Of a stretch of 64,000 nucleotides of DNA, positions 1 through 64,000 are shown one piece after another (the stretch's first letter is position 1; each line of letters opens with the position of its first letter). Both the position numbers and the translations under genes were made by a program. The notes under the pieces are model-generated. The model did no database searches, was not told the DNA's origin, and saw only the letters and a program-made list of their open reading frames with translations. This stretch comes from Scenedesmus sp. PABB004 (Eukaryota). The stretch is from NCBI GenBank assembly GCA_014905635.1, contig JABVCE010000007.1, positions 434,001 through 498,000 of the forward strand, written 5' to 3'.

Positions 1-3000
1 AGGCGCCGGCGGGCGCGGGGGAGCAGCAGCAGCAGCAGGCGCCCGCCGCCGGCGCGGCCGAGGTGCGCAGCGCCCGCCGCCGCCGCCGCCGCCGCCGCGC
101 GCTCTGCACGGGGGCGTCCTGCCCACGCTGACGGACGCGTGCGCCGCCGCACGGGCGGGCCGCGCTGGCCCTGCCGCCGCGGCTCGCGCGGCGCGGCGCG
201 GCTTCCAACCGCGCCAACCGCCGCCGCCCGGGGCCGCGCAGGTGGACGCGGGGGAGCTCTATTTCCTGGTCCTGCGCTGGCTGGCGGCGGGGCCCTGCGC
301 CGGCGCGGCGGCGGCGCTCGCGGCCGACGTTGAGGCGCGGGGGCTGCTGCCGCCGGTGCACGACGTGCGCGGCGGCGCGCGGCCGGCGCGGCTCGACGAG
401 CTGTCGCGCCGGCACGCGGGCGTGCCCGCCGACGCGCTGCCGCAGCTGCTCGGCGCGGCGCTGGCCGGCGTGCGCGCGCGCGGTGCGCCCGGCGCGGACG
501 GCCTCGCCACGCTGCTCGCGGGCGGCCCGCTCGCCGCGCTGCCGGCGCTCGCCGGCGCGCCGCGCCGCGGCGCGCGCCCCGACTGGCTGCGCGCGCCCGG
601 CGCGCCGCCGCCGGGCGCGCCCGCGCTGCTCGCGCTGCAGCAGGCGGGGCTCGCGGGCGGCCGCGCCGCGTGCGCGGCGCGGCTCCCGCTCTCGCTCGTC
701 GCCGCGCGGCTCTGCCACCACGCCACGTTCCGGGGGCACGGCTACCCTGTTTTCTCACTCATCTTTGACCACACAGGCGCCCGCGCCATCACCGGCGCAG
801 ACGACGGCCTCGTCAAGGTACGTACGCACCTCGACGCCGCCGCCGGCCGCCGCGCCCCCCGGCCGCGCGGCCAGGCGGCGGGGCCCGAACCCGGCCCTCA
901 CGCGGGGCGTGCGCCGCCGCCCCCGCCGCGCCGCGCCGCGTCGCGCCGCGCCGCGCCGCGCCGCGCCGCGCCGCGCGCAGATCTGGTGCCTGACCACGGG
1001 CCTGCTGCAGGCGACCTGCCCCGGGCACCTGAGCGAGGTGTCAGACCTCGCCCTCTCCGCCGACGGCGCGCTCGTCGCGTCCGGCAGCACCGACGGCGAC
1101 GTGCGCGTGTGGAGCATGCAGGCGCGCCGCGCGGCGGGGCGCCGTGCAGCGCGCGCGTGCGGCCGCGCGCGCGCACAAACTCGCCGCGGCCGCGCGTGAC
1201 GGAGGGGGCGCCCGCCGCCGCCGGCGCGTGCGCCGCCGCCCGCCGCAGCCCGAGAGCCTCGGCCAGAACCTGGCGGTGCTGCGGGGCCACGGCGGCAGCA
1301 TCACGCTGGTGAAGTTTCACCCGCGCGTCCCGGCGGCGCTGCTCTCGGCGTCGCAGGACGGCAGCGTGCGGCTGTGGGACGCGCGCGACGGCCACCACGC
1401 GCCGCTCGTGCTGCGGCCGGGCGAGGGCTTTGGCGCGCACGCCGGCGCGGCGGCGGCCGCGGCGGTGCCGGCGGTGCCGGCGGTGCCGGCGGCTGCAGAC
1501 GCGGCGGCCGGCGGCGCCGGCGGGGGGCAGCCGCACGCTGGCGGCGTGGCGGGGGCGGCCGGTGCGCAGCAGGAGGTGCGAGCTCGCTGCTGCCGCGGGG
1601 GCGCCTCCACCTGCAGCACTCGCGACAGCCGGCAGGTCGCTCACGCGCCGCCGCGCGCGCCTGCGGCCGCGCGCAGGCGGCGCCGGCGATGCTGGGCTGC
1701 AGCTGGAGCCCCGACGGGGCATTCATTGTTGGGAACAGTGAGGACTGCAGCGTCTACGTCTGGCACTGGGACCTCGCAGCAGCGCAGCCGGCGCAGGCGC
1801 CGCAGCGGCGCGGCAGCCTCGGCCTCGGTCGCGCGGCGTCGGGCCAGCCGCCGGGCGAGGCGGGGCCGTCCGCCGCGGCCGAGGCGGGGCCGTCCGCCGC
1901 GGCCGGCGGCCAGCAGCAGCAGCTCGGACAGCAGCAGCGCCGGCGCAGCGGGCAGCTGTCGCCGCGGCTGAGGCGGCACAGCAGCGGCGCCGCGCCGCTG
2001 CCGGCGGGGGCGCTGCAGCTGCAGGAGCCCGAGCAGCAGCCGCCGCAGCCGCCGCGGCCGCCGCAGCAGCCGCCGCCTGCGCAGCCGCCGCCGCTGCACG
2101 CGGAGGAGGAGCAGCACCTGCCCTCGGCCGACTGGCCCGCGCCGCTGGAGGTCCAGCGCCTGGTGGGGCACAAGAACGAGGTGTCCAGCGCTGAGTTCAG
2201 CCGGCGCGGCGACATGCTCGCCACCTCGTCAATTGACGGCAGTGTGCGGGTGCGGCCGCAGCGAAGTCGCGGCGCCGCGCGGCCGCAGCGAAGTCGCGGC
2301 GCCGCGCGGCCGGCTCGCACCGACCCCCCCCCCCCCCGCCCCTGCCCGCCGCGCCGCAGCTCTGGCGCCGCGTGGCGCGCGGCGGGCGGCAGCGCCTCGC
2401 CTGGGAGGAGGCGTGCGCGCCGCTCAGCGTCGCGGCGGCGGCGCCCGCGGCGCCCGGCGACGGCGCCGGCGCCGGCGCTGCGGGCCCCGCCGCCGGCAGC
2501 GCCCCGCGGCAGCGCCAGCGCCAGCGCCGCGAGCAGGAGCGGCCGCTCGCGGTCAACATGCTCGCCTGGGCGGCGGACGACAGCATGGTGCGCCCGCGCC
2601 CCGTGGCGCCGCGCCGCGCCGCGCCCTGCCGCGCCCCGCCTCGCCCGGGCGCCCGCGGCCTCAGCCGCGCTGCCGCACGCGCCGCCGCGCCGCCCCCGCC
2701 GCAGCTCCTCGGCCCCGCCTCGGACAACGCCATCCGCGTGTGGTGCCCGCGCGGCGGCGTGCTGCTGCGGCTGCTCGTGGGGCACGCCGCGCCCGCGCAC
2801 GTGGTCGAGTGCCACCCCGCCGACCCGCGGCTCGCCATGTCTGCTGGCTACGACGGCCTCGTCATTGTGTGGGACGCGGCGCGCGGCGCGGCGCTCAGGC
2901 GGTGCGCGCCGCCGCGGGCGGCGGCGCCCGGCGCAGCGCGCGCCGCGCCGCCGCTGCGCGCGGAGGCGCGCGCCCGACGCCCCGTCGCCACCCCGCCACG

Positions 3001-5409
3001 CCACGCCGCGCCGCCGCCCCACGCCGCCGCCCACGCCGCCCCGCGCCGCCGCGGCCCAGCTTCTCGAGCGCCGACACCATCCCGCTCGCGCGCGGCGCGT
3101 GGGCGGGGCCGACGATACAGCTCTGCGACGGCCACTGGTCGCCGTCCGGCGACGCGCTGGCGGTCGCCGACGTGGCGGGCCAGTTTTCGCTGTACGCGCT
3201 CGGCCCGCCGCCGCCGCTGCTGCGGTCGGCGCCGTACGACCAGTTTTTCAAAAAGGACTACGACAGCCTCATCCACGACGCCGCCGGCTTTGCCGCGTGG
3301 GCGGAGCCCGCCGGCGTGCCCGTCTGGCACCTGCGCGGCCAGCCGGTGCGGCGGCGCGCGGCGGCCCGCGCCGGCCCGCGCCGCTCGCGCCGCGCCCGCG
3401 CGTGCGCGCCCACGCCGTTTCCCTGCCTGACCTGCTGCCCGTCCTCTCTCCCCAGCTGTGCGACTGCCTGTTTCACCCCTACCCGGACGACTTCCAGGCG
3501 GCGCTGCGCGCGGGGCGGGTGCTTGACTATGTGGCCGCAGGTGCGCGGGCGCGGCGGGGTGGCGGCCGTGTTGGCGGCGGGCCGGGCCGTGCAGCCGTGC
3601 GCCGGCTGCTGCCCGGTGGGTGCCGTGCGGCGCGGCGCCGCGACGCGGCGGCGGCGCCGCCGCCACGCCGCAGGCCGCGGCGGCATGGCGCTGCGCGGCA
3701 GCGGCATGGTGCTGCCGCCGTCGCTGGAGACGTGGCCGCCGACCGTGCCCGCCGCCGTGTGGAGGGCGCTCGAGGACCGCGCGGCGCTCGCGGCGCGGCG
3801 CAGCAGCGTGCCGAGCGAGGAGGCCGTGCGCGTGAGCCGCGCCGGGGCGGCCGCGCCGGCGCGCGCCGCGCCCCGGCGCCGGGGTGGCGCGGTGCGGCGC
3901 CGCCTGCGCTGACGCCCGCCGCACCGCGCCACGCCGCTCCGTGCCGTGCCGCGCACACAGGACCTCGCGGAGCGGCAGGCGCTGGCGGCGCACGCGGCGC
4001 TGCTCGCGGCGCTCGCGCGGGGCATGACGCTGGAGGAGGAGGAGGCCCACGTGCGCGCGCTCGGCGCTGCCGGCCCGCACGCCGAAGGGCAGCAGCTCGG
4101 CGGCGCGGCGGGGGCCCTCGGCGCGGGCGGCGCCGGCGGCGGCGCGGCGGCGCAGCCCGGGCTGCTGGAGAGCCGCGGCGCGGCGGCAGCGGCGGCCGCA
4201 GCAGCAGCTGCAGCAGCGGCTGCGGCGGCGGCCGCGTCCGACTCGGACGACGACGCGGTGCCCGGAGCGACAGCGAGCTTGCCGCCGCGCTGGCCGCCGC
4301 GGGCGACGACAGCGACTGGGACGGCGCGAGCAGCGGTGCTGTCGCGAGCAGCGACGAGGACGACGACAGCGGGCTGGACAGCGAGGACAGCGGGGACTCG
4401 CGCCGCCGCGGCCGCGACGGCGGGAGGCCCCGCCAGCTCGGCGAGCGCCGGTCAGTGCGGCAGCGCAGCAGGCGCGCGGCCGCCGCGGCGCGGCGGCGCC
4501 CGGCAACGGCGACGGCGACGGCGGCATGCGCACGCGCAGCAGCCGGGGCGGCGCGGCGGGGCGGAGGAGGAGGGCTCAGAGGACGCTGCAGCGGAGCGGC
4601 CGCGGCGACGTGGCGCCCGGGCCAGGTGTGTGCCGCCGATCCGCTTGCTGGGCCGGAGGGCGGCTTGCCGGCCGCAGCGCTGCGCGCTTGCCGCCAACCC
4701 TTGCCCCCCCCCCCTTCTGTCACCTCCCAACCAGGGCCGGCCGCGCACGGAAGCGCAAGCAGCCGGGCAGCAGCGGCAGCGAGGACGAGGAGGAGGCCGG
4801 GGCCGACGGCAGCAGCGACGAGGCGGAGCAGCGCGGGCAGCAGCGGCGCGGCGCGGCGGCGGGGCCGCTGTCGGAGCGCGACCGGCGCCACGCGCTGCGC
4901 TCGCAGCAGCAGGCTGCGCGCGCCGGCGAGGGCGCGGAGGGCGAGGAGGGCGAGGAGCAGCCCGAGTCGCCGCACGGGCGCGCGCACCGGCGCGGCGGCC
5001 ACGGCGCGGCGGGCGCGGCTGCGGCGCCGCGCGCCAGCGCCGCCAGCGGCGCCGTGCGCCCTGGGCGGCCGCGCTCGGCGTACGCGTGGCTGCTCGCGGC
5101 GGAGCACAGCCCCAACGCCTACGTGCCGCAGCTGGGGGACCTGGTCGTGTACCTCCCCGAGGGTCACCAGAAGTACCTGGACGCCGCGGGCGACAAGCGC
5201 ACGCCGCGGCCGTGGGAGGTGCTGCGCCGTCCCGGGCTCGGCGCGGGCGTGCGCTGGCAGCTGCTGCAGGCGGGCGCGGTGCTGCAGCAGCAGCAGGCGC
5301 TCGCCGCCGGCGGCGGCGCGCTGTGGGGCCAGCAGCAGGCGGACGGCGACGCCGGCACGTGGCAGCCGCAGCAGGGGGCGCAGCAGCAGCAGCAGCAGCA
5401 GCAGCAGCT

Positions 5410-5447
<38 letters not shown>

Positions 5448-8044
5448 TGCAGGAGCAGCAGCTTGGCGCGACAGCTGCGGTAGGCACTGCGGCACCAGCC
5501 GAGGGCGCGGGCGAGCCATCTGCTCCCCAGCAGCCCCTGCCCGTCGCTGATGCCGACACGCCTGACGGAGCACCTGCGGCAGCGGCAGCGGATGAGGCAG
5601 CGGCGGCGGCGGCAGGCGGTCCAACTGCTGCCTCCGCCGCCACCACTGCCGCCACTGCCGACCCGGCGGGCGCCGCCGCGCTGGCGGCGCTGCTGGACCC
5701 GCCCGTGCCGCCGTGCGCGATGCGGCCGGCGGAGCCCTGCCTGGTGGTGTGGGTGGACTATGCGGTGCAGGACGAGCTGACGGTCGCGGTGCTCACGCTG
5801 CAGCTCGCGGCGCCGGCGGCGCAGGGCTGCGCCGGCACCTCGGCCGCGACCGCCGCCGCTGCTGACCAGCAGCCGGTCGAGCAGCTGCTGCAGGCGCCGC
5901 AGCAGGCGCCGGTGCACTTCCAGGTGGTCCTGCCGCCGCCGTCCACGGGGCACGCCGAGTTTGTGGTCCTGCAGCGGCGCTTCGCGGCGTCGCTGGCGCG
6001 CACGTGGCGCGTCGGCGACCGCGTGCAGGTGCGGCGCGGCGCCGGCGAGCACGCGCGCGCGTTCGGGCCGCCGCGCTCGCACCCGGGCCGCCGCCGCGCC
6101 ACGCGTGTCGGTGCGCCCTGTGCTGCCACGCACCGCGCGGCGCAACACGCGGCCCGTCGCCGCCCCCGTCCGTGCGCAGAACTACCAGCTCGCTGCGTTT
6201 GACGGCGACGACCGCGGCGGCGCGCCCGGCGGCGAGTGGTGGCTCGGCGCCGTCACCGCCGACCGCCGGCTCGCGCGGCCGCACGCCGAGGTGGTGGCCG
6301 ACCCGTACGGCTGCGGCGGGCTGTGGGAGCGTTATCAGGTCAAGTGGGAGGAGGACGAGGCGGACGCGGGCGAGGCCGCCGGCGAGGCCGCCGCGCGCGC
6401 CGGCACGGGCTGCGAGTGGCTGTCGCCGTGGGAGCTGCACGCCGCGGGCGCGGCCACCGCCGACGTCCTGGCGGAGGAGGAGCAGCAGCCGGCGGCGCTC
6501 GACGGCGAGCAGGTGCGCCGCCGCTGGCGCGCGGCCGCGCGGCCGCGCGGCCGCGCGCCCCGCGCGCCCCGCGCGCCCCGCGCGCCCCGCGCGCCCCCGC
6601 GCGCCCCGCACGCCCCGCACGCCCGCCGCTCAGCGCCCGCGCGCCGCCCGCGCGCCCGCCGCCGCGGCCAGGTCGCGCGCCTGCTGCACGCGCTGGAGCG
6701 GCTCGCGGCCGCCAAGCGCTTCCGCCTGTTCCGCGCCGCGCCGCCGGCAGCGGCGGTGTACGACACGCCGGACGGCCCAACCGCCTACAACCGCGTCGTC
6801 CCCCTCCCGATCGGCCTGGACACGCTGCAGGCGCGCGTGGAGCGCGGCTACTATCGGTCCGCCGCGGCGCTGCTGCACGACGCGGAGCTGGTCGCGCGCA
6901 ACGCCGCCGCATTCAACGGCGACGGCTCCGCGCCCGCGGCCGCGGCGTGGGAGCTGCACGGCCGCCTCGCGGCGGCCGTGATGGGCGCGCCCGACCCGGA
7001 CGCGGGCCCCGCGCCGGCGCCGGCCGGCCGGACGCGGGCGCGGGCCCGGGCGCGGGCGCGGGCGGCGAGAGCGACCGCGACGGCGCCTGGCGGCCGCAGC
7101 AGGAGGGCGAGCGCCGCGCGCGGCGCGCGCGCCGCGCCGGCGCGGGGCCGGCCGCGCCGGGCGGCCGCAGCCAGCGGCACGCGGCGCAGGCGGCCAAGGC
7201 CTTTATGTCTGCCTATGCTGCCGGGGGCGACGCCAGCAGCGGCAGCGACGACAGCGACAGCGGCGGCGGCGCGCGCCGCGCGCGGCGCGCCGGGCGGCGC
7301 GCCCCGCACCCGCAGCGGCGGCAGCTGCGGCGCCGCACGGGGCAGCGGCCGCGCTACAAGGAGAGCTACGACGCCGACGGCTCGTCCTCGTCGCCCGTGG
7401 AGGCCTCCGACGAGGACGAGGAGGGCGGGGAGGACGAGCCGGGCGGCGCCGCCGCCGGGCGCCGTACCGCGAACGCGCGCGGAGGCCAGCAGCGCGCGGC
7501 GGCGGCGGCGGAGCAGCAGGAGCCCTGGGAGCAGCAGCAGCTGCCCTGGCAGCAGCAGCAGGAGCTGCAGCAGCAGGAGCCCTGGCAGCAGCAGGGGGCC
7601 TGGCAGCAGCAGGGGGCCTGGCAGCAGCACCCGCAGCAGGAGGCCTGGCAGCAGCTCGCCGCCGGCTCGTGGCCGACGGCGCCCGACGACGCAGCACTGC
7701 AGGCGGCGGCCTGGGGCTGGCCGCAGGCGGCGGCGCCGGCGGGCGGGGCGCCCGGCGGCGCGGCGCAGCCAGGCGACGACGCGGCGACCGCCGCGCCTGG
7801 CGCGGCCATCCCCGCCGCGGCGCAGGCAGCGCTGGCAGCGGCTGCGGCGGTCGCGACAGGCGGCGCCGACGCTGCCGGCGGCGCCCACGCTGGCGCCTCG
7901 CCGCCCGGGCCGCAGTTCAAGCGGCTGCGGCTGACCCTGCGCGGCGCCGACGGCGCGGCAGCCGCGGCCGCCGACGGGCTCGGCAACGGGCAGCAGCAGC
8001 TGCCCCACGCGGCTGGTCCATCTGACCACGCGGTCGGGCAGTGA
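1..8044 (+). CDS. WD40-repeat and bromodomain protein (BRWD/PHIP family), multi-exon, 5' end outside the window
   Basis: Spliced exons give ELYFLV (BRWD N-terminus); WD40 repeats GHGYPVFSLIFD..ITGADDGLVK|IW, GHLSEVSDLALSADGALVASGSTDGDVRVW, GHKNEVSSAEFS..LATSSIDGSVR; PYDQFFKKDY; YVPQLGDLVVYLPEGHQKY; and a bromodomain YNRVVPLPIGLDTLQARVERGYY..LVARNAAAFNG. Stop TGA at 8042-8044. Apparent 1-nt frameshifts near 4264 and 7027. Confidence 0.9.
5381..5462 (+). repeat. (CAG)n polyglutamine tract within the BRWD-like gene
   Basis: Long, nearly pure CAG run encoding QQQQQQQQQLQQQQ... Confidence 0.95.
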
Positions 8045-8214
8045 TGCATGCGGGGTCCGGACGCACGCAAGCTGTTGCTGTTGGCACGTAACCGGCCCCC
8101 CACGCCGCGCGCCGCGCGGCTGCGTGTTGCAGCAGCCGCACGACCGCGCCGGTGCCCGCGCCGTGCCGCGCCCCCTCAGCCGCGCCCGCGGCGCCCGCCG
8201 CCGCCGCGCCGCGC

Positions 8215-8784
8215 TCACTGCGCCGCCGGCCTCGCGCCGCCGCCGGCCTCCTCCACCACGAACTCCACGTCGAGGCCCTCGTTGTAGATTCGATGCAGCA
8301 GGTCGATGTTTGGGAACGCCCCGGGCGCCTCGCGCGCCGCGGCGACGTCGTCGCGGTCGTACATGCAGAGCGCGGTGATCGCGCTGCGCCGGCTGAGGCG
8401 GTGCGCGTACTGGGCGTCCTGCCAGATGTCGTAGAAAATGGCCAGGCTCGCCGCGCGCGTGGCCTTCGAAGCCTCGTCCACGACCGTGTGCCCGAGCGTC
8501 GGCACGGCGATGCGGGAGACCGTGAGCGGCAGCGGCGGCATGTCCTTGGCGTCGTAGTACTCCCGCCGCTCCGCACGCGCCACCAGCGCGGCGCCCGCCA
8601 CGCGGCGCGGGCCGGCGCTGCTGCCGCCGCTGCCGCCGCTGCTGCTGCCGCCGCGGGCGCCGCCGCGCCGCAGGCACCACGCGCCGCCGCCCCAGGGCGC
8701 GGGAGCCGGCAGACTTGCAGACGCGAAGGGCGCTGGACGCCCTGCAAGGCGCCCCTGCGCGGCGCAGGGCGCCGCCGCCTGCAT
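8215..8784 (-). CDS. Small single-exon protein with a probable plastid transit peptide; DUF2322-like
   Basis: 189-aa ORF with an Ala/Ser/Arg-rich N-terminus. The C-terminal domain AITALCMYDRDDVAAAREAPGAFPNIDLL resembles the recalled DUF2322 motif (A..NPGKHPNIDRL). Confidence 0.65.
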   Translation of the reverse strand: MQAAAPCAAQGRLAGRPAPFASASLPAPAPWGGGAWCLRRGGARGGSSSGGSGGSSAGPRRVAGAALVARAERREYYDAKDMPPLPLTVSRIAVPTLGHTVVDEASKATRAASLAIFYDIWQDAQYAHRLSRRSAITALCMYDRDDVAAAREAPGAFPNIDLLHRIYNEGLDVEFVVEEAGGGARPAAQ

Positions 8785-9168
8785 GCTGCTGCTGCCGCTG
8801 TGCGGCTGGAGGCGGCGCGCGGGAAGGGGTTGCGGTCGCGCCGTGCTTCAGCGGGTCGAGTGCGGCGGGGCGGGCTCGCGGCGACCACGATCGCCATCGG
8901 CGGCGGCTTGCCGCGCCTTGTGCCGCCGCGCCCGCTGCGCCGCGCCAGCCGCTGGTCCCCCTTCAAAGGCGCGCCGCCGCCGTGTCCTCGCGCCAGATCG
9001 CGCAGCCCGCGCGCCCCATCGCGCCCGCGCCGCCGCCGAGAGGCCGGCACCTGCCGCCGCGCGGCAGCAGCTCCGCGCGCAGGCACTCGCCCCCGCACGG
9101 CGCCCGCGCGGGCCGCCTCTCGCTCCCGACCGCGCCGCGCCCGTCCCGATCCCTCGCCCCCGCGCCCG

Positions 9169-12100
9169 ATGGCCCGCCGCGCGCTGCACGCCCGCCGGCG
9201 GCCGGCGGCGGCCCGCGCGCTCCTGGGCGCGCTGGTGGCGCTCGCGCTCGCGGCCGCGGCCGCGCAGCCGCCGATGGCGCTGACCAACTTCCAGGTAAGC
9301 TGGCGGCGCGCCCCGCGCGGGGCGTTTTTTGGCGCGTGCGGCCGCGCACCGCCTCACCCCTGGCCTCCCCTTGCAGGGCGAGCTGGGCTGCGACCCGAAC
9401 GCCACGCGCATCGTCCGCCCGCGCACCCTGGACGAGGCCGCCGCCGCGGTGGCCGCGCACGACCGCGTCAAGGCGGTCGGAGAAGGTCACTCCTGGAACG
9501 CGCCCTTCTTCTGCCCCTCGCCCGCGCCGCCGGCGGTCGCCGCGTCGGCCGGCCCGGGCCCGGCGGCGCCTGCAGAGGCGGCCCCCGCCGTGGGCATCGC
9601 CATGGCGTCGCTGCGCCCGCGGTCGATCGAGCTCAACGCGGCCGGCGGCAGCGTGTGGGTCGACGCGAGCGTCCAGGTCATTCAGCTGATCGACTGGCTC
9701 GCAGCGAGCGTCAGCCCCGACGCGCCCGCGGGGTGGACGCTGCCCGCGTTCCCCTGGCGAGCGCAGCGCGCAGCGCGCACAGCGCGCACAGCGCGCGCGG
9801 GAGCCTGCTCGGGCGCGAGCGAGCGCCGCCCGCCGCCCACGCCGCGCACGCGCCGCGTGCGGCCGCGCGCCCAGGTTTGTGTTCCAGAGCATCGGCGGCG
9901 CGGTCGCGACCGGCTCGCACGGCAGCAGCCTCGCGCACGGCAGCCTCTCCAACCAGGTGCCCGCGCACGCACCGCGCCGCGGCCGCCACCTGCGCAGGCC
10001 GACGCGCCGCGCCCCCGCGCCCTCCAGCTCTCACACGCCCGCGCGCGCAGGTGCTGGCCTTTGACGTGATCCTCGCCAACGGCACGCGCCGCGTGTTCAC
10101 GCGGGAGAGCAATCCCTTCCTCATGGGGGTGGGCAGGCGCGGCGCGACGCGACGCGGCGCGCGCGCTGCGCTGCGCTGCGCAGCGGCAGCGGCGACGCGC
10201 GCGCGGGGCGCGCAGCCGGCCTCCCTCCCTCCAGGGCCCGCAGGGCCAGCCCAGCGAGCGGCGCGCCCGCGCGCTCTGCAGGCGCTGCGGGTGTCCGTGG
10301 GCAAGCTGGGCGTGATCGCGCGGCTGCACATGCGCGTCGTGCGCGAGGTGCCGGTGCGGCGCGAGCTGCGCGCGCTGAGCCCGGCGCAGCTCCTGGCGCT
10401 GATGGCGGACGCCGCCGCGACGTACAACGCAAGGTGCGCGGCCAGCCCGCGGGGGCGACGGGGGGGGGGGGGCTGCTTTTGCGCCAGGCTGCGTTGACCC
10501 CTCGTTGACCGCCTCTCGTTGACCACCCCCTGCGCGCGCCCAGCGGCGAGCCGCCCGCCTGGATGAACGAGACGGAGATTTTCTGGGTCGTCCAGAAGCA
10601 GCAGTTCCTCGCCGTCTCCTACACGCGCGCCGACAGCCCCGACGCGGCCGCCGCGGCGGCGGCGCTGGCGGGCTTCAGGCCCGACAACAGCACGGTGTTC
10701 ACCCGCCGCGGCGACCTGCTCGCGCTCGGCGAGCTGCTGCTCCCCGCCGACGCGGCCGTCAACGTCAGCGCCGGCCAGGTGCTGCCCCCGGGCGGCGGCG
10801 GCGCAGGCGGCGCCGGCGCCGCGCCGTACGAGGCGGCGGCGGCGTGGCTGCGTGGCTTCGCGGCGCGCGAGCTCGACGCGCCGCTGCCCGCGGCGGCGCG
10901 TGACGACGCGGCCGCGCGCGTGGGCGGCGTGCGCTGGACCCCGCCGCCGCGCCACCCGCCGTCCGGTGCGCGCGCGCTGGCCGGAGGGGGTCTACTTGCG
11001 CGCGCGCGCGCGCGTGCCCCGCTGCGCTGCACACCCCGCCCTGGCCCTGCCCCGCCCCGCCCTTGATGCGGCAGTCTTCTACGCCGCCTCCAACATGGCC
11101 GAGGGCCTGATGGCGATCAGCGCCGCTGGCATCGGACAGGTGCGACCGACCGACCCGCGAGCCCGCGCACGCACGCGCAGGCGCGCGTGGCGCCCCGCAG
11201 CCCGCAGCTCGAGCGACCCGCGCTGCCCGCGCGACCCGCGCGGCAGGTCGCGGGCAACGTCAGCGCCGAGCCCAACGCCGCCTACATCAAGCAGCCCGCG
11301 TCGATCCTCGGCAACATCCGCACCATTCTGTGCGCACGCGGCAGCGGCCGGGCTGACTCACGGCGCCGCGCCGCCGCCGACGCCGTTGCCGCGCCGCCGC
11401 CGCCACCAACGCCGCCGCCCGCCGCCGCCGCCGTCGCCGCCGCCGCGCAGGTACGACCAGTACGAGGTGCGCCGCCAGAAAGCCTCGCCATGGCGGGCAG
11501 CCCGCCTGCAGCCAGCGGGGCTGCGGCCGCGCGCGGGCGGGGCGGGACGGCGCCGCCGCCGCGTGCCGCGCGCCGCGCGCCGCAGGCGGCCGTCCCGCTC
11601 GGCGCCGCGGGCAGCTGCTGGGCGCGGCTGCTGGAGGTCGTGTACGACGGCGACCTGGACGGCACCAACGCGACTCAGCGGTGCGCCGCGCCGCACGCAC
11701 ACACACCTGCGCGCGCCCGCGCCGGCGCCCAGCCCCTGCCCCCTCCACCCCTGCCCTCCCGCGGCGCGCCGCAGCGCGGCCGACAAGGGCTTCCGCACCG
11801 CGCCGCTCGTGCGCTTCGTCGGCGCCGACGACGGCCTGCTGAGCCTCACCGGCGACGGGCCGCGCATGTACATCAACCTGGAGGACTATCTCTTCTATAA
11901 CGCGGTGCGGCTGTGCTCTCACGGCCATGATGATAGTCCCGTGGCGCTCCGGTCTGCGCCGCTCACACCTGCCTTGGTCCCGGTCCCTGACGCGGTCGCC
12001 GCCCCGTCCCGCCGCGCGGCGCCGCGCCGCGCAGGGCCGGCGGCCCAACACGCGCTTTAGGGCAGTCATGGCGGCGCTGCTCGGCGACCCCGCCTGCACG

Positions 12101-12536
12101 TCGCAGTGCGCCCAGCCCGCTGCAGCGCGCGCGCGGGGGCCTTGCGGCGGCGGCGCGCGAGCCCGGCCGCAGCCCGCCCGCCCGCCGCCGCCCGACGCGC
12201 CCTGCCCGCCGCGCGCTGCCCGCCGCGCCGCGCCGCGCGCAGCGGCCCCGTGCGCCTGCACTGGGGCAAGGCGGGCTGGCCCGACCCGGGGTGCTTCCGC
12301 GGCGACGAGGTTTACGGGGACCGCTGGTGCCACTTTGGCTGCGCGCGGCGCGCGCTCGACCCCACGGCAAGTTTGCCGACAGCGCGCCCGACCGCTGGGC
12401 GTGGACCGGCGTCGACCTCGCCGCCTGCTGCACGCCGGACGGCTTCGCCGCCGGCCGCCCCGGCTGCGAGTGCAGGGTCGCGCACGCGCGCGCCGCGGCT
12501 GACTGCCCGCCGGCGCCGTTCTACACCAGCCGCTGA
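9169..12536 (+). CDS. Secreted FAD-linked oxidase, L-gulonolactone/D-arabinono-1,4-lactone oxidase (VAO/ALO) family, multi-exon
   Basis: Signal peptide ALLGALVALALAAAAA; FAD motifs VKAVGEGHSW, FQSIGGAVATGSHGS and ALRVSVGKLGVI; C-terminal RLHWGK and LDP.GKF. Apparent 1-nt frameshift at ~12365. Confidence 0.85.
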
Positions 12537-12818
12537 TCAGCGGCCCTGCTGCGGGCCGGTGCCGGCTGCTGGCGTTCGGTGGCCAGGCTGCTTTGGCGCG
12601 TGCGTCTGGGCGTTGCGTGCTGCGCTGTGGGAAGAGGGCTGAGCCCCCCCAGCGGGCGCCGCGGCGGTGGGGGCGGCCGAGCCTGGGGGCCGAGGCCGAG
12701 GTTACCTGAGTTGCCCCGCGACGCCGCGGCACGCGCGGCCGCCGCGCCACAGCACCGCCCCCTCCCCTTCCCCCGCCCGCCAGCGCGCCGCCGCACCCCC
12801 AGCCACACGCACTCTCGA

Positions 12819-15629
12819 CTACGCGCCCTCGCCGTGAGACGGCCGGTGGGGCTTGGCGGGCCGCGGCGCCCCCTGGGGCTGCTGCCCCTGCGCTGCGGCC
12901 GCCGCCGCCGCCGGCGGCGGCGCCGGCGCGCGCGGCCTCGCGGCAAACGCCTTGTGCAGCCGCGCGTGCGCGCTGCGCCACTCCGTCGCGCACGCCTCCT
13001 GCAGCTTGCGCGCCGCGCGCAGGATGTCTGGCGCGACCGAGTCGTGGCCCGCGCGCGGCCCGTTGAACGTCTGCGCGTTCGCCACGATCAGCGCCACGTC
13101 GGTCAGCAGCGCCGACACGCTCTGCCAGCCATAGAGGCGGCGGCGCGGCTGCTTCGCGCCCTGCGCCGCCGCCGCCGGCGCCGCCGGTGCGGGCGCCTCG
13201 GGCATCTCATACCGCCCGCCCGCGAGCGCCGCCCTGATGTCGGCCAGGCAGCAGGGGTGGCTGACCTCCTTGGAATAGTCCGGCACGCCCTCCACGGGCT
13301 CGCCGAACCAGCCCTCCTCGCGCTTGTCGGCCTCCCGCAGCTTGCGCACCAGCCCCTCCAGCGCCTCCCTGATCGCCGCGCTCAGCGTGGCGCGCGCCTT
13401 GTCCGGCGGCTCGCCGGCGTCGCCCAGCAGCTTGAGCAGCGCCACCTGCCAGTTCTGCAGCTGCTTGGCCTCGGGCACCAGGTGCAGCGCGGCCCAGGGC
13501 CCCCCCGGGGCGGCCTTGGAGAGGCCGGCCGCGTGGGTGAAGAAGTCTGGCGGCGCGCGCAGCCCGCCGGCGCCCAGCTCTGGCGGCGGCGCCCGCGTGT
13601 CGGCGGGCGGGTGCGCCGCCGGCTGCGCGGGACGCGCCTGCTTGGCCGCGGGCGGGGCCTGCGCGCCGCCCTCGTGCGGCCGCTTCACGCCCGCCACGGC
13701 GGGTCGCTGCTGCGGCGCCGGCGACTGCTGCGAGGGGCGCGCCTGGCCCTGCGGCGCCGCCAGGCCCTGCCGCTGCCGCGCCAGCGGCTGCTGCGTCTGC
13801 GTCTGCTTGCCCGCCGGCGCGAGCGACGCCGCGGGCGGCGCGCCCCGCGCGCCCGCCGGGCCGGCCGCCGCCGCGCCCGCCGGCGCGAGCGACGCCGGCG
13901 CCGCGAGGGGCAGCAGCTCGCGGACCAGGTCGGCCATGAGGCGCTCCAGCTTGCAGCGGCCCAGGAGCTCGCTGTTGAACGCGGCCATGGCCGCCGCGGG
14001 CGGCGGCGGGCCAAACACCGCCTGCTCGCTGGCCAGCTTGCTCGCGGCGTCGTCCAGCGGCGGCGGCATCTGCGCGAGGCACACCGCCGGCAGGCCCCGC
14101 AGCAGCGTCCAGCAGCCGTCCAGCATGCGCTGGGCGCCGGCCGCGTCCCCGGCCGCAGCAGCCTCGCCCGCGGCCTCGGGCGCCTTGTCGCCGGCGGTGC
14201 CGCCGGCGCCGCCGGCCGGCTGCCCCGCCATGCTCGCCGCGCGCCGCGCCAGCAGCTGCCCGAAGCTCGGGCGCTCGCCGCCGGCCGGGCCGCCCGCCGT
14301 AGCCTCGCGCGCCAGCTGGTCCGCCGCAAACACAGCGCTGCGAGGCGGCGGCGGGCGGGGTCGGGTGCGCGGCCCGCCCCCAAAGCGGCCGGGGCGGCCG
14401 GCACGGCGCGCCGCGAGCGCGCGCCCGCCGCCGCCGCACCTCGCGACGCCGCGCTGCAGCGCGAGCCCCGGCAGCCCCGCGCCCAGGCCCAGCACGCGGC
14501 GCTCCGCCTCCTTCTTGTCGCCGGCGGCGGCCGCGCCCTGCTCCGCCAGCGCGGCCTCCCCCAGGTGCCGTATGAGCGCCTTGGGCGCAAACACGAGGCG
14601 CGGCAGCGCGCCGCGCGCCGCCGCGACGACCGCCGCGCCCGCGGCCGCGTCGCCGTGCTGCCACGGCGGCAGCGGCGGCGCGAGGCGCCGCGTGGCCACC
14701 AGGTACTCGGGCAGGCGCTCCGCGCCCGCCCAGCGCAGGTCGGCCGCCGTGTAGGGCGCCTGGCGCGGCGCGCGGCGCGGCGCGGCGCGGGTCGGCAGGC
14801 CGCACTCCCGGGTGCCGCGCGGCGGCGGCGGCCCGCGCCGGCCCCGGGGGTGAGCGGGGCGGCGGCGGCGCGCACCTCCTGCAGCGGGAGGTACACGGTG
14901 CGCAGCGAGACCACGATGTCCCTGTCGCGCTTGTTGCGCGCGGGCAGGCGCAGCTCGTCGGGCTCCAGCCCCGGCACGTCGCGCTTGATGCAGCTGCCCC
15001 ACGCGAGGCGGCCCTCGCGCGCGCGCTTGCGCAGCTCGGCCAGCTTGGCGCGCGGCCGGCGGTCGTCGTCGGCGGCGCCCGGCGCTGCGGCGGGCGGGCG
15101 CGGCGCGGGGTCGGGCGAGCCCGCCCAGGCGGCGCGGCGGGCGCGGCGCGGCGCAGCGTGGCGGGGCGCGGCGGCCGCACCTGGCGCCCCGTGCGCCGCC
15201 GTGGCGGGGCCGATGGCGACGAGCTGCCACTCCGCGGTGGGGTCCTCAGGGTCGATCGCCAGCGCGGCGCCCCGCGCCGCGTCCCCGCCGCGTTCCTCGG
15301 CGACGAGCGCCGCCGCCGCCGCCGCGCCCGCCGCCGCCCAGCGCGCCTCGCACAGCCGGCGGTGCCCGGCGTCGCCCTGCACGCCGCGCTGCAGCGCAAA
15401 GGGCGGCACGCCGGCCGCCAGCCCGCCCGCCGCGCGCGCGGCGGCGGCGCTTGCCGGCGGCGGGCGCGGGTCGCACGGCGGCGCGGCGCCCGCCTCGCCG
15501 CCCTGGAGCTCCCGCTCCAGCGGGATCGGCACCATTGGCTTGGGCTCCCTCGTCTCCGCCACCTGCTGCTGCTGGCTGAGTGCAGCGCCCGGGCTCATGG
15601 TGGTGCCGTCGCCGCCCGGCGCCGGCAGC

Positions 15630-15663
<34 letters not shown>

Positions 15664-18620
15664 TGCCCAGGGAGGTGGCGGCGCCGAGCGCGGCGGCGCC
15701 GCCGGCGTCGGGCCCGCGCTGCGCGGCGGGCAGCGCGTCGTCGGCGCCGCCCGGGTCCATGCCCAGGTCCAGGTCCATGCCGCCGGGGGGCATGTAGGTC
15801 ACGTAGGCCGCCGCAGACATATCGGCGAAAAACTCCTTTGCGCGCGCGCGCGCCTCGGCGCGCGGCCAGCGCACGGCGTCCGCCAGCAGCTCGAGCTGGC
15901 GGCGGCAGCGGCGCGGCGGCAGCGGCGGTGGCGGCGGTGAGCCGGCGGCGCGGGCGCGGGCCGCCCCGCCGCCGCCCTCCGCCCGCCGGACGGGCCGGCG
16001 CGGCGCGGCGCCGCACCTTGGCCTGCACTGCCGACTTCAACGGCTCCAGCCGCGCGTCGCTGTCTGCGAGCGCCTGCGCCGGCAGCTGCGCCGCGACGCA
16101 CTCGTCTTTGTCGTAACGCAGCAACTCCCACCTGCGCGGCGCGGGGGGCGGGTCGGGGGCGGGGTCGGCACCGGGTCGTGCCGCCCCTCCCCCTCCCTCG
16201 AGCGCGCGAGCCCGCCCTCCCCCGGCCTGCACGGCGCCGCGGCCGCCGTGCTGCGCGCGCGCGCCTGCCGTCGCCGCGCCGGTACATTCCCAGCTCGGCG
16301 TTGTACTCAGCGGCGCCCTCCGGCAGCTCCCCCGCCGCGTGCGCCCGGGCGGCCCAGGCCAGGTAGCCCTCGGCCGCGGCGGGGCTCGGCTGCCGCCGCC
16401 CCGCCTGCTGCTCGCCCGCGCCCCCGCGCCGTCGTCGCCGGGCGGCGGGCTGCTCGGCAGGGGCGGCGGCGCGCTGGTGCTGCGGCTGCCGCTGCGGGCG
16501 CGGTCCTGCGAGCGGACGGCCGGCGCGGCGGCGGCACAGGTCGGGGCGCTCGCTGCCGCCTGGCGGACGGCCGCCATGTGCCGGCCGCTGCAAGGGCGGC
16601 CAGCAGCGCCAGCAGCGCGCCGCCCGCGGGCTCACCTCGCGGCTCCTGCTCTTGCTCCGTCGGCGCCCCGCGGCCTGCGCCGCCTGCGCCCTGCCCGGCC
16701 GCGGCGCGTCGCCCGCGTCGCGCGGCTCGTCGGGGCCGCGCTGCCGCGCGTCGCCCGCGTCGCGCAACTCGTCGGGGCCGCGCTGCCGCGCGCCGCGGCC
16801 GTCGCCCCGGTCATTGCGCGGCGTGCGGCGCGGCCGGTCATCGCGCTCCTCGCGCCTGGCTGGCGCGGGCTCGCGCCGCCGCTCACGCTCGCGCTCCCGC
16901 TCGCGCTCGCGCTCGCGCTCGCGCTCACGGTCCCGCTCCCGGTCGTCGCGCGGGCGCTCCCGCTCGCGGCTGCCGCGGCGGTCGCGCCTGCCGCGGCGGT
17001 CGCGCTCCGGCGTGGCCCGGCGGCCGCCGCGCTCGCTCTGGCCGCGATAGGCCTGCCAGCTGCTGCTGCGCTGCCTGTCGTCCTGCCAGCCCCGGCTGTC
17101 GTAGCCGCGGCCTCCGCCCCCGTACCAGCTGTGGCTGCGGTCGCGGCTGCGGTCGCGGCTGCGGCTGCGACTGCGGCTGCGGTCGCGGCTGCGGCGGCGG
17201 CTGCGGCTCCTGCTGCTGCTCCTGCCGCTGCTCCTGCTGCGGCTGCTGCTGCGGCTGCGGCTCCTGCTGGGGCTGCCGGTCTCGCTGCGGCCGTGCCGCG
17301 CGCGCTTGTGGCCGCGCCGCCTGCGCTCGCTGCGGTGCGACTGCGAGCGCGAGCGGCTCCGGCTGCGCTCCTCGCCGCTCGAGGGGCTCCAGCTCCTGCT
17401 GCTGCTGCTGCGCTTGCCGTCGTGCGCAGCAGGCAGGGGCACCGGCGCGGGCGCGGGCGCCGGTTGGTTGGGGCTGGCCGTCGGCTGGTCCCACTTGGAC
17501 CTGGCCCGACCGCCCTGCCCAGGCGACGCGGTCGGCGCCGCGCCCGGCGAACCGGCGCTGGCTGGCTGCATTGACAGGAGCGCCTCGAGGCTCTGCGCTG
17601 CCTTGTCCTGCACCTGCACGGCCGGCGGCGGCTGCACGCTCGCGGCGGGGACGGCCCCCGGCCCGCGGGGCGCAGCGTGCGGGGCAGGCAGTCTGAGCCC
17701 ATCGAGCGCCGCTGCCAGCGTGCTGGGCGCCGCCGGCGCTGCCAGCCGCGGCGACAGCGACGGCTGGCCCGGCGAGGGCGCGGGCGCCGCCGCCGCCTCG
17801 GCGGCCGCCGTGCGCCCTGGCTGCTCATGCACTTCGCCCTCCTCCTCGTCGCTCTGGCTGCTGCCCGCCATCTTGGCGCCCGCCGCGCCGGCCGCGCCGG
17901 CCGCGCCAGCCGCGCCTGCCGCACCAGGCGCGCCTGCTGCACGCGCCGCGCCCGCTGCGCTGCCGGCGGACTTGGGCCGCAGCGCCGCCAGGCCCAGGCG
18001 CTTGAGCGCAGGGTTCACCGCCGAGACCACGGTCACTGGCTTGCCGGCCGGCGACCGCGACGTGAGCGCCGCGGCGGGGCTCACGGCCGCCGATCCCGCC
18101 ACGGGCGTCTGCGCGCCCGAGCCGCCCGGCGCCGGCGGCGGCGGCTCCATGGGCACCGGCGGCGGCGGCTCGATGGGCGGCGGCGGCGGCCTGCCCACCT
18201 GCGCCGCTGGCGGCGGCGGCTCCCGCGGCGGCGGCGGCAGCGCCCCGGCGGTGGCGCGCCGGCCGGCGGCTGCGGGCCGGCCGGCAGCGGCGGGCCGGGC
18301 GGCGGCTGCGGGAGGTTTGGCGGCCAGTGTCCGGCCGGCGCGGCGCCGCCAGAGGGACCGTAGTGCCCGCCATACGGGCCGCCGGGGTGCGCGTGGGCGT
18401 AGGCGTACGCCGGCGGCGGCTGGCCGTAGGCGGGCGCCCCCCACTGCTGCTGGTGCGTCGGCTGCAGCGCCATCGGGCGCACGTGCGCCGGCTGCGGGGG
18501 ACCCCGGCTGGGGTGCCCCGGCGGGGGATGCCCTGGGTGCCAGGGTGCCCCGGGCGGCGGCGCGCCGGGCCAGGCGTGCTGCGGCGGGCCCTGCCAGCCG
18601 CCGTTCGGCGGCGTCGCCAT
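12819..18620 (-). CDS. Large nuclear protein: Pro-rich N-terminus, RS/RE-rich region and C-terminal bromodomain, multi-exon
   Basis: ATG at 18620 (MATPPNGGWQGPP); RSRSRS/RERERE tract at ~16650-17400; bromodomain GWFGEPVEGVPDYSKEVSHPCCLADIR..LLTDVALIVANAQTFNG; stop TAG at 12819. Frameshift at ~18245. Joining all parts into one gene is inferred. Confidence 0.7.
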
Positions 18621-19424
18621 GGCCGCGCCGCCGATCAGCGGCGCCGGGCGCGATCAGCGCCGGGCGCCGCCGCCGCTGCTGCCGCGCCGCATGCCGCGCA
18701 CGGGCCGCCGCTGCTGCTGCCAGCCGGCCGCCGCTGCTGCCGTCCTGCGGGGCGGCGCGCGCGGCGATCACCGCGGTGGTGAGGTCGCGCGAGGGCGCGG
18801 CGCCGCCGCGATCGGCCGCCCCGCGGCTTGCAGGGCACCCGGCAGCGCGTTCGCCCCCGCTGCTCGCGCCGCGGCCGGGTGGTGCCGCTGCGCCGCGTCA
18901 GTGGCTTGCCACGGCGGCGACGTGCACGCCGCCAGCGGGCCCGGGCGGCGCGGCGGCGCCCGGCGGCGGCGCGGCGGGCCGCGCGGCGGCGCCGCGCCAA
19001 CCACCACCACCCACCTGCGCGCGGGGCCTGCGGCGCTTCCCCGAGCGAACCGTCCGCTTGCTTCCCCTTCAGCCGCGGCAGCGGCGCCGGCTGTTGCTGC
19101 GGCGCAGAAGGATGGTGGCGCGAGCGTCGACTTGCTGCTGCTGCTGCTGCTCCACCGGCAGCGAGCGTCCGGCCGCCTCCTAGGGGCTGCCCCGTGCTGC
19201 GTTGGGAGTGTGTGGCGCGAGCCTGGGGCGCCCGCTGGGGCGCCGAGAGTCGACGAGCCAAAGTGACAGTTCACGGAAAACGCCTTTTCGCGCCGCCCGC
19301 ACGCGCCGTCACTCTCCTCACCGCCACCTATCTGCCGCAGCCGCGCAGCCCGTCAGTGCGCGCGCCCGCCGTCGGCGGAGGTCGCGCCCATCGTTCGGTC
19401 CCTGCCGCCGCCTGCAGCGCACGC

Positions 19425-20096
19425 ATGGCGCTGGCGCAGCGCGGGCTGGCGGCCCGGCGGGCTGCCGCTGCCCCTGCGAGCGCGGCCCGGGCGCCACGCG
19501 CTGCGGTGCGCGCGGCCGCGGGCAGCAGCAGCAGCGGGCCGGTCATGCTCGAGGTGCGCGACCTGGAGGCCAAGATTGCCGAGACGGGGCAGCAGATCCT
19601 CAACGGCGTCAGCCTCACCATCCGCGAGGGCGAGGTGCACGCCATCATGGGCAAGAACGGGTCCGGCAAGTCGACGCTGAGCAAGGTGCTCGTCGGCCAC
19701 CCCGACTACGAGGTCACCGGCGGGACGGCCACGTACAAGGGCCGCGACCTCTTCGCGCTGGAGCCCGAGGAGCGCAGCCACGAGGGCCTGTTTCTGAGCT
19801 TCCAGAGCCCGATCGAGATCCCCGGCGTCAGCAACGTCGACTTCCTGCGCATGGCCTGCAACGCGCGCCGCAAGGCGCTCGGCCAGGCCGAGCTCGACCC
19901 GCTCGAGTTCTACGCCCACGTCATCCCCAAGGCGCGCGCCGGCGGGCGCACGCTGCGGGGGGCACCCGCGGCGGCGGACCCCGCGCCGCGCCGGCGCGCG
20001 GCCGCGCTCACGCGCGCGCGCCGCGCCCGCCCGCAGCTGGAGCTGCTGAAGATGGACCCCACCTTCCTCAACCGCAACGTCAACCAGGGCTTCTCC

Positions 20097-20129
<33 letters not shown>

Positions 20130-20635
20130 CTCGCGGTGCTCGAGGTGCGACGACGCGGCGGCGCACGCGCGCGGGCGGGCGGCGGCGGCGGCGCTGCTGC
20201 ACGTCACGGCGGGCCCCGCGCCCGCGGGCGCTCAGCCGCCGCCGCGCGCGCGCCGCGGGGGGCGCAGGCGGAGATGGCCATCCTGGATGAGATCGACAGC
20301 GGGCTGGACATCGACGCGCTGCGCGACGTCGCGGGCGCGGTCAACGGGCTCAAGACGCCGCAGCGCAGCTTGCTCATGGTCACGCACTACCGGGTGCAGT
20401 GCGCGCGCGCGCGGAGCAGCTGCAGCGGCGGCGCCCGCGGCGCCTGCGGCGGCCGCGCCCGCGCCTGACGCTCGACCAACCCGCGCCGCCCCGCGCCGGC
20501 GCGCAGCGGCTGCTCGACTACATCAAGCCCGACTTCATCCACATCATGGAGGCCGGCCGCATCACCACGACGGGCGGCATGGAGATCGTGGACACGCTCG
20601 AGGCGGGCGGCTACGCGATGCTCTCGACCGCCTGA
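19425..20635 (+). CDS. SUFC: Plastid Fe-S cluster assembly ABC ATPase SufC (4 exons)
   Basis: Transit peptide; HAIMGKNGSGKSTL (Walker A), FLSFQSPIEIPGVSN, NVNQGFSGGEKKRNEILQ, ILDEIDSGLDIDAL, THY..LLDYIKPDFIHIM. Confidence 0.96.
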
Positions 20636-20962
20636 GAGCAGCGGCGGCGCGCGCGGGCGCGGCGACGGCGGCGCGCACGGGCGGCTGCAGCGGCAGGCCC
20701 CCGCGCCGCCGCGGGCGTGGCAGCAGGAGTCAGAACCCAATCCCGCAGTTTTGGTTGCACGGCGGGGCGGCGAGGATTGTGACGAGCTGGTGGCCGTGAG
20801 CCGAGCTTGCCCCCCACGGTCCCGCCGCCGGGTCCAGGTCCAGCGTCACGCGCCCGCCCGGCCCTCCCGCATCCAGCCGCGCCTCTCGGTCCCTCGCCGC
20901 CCAGCGCCGCTGCTGCCGCCGCCGCTGCTGCCGCTCCCGCCGCTCGCTGCCGCCGCCGCAGC

Positions 20963-22450
20963 ATGCGGCTCGCGGGCTGGGCGGCCGCGCCGCCGTGCAC
21001 ATGTCGGTGGCGGCTTGGGCGGCGGCCGCGCGGCCCGGCAGCGCCCGCGGCGGCGCGGCGGCCGCTGGGCCCGGAGCCGCCGCCGCGCGCCGGCCGCGCC
21101 CCCAAGCCCGACTGGGTGCGCGTGCTCGAGGAGGACGCGGGCGTGGATGAGGAGGTGGCGGAGCTGCTGCAGGGGACGGACGGCGACCCCGACAAGATCA
21201 GGGCCAAGATGGAGGCCAAGCTCGCGACGCCGCCCGACGCGCCGGCGCTGCCCTTTGCCAACACCGGCTCGCCCGAGCCGCCCCGCGTCGTCTTCCGCGA
21301 GGTGGACGTCTTCGACCTGTGGGTGTGGCTGGAGCTGGCGGCGCCGCCGAGCGAGCGCGAGCGCGAGCTGCTGTCGAGCGTCGTGCGCTCCTGGTTTGTC
21401 GTCGGCAAGCTCGGAGGCTACAACAGCGGCAACCTGCAGGCGCGCCGCCGCGGCCGGCGCCCCCCGCACTGCGCGCGCGCGCGCGCGCCTGCAGCCCAGC
21501 CGCGCCGCGGCGGCAGCGCGCAGCACACCGCGCCGACCAGCCGCGGCGGCAGCGCGCAGCACGCCGCGCCGACGGGCCCGCGCCGACGCGCCCCGGGCCG
21601 CCGCTCCCCCCCCCCCCCCCCCCATCTTTCCTCCGTGCCGCAGGTCTTTTACAACAACAGCGACGACACGAGCTTCTTCGAGTACGATGGCGCCGACGCG
21701 GAGTCCGGCTTTCGCGCGCTCATGCATGAGGTGAGCGACCCGGAGTTCAGGGGCTCCTGGGCGCGCTTCCACGTCGACCTCGGCACCGCGGACGAGCTCG
21801 CGTTCGACGTGCTCATAAACATGCTCTCGGGGTTTAGCGCCGAGGTCGCCGGCATCGCGCGCATCCAGCTCGGCGGCGAGCACCCGCGCTGGGCGCTGCC
21901 CGACGGCGACGGCGGCGAGGCCGGCGACGAGGAGGAGGAGGGCGGCGAGGGCGAGGAGGGCGGCGCGGCGCGCGCGCGCGGCGCGCGGCGCGAGCACGGG
22001 CAGGCGCCCAAGGTGCGCGGCAGCGCCCGCGCGCCGCCGCCGCGGCCCGCCGCCGCGCCGCGGCCGGCGCCCCGCACAGCACTCGGCGGCGCCGCGCCCA
22101 AACCCTGCCCCACCCCTCCGCTCCTAAACCCTCAGGTGGGCATGAACCCGATGCGCCTGCCGGAGGGCCTCGACGAGGAGCTGGCCCTGCTGGACGAGCT
22201 CGGCTCCCTCTACGACGGCACCGGCGGGAGCGACCCCCAGCAGCCGGGCCCGCCGGGCATGCCTCGCGCGCCCGGGCCGGCGTCGGGCCCGGGGCGCGGC
22301 GGGCTGCGCCCGGTCAGCCCGGCGGCGCCGTTTGGGCGCGCCGCCGGCGGCGGCGGCGGCGGAAACAGCCAGCGCAGGCAGCAGCAGCAGCAGCAGGGCA
22401 TGCGCACGTACAGCCCCGAGGAGTTTCGGAGAGCTGACCCGCTGCTGTAA
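20963..22450 (+). CDS. DUF3531 family protein (cyanobacterial/plastid type), 3 exons
   Basis: FREVDVFDLWVWLEL..SWFVVGKLGGYNSGNLQ|VFY..LMHEVSDPEFRGSWARFHVDLGTADELAFDVLINML; transit-peptide-like N-terminus; stop TAA at 22448-22450. Confidence 0.85.
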   Translation: MRLAGWAAAPPCTCRWRLGRRPRGPAAPAAARRPLGPEPPPRAGRAPKPDWVRVLEEDAGVDEEVAELLQGTDGDPDKIRAKMEAKLATPPDAPALPFANTGSPEPPRVVFREVDVFDLWVWLELAAPPSERERELLSSVVRSWFVVGKLGGYNSGNLQARRRGRRPPHCARARAPAAQPRRGGSAQHTAPTSRGGSAQHAAPTGPRRRAPGRRSPPPPPHLSSVPQVFYNNSDDTSFFEYDGADAESGFRALMHEVSDPEFRGSWARFHVDLGTADELAFDVLINMLSGFSAEVAGIARIQLGGEHPRWALPDGDGGEAGDEEEEGGEGEEGGAARARGARREHGQAPKVRGSARAPPPRPAAAPRPAPRTALGGAAPKPCPTPPLLNPQVGMNPMRLPEGLDEELALLDELGSLYDGTGGSDPQQPGPPGMPRAPGPASGPGRGGLRPVSPAAPFGRAAGGGGGGNSQRRQQQQQQGMRTYSPEEFRRADPLL

Positions 22451-22773
22451 CGACTGCACGAGCTCTCCGCCCGCGCCTCCCGCTCGCGAGATCATGGGGC
22501 GACCCTCCCGCGACAGCTGGGCGTGGCTGATCGGCGGGGGCGAGCAGCACTGAGCACGCCGCGGCCCGCAGCGGCCGCCAGCGTCAACAGCAGCGCCTCC
22601 GCGGCCCCTCACATCGTCCGATCGCCGCGATCCTGTCGGGTGCAGACGCTCCTCGCGAGGCTGAAGCGCCAAGCCCTCGGTCAGCCGCGCCGTTTGCAAG
22701 CGCTGCTGTCGCCGCCGCCAGCCGCTGCAGCAGCCCGTCATGTGTGCCGCTAAACCTTGAACGTCGTGCCAGA

Positions 22774-25700
22774 ATGCAGAAGCAACGTACTCAGAAGGCG
22801 GCGGCGGCCGGCCGGCGCGGCGGCAGTGCGCAGGCCGGCGGGCGCAGCGCCGCGACCGCTGCCCCCGCAGCCGCTGCCGAAGCGCCCGCCGGCGGGCCGC
22901 AGTGCCCGGCCGGTGGCCCCCGGGGCGTCCCCGGCACCCCCCTGCCCGGCGCCGGCAAGCTGGCGCGCTCGCCGGGCGGCCTGATGCGCCCCACGGCGAG
23001 CGGCGCGGCGCGCCAGGCGGCGGCTGCTCCCGCCGGCAGCGCCTCGCGCGCGCCCGGCGGCGGCAAGCAGGCCAGCGCGCGTGACATCTTCAATCGGCCG
23101 CTGGCGCCCCGCGCGGCCAGGAGCCCCGCGCAGCTGCCAGCGGCGATGCCGGCGCCGGCCACGGCAGCGCGCAGCACGCCGCCGGAGTGGAGCGCAGGGC
23201 TGCCGACGGACCAGTGGCCGGGCGACGGTGCGCTGGCGGCTGCCCAGGCGGCGCTGGGCGTTGACGCTGGGCTGGCAGTCGCCGAGGCCCTGCTGCGGCG
23301 ACACAGCCTGTGCGTCGCGGCCGACCCGCCCGGGGTGCTGCGAGCCAACCCGCTGTTCTCAGCCGCCGGTGGCGGCGGCGGCCCGGACGGCGCGGCGCCG
23401 GCCAGCGCAGCCGGCACCAGCGCCGGCGGCGCGGGCGACGACGGCCACAGCATCGCCGGCGGCGGCGCCGGTAGCGGCGCCGAGCTTCTCACTGTGATGG
23501 GCAACCCCCTGTTCAAAGGCCGCTCCGTGCTGCAGTGGCTGCTGCGGCGCCACTCCGAGTCGGCCGGCGGCGCCGCCAGCGCGGGCGGGAGCCCGGCGCT
23601 GCTGCCGCACGAGAGCGAGCTGCTGTCCGCGCTCGGCGCCGCGGGCGTGCAGCCCAGCTTCTCCCTGGACGCGCCCCAGCTCTCTGCCCTGATCAAGGAG
23701 CGCCTGTCGACGCCCAACCTCACGATCACATCCGAGCTCACGCCCGACGCCCTCACCAGCGGCCGCGGCGGCACGGCGGCCGCCGGCGCGCCGAGCGGCG
23801 GCGGCGACGCCGACAGCGACGGCGGCCTCGAGGTGTTGCACTCGGCGGACGGCGGCGCGGCGCCGGCGGCGCTGCAGCCCGGAGACCTGATCTATGAGCT
23901 GCTGCCGGGGGCCGCGGGGCGGCTGCTCTCGTGGTCAGGGGTGAGCGAGCGAGCGAGCGAGCTCTGCCCGCGCTGGACCGCGGGGCGGCGGGGGCGGGGG
24001 AGTGCACGGGGCCGCACAGAGCAAGTGCGCTCCGCCCGGCGGCGCAGGTGTCGAGCGCCTCGGGCAGCAGCTTTGGCTCGCTGGGCACCATCGGCACGCT
24101 CCAGGACACCACGCGCACGGCGGCGGGCTCGCACGGCGGCGGCACCGCAGACGGCGCGCCGCTGGCCGCGCAGCTGCCGGCGGGCCGGTTCGGCGTCGGT
24201 GCCAGCGTGCCGGGCGCGGTCTGGTCGGACGCAGGCGGCGGAAAGCTCGCACGCCTGGCGAGCGCCGAGGTGGGGCGGCTCGCGAGCGGCCGCCAGCCTT
24301 GCTCCCCGTGCCACCCGCGCGCGCCCTCCGCGGGCTGACGCCGCCGCCGCCGCCGTGGCCGCCGCGCTGCTCCCCGACCTCCCACGCAGCGCCTGCTCCG
24401 CCAGCATGGGCTGCTGGGGAGCTACGTCAGCAGCAGCACGGCGGCGCTGCTCGGCACCCAGGCGGCGCTGGTCGCCGCGCTCAGCGCCGGCGGCGGCGGC
24501 CGCGGCTCCGCCGGTGCCGCGCACGTGCGCGGCGCGCGGGACAAGCGGCAGCTGGCCAAGGCGCTCAGTGCGCGCATGCGGCGGCAAGTGTGGGCGCCGC
24601 CGCCGGGCTGGGCTGGTCCGCTGGAGCTGGTCTGGAGCCCGCTCGGCTGCGCCGCCTGCCTCGCCTACCTCGCCGCCTCGGTGTTTTACCTCATCACGCG
24701 CGTCACGCACACCCTGCCCCAGCTCGGCAACACGGCGTGGTGCGCTGAGCCGACGGCCGCGCGCAGCGCACGCACGCAGCGCAGCGGGGAGCTTGGCGGG
24801 GCAGCGCGGGGGCCGGGGAGGGGCGCAGCACGGGACGAGGCAAGCCGCCCCGAGCCCGCGCGCGCTGCCGCACGCTGGTCCCAGGTACGGTGCGATCGTG
24901 CTGGGCGTGGAGGTGCTGGGCGTCGTCGCGATGGTCCCGTTTTGCCTCATGCTGCCGCGGCGCTGTGCGCGGACGGCGGCGCTGCCCGACGGGCTGCCGC
25001 GCGACGACGGGCGCTGGGTGCTGCCCAAGGACAAGCGCTTTGCCGTGCGCGTGCTCGTCCCCTGCTACAAGGTCAGCCCTTGCGGTGCGGCAGCACAGCA
25101 CGGCGCGCAGTCTCGCGCCTCACCCAGCACCGCCGCGCCGCCGCCGCAGGAGAGCCTCGGCACGGTGCGGGCGACCGTCGGGGCCGCACTCGTGGCGGAG
25201 CTGCCGCCCGGCGTGTCGCGGACTGTCTGTGTCTGCGACGACGGCTGCGACGCGGACAAGGCCGCCTGGGTCGCGACCCTGGGCCCCGCCGCCGTGTGAG
25301 CCCTCGGGGCGGGCGGCTGCAGCGGCGGCGGCGCCTGCACGGGCCGCGCGGGCGCGCCATGCCCTGCCCTTGCCGCCGCGCGCGCGTTACGCCGCCGCCC
25401 GTCCGCCCGCCGCGCAGGTATGTGTCTGGGCGCGTGCGCCCGCGTGGCGAGGTCAACGGCAAGGCCGCCAACCTGAACCACTGCCTCCGGCAGATCTACG
25501 GCGCCGCCGCGGGCGCCGCTGCCGCCGGCAGCATCCCCGCGACGGAGCTCGTGGTCGTGTTTGATGCCGACCAGGCCGCCAAGCCCGCCTTCTTCAGGCA
25601 GGTCCTCGCGGTCATGTGGGACGAGGCCGTGGGGCTGTGCCTCACGCCCCAGGCCTTCCACAACGTCGAGCAGCACAGCGACGTGTTCAACCACATCAAC

Positions 25701-26204
25701 GTCCAGGTGGCACAGGGCTTCCGGGGGTCGAAGGGGCCGGCGCGCCACGCCCGCGCGGCGTCCGATCGGAGCGGCCGACACAGCGCTGCCGAAACCCTGA
25801 AACCTAAAACCTGGCCGCCGCCGCCCCGTCCCTGGCAGTACTGGCAGTACATCCTGCCCGGCCTCGACGCCCTCGGGCACGTTTCTTGCACAGGTACCAA
25901 CTTCTGTGTGCGCGCGCGCGCGCTCGCGCAGGTGTGTGCGCGCGCGCGCGGGCGGCGGGCAGGCGGCGGGGCTGCGGCGCGGCTGCCGCGGCCCCTGCGT
26001 CGCTTGCGCCCCAGGCCTCGCGCCCTGAACCCTGCCAGGTCGGCTGGTTCCCCGAGGACAGCGTGACGGAGGACTTTGCGCTGTCGCTGGAGCTTGCCGC
26101 CGCGGGCGTGCGGGGCGCTACCTGCCGCTGACGCTCGCGGTACCATGCGGCGGCAGGCTGGCCGGGCTTGAGGCTGGCTGCGCGTGGCCGGCCGGTCACG
26201 CAGC

Positions 26205-26235
<31 letters not shown>

Positions 26236-29200
26236 AGGAGGGTGAGGCGCCGGAGGAGGTCCGCGCGGTGCTGCGGCAGCGCTCGCGCTGGTGCCGCGGC
26301 CACGTGCAGGTCATGCTGAGCCGGCACTGCCCGCTGCTGCGCCGGTCGCTGCCGCTGCTGCAAAAGATTCTGTACACCAACGGTGACTGGGACTGGGGTT
26401 GCCTCGCGGCGTGGCGGCGCCGCGCCAGCCGCCGTCTGACGGCGCCCCCGTCCCGCCCAACTCCCGGCCCCAGGCGTGATCGCCTACGTCGCGACCGTCG
26501 TGTGCACGGCCACCTACGTCGCCGTGCCCTGCGTCAGCCTGGTCTGGGGCGCGCACCCGGTGGCGCTGAGCCCCACGTTTGCGCTGGCGGCGACGCTGCA
26601 CTTTGCCGCGAGCGTCGCCGTCAACTTCCACGCCAGGCAGCTCGCGCACGTGCAGGGCATGTGGCTCTGCCTCGTTTCCAACCACCTCCTCGCCACGACC
26701 TACGCCAAGGCCATCGTCAACACGCTGCTGTGAGCTGGGCCCGGCTGTGCTGCGCTGAGCCGCTCGCGAGCTCGCCGCCAGCTCAAGCGCGCGCGCACGC
26801 ACGCGCGCCGCAGGTCGCGCCTGGGGCTCAGGCGGCGCGGCGGCGGTTTCAAGGCGACCGACAAGAAGCTCGACCCGAGCGCCCCGCGCGGCGCAGCGGC
26901 GGAGCTGCTGCTGCTCGCGTCGGCCACGCTCTCGGCGCTGTATCGCAGCTTTGCTGGCCCGCCCGCCCGCGGCAGCGCCGCGCCCGGCGGCGGCGGCGAC
27001 GTGGGCGCGGGCGCCCAGCCGCGCGGCGTGCAGGCGCGCGCGGGGCAGCTGCGGCGGCCGGCGGACCTGGAGCCGCCGCCGGCGCCGCCGCTCGCGGCGG
27101 TTGCGGAGGGCGGCGAGGCTGCGCCGACGGCGGCGGCGGGGCCGCCGCCCAGCGCGGGCACGCCGGCGCGCCCGCCGGCGCCGGCGCCCGCCGCCGAGCG
27201 CGGCTGGTTGGCCACCAACCTGTCCGGCCTCGGCTGGTCCACGCTCGACCCCTGGGTGCTGCTGCTCCTGAGCCTCGGCGCGAGCGCGGCCGCCGTCGCG
27301 GCGGGCTGCTGGCAGCTCGCGGCGCGGCCGCGCGGCGGCGCGGCAGCGCAGGGCGACTTCATGCTCCTGGCCCTGCTGCTCGCGCTCGGCAACGCCATCC
27401 CGCCGCTGCTGTTCGTGGCCTACTGCGCCAGCCGCGGCGCCGCGCTGCGCGCCGCGGTCGCGGCCAGCCAGCTCGCGAGCGTCGCGCTCTTCGTCGGTGC
27501 GCGCCCGCCCGCCGCGGCCCCGAGCACCGGCGCCGGGCGCCGCCGGCGCGTGCGCACCGCCCCCCCCCCCCCCCCCGCCGCCGCGCCGACCCTCGCCTCC
27601 GCGCCGCGCGGGCACGCGCAGGCACGGTTGCCGTGCTCTGGCTGCTCGCGCCGCCCGCGCACGACCTCGGCCGCGCGCTGCGCCTCGCTGCCGGCTTCAT
27701 CGACGCCCAGCGCGCGACGCGCGCGCCGCTCGGCGTGGCCGCGCTGCCCGGCGGCGCCGGCGCGCTGGCCGCCTTCCCCTGGCTCGCGGCGGGCCCGACC
27801 GACGGCCCCGCCGACGCTGTGCCGGGCGGCTTTTACCTCGGCGGGGACTACGTGAAGCACTCGCTGCCCCTTGCGACGAGCATGACCACGCTTGCCTGGA
27901 GCCTGGTCGCATTCAGGGGCGGCCTCGAGCAGGCGCGCGCCGGGCGCGGCCGCCTCGCCCGGACCAGGCGCCGCCGCGCGGCGCGGCGCGGCCCACCCCC
28001 GCCCCCTGCCACCCGCCGCGCCAGGCCGGCGTGCTGGGCGCGCTGCAGGCGTCGCTGGCCGAGGGCGCGCGCTATCTCATGGCCGCGCGGCTGGCGCCCG
28101 GTGTCTTTGTCGTCCGGGTGCGCCGCCAGCGCGGGCGCCGCCGGCGCGGGGCCGCGGGCCGCCCCGCCGCGCTGCGGCGGCCGCTCGCACGCGCTCGGGC
28201 CGCGCTCAAGCCGCGCGCTGCCGCCAGGTGGGGCGGCCGCAGGACTATGCGGTCAACCTGACTGCCGCGACCGGCTCGTGGGGCGGGCCCGGGCGCATGC
28301 CGCCGCAGCGCGCGCCGCTGCTGGTCAACGCGAGCGCCGGCACCGGCGCGGCCGGCGCCGAGGTGGTCGCGGCGGCCGCCGCCGCACTCGCTGCGGCGAG
28401 CGCCGCGCTGTCCGCGGCGCAGCCGGCGCTCGCGGCGGACGCACTCGTGGCGGCGCGCGCGCTCTACGCCGACGCGGCCGCGCTCGGCCCGCGCGCCAAC
28501 GTGACGTACGAGTCCCTGCTGGCAGCGTCCGAGCCGGGCTGGCGCGGCGTGCTGCCGCCCGGCACGCCCGGCGCGACCGACTTTGCGAGCAGCTCCGCTC
28601 TGGACGACATGGCGCACGCGGCGGCGTGGCTCGGCATTGCCACGGGCAGCCCCGACCTGCTGGCCGAGGCACACGCCTGGCTCGGCTGGCACTGGGAGGA
28701 GGAGGCGGCCTGGGGCGCGCCGGGGTATTACGTCCCGGGCCACGACCACGTGGCGTGGGCGGCGGCGGTGCTGCTGCTGCGGCAGCCGCTGCCGCCCGGC
28801 GTCGCGCCGGGCGCGGCCGCCCGCCACCGCAACGCGCTGTCGATGCTGTTCCGAGGCTGGCTGACGGGCAGGGTGGGCCGCCGGGCAGCGGCGACGGCCG
28901 CCGCAGCCTGGCGCGGCGCGCGGCCCGCACGCGCTCTGAGCTGAGGGCTCGGCCGCCGCGCCCGTCGCCGGCGCAGAACGAGCACGCCGACGTCGTTGCC
29001 CCGACGCCGTCTGGCTTTCCCTGGACGCCCGGCCAGCCGCTCCCCGCCGCCGCGTCCACGGGCCTGCTGGGCCTGCTGTGGAGCGCCGACGGCGGCCTGC
29101 CGGCGCGCGTGCGCCAGCGGCTGGAGTGCTTCGCCCTGCAGCAGGCGCGCTGGCATGGCTGTGGGGACGAGGAGGGGGGGGGGGGGGGCTGCCGGCGCAA

Positions 29201-29671
29201 GCGCGCGGTCGGTGCGCGCCTGCTCGCCGGTCAGTTGAGCTGACACCGCGCGCCGCGCGCGACGTCCCCCGCGACCGCGGCCGCCAGGCGACCTACATGC
29301 TGGGGCGCAGCCGGCGCGGCCGCAGCTACCTGGTAGGCTACGGCCGGCGCAGCCCACGCCAGCCGCAGCACCGCCTGGCCAGCTGCTGGGCCGGCGGCAG
29401 CGACGGCGCGCAGGGCTGCGACGTCGCCTCGGGGCTGCTGCCCGACCGCCCCAACCCCGTGTCGCTGGCCGGCGCGCTCGTGGCCGGCCCGGCGGGCGAG
29501 GACTCGTTCGCGGACGTGCGCGGCGATGCGCTCCAGTCGGTGGTGGGGCTCCACCACAACGCGCCCCTCGTGGGGCTGCTGGGCGGCCTGCTCGCGCACC
29601 GCGTGGTGCAGGGGCAGTGCGCGGCGCAGGGGCTGTTCCAGCTGGCGAGCGCGTCCGGCAGCCTGCCTTGA
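22774..29671 (+). CDS. Processive GT2 glycosyltransferase (bacterial BcsA/CesA-like) fused to a C-terminal GH9 endoglucanase-like domain, multi-exon
   Basis: GT2: TM helices, VLVPCYK|ES, VCDDG, NGKAANLN, VFDADQ, TPQAFHN, TGTNF, SVTEDFALS, QRSRWCRG and further TM helices. GH9: HDLGRALRLAAGFIDAQR, VPGGFYLGGDYVKHSLP, QATYMLG..SYLVGYG..PRQPQHRLASC, PNPVSLAGALVAGP..DSFADVR..HNAPLVG. Stop TGA at 29669-29671. Apparent 1-nt frameshift at ~26113. Confidence 0.88.
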
Positions 29672-30312
29672 CCGAGGGTGGAGCGGGCGTGGTGCACGCC
29701 GCGACGGCAAGCAAGCTCGCTGGCGCGCTGGAGGCTTTGAGCAAGCATCTGCGACTAACAGGCACGCGCTGCGGCTTTGCTGACCGTCGGCCTCGCTCTG
29801 TTACGACGGCCGCCCCCTCAGCTCCAAGCGTCCCCAGCTCCAAGCTCCAAGCCTGTGCAGCAGCACCCGCCGCGGCCCCCGCCAAAATCAGCGCCGCCCG
29901 CGGCTCAATCCAAGTTGGCAGCACACCCGCGGCACTGATTATTGCTTTGAAAAGACACCCGCAACGCGCACAAAGCCTCCCCGCATGTGACGCGGCCGCT
30001 GTCTGGGGAGCCGCTGCTGACGTTTCAAATTGCATGCGTCGCGCGCCGCGGGCCGCCCGCAGCGGCCATGTTCGCATGGCGCGCGCTGCGGCGGCGGCCG
30101 CATGCGCGCGCCTGTCCCCCGCCCGCTCAACAGGTATGCGCCCCTCACGGCAAGAGCCTCAAGCCTGCGGGAGAGCGTGCGTGGGTGGCAGTCGGTTCCG
30201 ATCAATGCGGTCGGTGTCGAAAGAATGCATGCACAGCAGCGCCTCGGCCCCGGGGCCCGCAGCTCACGCCCCCCCCCCCCCCCACGCGCCCGCGACGGCG
30301 CGCGCGCCGCGG

Positions 30313-33300
30313 TCAGTGCAGCGTCTGCGTGTCGTCGGACAGGAGCAGCATGCCCGCCGGCGCGTCGAGCGTGCTCGCGTCGACGTAGATGCTCGGCGAG
30401 CCGCCGGCGGCGCCGCCCGCGCGCGGGGCCGCGGCGGGCGGGCTGCCGCGCGCGCCGGCGGGCCCGCTGCCGCGCGACGACAGCGTGCGTGCGACCTCCA
30501 TCGCCGCGCTCGCGCCGGTGTAGCCGCTGCCGCTCGGGCCGCGGCTGAGCGGGGGCGCCGTGCTGCCCGAGCGCGCGCGGCGCAGCTCGTCCTGCTGCTC
30601 CAGCGTCTGCGCGTGCGCCTGCTGCCACAGCGCCGCGTCGACCGCCGTCGGCAGCGTGTCGGAGTCGACGATGCTCGGCAGCAGCGCCACGCGCCCGTCG
30701 CGCCCGTCGCCGCCGACGGCCGACAGCAGCGTCGGGTGGCCGCCCGCGCTCGCGCTGCCAACGGGGCTCGTCATCGACCCCGGCGAGCTCGCGAGCCCGC
30801 CCTCGCCCGGGTCGGCGGCGCCGATGAGCCGCGCCTTCATGCGCTTGAGCTCCTGCAGCACCTGCTCGAAGCTCGGCCGGATCGCGGGGTCGGTCTCCCA
30901 GCAGCGGCAGGCGAGGAACTGAAAGTCAAACGGCGTGCCGGGCGGGAACTTGGGGCGCATGCCGCCGGTCGTGATGTTGTGGCCCAGCAGCGCGCGCGGG
31001 ACGCCCTTGTACGCGTGGTCGCCTGGGAGGGGAGGGGAGGGACGGGGGGACGGGGGCGGGGCGGGGTCAGCGCGCCTGGGGCGGGGCTCGGGAGCCGCTG
31101 CCGCCGCGCCGCCGCGCCGCGGCGCTCGCAGCCCCCGGAGCTGGCCGCCCAGGGGTCGACGTTCGACGGGCAACACGCAACAACGTGACGACAGCATAAC
31201 ACACAAATAACAACAAAAAATAACGCCCGGGCGCCCCGCCCCGCCGCGCTCACCGCTGTAGAGCTCGTAGAGCATGATGCCGTAGGCGTAGACGTCGCTG
31301 GCCCGCGACACCTGGCCCCGCAGCAGCACCTCGGGCGCCATGTGCGTGAGCGTGCCCTGGAAGGCGTTGCTCACGTGCGTGGCGTCGCTCGCGAGCGAGA
31401 CGCTCAGCCCAAAGTCGGCCACCTTGGCCGCGAAGCCGCGCGGGTCGTGCGCGTCGCTGCGCAGGAGCACGTTGCGCGCCTGCGGGGCGGGGCGCCGGCG
31501 CGGGGCGCGCGCGCGCGTCGGCGCGCCGCCACCGGGGCCGCGCGCGCCTGCGCGGCGCATGCCACCTCTCCTTCCTGTCTTTCTTTCCCCCTCTCTGCAG
31601 GGCCACCGCGCGCCAGCGCCAGCGCACCTTGAGGTCGCTGTGGCAGATGTTGTGCGCGTGCAGGTGCACCATCGCGCGCGCCACGTCGAGCGCGGTGTCA
31701 ACCAGCACCGCCATGTCGACGCCGCCGTTGCCGTCGCTGCGGCGGCGGTGGGCGGGGGGCGCGTGAGCGCGCGCGGCCGCGGCCGCGGGCGGCGGCACGC
31801 GGCGCGCGCGGCGGGGCCATGCGCGCGGCGGCGGCGTGCGCTCGCGGTGCGGCCGCACCTGAAGCGCCCCGCCTTGAGCGCGTCGCGCAGGGAGCCAAGG
31901 TCGCAGTACTCCTGCACCAGGCGCACCTCCCAGCTGAACGGGCTGTCGCCCTCGCCGCTGCCCGCGCTGCCGCGCGGCGCGCCGTCGGGGCCGCCGACCT
32001 TCCAGGACGGCGTGGAGTCGTGCATCGTCAGCGACGCGCCCGGGCCGGACGCCTGCGAGCGCTGCCCGAGCGCCGTGTTGGCGCGCACCGGCTCGACAGC
32101 ATACGTGAAGGTCTGCGCGGTGCGAGGTGCACGGGAGGGCGGCGCGGGGTCGGCGGCCGGCCGCGGCACGGCCCAGGCGCCGGCGCGGCGCAGGCGTCGG
32201 CGCAGGCGCGGGCGCCGGCGGCAGCGGGCGGGCGCCGGCAGCAGCGGGCGCGGGCGCGCCTGCACGACGTTGGGGTGGCTGAGGCTGCTGCTGATGGCGG
32301 TCTCCATGACGGCCATCTTCTCCCGCCGCTCGCGGCCGCTCATGTAGGAGGGGAGGACCATGACCTTGACCGCGACAGTGGTGCCCTTCCACGTGGCCTT
32401 GAAGACCTGATGAAGAGACGAGGCGCGCACGCGGCCGCAGGGAGGGAGGGGTGAGGCGGCGCCACGCTCAGCGGGCGGCGGCAGGGAGGGCGACGGGGGA
32501 GCGCGGCGGCGCGGCGGCCTGCCTGGGCCGCGTCCCCGGCGGCGCACCTTGCCGAACGACCCCTCGCCGAGCACCGACTGGAGGACGAGCTCGTCGGGCT
32601 CGCTCTTGGTCTGGTTGAGCACCAGCGCGCGGCACGCCTGCGCGGACGCGCGGACACGCGGACGGGCGGCGCTGAGCGCGCCGCGCGGCGGGCGGGGGCG
32701 CGGCGGGCGGGGGCGCGGCGGGGGGGGCGCGCGCGGCCGCAGCCCGCGCCGGCCCGCGCCTGCACGATGTCGGCCGACGGCCCCGACTTGGTGTTGGGGC
32801 GGCTCGAGGTGCTGCTGCAGCCGCTCGTGTACATCGGGTCGGTCGGGTCGCCGGAGCCGCGGCGGCCGGCCATGATGCCCGTGCCGGTGCCGGAGCCCTC
32901 GCACGTGCCCGAGTCGCGCGACACGTCAGCGTAGACGCGCGGCAGCAGGTCGCCGCCCTTGCCGCCCTTGCCGCCGCCGAGCGGCGCCGCGGCGCCGGGC
33001 GCGCCGCCGGCCGCGCCGCGCGCGCGCGCGCGGCGCACAAGCAGCACCGCCGCCGCGGCGACGAGCCCCAGGCCGACCACGACCGGGACGACGATCGCGG
33101 CGACGAGCGCAGGCCCCGACAGGCTGCCGCCGCCGGCGGCCGCGCGCTCCCAGGTGAGCTTGACGTCCAGGAAGCTCTCCATGCCCACGCGGCCGGCCGT
33201 GGCGGCGCTGCGGTTGAGGTTGTACGCGCGCAGCAGCAGCGCGTTGGGCTCGGCGAGCACGCTCACGTTGAGCAGGCTGTCCTCGAGCCCCGCGCCGAGG

Positions 33301-35966
33301 CAGAGCAGGCGCGACACGGCGGCGCGGCCGGTGTCGTTGCCCCACATCGCCGGCGTGAGGGCCGCCGAGACGACCACGTCCTCATACTCCACGGTGCCGA
33401 GGCCCACGGGGTGCAGCGCGTCGACGACCTGCGCCGCGTTGGCGTCGTCGGAGTCGCGCCACGCGTTGCCGCGCAGGACCATGCTGCCCTGCAGGATCGC
33501 CGTGCCCGCGACCAGCACCGCGTCGCTGTTGCCGGCAAAGTCGACCGTGAACGGCGCGCCGTGCGGGCCGCACGCGCGGACCTCCACGATCCTGCGCGCA
33601 CACGCGCCGAGCGGCGGCGGCGGCGGCGGCGCTCAGCCGGCGGCCCGCGCTGAGCACTGCACGCCTGCCTGCCCGCCCGGGCGTGCACGCGCTGCCTCCC
33701 CGCGGCCGCGCCACGCCGCGCCGCGCCGTGTGCCGCACCTGTTGACGGTGATGCTGCCGGTGCTGAGCGCCGGGAGGCGCAGGTCGCCGACGACCTGGAT
33801 GTAGCGCGCGCTCACGTTGGCGAGCTGGTCCACGAGCTGCTGGCCTGTCGACACGCTCGCGTAGCTCCCCGGCCGCGCGGTGCCCTGCACCGTCGCGGCG
33901 TTGAAGCAGTCGGCGGGCGTGTAGGACCGCACGGTGACGTTGAAGAACTGCCAACTCGCCATGCCGCTGCTGCCGAGGCGGTCGAGGATGGCGCTGCCGC
34001 CGACGCGGGACATGAGCCAGCGCTGCTGCTGGAGCTGCCACATGCGGATGGTGAACGCGTCCGCGCCGGCCGCGGGCGGGCGGCCCGCCGCGTACGTGGG
34101 CTGCAGGTTGGGCGTCTCGACCGCTGAGGTGCTGCCGTTGGGCAGCGCCGCCAGCGCGCTGCGCGCGGGCGGGCAAGGCGCGCGCGGCGCAGCGGCGGCG
34201 GCGTGAGCGCGCGGCGCGGCGGCGCGCCCGCGGCCGGCCCCGCCAGGACGGGGCGGCGCGCCGCGGCGCTCCCCTCCCCGCGCGCCGCCCCGCAGCGGCG
34301 CGCCACGCACTCTATGACGCGCGGCATGTCGCGCACGCGGACTTCGCTGTCGCGCAGGATGACGGTGCCGGTCTGGATGGGCTTGAATGTCGACAGCAGC
34401 AGCGGGATGTTGCTGGGCCAGTCGGTCTTGTTCGCGCTCTTGCTGCCCTGCGCGGCGACGGACGGCGCACAGCGTGACGCGCCGCGCGGCGGGCGGGCGG
34501 CGGCGGCGGCGGGCGCGCGCCTGCCGCCGCGCCGCGCCCTGCCCCTGCGCCGCGCCGCGCGCCTGCAGGACCATGTTTTTGAACGTCAGGCTCCCGCCCG
34601 CGGGGATGACGACGCTGTTGGTGATGTTGTCGAGGTCCATGACCTGCACCGTGCCGGGGCAGCTCGTGTAGGTCACGGGGCGGCTCACCGCGACGGGGTT
34701 GCGGTACGTGTTGACCAGGCGGTCGAGCCCGATGCCGTGGAAGACCACGACCTGGCGGTGGTGTTGCGGTTTTGCGGGCAAGAGGCGCAGGGTTTAGGGC
34801 TTGTTTTTGAGCGGTTTGAGGCAGGGTCGGGGGTGGCGGGGACGCGAGCGGGACGCAAGAGGGCCGGCGGGCGCGCGCGCGCGCGCGTGCACGCGCTGCT
34901 GCCCGCGGCGCACCTTGTCGACCCAGGGGTTGCGCAGCGAGTCCTTGAAGGTATAAGGGCTGCGCGGCGGCGGCCGCGCGCGGGCGGGCAGGCGGGCGGG
35001 CGCGTGTCGTGCGGCCGCGGGCGCGCGGTCGCGCGCGGGCCCCGCCGGGCGCGGCGCGCGGCGTGGTGCGCAGCGCGAGGGGTGGCGGGGCGCACCAGTA
35101 GATGAGCGTCGTGTCAAAGGGCTGGTTGGTGAGGCAGCCGTTGAGGTCCATCGGCATGTAGCAGTCGGAGATCGTCGCCGCGCCGCTCACGCCAAAGGAC
35201 TTGACGTTGTACAGCTGCGCGCGGCGGCGGCGGCGGCGGCGGGTCGGGCGCCGGCCGCGCGCGCGCGCGCAAGCGCAAGCCCGCCGCGCAAGCGCCCCCG
35301 CCGCGCCGTGCAGGCCCCGCCGCGCCGCACGTCGGGCGTCTCCAGCTGCAGCGGCTCGCGCGCGCCGATCGAGACGATGTCGCGCTCCGCCGCGGCCGCC
35401 CAGAAACTGCCGGGGCGGTCAAACACCCACAGCATCGCGCGGGCCCAGTGCATGACCACCAGGTTGTACGTCGCCTGCCCGCCGGTGCTCGAGACAAAGG
35501 GCACGGGGCTGGCCGCAAAGTCGAGCGCAGGGTTGGCGTACGCCGCGTCGCCGTGGGGGATGAAGTTGCGAAAGAAGAGGCGGTTGAACGTGACCATCGC
35601 GCCCGGCGCGAGCACGATGAACGGCGCCGCCGGCGCGCCGCGGGCGCCGGCGTTGCAGGCGTCGTCGCACCAGTCGATCATCGCGCGTATCGGCGACGTC
35701 ACGAGCAGCGTGCGCGACACGGTCACCGGGCCCCAGCTCGACGGCAGCTGCATCGGGCGCATCACCGCAATCACCGCCACGCCCGGGTCCTCCAGCGCCG
35801 CCGCCAGCTCGGCGGGGGACGTGACGTTGACGGCGGCGCCCGGCGCCGCCGGCGGCGGGGCCGGCGCCGCCGGCGCCGTGGCCGCCGCGCCCGCGAGCGC
35901 CGCTGCCGCGAGCGCGGCGAGCAGCAGCGGCATCAGCCGCCGCGCCCTCACCGGCCGGGCCGCCAT
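30313..35966 (-). CDS. Single-pass receptor-like Ser/Thr kinase (TKL group), multi-exon
   Basis: Signal peptide MPLLLAALAAAALAGAAA; large ectodomain; TM ALVAAIVVPVVVGLGLVAAAAVLLV-RRAR; kinase motifs LGEGSFGKV, VAVK, HSDLK|ARNVLL, KVADFGLS, GTLTHMAPE, DVYAYGIML, RPSFEQV. Confidence 0.92.
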
Positions 35967-36125
35967 GACGGGGTGCTCTGGAGCAGCCGCCCGGGCGCCC
36001 GGCGCGCGGGACGGGGCGCCTGGCGCGCCGACGAGGCAATCGCTGTCTCAGCGCTCGCGCCGGGCCGTCCGCGGCGCGCCAAGACCCGAGGGCATGCGTG
36101 AAGGGAGAACGCCGGTCGGGAACGC

Positions 36126-36614
36126 GCGCGCGCGCCGCTGCGGCCGCGTGCGGCGCTCGGCAGGCGTGCGCGGGCTGCGGCGGGCGCGGTGGGGCCGGGT
36201 CAGGCCTGAACTCTGGCGCGGACGGCGCGAGGGGGCTGGCGGAGGGCCCTGGGCGGCGGCGCGCTGCGGTTTGGCGGGCGCCAGGGTAGAGTGGTCGCCG
36301 GGGGCGAACGGCAGCTCGCCCGCGCGCGCCCGGTGACTTTGCGCGCGCGGGCGCCCACGCGGCGCCGTTGGGCCGGGCCGATCGGCGGCGCCGCCCGTGC
36401 GGTGCGGGGGACGCGGCGGCGCGGCACAGGCGCGGGGCCGACAGCACGAATCGCGAGGGCATCGTGCGCGCCCAGCGCTCCCCCTGGCCCCTGCGGAGGC
36501 GGCCGACCCGATGGGAAGCTTCCTGGAGGCGGCGCGAGCCCGCTGCGCGGCAGGCGGCGTCGCCCAGCAGCACGGCACCGCGCGGCCGCTGCCGCCGCTG
36601 CGCGCGCGTCTCGG
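36126..36614. repeat. Copy 1 of a ~490 bp direct repeat, upstream of the receptor kinase
   Basis: Aligns by eye with 39706-40189; 36253-36433 appears identical to 39835-40015. Confidence 0.95.
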
Positions 36615-36705
36615 GCGGTCGCCGCAGCGGCGCTGCTGCGGCGCTCCAGCGAGAAGCCAGACTCATCGTTGCACGCGCCGCCAGCCGTCACGAGGCCCGA
36701 CTCGC

Positions 36706-39634
36706 TCACGCGCCGCCGCCGCGCTCGCACGCCCAGCTCAGCAGCTGCGCCGGCGCCGACAGCCCGGGCATCGCGCCCAGCAGCGCCCGCCCCGAGGGCT
36801 GGCACCAGCAGCCGCCCGAGTTCCAGGCATCCACGAAGCCGCAGCACACCGCCGGCACGCCCCGCCCGCCGCACTGGCTCATGCCGGCGATCGAACGCAC
36901 GCACGCGTCGCCGGCGTCGTCCGCGCTGCGGGGCGCCTCGCCCGCCACCTCGGGGTCCGCCTCGGGGCCCGCCTCAGGAGGGCCCGCCTCGGTTCGGTCG
37001 TCGCACCGCGTCGCCGCGCGCGCGGCGGCCTCGCTGAAGCGGCCCTCGCCATCGCTCCAGCGGCTGGCGCCGAGGGCGCGGCGCGGGCCGGGGCTCGCGC
37101 CCGGGCGCGGGCCCGCGCCGCCGCGCTCGCTGCCCCCGCGCCAGGTGGCGCCCGGCACGCGCGGCACGCTGTCGGCGGGCACCGCCTCGGCCTTGGGCGT
37201 GAGGAGCAGCGTGGCGTGGGGCAGGAGCGCGCGCGGGTCGGGGCCCACGCCCGTGAGCGGGCTCGAGTATGCACGAGAGATGACCATCAGCGGCCGCGCC
37301 CCGGGCAGGGCCCCTCCAACAGGCAGCTCCTTGCACGGCAGGCCGACGCCTGCGGCGGCCGCGGCGGCGGGGGTGGGGTCGGCGCACGCACAGCCGCGCG
37401 TGCCCGCGCAGTGCCGCCCGGGGCCCGCGCATGGCCGCGCAGGCGGGGCATCAGCGCCGCTGACCCGTGCAGTTGCGCGCGAACGCGGCGACGTACAGCG
37501 CCCGCGCCGCCCTGGCCTCGCCGGCGGTGGCCGCGGGCGCCGGCGCGGCGGCGGCAAAGGCGTTGACAAACGCGGCGGCGGGGTCGGGCAGGCGCGGCGG
37601 CGGCGCGGCGGCGAGCTCCGCGTCGTCCCACGCGACCAGGCCCGCCTGCGCCAGCGGGTCGGTCAGCGCCACGCTCATGTAGGTGGCCTGGCCTGCGGCG
37701 CGGGCCGGGGCGCGCCGACGCGCACGTGCGGCGCACGCGTGAGCGGCGCCCGGCCAAGGCCGCGAGGCGAGTGCTGTCGGCCAGGGCGCGGCGGCGCGGC
37801 GCGCACCTGCCGCGACGTAGTTGACGCCGGCGACCAGCAGCACCTGGCCGGGCCGGTCCAGGCGGACGGGCGGCAGCGAGCTGAGGTAGGTCGCGTCGCG
37901 GTTGTCGCCGTTGCAGATGTCCAGCTGGAGCGTGACGCAGTCGCGGCCCGAGTCGACGCTCAGCAGCTCGAGCGCCGCGGCGGCGCCGAGGCCGTGTGCG
38001 ACGGCAAAGCCGGGCGCCAGGCTGGCCGCCAGGCCGTCCACGAGCACGTCCAGCGCCGCCGCCTCGGCATTCTGCCGGCCGGCGACCGTTGCCTGCAGCG
38101 CTGCCGTGAGCGCGCGGGTGACCGCGGCCGCCGGCGACGACCCGTTGCAGCCCGCCGCGCACGCGGGCGGCGCGTCCCGCCTGTCAATGGGCCGCGGCAG
38201 CTGGAAGCGGTCAGCCGCTGCCCCCACCCGCGAGGCCGCCCCGCCGTCCGCCGTCGCGTTGGCGGCGGTGCCGTTGGCCGCGGCGGGCGGCGCCGCTGCC
38301 GGCGTGAGGCGCCACGCCGCGAGGTGCGAGGCAGCGCCGCCGCCGCCGCCGCCGCCGCCGCCCGGGCCCGCGACGGCGCAATGTGGCGCATCAGCAGGGC
38401 GTAATAGCTCCCCTGCGGCCCCAGCCCGAGCGCATCGCCAAAAACGGGCCCCGGGATCGGCAGCACGTTGACGAGCGGCCGCGCCCGCAGCGCGGCTGCG
38501 GCGGCGCCGCCCAGCCGCGCCGCGGCGGCTGCGGCGGCGCGCCGCATCGCTGCGGCGGCCGCCTCGACGCTGCTCGGGCTGGCGCCCATCAGCACGACGG
38601 TCAGGCCAGAGAAGTCCCCTGGCGCGGCGCCCGGCAGCGCCGGCGCGCCCCCGCCCGGGAGGATGGGCGCGCTCGTGTTGAGCCGGCCCGCGGCGCCGCC
38701 GCCCGGACCCGCCACGAGCGACGCGGAGTCGCCGGTCGAGGCAAAGGCGGTCAGCCACTGCTGCTGCTCGGGGAGGAACGTGGCGTAGAGATAGCCGGTC
38801 GCCGCAAAATACCTGAGGAGCGCGGCGCGCGCGGGGCGCGGCGGGCGGCGGGTCGGCGTGGGTCGCGCAGGCCCCCCTTGTGTGCAGGGCGTGCACTGCC
38901 AGCACCGGCCACGCCGCAGCGTACCTGCTGTCCTCGGCCGGCGGCACGCAGCCCGCCACCGCGACAACCTCGCGCGGCGCGAGCCGCCACGTGGGCGCGG
39001 CGCGGCGGTCGTAGCCGGCCGCGTGCGGCGCCGCGCTGCCGTCGGACGCGTCCTCGCCCGGCGCGAGGGGCAGTAGGGTGATGCCGTAGGCCGCGCTGGG
39101 GTTGCTGAACGCGCAGTCGGGCGCGCAGGCCTCTGCGGCGCCCCAGTCGACCGCGCCGCGGCCCGCCGCAAACGCCGGCGCGCCGCCGCCGCTGCCGTTG
39201 AGCGGCGCGGCGAGCGTCGACTCGATGGCGTCAAACAGCACAGCAGCGGCGGCCGCGCACGCGCTCGGCGGGCCCGGCGGCGGCGGCGGCGGCGGCGGGA
39301 GCGCCGGGAGCGCCGGCCGCGCTGCCTCGCCCAGCACTGCCGCCAGGCCGGACGCTACGGCGGCGGCCGCCACGCTGGCCTTCACCGCGTCGCGCCGGCC
39401 CGGCAGCGCGGGGTCGACGGCGCGCGGCCGGCGCGGCGTGCCGCTCAGGCGGCGCGCGAGCCCGCTGTCCGCGCCGACCAGCGCGCCGCGCCAGTCGTCG
39501 AGCACCAGCGACGGGCGGACGCCGTCACGCCCCAGGACGCCGTCTCGCCCCAGGAGGCGGCCGCCGCGCTGCGCTTGGCCGAGCCGCAGCAGCAGCACGA
39601 GCAGCAGCGCAGCCGCCGCTGCGCCGCGCGGCAT
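36706..39634 (-). CDS. Uncharacterised secreted protein with a C-terminal Cys-rich module, multi-exon
   Basis: Signal peptide MPRGAAAAALLLVLLLRLGQA; conserved-looking blocks CAFSNPSAAYG, GCVPP..R|YFAATGYLY, FASTGDS, CNGDNRDATY, ISRAYSSPLTGVGP; plausible GT-AG introns. Confidence 0.75.
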
Positions 39635-39705
39635 CGTGAGCAGCCGCCTGGTTCGCAACGGCAGCGTTCAAAGTGTCTAGAGCGCGCGGGCAGGCAGGCG
39701 AGGCT

Positions 39706-40189
39706 CGCGCGTGCGCCGCTGCGGCCGCGTGCGCCGCTCGGCCGGCCGTGCGGGGGCTGCGGCGGGCGCGGTGGGGCAGGGTCAGGCCTGAACTCTGGCG
39801 CGGACGGCGCGAGGGGGCTAGCCGAGGGGCGCGCGCGGCGGCGCGCTGCGGTTTGGCGGGCGCCAGGGTAGAGTGGTCGCCGGGGGCGAACGGCAGCTCG
39901 CCCGCGCGCGCCCGGTGACTTTGCGCGCGCGGGCGCCCACGCGGCGCCGTTGGGCCGGGCCGATCGGCGGCGCCGCCCGTGCGGTGCGGGGGACGCGGCG
40001 GCGCGGCACAGGCGCTGGCCGACAGCACGAGGGCATCGTGGGCGCCCAGCGCTCCCCCTGACCCTGCGGAGGCGGCCGCGACCCGTCGGGCAGCTTCCTG
40101 GAGGCGGCGCGAGCCCGTTGCGTGGCAGCCGGCGTCGCCCAGCAGCACCGCACCGCGCAGCCGCTGCCGCCACTGCGCGAGCGGCTCGG
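39706..40189. repeat. Copy 2 of the ~490 bp direct repeat, upstream of the secreted-protein gene
   Basis: Same orientation as copy 1, core offset 3582 bp, with diverged flanks and small indels. Confidence 0.95.
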
Positions 40190-40956
40190 CGATCACCACG
40201 CTCGTCGGTGCGCGCGCTGGGTTTTGCACGCGGCGGCCCGCACGCGCGGCGGCGACTCAGACACAGGCAAGCCCCGCGCCTGCTTTGGTGCTCTAAGCAG
40301 CTCTAAGCAGAGACAAGCGTATCAATAGCGGCGCTCCCACGCACGACTGGGTGATTCTTCTTGTTCGACGTCAACGGGCGCGGCCGCCGCGGACCAGGGG
40401 CCGTCGACGCGGCAGCAACGCGCCCGGAGCCCGTCGCGCGCGCGCGCGCGCCCGGCCGCCCCGCCTGGAGGGTGTGGTGCAGGCGGGCGGCGCGGCGGGC
40501 GGCGCAGCGCAGCGTGCGGGCTCTCCGTCTCGCGCTCGCACGCAGCTGGCCGACGCCTCGGCGTCGGCCAAGCAGGTTTGCAACCAGGGGGCGCCACTCC
40601 CGCGCAGCACGCAGGGGCGCGCAACATCAATCGCGGCACAGCCGCCCGCGTCTAGGCCAATCAGGGGTGCGGGCCGGCCGGCGCGCAGCGGCAACGTCTC
40701 GGATCGCGGTCCATGCCCCGGCGCCCCTGTGCCCGCGGGCACGATCAGGCCGCCGCCCGCGCCGCGCCGCGCCAGGCTCTCGCGGCGGGGCCGCGCGCCT
40801 CGGAGCGTGGCGGCGCGCGCGGGCGGCGCGGGCGCCGCGGCGGCGTCGGAGCTCCTGCGGCTGCCCGTTGCCGCCGTCAGCACTGGAAGCGCCGCGCACG
40901 CGTCCAGGTGTTCGCTGCTGCACCTCGACGCGCGCGACCCCGCCGCGGCCACTTTC

Positions 40957-43892
40957 TCAGCACTGAAAGCACTTGGGGAAGGGCCGGAAGTGCGCCACGT
41001 CGGCCGCGAACTGCGACGCGCTGTAAAAGATGCCAAAGCCCGTCCCGCTGATGAGGAAGAAAGCCACGATGAAGATGTTGAGCGCGTGCACGCCCCGCCA
41101 GCCGCCCAGCAGGCGCATCATCCACCTGCGCGGCGTCGGCGACGGCGCCGGCGGCGGCGGGGCTCAGCGCGCGCGGCGGCGGCGCGGCGGCGGCGCGGCA
41201 TGCGGCGGCACGACCGCAGCGGCGGCGGCGGCGGCGGCGCGCGCGCGCGCGCGGCCGCACCGCGGCGGCGGGCGCGCGCAGGCGGCCTGCGCCTCGGGCG
41301 TGCGGTGCAGCCAGCTGTACGCGGCCGCGGGGAAGGCAAACGCGATGAGGGGGCTCGTGATGGCGGCGACGATGGCGTTAATGGTGCCATAGAAGGGAAA
41401 CGCCGCCGCAAACACCGCGACGCTGATGGCTGCGCGCGCGCGCGGGGCGGGCCGGCGCGGCGGCGTCACCTCGTCAGAGCGCCGGCGGCGTCACGCCGGC
41501 GGCCACGTCGCGTCGGCGGTGGCGCCGTGTGCGGCCGGCGCGTGCCAGGCGGCGGGCGCGCGCGGCGAGTGCGCGGCCGCGCGCTCACAGACGGGGAGGC
41601 GCGCAAAGACGCGGATGTACATGGGCTTGCTGTGCACGCGCAGGGCCTTCTCGGCCATGTAGTACAGCGGCGCAGAGTAGAGGCAGAACGCAATCACCTG
41701 CCAGCGGCACCGGCGGCGGCGGCGGCGGCGGCGGCGGCGCGCCCGGGGCGTTTGGCAGGCGGCGTGCGGCGCGCGGCCCCCTGCCGTGCGGGGCGGCGCC
41801 GCCTGCCGCGCGGGAGGGGGCGCGGCGTGCGCGCGCGCCCGGACCAACCTGGTGCGCCAACATGAGGTAGATCGAGATGCGCTTGGCCACGGTGAGCGGC
41901 AGGATGCCGTACACGTTGCCTGGGCGGCAGCAGACAGCAGGCGGCCCGGGTCGGCGGCGCGCGCACGCAGCTGCCGGCCAGCTGCGTGCCCCCGCGCGCG
42001 CGCGCGCGCCGCCGCCGCCGCCGCCGCGGTGCTCCACGCGCGGCGCGCACCGTTGTGCAGCGCCTGGTCGGGCCACGCGATCTGCACCGCGGTCGAGTGG
42101 GGCATGGTCAGGCTGAAGATGTAAAGGAAAGACCAGCCGTACACTGGCGTGTAGCCCTCGGGCACAAACATGCTGTCCATGATCTCGCTGCGGCGCGAAA
42201 GGGTTCAGGGTCGAGGGTTGAGGTTAGGGCGGGGTGGGCGGGGTGTGCGGGCGGGCGAGCACGCGCGCGGTGTGGGCGCCGCCGGCCGGGCCCCCCTGGG
42301 CGCGGCGGCGGTGGCGGCGGCGGGTGCGGGCGCGCTCACAGCGCCATCGCGTGGCCGCCAAAGGCCGACATGATGACGGAGAAGCCGGTGAAAAAGTCAC
42401 GCATGCTCCGGGGCCCGCGCGCCCAGCTCGCCGCCGGGCCGGCGAGCGCGGCGGCGCCCACGATGTACCTGCGCGGCGCGCGGCGGCGGACGCGGCGGCG
42501 GCGGGCGCGTGAGCCCCGCCCCGCGTGCGGCGGCGCCGGGCGCGCCAGCACCCCCCCCCCCCCCCTCCCCTTTCCCTGCCAATGCCTCTCTGTCACTGAC
42601 AAGACTCGCCCTCCCTGCCCGCCGCCGCAGCGCATGCCTCACCACGCGGTGAAGGTCGTGCCAAAGAGGCCGAGGACGTTGATGATCCTGAAGTGCCGCA
42701 GCGTCGGCAGCAGCACCGAGACCTGCATCAGCACGCCAAACACGATGCCCAGCTGCCTGCGCCACGCGCGGCGGGAGCCGCAGCAGCGGCGGCGGCGGCG
42801 GCGGCGGCGTGGGCGCGCGACCGAACACGGCGGACGGCGCCGGGCCGGGGCCGGCGCGCGGCGCGGCGCTGCGGCTCGGCCGGCCCCTGCGGCGGCGGCC
42901 GCGCCGCACCGCTTGTCGAGCGTGTGGCCGCCGTCCTCGAGGTAGAACGCGTCACTCGCGCTCGCGACGATCTGGGACACGTTGGTGCCAAACAGGCTCA
43001 CCACGACCACGGCCTGCACCACGCGCGCCGCCCAAACACCCAGCGTGTCGCCCATGACCTCGTGGTACTGCGTGATCGCGTGGCTCTTGCCCTCCGCGCC
43101 GCCCCAGCGCCCCTCCTTGATCTGCGGCCGCCGGCGCCCGAGCCGCGCGCGCGGGCCAGCCGGCGGCGGTCGGCGGTCGGCGGTCGGCGCGCCCGCTGCT
43201 GCGGCCGGCCCCTGCCGCGGCCGGCCCCAGCCGCGGCGGCGCGCCCTTGCTGCGGCCAGCGCCCCTGCTGGCGGCGGGGCGCACCAGGCGGTGCTTGCGC
43301 TCGACGTAGAGGGCGATGAGGATGTACATCGTCCAGAAGCTCAGCCCCGCGCAGCCGAGCGAGAGCGGCAGCGCCGCGGCGAGCCCGACCTTGCTGTACG
43401 CGTTGGGCAGCGTCAGCATAATCTGCCCGATCTGGGAGCAGCACGTGGTCAGCCAGCCGTCGATCGGCAGCCCCGCGTCGCCGCCAAACCAGCCCGACAG
43501 CTTTGCGCGCCAGCCGCCACCGCCGCCATCCTCCCAGAGCGTGTCGTCGCCCGCCGGCAGCGCGTGCGCCGAGGCGTAGGCGTGGAGAGCGGCGTGCGAG
43601 CCGCGGCGGGTCAGCCCGTCCGCGCCCGCACCGTGCTGCGCGTCGCCGCAGGCCTCTGCGGGCGCGGCGCGGGCGAGGGCGGGCGGGGCGAGCTCGGCCG
43701 GCGGTGCCAGGCGCCGCCGCTGCTGACGCCGCCGAGCTCAGCCGCCGCGCTGCCGTTCGGGCCGCGGGCTGGGACGAGGCCCCTACATATGTCGCCACAG
43801 CTGACGCACGCGCGCGCGCGGCCGTGCGCGGCCCCTGCGCGCGGGGCGAACGCACCGATGACGATGGCGGCATCCTGCGCCGGCGCGCCCAT
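40957..43892 (-). CDS. AUX1/LAX-like amino acid/auxin permease (AAAP family), multi-exon
   Basis: Spliced protein is colinear with recalled plant AUX1: DGWLTTCCSQIGQIMLTLP, SFWTMYILIALYVE, HAITQYHEV, LDKR, FGTTFTAW|Y, FTG..SAFGGHAMAL|EIMDSM, LMLAHQ|VIAF..PLYYMAEK, ARLPV, FPFYGTINA, C-terminal FPKCFQC*. Confidence 0.92.
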
Positions 43893-44440
43893 GGCGTCGC
43901 GAGCTCGACCGCGGCGCCTACGCGGTCATGAGGGCTTGGCTTTGCGTGTCTGCTGCGACACAGCCGCGCGTCTTTGGTGGAGCGGAAGGAGGAGGTGCGC
44001 GCGCGCGCCCGCGCGAGGGCTGCTGCTGCTGCCCGAGGGGCTGGACGGGCCGCTGCGCTGACGAGTGGCTCTGGTAATGCAAGCTCTAGCTCGTGAGAGA
44101 GCGCGCCAGGGCAGCAGGGGCGCAGGCGGGAGGCAGGCGCAAGGGCTGGCGCGCGGTGCGGCGCGGGATAGAGTCGCCAGGGTGCGCGTCGCGACCAGCG
44201 TCAGCGGCGTGTGGGCTCGTCGAGGGAGTGCGAGAGCTCGCGCGTTCCTGCCAAAGGACGCAGTTGCGGGAACGCGCATTTCTCACACGTTTTTTGTCGA
44301 GCTCTGGAGTCTGCCGATGCTCCCACCTGCGCCGCTGGCGTTCCCGGGCGCCAGCTGGCACGCGCTCGCACGGCGCCGGGCAGGCGGCGCGGCGGCAAGG
44401 CGCGTGTCGACCGCGGGCTGCTGTTGCAGCGGCGGCGTGC

Positions 44441-46321
44441 TCAGGCGCCCTCCTCGTCGCCCTCGGAGCTGCCGCTCTCGCCGTCGCCGCCGCCCGCGCC
44501 GCCCTCCTCGCCCTCCTCCTCCTCGGCGGCGGCGAAGCGCACGAAGCGCGCGGGCTTGGTGGAGTTGTAGTGCTCACCCAGGCCGAACGCGTGGCGCAGG
44601 TAGCACACCTCCAGCGGCGGCGCGGCGCCGGCGTGCTCGTCGCCGACGCTCAGCGCGGCCATGCCGACGGCGTGCACGCGGATCTGCCGCCGCAGCGCGC
44701 GCGCAAGCGCCTGCAGCTCCAGGTGCCCGCCCCACGCCGCGGTCGTCTCCAGGGCGTAGCAGTAGCGCTCGTAGTGCGCGTCCGGGTCCTCGTCCTCGTC
44801 CTCGGGCAGCAGGAAGGGCGAGAACTCGTCCCTTGCAGGGCGCGAGGGCGGCGCGGCGGCGCGCGGCGGCGGCGCGCGGCGGCGGTGGCGGCTCGGCGGG
44901 GGGCTCGGCGCGGGGGCGCCGGCGGGGCGCGCTGCGGGGCCAGCGGCACTGCACAGCGGCGGCGCTGCAGCGCCGCGCACTTGTGCTGCCGGATGTACTC
45001 CGCCGCCAGCTCCCGCAGCTCCTGGTAGTTGGGGACCGCCGCCGCCGCGGCCGCCCCGTCGCCGTCGCCGTCGCCGTCGCCTCCAGCCGCCGCCGCCGCC
45101 GCCTCTGCCGTCGCCTCCAGCTGGTCCTCCAGCGAGCGGTAGAGGCAGTGACCGTCCGCCTGCGCCGGGCGCGGGCGCGGGCGCGCGCGTTCGGCGCGCG
45201 GCTGTGCGGGCCGCTCCAGTGCGCGCGTGCGCCGTCCGCCCGCCGCCCCGCGCGGGGCCGCACCCGGATCTCCTTGATGCCGAGGCCCAGCGGCGCGAGC
45301 AGCGCCCTGAGCGCCTTCTCCTCCTCCTCGCGCTCGCTCGGCCCGAGCGCGTCCAGCTCGGCCGCGATGCGCGCGTCGCGCTCCGCGTCGCGCGCCGCCG
45401 CCTTGTCGCGCCGCTTCTGCGCCTTGGTGGGCTTCTGCGGCGCGGCCGGCGGGCGGCGCGGCCCGGTGGGCACGCACGGCCGGGTCGGCGGCGGCCGGGC
45501 TGGCCGCCCCGGCTGCCGCGCCCGCCGCCGTGGGGAGCGGCGCGCGCGGCGCGGGGCGGCGCAGCCGGCGCGCACCTTGCCGGGCTTGCCCTGCTCTGCC
45601 TCGCCGTTGCCCGCCTCCTCCCCGACGATGCTCAGGTCCACCAGGTATTTTGACGCGCGGTCCGCCGCCGCGGCGCCGCCCGCCACGGCAGTGGCAGGGG
45701 CCGCACCACCGCCGGCCGCCGCGGCGCCGGCTGCGCCGCTGCCGGCCGCTGCGCTGCTCGCGCCGCCAGCCGCCGCGGCGCCAGCGTCCAGCGCCGCCAG
45801 CTCGCGCGCGTGGCGCGCCTCGAGCTCCGCCTCCAGCTTCGCCGCCTCGTCCTGCGAGCCAGGCGGCAGCGGGCGGCGGCGCGGTCGTGCGGGGGGGGGG
45901 GGGGGCTGCCGCGCTGCGCTGTGTGTGTGTGGCCCACCGTGCGCGCGCGCCCACCTTTTTCGTCTTCCCCATTCGCTGCGCCGCCTTTTTGTGCGCCAGC
46001 AGCTCCTGCGGCGGGCGCGCCCGGCGCCGCGTGGGCGTGCGAGCGCGCCGGCGGCCGGGCGCGCCGTCGGACGGCCGGTCGCGGCGGGCGCACCCGCTTG
46101 TGGCGCTGCAGCATCTTGCTCCGGCTCTCCGGCCCGCCCTCGCCGTCGGAGCCGTCGCCGCCGCCGTCGCCGGCGCTCGCGGTCGGCTGCTGCTGCTGCT
46201 GCGGCGGCGGCGCGCCGCTCGCCGCGGGCTGCTCCGGCGCGGCCTCCGGCGCTTCGTCCTCCGCCTTGGCACCCGGCCGGGCGGCGGACTTCATGAATCC
46301 CTTCATGCCCTTGCGCCCCAT
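44441..46321 (-). CDS. OTU-domain deubiquitinase (OTUD6/Otu2-like), multi-exon
   Basis: MLQRHKR, KPTKAQKRRDK, IKEIR|ADGHCLYRSLEDQL (catalytic Asp/Cys), LRELAAEYIRQH, WGGHLELQAL, HAFGLGEHYNS (catalytic His). Confidence 0.92.
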
Positions 46322-46601
46322 CGCAGCGGTGCTGCCGACGGCGGCGGCAGCGGTGGCGTGCCGGCGCTGCGGCGGCTGTTCCCAGTGAGGCGCGACCGGC
46401 GACTGCGCGCGGCGAGCTCGATGTGGGCAGGAGCTGTGCCGAGCTTGACCGCAGCATGAGCGGCGGCGGCGGCGGCAGCGCGGCGCGGCGTCTCGCTCAA
46501 CCGCGCCCTGACGCCTTGCGGGCCGGCCGGCCGCCCTCTAGCTCCCCCGGTCGCTGCAGCACACACTCACCCCTCCCGCGCACCACGGCGGAGCCGGCGC
46601 C

Positions 46602-48682
46602 ATGCAGCAGCGACGGCAGCCGCAGCAGCGGCAGCAGCAGCAGCAGGCGGGCGACTGGCGCGCCGTGCGGCGCCTGCCGCTCGCCGCGCTGGCCAGCGGC
46701 GCGCTACCGGCGGTCACACCCAGCTCGTCGGCCCGGCGCCGCGACGCGCCGCGCTGCGCAGGTGCGGCGGCGAGGGCGGGCGGCGCCGGACGCGGCTCGC
46801 CGCCGCTCTCGCTGCCCCCGGCGCCGCCGTTGACGTGCCGCGCGCGCCCGTGCCGCAGCGGCGGCCAGGCAGCGCGGCGCGGCCTACTACGAGAACTACC
46901 TGCGCAACCGCCGCGCGCGCGGCGGCGAGCTGCTGGGCCCGCCCGAGGGGCCGGCGCTGCTCGCGGCCGACGCGGGCGGCGCACCGGAGCAGCAGGAGCA
47001 GGAGCAGTCGGACGGGCCCGCGGACGCGCCCGGGCCGGCGAGCGCGTTCAGCCCGCGCGGCTTTGCCGCGCTGCTGGAGCAGTGCCGACTCGCGACGGCG
47101 CCCGGTCCGGCGGCCGCGGCCGCCGCCGCGGAGGGCCGCGGCGGCGCGCCGCCGCCGCTCGCGCCGCCGCCGCAGCAGGGCGCGCGCGCGCTGGACGCCG
47201 CGTCGAGCCCGCAGCAGGCGCCGCGGGAGGACTGGCAGTTCAAAGACCATCTGCCGCCGGAGCTGGCGGACGCGGTGCTCCCGGCGCTGAAGCCGCGGCG
47301 CGGGCTGACGCTCGGCCCGCCCGACCTCGCGCCGCCGCCGGGTGAGCGCGCGCCGCCGCGACGTGCGCGCAGCGCCGGATTCGCCCGCCCGAACCCCCGC
47401 CTGAACCGCCGCCGCCGCCGCCGCGCACGCGCGCAGTGGCGCAGCGTGTGGCGCTGCCGCCGCTGCCGGCGCCGCCCCCGGGGCGCGTGCGGCTGCTGCA
47501 CATGTTTTGGGACCTCGGCAGCGCGCACCCGGGCGGGCTGGACCCGCGCGCCGTCGTGTCGCGCCTGCGCGCCGCGCTTGCGGGCTACGGCGAGGTCGCC
47601 GGCATGTACGCTTATGGCCTGCAAAAGATGCTCAGCTGGGTGCCAGAGGCCTTCATGCTGCAGTACGCGCCGGAGCGGCTGCCGGGTGGGTGCGCGCGCG
47701 GGCGCGCGGCGTGGCGTGCGGCGTGGCGAGACGCGGCGCGGCGCGCAGCGCGCGGCGCGCACGCGTCGCTGAGCCGCGGCCGCGGCCGGGCCCGCGCCGC
47801 CGCGCAGGCCGGCGCGGCGCGCAGGGCCCCGAGGCGCGGCGCGCGCAGGCGGCGCTCGGCGCGCAGCTCGCGGCGCTCGAGGCGGCGGGCGTGGACGTCG
47901 GCGCCGCACTCGGCCCGCTGCGCTGCCCCGCGTGCGGCAAGCTGCGTGACAGCCACGCGCAGCTGCACCTGCACATGGTGCAGCGCCACAAGCAGCCCGC
48001 GCCGCCGCTCGAGCGCCTGCTGCCCGCGGGCGCGGCCGCGGCGGCGCTCGCGGCGGCGGGGCTGGTCGGGCCCGCGCCGGGCGCGGCCGCCGGCGGCGGC
48101 AGTGCCGCGCGCGGCGCGCGCGCGGCGCCGCGCGGCGACCCGGCCGCGCTGCGCAACAGCAGCACGCGCACGCTCGGGCGGGTGTCGCGCTACACCAACT
48201 CGCGCGGCGCTGTGTTTGTGCCGCCGGACGGGCACCAGATCAGCCTCAAGTACGTGCTGCTGCGCGAGGGCGTGGAGGTGCGCCTGGTGCAGCGCCAGAG
48301 CCGCGCGATCGACGCCGCGCTCGCCGACGGCGCGGCGCGCCTGCTGCGCCAGCTGGCCGCGCGCGACGCGGCGGGCGCGCAGCGCTTCGCCGACGTGCTG
48401 GTCGTGGTGTCGGACCGCGGCGCGCACGCCGGCGCGGTCGCGGCGTTCCGCCGCGCCGGGCTGCCGGTGCTCGCGGTGTGCCAGTCGCTGCGGAGCTACC
48501 CCGGCGCCGACGCGACGCTGCGCTGGCAGTGGCTCGTCGCCGGCCGCTACGGCGACGGCACGTGCGGCGGCGGCGGAGGGGCGGCTGAGCCCGGGCTCGA
48601 GCTCGAGCCTGGCGGCGGCGGCGCGGCTGGGCCGCGGGGCGAGGCGGCGCGTGGCGAGGCGGGCGGCGCGGCGCGAGTGTGA
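46602..48682 (+). CDS. NYN (PIN-like) domain protein with an embedded C2H2 zinc finger; start uncertain
   Basis: HMFWDLGS (NYN first motif), CPACGK..LHLHMVQRH, LKYVLLREGVEVRLV..AIDAAL, LVVVSDRG..FRRAGLPVLAV; stop at 48680-48682. Confidence 0.75.
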
Positions 48683-48722
48683 CCGGTTTCCGCGCACGCC
48701 TCACGCGCGCGCCGCGCGCCCC

Positions 48723-51356
48723 TTACGCAGCCGCCGTGGGGCTGCCGCCGCCGCCGCCGCCCGGCCCGGCCGCCGCCGCCGCCGCCTCGGCCTGCTCCTG
48801 CAGCGCGCGCAGCGCGGGCAGGCCGTCCTTGTAGGAGAGGGCGTTGAACGCGGCGGCGATGAGCTCGGCGTCGCGGGGCTGCCCAAACATGTGCGCGCGC
48901 GCGCCGATGAGCGCGGCGGCCGCGCCAAACAGGCCCTCGTGCAGCACGGCGCCGGGGATGGCCGCAAACGCGGCGAGCGCGTGCGCGAGCTCGCGCGGCT
49001 TGAGCTCGCCGACGCGGCCGGCGAGGTCGGCCGCGACCGCGTCGACCCAGTCCCAGTTGGCGGGCGGGCCGCCCGGCGGCGGCGGCGCCGGCGCCGGCCC
49101 GCGCGCGCCGCTGCGCGCGTGGCACTCCGCGCGCAGCAGCGCCTGCTGCTCCGCCGCGACGTCGGGCGGCAGCGCCGCCGTCAGGCGCAGCAGCCGGCCC
49201 GCGCTGAGGCCGTCGAGCGTGCCCGGCGCCTCGACCGCCGCGAGCAGCGCCGGCTGCAGCAGCGCCGCGTCGTGCGCGCGCAGGTGCGCCGCGGCCCACG
49301 CCGCGCTGAGCCGCGTCGCGGGCGCGACGCCGCCGTCCGCGCCGCCCAGCGCGGTCATGCCCGCCGCCGCCGCGGCGAGCAGGTCGGCGTCCCTGAACCG
49401 CAGCGCCGCCGCGTCGGCGAGCACGCGGCCCAGCTCTTCGGCGCGCATCACCGGCACGCGCCGCGCCGTCGCGGCCGCGAGCGCGGGCAGCGTGGCGGGG
49501 CCGAAGAACTCGCCCAGCTGCGCGGCGTGCGCGTCAAACGCGGCCGCGTCGCCGGCGCTCGCGGGGTCGGCGGCCGGCAGCGGCGCGGGGCCGTCGCCGG
49601 CGCCGTCCGCGGCGGCGCCCTCCTCCGCGCCGAGGCGCGTGTGCTGCGCGTACTGCACGCGCAGCGCGTGCCACAGCTGCGTGAGGCCCGCGGGCGCGAC
49701 GGCGTCGAGCGCGCCGGGGCGCGCGAGCCACGCGTGCAGCGCGGCGGCAAACTCGTGCCCCGGCGCCTGCGCGCGCGCGAGCAGCATCGCCAGCAGGGCG
49801 ATGCTGTTCCCGGCGCGCGCGGGGTCGTCGTGCGGGGCCGCCGGCTGCGCCTCGCCGCCGGCCGCGCCGCCGCCGCCGCCGGCCTCGCCGCCGCGCGCGA
49901 GCGCCTGCAGGCGCTCCGTGGCGGTGGCCGCCACCGCGTGCATGAGCGGCCACTGCCCCTGCGGGTGCACCAGCTTGGACAGCGCGAGCAGCAGCTGCGC
50001 GAGGCTCGCGAGCGAGCAGCGCTGCAGCTTGGCGCCGCCGCCGGCGAGCAGCTCGTCGCACATCGCCTGCACCAGCTCCGCGCTGGGGCTGTAGCGGCAC
50101 CGCGTGAACGCGGCGAGGCTGCTGCACAGGTTGGGCCCGCTCAGCCGCGACACGCCCGCGGGCGCGAGCAGGTGCGCCGCGTGGTCCAGCAGCACCGCCG
50201 CGCCGGCGTAGTCGCGCTGACCCGTGCGCGTGTGCAGCAGCTGCGCGGCGGCGCGCGGTGGCGGCGTGGCGCGCGGTGGCGGCGCGCCCCCGGCAAGCGC
50301 CCCGCGGCCGCTGCGGCGCCGCGCCCGCGCCACACGCCCCGGCCTCGCCGGCGCCCGTGCTGCTGCCCCCTCCCCTCCCCTCCCCCGGCCTCACCCGCGG
50401 CACGTTCTGGATGAAGACAGCCAGGTTGATGGCCGTCATGGCGTGCGCCTGCTCCTCCAGCACCGCGCGCAGCTCGTCGAGGCTCGTCGTCGCGCCGATG
50501 CGCTGGTTCAGCGCGCTGCGGCGGCGGCGGCGGCCGGGAGTGGGCGCCGCCGCCCGGCCGGCCCGTGCGCGCGGCCGTGCGCGTGACGCGGCGCGGCGCG
50601 GCGCCGCCAGTCTGCCACGGGTGCCGCGCCGCGCCGCCCCGCGCACCGGTTGACGTAATCAGGCCGCGGGCCCCCGCGGGCCCGCTTCGCGTCGCTGTGG
50701 CTGCTCAGCACCTGCTCGCACGCCGCCAGGCTCCAGCCGTTCTTCTGCAGAAACTGCGCGCCGGGGTGGGCGGGCCGGGGAGGGCGCGGCGGCGCAGCCG
50801 TCAGCCAGGCGCGGCCGCCGGCTGCCCCGCGCCGGCCGCCGCTGCTGGCCGGCGCCGCGAGGGCGCACCGCGTAGTTGTCGCGCGTGTACAGGCTGCTCT
50901 CGGGCGGGCCCCTGACCAGGTTGTCGGTGATGGACAGCCTGCGGCGCGCGGGCGCCGGCCGCGGGGCGCGTGGGCAGCGGCGCTCGCCGCGCCGCCGCGT
51001 TGCGGCCCGCCGCCGCCGTGCGCCATCGCCACCGCCGCGGCGCCGCTGGCCACACCTGCCCATGGCGATGCCACGGGTGGTGGAGATGGCACGCCCGCCG
51101 GTCGGCGCGCCAGCGCCGGCCACGGCGCCGGGATCGGCGCGGGCGGCCCCCGCCCCGCCCAGCAGGCCCGCCGCGTGCTGCAGCGCGCCGCCTGCGGGTC
51201 GTGCGCGTGGAGCGCCTCAGCGCGTCGCCAACGCGCCGTCGCGGTGGAACTGCGGACGCGCAGGCGCGCGCCGGTGCCCGCCGGGCGCCGCGCCGCCTCA
51301 CCCGCGCTCGCCAGCAGCTGCCGGCGCAGCAGCGCCGCGCCCCCTGAGCTTAGCAT
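48723..51356 (-). CDS. Organelle-targeted helical-repeat protein (OPR/RAP-like RNA-binding candidate), multi-exon
   Basis: Targeting-like N-terminus MLSSGGAALLRRQLL; repeated amphipathic units LSGPNLCSSLAAFTR, LASLAQLLLALSKL, APAGLTQLWHAL, MRAEELGRVL, LKPRELAHALAAFA. Confidence 0.55.
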
Positions 51357-51797
51357 GGCGAGAACAGCGATCGGCTGCAGCAGCAGCAGCTGCTGCTGCT
51401 CCTTCAGCCGCTGCTGCCGATGGCGGCGCCCGCTGCGGCCGGCGGCTCTCGTGGGTGGGTGGGCGTGGGGAGGGTCTGCTCAACGGCCACCGCCCGAACT
51501 CGGGGCCACACTGTCGCCGCCACAGCCAACAGCGACGCCGGCGCGCCCGGCACGCCGCCGTTCGCAACGAGCGTCGTACCTTTGTGCCCTGGCAGCCGAG
51601 AGGTCGGCCGCACCACCGCGCCACCGCACATTCCCTCACCAGGCCCCCGCCGCAGCAGCCGCTACAGCTGCCGCCACGCACAGCCGCGCGCGCGCAGCCG
51701 CCGCTCCACGGCGTTCGGTTGGGCGCCGTCGCAGCGCTAGGCAGCACCGCAGGCCGCGCGCACGTGCCACCGCGTCCAGGAGACCGGCCAGGTTCAC

Positions 51798-53428
51798 ATG
51801 CGGGCCGCCAGCGCCCGGCGGCGCGGCGGCACCGGCCTGCTGGCGCTGCTGCTGCCGCTGCTGCTGCCGGCGCTCGCACGCGGGCAGGGCGACGGCGGCG
51901 GCCTGCTGGGCGCGCTGGCGGCCGGCACGGTCGCGGCCACGCAGCGCACGGTCGCCGCGACGCAGCGCGCGGTGGAGGCCACGCAGGGCACGGTCGGCGG
52001 CACGCTCGCGCGCGAGGCCCTGGACAACCCGGGCACGCTGCTGCGCGGCGCCGCCGGCGCCGCGGCCAACCTCCTGCCCACCGCCGCGGCGGTCGGCGGC
52101 GGCGGCGCGCTGCCGCGCTGCCGGCCCAGCAGCGTGCTGCTGGCGCGCGGCGGCTTCCCCGCGAGCTGGGCGGGCCTGAAGCCCGAGGAGCAGGCGGCGC
52201 ACCCGGTCAACCTTGTGGTCATGCAGCTCGCTGCCGCGGTCTACGGCGACCCCGCCGACTCGGCCGACTGCCTCGCCGCGATGGGCGTCGAGCCGCGCAG
52301 CGTCACCGCCATCACGCGCCGCGAGCCGGCGTTCGGGAGCAGCGTCACGGCGTGGGTGCTCCGCGCGGGCGGCGAGGGCGTGTGGGTGCTGCTGCGGGGC
52401 TCCGAGCCCGACAACGTGCTGACCGACGTCTCCTGCCGCTACTTCCCGCAACCCCTCGGTGCCGCGTTTGGCGCGCCGGGCCGCGACGTCCGCGTGCACA
52501 ACGGCTTCTACGCCGCGTGGGCCGCGCTCGAGCGCGACGTGCGCGCCGCGGTCGCGGCCGCGCTGCGCGCCGTGCCGAGCGGCCGCGTGTACGTCGGCGG
52601 CCACAGCCTCGGCGGCGCGCTCGCCGCGCTCGCGGCGCTGAGCCTGCACGCCGCGCCGCCCGCGCGCGGCGCGGCCGTCGCGGGCGCGTGGCTGCTCGCG
52701 GCGCCGCGCGTCGGCAACGCCGCGTGGCGCGACGCCTTCAACGCCGCGCTGCTGCCGGCCACGCTGCGGCTCAGCAACTACAAGGTGTGACCCGCCGGCG
52801 CACCGCCAGCGCAGCAGCACGCACCCGCGCGGCCTGCCCGCCCACCCACGCCGCCCCACGCGTGCGCGCACGCCCGCAGGACTTTGCGGTGCGCCTGCCG
52901 CGGCAGACGGAGGCCTGCAGCGTCGGCGGCCCGCTCGCGTCTGCGCTGCTGTCGCGCGTCGCCGACGTGTCGTACGCGCACGTCGGCCGCTCGCTGCTGA
53001 TGTGCCCCGCGGCGTCGGGCCTCGTGACCTGGGTGCTGTCGCCGTCCGGCAGCGAGCGGCTCGACTGCGGGCCGCCGGGGCGGCCCGACGGCGCCGACGC
53101 CTCGGGCGCGACGCACCTGCTGGGGGCCTATTTCGACGCCTGGCGCCGCGGCGCGGCGGCGGCGGCGCGCGGCGGCGACGACCTGCGGCGCGACCCGCGC
53201 GTCGCGGCCGTGCTGTGCGAGCAGTGCGCCGCGCCGCGGCTGACCCGGCTCGCGGCGGCCAACGTGCCCGCGCGGCCGGGCGGGCCGGTGACGTGCGGCA
53301 ACGCCGCCGCCTGCGGCAGCCGCGCCGCGTGGGACGCCGCGACCGCGGTCGGCGGCGTCGCGACGGCCGCATTTGAGCCGCGCGCGGCGTGCGTGGGCTT
53401 CCTGTGCACCGACGTGGGCGGTGCGTGA
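51798..53428 (+). CDS. Secreted class 3 lipase; 3' end uncertain
   Basis: Signal peptide LLALLLPLLLPALARG; VLLRGS, VHNGFY, YVGGHSLGGALA (GxSxG), APRVGN, NYK|DFAVRLP, THLLGAYF. Confidence 0.85.
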
Positions 53429-53819
53429 GCTGGGGGCCTGCATGAGCTCGGGGAGGGCGTGCTGGTGCTGCCTGGGTCGGCTGGGCGAGCCCTGGCAAGC
53501 GCGCGCTTGCTCAGCGGGGACGCGCTGGCCGCGGCCTGGCTGCGCCGGCCGCCGACCAGCCCCGCGCCCGCCCGGTCGCAGCGGCGCAGCGGCGCGGCAG
53601 GCAGCTCCCCGCGAGGCTTTCACAGCTCCCCGTGCACGGCGCACCCCCGGCGCAGCGGTCGGGGCGCAGCGGAGCCCTGCGCGCCAACTCGCGCTGTCGC
53701 GCACCCCGATCAGCGCGCCACAAGCGCACCCGGACTCCGCACCCGGACAGCTCGCAGCCGCGTGGGCGGCGCGCGAACGCGTTGGAGCCCGCAGTGGCAG
53801 CCCGCTCAACGAACGAAAA

Positions 53820-55517
53820 ATGGCGGGCGCGCGGGCGGGCGTGCAGCTGCTGCTCCTAGGCGCCCTGGCGCTGTCCGTCGCCGGCCAGCGCATGGCCGCG
53901 CTGCGGGGCTGCACAGGTGCGCGGCGCCCACCGCATCGGCCGGCTGCGCTCTCCGCTCTTCGTGCGCCCGCCTGGCGAGCCGGCGACGCCGATCGGCGGG
54001 CGTGATGCGTGTGGGGCCTTTACCCGCGGCGTCGGGCGAGGCCGGGGGCCGCGGCGCGGCCCCGCGCATGGCCCCATGGCAGGCAGCAGCAGCTGTCGCC
54101 GGTGCCGCCGCGCCGCCGCTGCCGCGCCCCCTCCCGCGCCGCCGCGCCCGCGCCCGCGCCGCCGCCTGACCGCGCCCGCGCCGCCACCGCAGTGGCGCAA
54201 GCCAACGACGCGCTGATCGGGCAGACGCAGCTGTTTGGCAACCCCAACGTCTCCGACTCCATCTGGCACGACGAGGTGCCCTTCTTCCGCCAGTACGGCC
54301 CGCTCAGCAAGATCACGGCCTACAAGGCCTTCGAGTACGACGGCCTCTGGCACGAGCCAGGCGAGCTCAAGGGCTTCCAGTTCTGGTGCGGCGGCGGCCG
54401 GCGCGCGAGGCCGGGCCGCGGCCGCGGGCGCCGCGCGGCGCCGCGCCGACGCGCGCCCACCCCTGCTCCCCCGCTTGGCCGCGGCGGCGCGTCAGGTACG
54501 GGCCGGAGCAGCTGCCGCCGATCTACGCGTACGAGGACGGCGACGCCAACCTCATGGGCGCGCGCAAGCCGCACCTGCCGGCCGAGTTTGAGCTGCGGCC
54601 GGGCGAGGTCATCACCAAGGTGGAGCTGCAGTGGGACATCATCTCGATGCGCTACGTCAAGTTCTGGACCAACGCCGGCCGCACGTTTGAGTGGGGGTTC
54701 AAGGGCGTGCCAGGGTTCAACTCGGCGACCGTGTCGGCGCCGCTGCCGGGCGCCTACCTCGCGGCGATGCGCGGCTTCGAGGGCAGGCCGCGCCCCGGCA
54801 TCGCCAACAAGCGGTGCGGCGGCGCGGCGGCCAGCCGCGGCGGCGTCCAGGCCAGCACCCGCGCTCACCCGCGCCCCGCTGACCCGCCGGCTCCCGCCCG
54901 CCCCGCGCCCCCGCCCCGCGTCCCACGCACGCAGCTACCTGATCCAGGTTGCGCTCGTGTGGGCGCTGCCAACCTGCCTCCCCGCGGACGCGCCGCCCGC
55001 GGCGCCGGCCGCGGCGCCGGCCGAGCGGCAGGCCGCGGCGGCGCGCGGCGCGGGCAGCATGTACGCGCTGAGCGACGAGGAGGTCGACCTGCTGCCGGCG
55101 AGCATGGAGGCCGACAACATCGTCACGGCCGGCGTGGCCGTGCAGCTCGCGCCGCCCGACGCGCAGGTGTGGGTGCGCGTCGTCGGCAACAACATGACCA
55201 CGAGCCTCGGCCGCCGCGGCGACCCGGTGCCGCCCGGCGTGCTCACGGGGGAGTGGATCATGGCCAACGGCGTGCCGACCGCGCCGCCCAAGCCCAAGCC
55301 CGCGCCGCCGCCGGCGCGGGCGACCGTCGTCGAGGAGGCGGCGCCCAGGGCGCCCGCCGTGGCGCCGCGGCCAGAGGCGGTGCCGGCGGAGACGCCTGTC
55401 GTGTACGCCGCGCCGCGCGCCGCCGCGGCCGCGGCGCCGGCGCCTGCGCCGGAGCCAGCGCAGCAGGAGCAGGCGCCGGCGCGGCCGGGAGGGTTCTGGG
55501 GGTTCCTCTTTGGCTGA
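53820..55517 (+). CDS. Secreted protein with a jacalin-like lectin domain and a Pro/Ala-rich tail, multi-exon
   Basis: Signal peptide; ELKGFQFW|YG, FELRPGEVITKVELQW..YVKFWTNAGRTFEWG, YLAAMRGFEG, YLIQVALVW match a beta-prism I pattern. Confidence 0.65.
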
Positions 55518-56255
55518 GCGGCCCATAAAAACCCCGGCCGGCCGGAGCCCCCCGCGGCGCCGCGCTGCTGCAGCGGCAGCAGCGCGGCGCGGCGCGCAGC
55601 GGCGCGGCGCGCGGCGCCGGGAGGCGCACGCGCCGCCGCCGCATGCGCTGCCGCCGGGCGGGGGCGGGCCCGCGGGCGCGCGCCGGGCGGCTTGCCGCGC
55701 AGGCCTGTGCCGGCGCAGCAGGCGCGGGGGCTGCGAGCGCCCCAGCACCCTTGTTAGCAAGAGTAGAGCTGTTCAACGCTGTCCAGTTGTGTGTAGAGCT
55801 CCCGGGGGGCATTTGATTCCGCCGCCACGGCGCCGCCGCTCGGCGGCGGAGGGAGGCATTGCTTTGTTGCCGCCGCGCCGCGCGCCGCACGCACGGGGAG
55901 CAACGTGCACATGCGCCTGGCCGGGGCCGCGGGGCCGCCCGCCCCACTGACTTTTGACGCCGCGGTTGAACTGACCGCGCTGACCGCCGGACGGGAGGAG
56001 AGGCGGGCACGCGCAGGCGCTGAGAGAGGTTGCAGCCGCGCTCGCGTGTGCGGCGCCGGCCAAAGCACGGCGCCCGCTGCTGGCGCGGCGGGCACGCCTG
56101 GGCGTCGGCACGACTGTCTGTGCGGCGCACAGCAGCGTCCTGTCGGTGGCCGCGGTTGCAACTGAAAACGAGCCACTCCCTCTGCCGCGCTGCCTCTCTC
56201 TGGCGCGCCGCCGCCCCGGCCGCGCCCCGCCGCACGGCCGCGCTGCGCGGCCGCG

Positions 56256-58255
56256 CTACGCGCCGCCCGCGCCGGCGCGCAGGTGGAAGACCTCGGCCAG
56301 CGCGTGCCCGCCGCGCCCCGCCGGCACATCGAGGCCCAGGTCGGCCGCGGTCGGCCCGCTCGGCACGATGCTGCTCGGGTTGAGGGGGAACAGGTTGCTG
56401 TAGTAGCTCCGCCGGCAGCCGTCCACGTCGATGGCGTCGCTCACCTGCGCGGCGCGCGCGGTGCGCGGCGCGTGGTGCGCGCGCGGGCGCCACGCACGCG
56501 GCGCGTGCACCGCGGGGCGGGGCGCGCCCCACCGGTCGCTGCGGCGGCGCGCGGCGCGGCGCGCCGCGGCCGGCGCCGCACCTGCAGGCCGCCGCCGGGG
56601 ACCTTGATCTGCCACACATCCCGCATCCAGGCCTGCAGGTTGGCGTAGTCGGCCACGCGCCGCCGCCCGCACCTGCACAGCGCGGGCGCGGGCACGGCAT
56701 GGGCCTCGCCCGCACGGCCGCGCGGGGCGCGCGCCGCTGCGGCGGCCGGCGCGGCCCGCCGGCCTGGCCGGCCGCGGGGGGCGGCGCCCGGCCCGGCGGC
56801 GGCGCTGGGCGCGCCTGAAGATGCCTGCATAGACGGCGTCAAAGCGCACGATGGTGGGGAACAGCCGCAGGTCGGCCTCCGTGAACCTGCGCGGCGCGGC
56901 GGCGGCGGGACGCCGCGTGGGCGGGCCCGCACGGCAGGGCTGAGCGCGCGCCGCGCCGGGGCCGCACTTGTCGCCGAGCAGGAAGCGGGTGCGGCCGAGG
57001 CGGCCGTCGAGCGACGCCAGCGCGCCGTGCAGCTCCGCCGCCGCGGCGTCGTACGCCGCCTGGGTCGTCGCGAAGCCGCACCGGTACACGCCGTTGTTCA
57101 CGGAGCGGTAAACCTGCGGCCCCACGCGACGGAGGTGGTGTGTGTGCGCCGGTGGCCTGTGTGCGCCGGCGCGCTGCGCGCCGCATGTCGCGCGCGCGCG
57201 CGGCGGGCCGGCACACACACATGCACACGCGCGCGCGCACGCACGCACACACGCACGCACGCACACACGCACGCGCGCACGCGCAGCCCCCCGCGGCGCA
57301 GCGCGCGCGGGGCGCGCCTGGTCGTTGAGTGCGTCAATCTCGGCCTCCAGGGCCGCGGGCACGAGCTCCACGCCGGGCGTGCCCGGCAGCGACAGGCGGG
57401 CGAGCATGCGGACGATGCTGGCGCTCTCGTTGCTCACGGCCGCGCGCGGCCGCGCGGCGGCGTCGATGAGCAGCGGCGCGGTGCAGCGCCCCCTGAACCC
57501 AGGGCTCAGCGCGTCGTACACGCCCCTGGGGCGCCGGCGCGGTGGTTGGGTGGGGGTGTGTGTGGGTGGTGGGGGGGGGGACTGGGCGCGCGCTGCGCCC
57601 AAAGGAGCAGAGTGCAGGCGCGGCGGTGCGCCGCCCGCGCACCAGAGGTCGTGCGCGCCCGTGACGGGGTCGGGCGCCTCAAAGATCCACCCGCCGCGCG
57701 TCGCGCGCTCCGGCACGTCGGCCAGCCAGCCCACGCCCACGTGCCGGCTCAGGCCGGTGACCGCGAGCGCCAGCAGCACGCGCGAGCACCAGGGGCAGGC
57801 GTTGCCGACGTAGACGTGATAGCGCCCGCTCTCAGCCTGTGGCGTGTGCGACGCGCGCGGCGCGGCGTCACGGGCGGCGGCGCGCTGTGGAGGCGCGCGG
57901 CCGCGCGGCGCGCCCGTCGCGCGGCGGGGCGCACCGGGAAGCGCGCGCTGCCGATCTGCTCGTCAAAGGCGTAGCCCGGCCGCGCGTAGCCGCCGCCAGC
58001 GTCCTGGGGCGCCAGCTCCCGGACCATGGTCTCCCACGCGAGGCGCCAGCCCGCCTTGGCGCCGCTCACGAGCGCGCCCTGCGGCACGAGCTTGGACGTC
58101 CAGGTGAGCAGGGAGAGGCCCGACTGCGGCTGCTGCGCCGCGGCGCGCACGGCGACCGCCGCCGCGCGCGTGCGCGGCGGGCGGCGGGCGCCAGCTCTGG
58201 TGGCGGCGCCGCCGGGCGCCGGCGGTGCCCGCTGCTGCTGGCACGCCAGCTGCAT
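56256..58255 (-). CDS. Glutathionyl-hydroquinone reductase (GST Xi / YqjG-ECM4 family), probably plastidial, multi-exon
   Basis: RYHVYVGNACPWCSRV, SNESASIVRML, NNGVYRCGFATTQAAY, FTEADLRLFPTIVRFDAVY, YYSNLFPLNPSSIVPSGP. Confidence 0.92.
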
Positions 58256-58665
58256 CGCTGCCGCTGCTGCCGCCGCTGCCGCTGCCGCTGCCGCTGGTGC
58301 CGTGCGCTGCCGCCGCTGCCGTGTGCGCAGCCAGGGATCGGCAGCGCGTGGCGGCGGCCTGCTGGGAGGGACTGGCGGCGGCGGCGAGCTCAGCGGCGCA
58401 GAGAATCTGCGCCGGCGAGGCTCGCGCCGCAACCGCCGCGCCGAGCCCTGGCGGCGCATCGCTGGCGCGCGCCGCCGCGCCGAGCATCTCCGCCGCCGCC
58501 CGCCGCGCCCCGCACCACATTCAGGTCAGGGTGGGCCCCGCGCGCCCGCGCGCGGCGCGCCACCGACGCGCCAGAGGCCTCCAACACCGACCCCACGCGC
58601 CCGGGCGCGCTCCGCATGCTCGTGGCGCCTTCCTCCTGAGCGGGAGAGGAGCCGAGCCGGTCGAC

Positions 58666-59898
58666 ATGGCTGCCGGCGGCCGCTCGGCAGCGCTGCTGGC
58701 GCTGCTCTGGCTGGGATGCAGCCTCATGCTGCTGCTCCCCCCCGCCCGCGCGGCGCGGGCGCCCGGGGAGCTGAGCTCGCAGCTTCTCCTCAGCAGCGGC
58801 ATGCACCTGCTCTCGGACCAGAGCAGCCTCGCGCCGGAGGGGCTGCTCGGCCTGTCGGCGGCGCAGCGGGCGTCGCCGCTGCTGGCCAACCCCGCGACGC
58901 GCAGCGTGTTCGCCGCCGACTCGGCCCTCGCCCGCACCGCCACGGCGCGCGACGAGGCCTGGCGGCGCGGCGGCGACGCGGCGGCCGGGCGGCCGGCGGC
59001 GGCCGGCGGCGGCCGGGCGGCGCGCCGGCGCGGCCGCGGGCGCAGCGCCGCGCTGCGCGGCGGCTTCGACCTCGACGTCAGCGCGACGCTCGCGGCGCTG
59101 CAGAGCATCTCGTACTGCGCCAACCTCTCTGACGTCGCGGCGTGGAACTGCACGCGCTGCGCGCGCATCCCCAACTTCCAGCCCTCGCTCGTGCACTTTG
59201 ACGAGGCGTGGGACCTGCTCGGCTTCGCCGGCTTCTGGCCCGAGGTCGCGGCCAAGGTGCTCGTCTTCCGCGGCACCGACAGCTCGAGCTGGTACAACTG
59301 GGCCGAGAACATGCGCGCGTGGCGCACCGACGCGAGCTACCCCGTGCCGGGCGCGCCGCGGTCGCTGCGCATCCACAGCGGCTTCCTGCTCATGTGGAAC
59401 GCGAGCAGCATGGCGGCCACCTTCCACGCCGCGTACGCTGAGCTGCGCAAGGCGCACCCCGTGGGCCCGACCTACGTGCTCGGGCACAGCATGGGCGGCG
59501 CGCTCGCGCACCTCGCGGCGCTCGACCTCGCGGTCACCTTTGGCGCGACCGACGTGCGCGCCGTGACGTTTGGCTCGCCCCGCGTCGGCAACGCGCCGTT
59601 CCAGGAGTTTTTCGACGGCACCGTGTCGCAGTCGTGGCGCTTCACGCACGGCCGCGACATCGTGCCGAGCGTGCCGCCGCAGCTCATGGGCTTCCGCCAC
59701 GTCGCGCGCGAGGTGTGGCTCGTCGACGTGGACGGCCCGCGCCCCGGCGACCCGCCGGCGCAGCGCGTCGTGCTCTGCGACGACAGCGGCGAGGACCCGA
59801 GCTGCCACAACAGCGCGTGCCGGCTCGGGCTCTGCACCTCTGTCGCCGACCACCTGACCTACCTCGGCGCCCACATGTACCGCGGCGGCGAGTGCTGA
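58666..59898 (+). CDS. Secreted class 3 lipase, single exon
   Basis: Signal peptide; AAWNCTRC, LVFRGT, IHSGF, LGHSMGGALA, TFGSPRVGN, RDIVPSVPP, FRHVAREVW, EDPSC, DHLTY (Ser/Asp/His triad). Confidence 0.93.
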   Translation: MAAGGRSAALLALLWLGCSLMLLLPPARAARAPGELSSQLLLSSGMHLLSDQSSLAPEGLLGLSAAQRASPLLANPATRSVFAADSALARTATARDEAWRRGGDAAAGRPAAAGGGRAARRRGRGRSAALRGGFDLDVSATLAALQSISYCANLSDVAAWNCTRCARIPNFQPSLVHFDEAWDLLGFAGFWPEVAAKVLVFRGTDSSSWYNWAENMRAWRTDASYPVPGAPRSLRIHSGFLLMWNASSMAATFHAAYAELRKAHPVGPTYVLGHSMGGALAHLAALDLAVTFGATDVRAVTFGSPRVGNAPFQEFFDGTVSQSWRFTHGRDIVPSVPPQLMGFRHVAREVWLVDVDGPRPGDPPAQRVVLCDDSGEDPSCHNSACRLGLCTSVADHLTYLGAHMYRGGEC

Positions 59899-60137
59899 CG
59901 GCGCCGCCGCTGCGCCAGCACGCGGCGCTGAGCGCTGGCCGCCCACTGTAGCATAGCATATACACATGGCGAGGGCCGCAGCCATTGCGCGGCCTCGGGG
60001 GCGGGGCGGCGCCCGCACGGCGGCCTGGCCGCCGGGCATCTGTTGGTTTTGAGTTGTATCACAAGGCTGGCGAGCATTTTTTTTGCTTGGGGAGACCGGG
60101 GAGCGGGGGCAGCGCGGCGGTGTGCAACAGGCGACCG

Positions 60138-61489
60138 TTACTGGGCCGCTCGCGCAGGCGCCGCCATGCCCTCGCCGCTGCCCCCGGCGCGCGCGCGCCG
60201 CCAGCTCCCCGCCCGCTGCCACAGCCACCACGCGGCGCGGCAGGCCTGCGCAGCAGGGCAGCGCGGAGAGGGGGAGGTGGGTCAGCGGGCGGTCTCCCGC
60301 CAGCCGCCGCCCCAGGCGCGCACGCCAGGGCTGCCGGCCGCCGCTCACACACCAGGAAGGCAACGCTCCAATGGTAGAGCGCTGGGTGCTGCTGCGCGAC
60401 AAGCTCTGCCGCCGTCGCCTCGCCGTCCCAGCGCGAGCAGCCGCCCCAGCCGCCGCACGCGCCCGGGGGCGGCGGGCCGGGCGCGGCGCACGCGCCGCCG
60501 GCCGCGCCGCCGGCCCCCTGCGCGGGCGGGCCGCCGGCGCTGCTGCCGCCGGCCGCGCCCGGCGGCTGTCCCGCGCCGCTGCCGGGCGCCGGGCAGGCGC
60601 CATCGCCGCCGCCGGGCTGCCCGCCCCGGGAGTCGCACAGCTGCGCGACCTCCAGGCTGGCCAGCGGCTCGGAGCCCTAATCGGCGCGGGCGGCGCGGCG
60701 CGGTCGCTGAGCGGCCGCGCGCCCCCCGCCGCCGCCGGCGTGCGTGCGCGCTTGGCCTCACCAGGGCCTTGGAAACAAATGCGAGCATCGGCCCGAGCCG
60801 GTGCTTGCCCCGATAGCGGTACTTCCGGCCCTGCGCGGCCGCGCACGCGGCAGGCGTCGGCTGGCCGCGGCGGGGGCTGGCCGCGGCGGCGCCGCGGGCG
60901 CGGCATGCGGCGGCGCGCCGGGCGGCGGCGGCGCTCACGCGCGCGTTGACTTGCAGGACGGGCAGCGCGTGCAGGCCGTGCGTGATGAGCTGCATCAGCG
61001 ACATGTTGGCCGACGACACCGTCACAAACGCCACGTCAGCGGGGAAGAAGGCGGGCAGGCACTCAAACGTCGGCTTCAGCGCCCTGGGAGAAGGAGAAGG
61101 AACGACACGCACGCGGCAGCAGCAGCTCGCCGACGGCCCCCGCCGCGGTCGGGCGCCACGGTCGGGCGCCCGCGGTCGGCGGCCGCGCGCCCCGCGCTGG
61201 CCGCGCGCCGGCGGCAAGCCACTCACGCTGAGTGGGGGCACCCGGGGAGGTGGAACAGCACCACCACGCTGCCGTTTGCGGGCGGGGCGTCGGCGGCCGC
61301 GCCGGCGCCGCTGCCGCTGGCGGCACCGCCGCCGATCAGCGCCGAGAGCTCGCGGCCGCCCAGCGCACGGGCGGTGTTGTTGGAGGGGAAGGAAGGGAGC
61401 GCCGGCGTCTCCCCTGCCGCGGCGGCGCCGGCGCGCGCTGCAGCGGTCGCCGCCGCCGCCAGGAGCAGCCGCGCCGCTGCCGAGGCCAT
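60138..61489 (-). CDS. Secretory-pathway thioredoxin-fold protein with a CxxS site (TXNDC15/APR-like), multi-exon
   Basis: Signal peptide MASAAARLLLAAAA; VVVLFHLPGCPHS, ALKPTFECL, HGLHALPVL, YRYRGK..MLAFV; hydrophobic C-terminal segment ALYHWSVAFL|ACRAAWWLW; stop TAA at 60138. Confidence 0.7.
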
Positions 61490-63249
61490 GCGGCGGTCTA
61501 CCGGGCGCGGCAGAGGGGTCTCGAGGCGGGCGATCGCCTTGAGGGGGGCGTGGCTGGCCGCGGCGGCGCTTTGATGGGCGCGCTGCAGCGAACGCGGTGC
61601 TGCTGCTGCTGCGGCCGCCGGAGGGGTGCTGCGTGCCGAGAGGGCCGGGAGGGGTGCTGGCGGCGCATCTGCCGGCGGGCCAGCGATCGCCGGCCTGTGG
61701 GCGGGCGAGCGGCGGTTCTGCGCCAGGCCCTGCGCGAGCGTGTTGCCGCGCTGCGAGACGCCGCTGCGCCCCGCCCGCTCTCGCTCTCGCCGAAGGAAAT
61801 GCTGCAAGAAGAACAGGACAACAGCAGTGTGCATGGTGGGCGCCACGAGCGCGCGCGACACGTTTCGTGAACAGCAGCGCAGTCCTCAGTCCTCGGGCCT
61901 TGGCGCACGCGGCGCCGCCACGAAAAAAGGCGGCGACCGACCGCCGCCACGGTCCGCACGCACCCCGCGCACGCGGCCAGGCGGCGCCGGTGCACCGCTT
62001 GCCGGCGGGAGGCGCAGGCAGGAGCAGACGTCGCCCTGTGAACGCCCGAGCAGCCAACCAGCCCAGCACCCAACGATCACCACCTGGGGTCCTGATGGTG
62101 GTCACGCCCCTGCTGCCCTTCCGCGGCATGCACGCCTGAGCCGACACGCCCAGGCCGGCCGTTCGGGGGCCGGACGCGTGGGCACACCCACGGTTGCTCA
62201 CACACACACGCCAGGCGCGCTCGCCGGCGCGCAGCAGCTGGGTTAACGAGGCCCCCCAAACAAAAGATGGCATGCGTTGCGTTGTGCGTGTGCGTGTGTC
62301 GTGCGCGCACGGTCGCCCCGTCCACCAGCCAGCTCGCCCCTCCCTCCATCCAAGCCAAGCCCACGCCCCCCCCCCCCCCCCCCCAACCAACCAACCGCCC
62401 CCCGCTCAACAGCGGCCCCGCATCTTTGTACACACACACCACGGAGGCTGCAACACATCAGCTGGGGCTCACGCGTTGCTTGCGCCTCGCCGTTGGTTGT
62501 CGTTCAGCCGCGACGCCAGCCGGCGGCGGCGCGCGCAACAGGGCCGCAGGCGCGCTCGCCCGTGCGCGAGGGCGCCGCGCCGTCGCCGCGCTCGCCTTCA
62601 AAAGGGGGTCTAGACAGCCACCACGCCACGCGCCGGGCAAAAGGCTGGTGCCCGCGCGCGCGGTGAGCAGGCAAAGGAGTCGGCACGCCGTCAAGCGCCA
62701 AGCGTGCAGTGGTCAGTGCGCAAGGGGGCAGGTGGGCTCGTGGCCACGGCGACTCAAAGCTGGTCGCCGGCTCGCATTTATCGATCGACGTCAACCTCTT
62801 ATTGGGCAGGCCACACGGCTCGCGCAGGCCCTGCCTGCCGCTGACGGCCGGCGGCCGTCGCGCGGCGTCGGCGGCGTCCGAGCGGCAGCGCCGCGCGCCC
62901 CGCACCGCGGGGCGGCGGCCCGCCGCTGCACGCCACGCATTGGTGGTTTGGTGTGTTGAGCTCTGGTGTTCCCTGTCCATGTCTCGCTTTGGTTGATCAT
63001 GCAGCACGCAAGCAGGGCCCTGACCGATGCAGTCCGTCCATCTCAGGCTGCAACGGGAGGGGTCGGAAAGCGCTGAGCATCATACTCCCGACACAAATCT
63101 GCGCACCCGGCCCTCGCCGCGCGCCGGCGCGGGCGCCGCCCGCGCCGGCGGCTGCGGCGCCCCGGGGCGCAAGAAAGGCCCGTTGTCGCCCGCACCAAGT
63201 CAGGCGCCGCCCGCAGCGCTAGTGGTGGTGGCCGCGGTGGCGCGGGCTG

Positions 63250-63869
63250 CTACAGCTCGCTGGCGTACCACGACGCCGCCTGGGAAGCCGCTGCGTTGAC
63301 CTGCGCCCGCTGGCGCAGCGCCGCGAGCAGCTGCTGCTGCCGCTGGACGGCCGCCTCGTGCTGCTGCCCCAGCAGCGCGTGCTGGCGCTGCATCTCTTGT
63401 ATTTGCTCCCGCTGCGCCTGCACCTGCTGCACCAGGGGCGCCGGCCACCGCTGCTGCGCCTGCTGCTGGTGCTGCACCGCCTGCAGGCGCGCCAGGCCGC
63501 TCGTGGCGGGGGCGACGCCCTGGCGCGCGGCGGCCGCCTGCTGCTGCAGCGTCAGCACGTGCGCGAGCGCCTGCTCGTGCAGGGCGCTGTTCGGCGGCGT
63601 GCCCGCCGACGCCGACGGCGAGACGGTGGCCAGGCTGGCGCAGCCGGTGGACGCCGCGTCGCCGCCGGAGGCGGCGCTGCCAGAGCCGGCGCTGCCGGAC
63701 GGCGGCGCGAGCGCGGCGTGCAGCAGCGTCGACAGCTCCGCCTCGCCCAGCCGCTCCAGGTCGCTGCTGGTCGCGCTCTGCAGCTCCTGGTGCAGCTGCG
63801 AGACGAGCCACTGCAGGCGCGCGCTCCTCTGGGAAGAGACGGACGACGGCGGCTCGGCCTCGCAGGCCT

Positions 63870-63911
<42 letters not shown>

Positions 63912-64000
63912 GCGCGGAGGGGGGCGCCGACACGGTGCGCAGCACCGGCGGCCCCCCGCCGCCGTGCGCGGTGCTGACGTTGGAGACGCTGCGCTGCAGC
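63250..64000 (-). CDS. 3' end of an unknown gene (Ala/Gln-rich, coiled-coil-like), continuing beyond the window
   Basis: Open frame with coding-like codon usage: RLQWLVSQLHQELQ..QQVQAQREQIQEMQRQH..SWYASEL*. Confidence 0.6.

Follow-up and report, generated by a model that had tools for sequence, protein, structure and literature searches.

A cellulose synthase-like GT2 protein fused to a GH9 domain lacking catalytic residues in a green alga

As far as is known, plants, bacteria and tunicates all make cellulose with the involvement of a glucanase, the role of which is debated. In bacterial bcs operons, the synthase is as a rule paired with an endoglucanase, and KORRIGAN, the GH9 enzyme of plants, presents a standard active site. 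In the tunicate CesA, the GH6 domain is missing one of the key catalytic residues and is presumed inactive (PMC10334666). Literature searches returned no description of a GT2-GH9 synthase fusion. Such an architecture is present in the window, namely, the whole 64,000-nucleotide stretch of DNA analysed here, where GT2 and GH9 domains are encoded in a colinear and conserved fusion and where the GH9 domain has lost catalytic residues.

The locus probably corresponds to one nuclear multi-exon gene on the + strand that extends at least from 24576 to 29671, possibly starting at 22774, and that codes for a two-part membrane protein; taken jointly with the readings that complete it below, this explanation is held with moderate confidence. 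The gene model comprises 15 exons and ~13 introns (Table 1) and ends at a stop (29669-29671) past which GC drops to 0.62-0.72. The model is colinear with database proteins bearing both GT2 and GH9, and its spliced product aligns from end to end with P0160 and P0162. The spliced protein itself was absent from the databases searched, and two word-based searches with the window exons returned no match. The nearest named relatives are proteins of Tetradesmus obliquus and Monoraphidium minutum, in agreement with the green-algal origin proposed in the first-pass annotation. By contrast, the gene start that had been placed at 24600 was not upheld, as the nearest in-frame ATG is at 24576 and coding periodicity extends upstream to ~22860. 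In that upstream region, codon-position GC periodicity revealed a frame-1 coding signal over ~22860-23930, followed by frame 3 over 24000-24740, with a frame-3 stop at 24336-24338 and candidate ATGs at 22774, 22984 and 23146; neither a Pfam family nor an Atlas match was found within 22774..24575. Further upstream, a DUF3531 gene ends at 22447-22450 with TGTAA. Beyond the intron joining the two halves, the GH9 half needs four more introns, two of which are GC-AG introns in the model that best fits the homologues. The canonical alternative to the first of these (27906-28024) would remove the conserved VAFRGGLEQ, and that to the second (29208-29287) is in frame but would add 21 residues absent from homologues.

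Table 1. Features of the proposed GT2-GH9 gene, in window coordinates.
Feature	Position	Strand	Evidence
Possible N-terminal extension or separate upstream gene	22774..24575	+	Codon-position GC periodicity, ATGs, many candidate splice links
First assignable exon, TM helix 1 (LVWSPLGCAACLAYLAASV)	24576..24739	+	Three-frame reading, donor 24740, hydropathy, alignment to P0172/P0173 N-termini
Exon: TM helix 2 and start of GT-A domain (VLVPCYK)	24885..25071	+	Junctions 24740/24884 and 25072/25149; alignment
Exon: first Asp motif CDDGCD (25234-25251)	25150..25295	+	Splice junctions, motif search
Exon: GKAANLN (25458-25478) and DAD motif VFDADQ (25557-25574)	25418..25706	+	PF13641 below gathering; junctions; alignment
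Exon: CTGTN, counterpart of FFCGS/VGTG motif	25839..25931	+	Junctions, alignment
Exon: TED (VTEDF, 26063-26077), broken by 1-nt deletion at 26114-26115	26039..26139	+	Raw sequence, three-frame reading
Exon: QRSRW (26277-26291) and interface helix 2	26238..26382	+	PF03552 weak; PDB match to BcsA
Exon: two TM helices and interface helix 3 (LLATTYAKAIVNTLL)	26474..26729	+	Junctions 26383/26473 and 26730/26813; alignment
Exon: FKATDK (26848-26865), low-complexity Ala/Pro/Gly, two TM helices, first half of last TM	26814..27496	+	Periodicity, hydropathy, alignment to P0160, P0162, P0172
Intron inside last TM helix, GT2 half to GH9 half, GTGCGC...CAG, 125 nt	27497..27621	+	GT-AG pair
GH9 exon 1, GGFYLGGDY (27834-27851) replacing GGWYDAGDH	27622..27932	+	PF00759 E 3e-8; PDB alignment 8ihw/3wc3
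Putative GC-AG intron, CAG/GCGCGC...CAG	27933..28024	+	Homologue alignment
GH9 exon 2 (AGVLGALQASLAEGARYLMAARLAPGVFVVR)	28025..28117	+	Frame-2 periodicity; alignment to P0158, P0160
GH9 exon 3, SWGGPGR (28279-28296) replacing (DH..)WGRPED	28228..28872	+	PF00759 E 7e-11
GH9 exon 4, GQPLPAA replacing WGSLRYA	28977..29144	+	Frame-3 periodicity, alignment
Putative GC-AG intron, CAG/GCGCGC...CAG, G run ~29175-29189	29145..29287	+	Homologue alignment
Last GH9 exon, PQHRLA (29363-29380) for PHHR.A, QSVVGL (29534-29551) for (N/S)EV	29288..29671	+	PF00759 E 1e-18; PDB alignments

In the GT2 half, the motifs CDDGCD, VFDADQ, VTEDF and QRSRW follow in order, accompanied by GKAANLN and by FKATDK, a gating-loop-like motif in which Ala stands in place of the Val of FxVTxK. 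HMM assignment of the two domains was obtained at different levels, with PF00759 scoring above the gathering threshold and Pfam GT2 matches of single exons falling below it, whereas a profile built from 19 bacterial BcsA/actinobacterial GT2 proteins matched residues 21-473 of the model (E 2e-61). When compared with PDB structures, the QRSRW exon best matched BcsA (5ej1/4hg6; E 5.5e-4), with cellulose synthases accounting for 11 of the 12 matches listed; the DAD exon, when searched alone, retrieved no cellulose synthase structure. With P0172, a relative, the 11 PDB matches were all cellulose synthases or CslF6 (BcsA, E 4e-19; plant CesA, E 3e-6). Pfam returned no family on 26734-27855 and so none on the exon at 26814..27496, indicating that PilZ is absent; PilZ (PF07238) is listed only for proteobacterial-type homologues. 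With neither PilZ nor a zinc finger nor plant-type insertions being present, the compact BcsA-like layout described earlier was borne out. A simple hydropathy scan placed two TM segments before the GT domain, one strong segment between QRSRW and the gating loop, and three after that loop, the last two of these being separated by a short Arg-bearing loop (YCASRGAALR), as well as a fourth, weaker hydrophobic stretch (AAELLLLASATLSALYRSF) just past the gating loop. Such hydropathy puts the GH9 domain outside the membrane, as had been expected, and the GH9 module would accordingly lie on the outer membrane face.

Judged by these motifs and profile matches, the GT2 half would be a BcsA-like processive synthase, with β-1,4-glucan as its presumed product, and may serve in the synthesis of a wall polymer. 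It is unlikely, although far from negligible, that the fusion is real yet generates a product other than cellulose, be it β-mannan, a mixed-linkage/β-1,3-glucan or a chitin-like polymer, with the GH9-like cleft being either adapted to that polymer or purely structural. Such a product would agree with the replacement of many of the GH9 cleft residues that bind β-1,4-glucan and with the GT2 tree, in which the window branches outside the PilZ-bearing BcsA clade and beside uncharacterised actinobacterial GT2 proteins. It would likewise agree with the existence of bacterial loci in which a NodB-GT2 (chitin-synthase-like) gene is paired with a GH9 gene, and with the fact that GH9 structures include glucosaminidases and a xanthanase. 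Against this, solved-structure relatives of the GT2 half are all cellulose synthases or CslF6, the motif set is of the cellulose synthase type (KAxNLN, TED, QRxRW and an FxxTxK loop), and fused relatives retain a standard endoglucanase active site. In the same GT2 tree, the window branches outside the split between the fused relatives and their GT2-only paralogues, and a GT2+GH6-like protein, P0177, adjoins the algal clade, a placement subject to a long-branch caveat. Among the loci of the nearest actinobacterial GT2 proteins, GH9 was found within 5 kb in none of 80. GT2+GH8 fusions were also encountered in the database (P0178, P0184 and P0210).

Although all four GT2 motifs were found where they had been reported, the signature does not occupy one intact frame in the assembly. 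Three-frame reading of the raw sequence showed that one nucleotide has been deleted at 26114-26115, where a GGGG run lies between TED and QRSRW, such that the TED exon is in frame 2 before the break and in frame 1 after it (RYLPLTLA); homologues at this site read AAGYEMRYVPEYLA.GEAP, with identical length. As the deletion splits the GT2 signature across frames, the gene is not complete as assembled. The frameshift reflects either an assembly error in the G run or recent inactivation. The latter case, namely a genuine deletion that prevents an intact synthase half from being produced, with the locus being a GT2-GH9 copy in decay, is considered quite unlikely. The frameshift does strike a conserved strand of the GT-A fold, and the sole in-frame bypass, an alternative splice at 26108-26237, would drop VRGRYLPLTLA, that is, 11 conserved residues. 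Yet it is the only break in ~1,200 codons, apart from the junctions at 27933 and 29145, which require GC-AG donors or less homologous GT-AG alternatives, and it falls in a G homopolymer, where assembly errors typically arise. Moreover, codon-position periodicity is strong on either side of the frameshift, the four GT2 motifs are each intact, and the GH9 substitutions considered below are common to distinct relatives and so do not represent private decay.

The two halves are joined across the intron at 27497-27621; within the ranges tested, no other GT-AG pair connects frame 1 to frame 3 without a stop. Since the length of this intron is not a multiple of three, the GH9 half is readable in frame only after splicing. 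The spliced junction, in which VALFVG is followed by TVAVLWLLAPPAHDL...FIDAQR, aligns with uninterrupted homologues, and the intron proposed in the first-pass annotation was recovered as a unique solution. The absence of an intervening stop, also offered there as evidence, carries little weight, given the abundance of stop-free stretches at the 74-84% GC of the window (8.5 kb hold 78 that reach 60 aa or more; ORFs of 300 aa or longer number 115 overall). Relatives hold the same TM helices and GH9 start in one uninterrupted frame, in support of a single polypeptide. In three metagenome loci (L001, L002 and L003), GT2 and GH9 Pfam domains occupy a single stop-free frame, indicating a conserved architecture and not merely an open-frame artefact of 80% GC. 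Both PF13632 and PF00759 were found in 8 of 65 homologues of the fused relative P0151; of the fused-protein clusters, one protein is represented on 15 contigs and the longest contig for another is 772 kb.

It is nonetheless conceivable, if very unlikely, that two genes are involved, with the GT2 gene ending in the TM/low-complexity region and a separate gene for a membrane-anchored, KORRIGAN-type GH9-like protein beginning at the in-frame ATG at 27361 or nearby. The stretch that begins at that ATG (MLLALLLALGNAIPPLLF) is hydrophobic and might serve as a signal anchor, GT2-only paralogues exist, and, were the intron at 27497-27621 retained, frame 1 would reach a stop at 27853-27855. In addition, the annotation of the closest named relative, P0029 of M. 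minutum, gives a protein of 517 aa with GH9 only. However, P0029 begins halfway through the last TM helix, where the window gene has its intron, and as such looks like the product of a truncated gene model. Nor does 26814-27496 contain a frame-1 stop or any dip in GC or periodicity, unlike 22620-22740 and the region after 29640; rather, high GC and coding periodicity run unbroken from the TM region into GH9. The second TM helix of this exon contains IPPLLF, and the IPPLL helix just before GH9 is part of the TM bundle in fused and GT2-only relatives alike, which assigns it to the synthase.

The GH9 half matches a profile built from 23 ordinary GH9 proteins as one domain, spanning residues 694-1194 of the spliced model and positions 53-495 of the 514 in the profile (E 2e-72), and PF00759 was detected above the gathering threshold on three ORF pieces. 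In alignments with PDB structures, DAGD is replaced by LGGD, with Leu instead of the first Asp and the second Asp retained, and NEV is replaced by SVV, such that the first catalytic Asp and the acid Glu are lost; the roles of the DAGD Asp pair follow work on Thermobifida fusca Cel9A. A table of 28 positions revealed the further loss of the His of DH, the Glu of RPE, the Trp and Arg of WGSLRY, the first His of HHR and the Tyr of DY. These losses are common to P0029, P0158, P0026, P0008 and P0011, and the acid Glu is missing in 45 of the 145 database proteins aligned at that position, the closest matches included. What had been described as a full GH9 domain is hence complete as a fold, albeit one that needs four further introns and whose catalytic residues are gone, and the description of a working cellulase has to be given up, with the acid Glu, the first DAGD Asp and several cleft residues being replaced in the closest relatives as well. 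The GH9 module is most likely a pseudo-enzyme that, on the basis of its residues, does not cut glucan; because so many cleft residues have changed, it is uncertain whether glucan would be bound in the canonical cleft. It is very unlikely that substitute residues allow the module to act as a glucanase. The GH9 fold, the second Asp of DAGD and the Lys following it are kept, as is the D..R pair that precedes the acid position. However, the acid Glu, which 40 of the 41 ordinary GH9 proteins aligned and both fused relatives possess, is replaced by V, R, A or K in 9 of 9 members of the clade of the window, and the first Asp, the His of DH, the Glu of RPE and the first His of HHR are gone too.

In a quick GH9 tree, the GH9 domain of the window falls with P0029 (47% identity) in a clade that has 98% SH-aLRT support. 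The predicted fold of P0029 (pLDDT 82, pTM 0.88) was compared with PDB structures, where the best 25 matches were all GH9 endoglucanases or cellulases, with TM scores up to 0.86; an AlphaFold2 model of one fused relative (pLDDT 37.8) was too low in confidence for use. Identity between the fused relatives and the window model reaches only 30-56% in tblastn segments, and no close relative with both the GT2 half and the dead GH9 half was obtained.

A working model can be proposed in which the compact BcsA-like GT2 domain, with its D, D, TED and QRSRW motifs and gating-loop-like FKATDK, would make glucan. After three further TM helices, the last helix would enter the GH9 fold almost without a linker, so placing the GH9 module on the outer face, beside the exit of the glucan channel. 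There, the dead module may hold, guide or anchor the emerging β-1,4-glucan chain, whereas relatives with an intact active site would probably trim the chain in cis, much as KORRIGAN or BcsZ act in trans.

Tentatively, the locus may represent an undescribed, conserved family of green-algal cellulose synthases with GH9 attached directly to the last membrane helix, at the exit of the channel; in the lineage of the window (apparently near Sphaeropleales), the GH9 module would long have been kept as a non-hydrolytic pseudo-enzyme, an independent parallel to the tunicate GH6 domain. In that event, an essential non-hydrolytic role, such as in chain guidance, release or microfibril assembly, would fall to the 'cellulase' partner of cellulose synthases, with bearing on the old question of the function of KORRIGAN and BcsZ. 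With a glucanase fold covalently tied to a synthase, the gene offers a natural experiment on the role of the glucanase, and because relatives exist in two states, with the active site intact or lost, hydrolytic and non-hydrolytic hypotheses can be directly compared. Together with the tunicate CesA-GH6, it makes two independent cases in which a synthase retains a dead hydrolase domain. As gene models in very GC-rich algal genomes split or truncate the GT2-GH9 gene, surveys of algal cell-wall enzymes may have missed it.

Of the systems with which the locus can be compared, the tunicate CesA is alike in having an N-terminal processive GT2 domain, a TM region and a C-terminal domain with a hydrolase fold in one polypeptide. 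The two differ in that the C-terminal domain is GH6 in the animal protein and a GH9 (α/α)6 barrel in the algal one, which is assigned to PF00759 and not to PF01341, such that the architectures are analogous only; the window gene, moreover, has ~13 introns, and some of its relatives keep an intact GH9 active site. BcsA, the best solved-structure match, shares with the GT2 half the catalytic core, QRxRW and a gating-loop-like motif. Unlike the BcsA/BcsZ pair, however, the window protein lacks PilZ, and its hydrolase domain is GH9 instead of GH8 and fused instead of separate and periplasmic. The absence of any Pfam family, and so of PilZ, on 26734-27855 rules out BcsA proper. Plant CesA together with KORRIGAN (GH9A) likewise combines a GT2 synthase with a membrane-tethered GH9 on the outer face, and the three TM helices after the gating loop agree in number with published structures of plant CesA; structurally, the GH9 half is closest to enzymes of the eukaryote type. 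In contrast to plant CesA, the GT2 half has no zinc finger, P-CR or CSR insertions, and the relative P0172 is nearer to BcsA. KORRIGAN is a separate type II protein with its own N-terminal anchor, whereas the GH9 domain of the window is fused in cis and catalytically degenerate; a KORRIGAN-type GH9A identity was ruled out on the grounds of its fusion to the TM bundle of the synthase and its loss of catalytic residues. Also comparable are the GT2-GH9 proteins P0083, P0151 and P0160-P0166 and the loci L001-L003, taken from public metagenome and genome collections, which present the same domain order and IPPLL TM region. As in the window, the proteins have a short link from the last TM to a GH9 start of the form F.DAQ(R/K), yet differ, at 30-56% identity, in having kept DAGD and the acid Glu.

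Three-frame reading and a motif scan located on the + strand the GT2 motifs claimed in the first-pass annotation, as well as GKAANLN and a gating-loop-like sequence (table below). Enumeration of frame-keeping donor-acceptor pairs, with selection guided by homologues, gave a gene model of 15 exons, extending from 24600 to 29671 and containing 11 GT-AG introns of 78-145 nt, each with CAG at its 3' end. The intron assigned earlier to the passage between the two domains, 27497-27621, proved to be the sole GT-AG solution within the ranges tested and, because it is 125 nt long, the GH9 half is in frame solely after splicing. At two junctions within this half, only GC-AG introns match the homologues, namely, 27933-28024 and 29145-29287, with both donors reading CAG followed by GCGCGC, one letter off GTGCGC, a donor used three times in the gene. 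With canonical introns in their place, the frame would likewise stay open; 27906-28024 would remove nine conserved residues, and 29208-29287 would insert 21 that are absent from relatives. A run of approximately 15 G is found at about 29175-29189, within the putative last intron. This homopolymer and a second G run, at 26111-26115, are places where the assembly may be unreliable.

Three-frame reading of the raw sequence revealed a one-base frame shift in this second G run, between TED and the next strand, a break overlooked when the GT2 signature was earlier described as complete. The sequence at the shift reads GTG CGG GG/C GCT ACC (the slash marks the break), where homologues call for V R G R Y L. 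The corresponding stretch in relatives is of exactly equal length (AAGYEMRYVPEYLA.GEAP vs AAGVRxRYLPLTLAEGEAP). The frame shift, as read from the sequence, is one missing base and not an intron. No other frame break occurs in the whole model. Two origins of the missing base were considered, namely, a homopolymer error in the assembly or else a recent inactivating mutation, which would make the locus a pseudogene and is judged unlikely.

Features of the GT2 half and other genes, with positions in the window
Feature	Position	Strand	Basis
CDDGCD (GT2 motif)	25234-25251	+	three-frame reading, motif scan
GKAANLN (GT2 motif)	25458-25478	+	three-frame reading, motif scan
VFDADQ (GT2 motif)	25557-25574	+	three-frame reading, motif scan
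VTEDF (GT2 motif)	26063-26077	+	three-frame reading, motif scan
QRSRW (GT2 motif)	26277-26291	+	three-frame reading, motif scan
FKATDK, gating-loop-like	26848-26865	+	three-frame reading, motif scan
DUF3531 gene	20783-22450	+	PF12049, E 2e-40
Protein kinase gene	30316-32925	-	
Class 3 lipase gene	51741-52787	+	PF01764, E 9e-16
Class 3 lipase gene	58108-59895	+	PF01764, E 7e-28

That no stop intervenes between the two domains, as argued in the first-pass annotation, carries little weight alone. GC content in the window is 74-84% (2-kb steps) and, because it is so extreme, stop-free frames occur everywhere. Stop-free stretches of 60 aa or longer that overlap 23000-31500 number 78, and the whole window has 115 ORFs of 300 aa or longer. 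Coding signal was measured as GC at codon position 3 minus that at position 2. The expected frames were matched exon by exon, with no interruption of the signal between the TM region (frame 1, 26400-27500) and the GH9 region (frame 3, from 27600). Total GC drops to 0.62-0.72 only past the stop at 29669-29671 and near 22620-22740.

On three ORF pieces, Pfam detected GH9 (PF00759) at scores above gathering (E 3e-8, 7e-11, and 1e-18), with single exons giving GT2/Cellulose_synt matches only below threshold. Word-based homologue searches with the GH9 C-terminal exon or the GT2 N-terminal exons returned nothing at E ≤ 0.001, and the last GH9 exon, used as query in a full HMMER scan, returned 673 proteins at E ≤ 0.001. 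Among 25 matches scanned with Pfam, a single database protein, P0083, contained both GT2 and GH9. When P0151, a cluster mate of P0083, served as query, 65 proteins were obtained, eight of which contained both PF13632 and PF00759, all eight from ENA, JGI or NCBI records. Several clusters of fused proteins are represented on multiple contigs (up to 15 for one protein), and the longest contig, for another, spans 772 kb. In metagenome DNA, both Pfam domains were found in a single stop-free frame at three loci (L001, 3224-5797; L002, 6293-9172; and L003, 2-2872). A search of metagenome contigs with the database protein P0158 gave 294 pattern matches, none of which was confirmed, and an Atlas look-up returned only generic GH9 clusters.

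In the alignment of the fused relatives, one continuous protein comprises the C-terminal helices of GT2, then a variable linker, then at least the first half of GH9. The spliced model of the window aligns with these proteins all the way from its first TM helix to its C-terminal end. The junction in the window, ...NAIPPLLFVAYCASRG...VALFVG, continuing beyond the intron as TVAVLWLLAPPAHDLGRALRLAAGFIDAQR, matches ...AAIPPLLLFTYVGGLRG...AAALAPADYDFREVLSKAYLFYDAQR in the relatives. In view of this match, the flanks of the intron form one conserved unit. Profiles built without the sequence of the window each matched the model as a single domain, the bacterial GT2 profile covering residues 21-473 (E 2e-61) and the ordinary GH9 profile residues 694-1194 (E 2e-72). 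The fusion is considered likely to be real, with the relatives giving the best evidence for it.

Neither a PilZ domain nor a plant-type insertion was seen in the GT2 half by Pfam scan and alignment, in agreement with the compact, BcsA-like layout described earlier. The best PDB matches to the exon containing QRSRW were Rhodobacter BcsA structures, with cellulose synthases making up 11 of the 12 matches listed; the exon containing DAD matched no cellulose synthase in the PDB. For P0172, a GT2-only relative, all 11 PDB matches were to cellulose synthases or CslF6, BcsA being first. In a quick maximum likelihood tree of 36 rows, where long branches render the deeper joins unsafe, the GT2 of the window was sister (99% SH-aLRT) to a clade comprising fused proteins and GT2-only paralogues, followed outward by the database proteins P0176 and P0177, then actinobacterial GT2, and then PilZ-bearing BcsA. 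The simplest reading would be an old fusion, with GH9 subsequently lost in one paralogue. An origin from an actinobacterial GT2-GH9 operon was rejected, as GH9 was found within 5 kb in none of 80 actinobacterial GT2 loci; a Pfam scan of two actinobacterial loci detected no hydrolase neighbour.

The GT2-only paralogues (P0167, P0169, and P0171-P0173) present the same TM layout as the fused proteins, including the (A/V)(V/L)PPLLL helix, and a conserved tail of approximately 80 residues (HIRGDAFG...) where GH9 would stand; one is labelled 'endoglucanase' by JGI. P0177 (959 aa), which adjoins the algal clade in the GT2 tree, shows a weak C-terminal match to GH6 (PF01341, E 1e-8), and in P0178, P0184 and P0210, the GT2 family is fused to GH8 (PF01270). 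Fusions of a synthase to a glucanase seem to have arisen several times. In three bacterial-looking metagenome contigs of approximately 70% GC (L011, 3982-8453; L016, 3285-7480; and L019, 4447-8648), a gene for a NodB polysaccharide deacetylase joined to a chitin-synthase-like GT2 overlaps slightly with the GH9 gene directly behind it, which includes a CelD_N Ig-like domain. This pair may represent an operon that provides both a partly deacetylated polymer and its hydrolase.

Of the full GH9 domain reported in the first-pass annotation, the fold and family stand, given the profile match, but the catalytic residues are lost. In PDB alignments, the DAGD region reads GGFYLGGDYVKH in the window vs GGWYDAGDHVKF, and the acid region DVRGDALQSVVGLHHNAP vs D.R.DY..NEVA.DYNAG. 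A table of 28 residue positions set nine sequences from the clade of the window beside 41 ordinary GH9 sequences and two fused relatives. In the clade of the window, DAGD lacks its first Asp, DH its His, RPE its Glu, WGSLRY its Trp and Arg, HHR its first His and DY its Tyr, and the acid Glu is gone; the second Asp of DAGD, the Lys after it, the Trp that precedes RPE and the D..R pair are retained. In the fused relatives, the standard residue set is almost fully preserved. Glu is missing from the acid position in 45 of 145 aligned database proteins, including the closest matches.

Separate phylogenies of the two domains, as proposed earlier, joined GT2 to the fused-protein clade and assigned GH9 to a group without the acid Glu. 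Specifically, a 43-row tree grouped the window GH9 with the database proteins P0158, P0011, P0008 and P0029 (98% support), within a wider Glu-less clade (97% support) joined to the GH9 of the fused clade at 92%. P0029, from Monoraphidium minutum (KAI8475596.1), is 47% identical to the window GH9 over 425 columns, and its predicted fold is confident (pLDDT 82, pTM 0.88), with each of its best 25 PDB matches being a GH9 endoglucanase or cellulase. The catalytic loss is thus an old condition, shared and tolerated, of a domain whose fold persists. On this sequence evidence, the GH9 module is a pseudo-enzyme, not a case of private decay in the window copy, and very likely non-hydrolytic. P0029 begins ...GVAALWVVVPNRYDL...FLDAQK, which corresponds to the latter half of the last TM helix and starts where the window has its intron. 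This start within a helix suggests that the gene model of P0029 is truncated and that the gene in Monoraphidium is probably fused as well.

Hydropathy points to three TM segments after the cytosolic gating loop, the last preceded by an Arg-bearing loop, and only a very short stretch joins the last TM helix to the first helix of GH9. Considered together with the structures of BcsA and CesA, the hydropathy would place GH9 at the outer face of the membrane, next to the channel exit, and so facing outside, as was expected earlier. An AlphaFold2 model of a fused relative (alignment A1; mean pLDDT 37.8) was unusable for domain arrangement. The product would, by homology, be a β-1,4-glucan. In relatives with an intact site, GH9 would act in cis to cut or trim the chain. 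In the lineage of the window, its role would be to bind, guide or anchor the chain, which it would not cut. Whether binding would involve the usual cleft is uncertain, so many cleft residues having changed. The account as a whole, topology and role included, is favoured with moderate confidence.

At the 5' end, the nearest in-frame ATG is at 24576. Coding-like periodicity extends upstream to about 22860, with an ATG at 22774; were the gene to start upstream, a frame-3 stop at 24336-24338 would need to be spliced out. The + strand region 22774-24338 is coding-like, first in frame 1 and then in frame 3, with a repeated NPLF motif, and may either extend the synthase at its N-terminus or form a gene of its own that ends at that stop. 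No Pfam family was found in 22780-24740, and the upstream region had no match in the protein Atlas. TGTAA, the usual polyadenylation signal in chlorophyte algae, was uninformative as a marker of the 3' end of the gene, as it occurs only four times in the 64 kb and never past the synthase gene. The frame of the DUF3531 gene, from a family of plants, algae and cyanobacteria, ends at a TGTAA overlapping its stop. The kinase gene lies just downstream of the synthase gene, and the two lipase genes are 6 kb apart. Further Pfam matches in the window were to an ABC transporter, a bromodomain, GST_C, an amino-acid transporter and DUF2322.

The main texts of the open-access literature searched yielded no description of a GT2-GH9 fusion. 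The architecture is present in public sequence collections, in some instances labelled 'endoglucanase' or 'hypothetical protein'. Within that literature, the nearest described system is tunicate CesA, in which GT2 is fused to a GH6 that lacks a catalytic Asp and is thought to be inactive (PMC10334666). In plants (CesA with KORRIGAN) and in bacteria (BcsA with BcsZ), these activities are paired on separate proteins.
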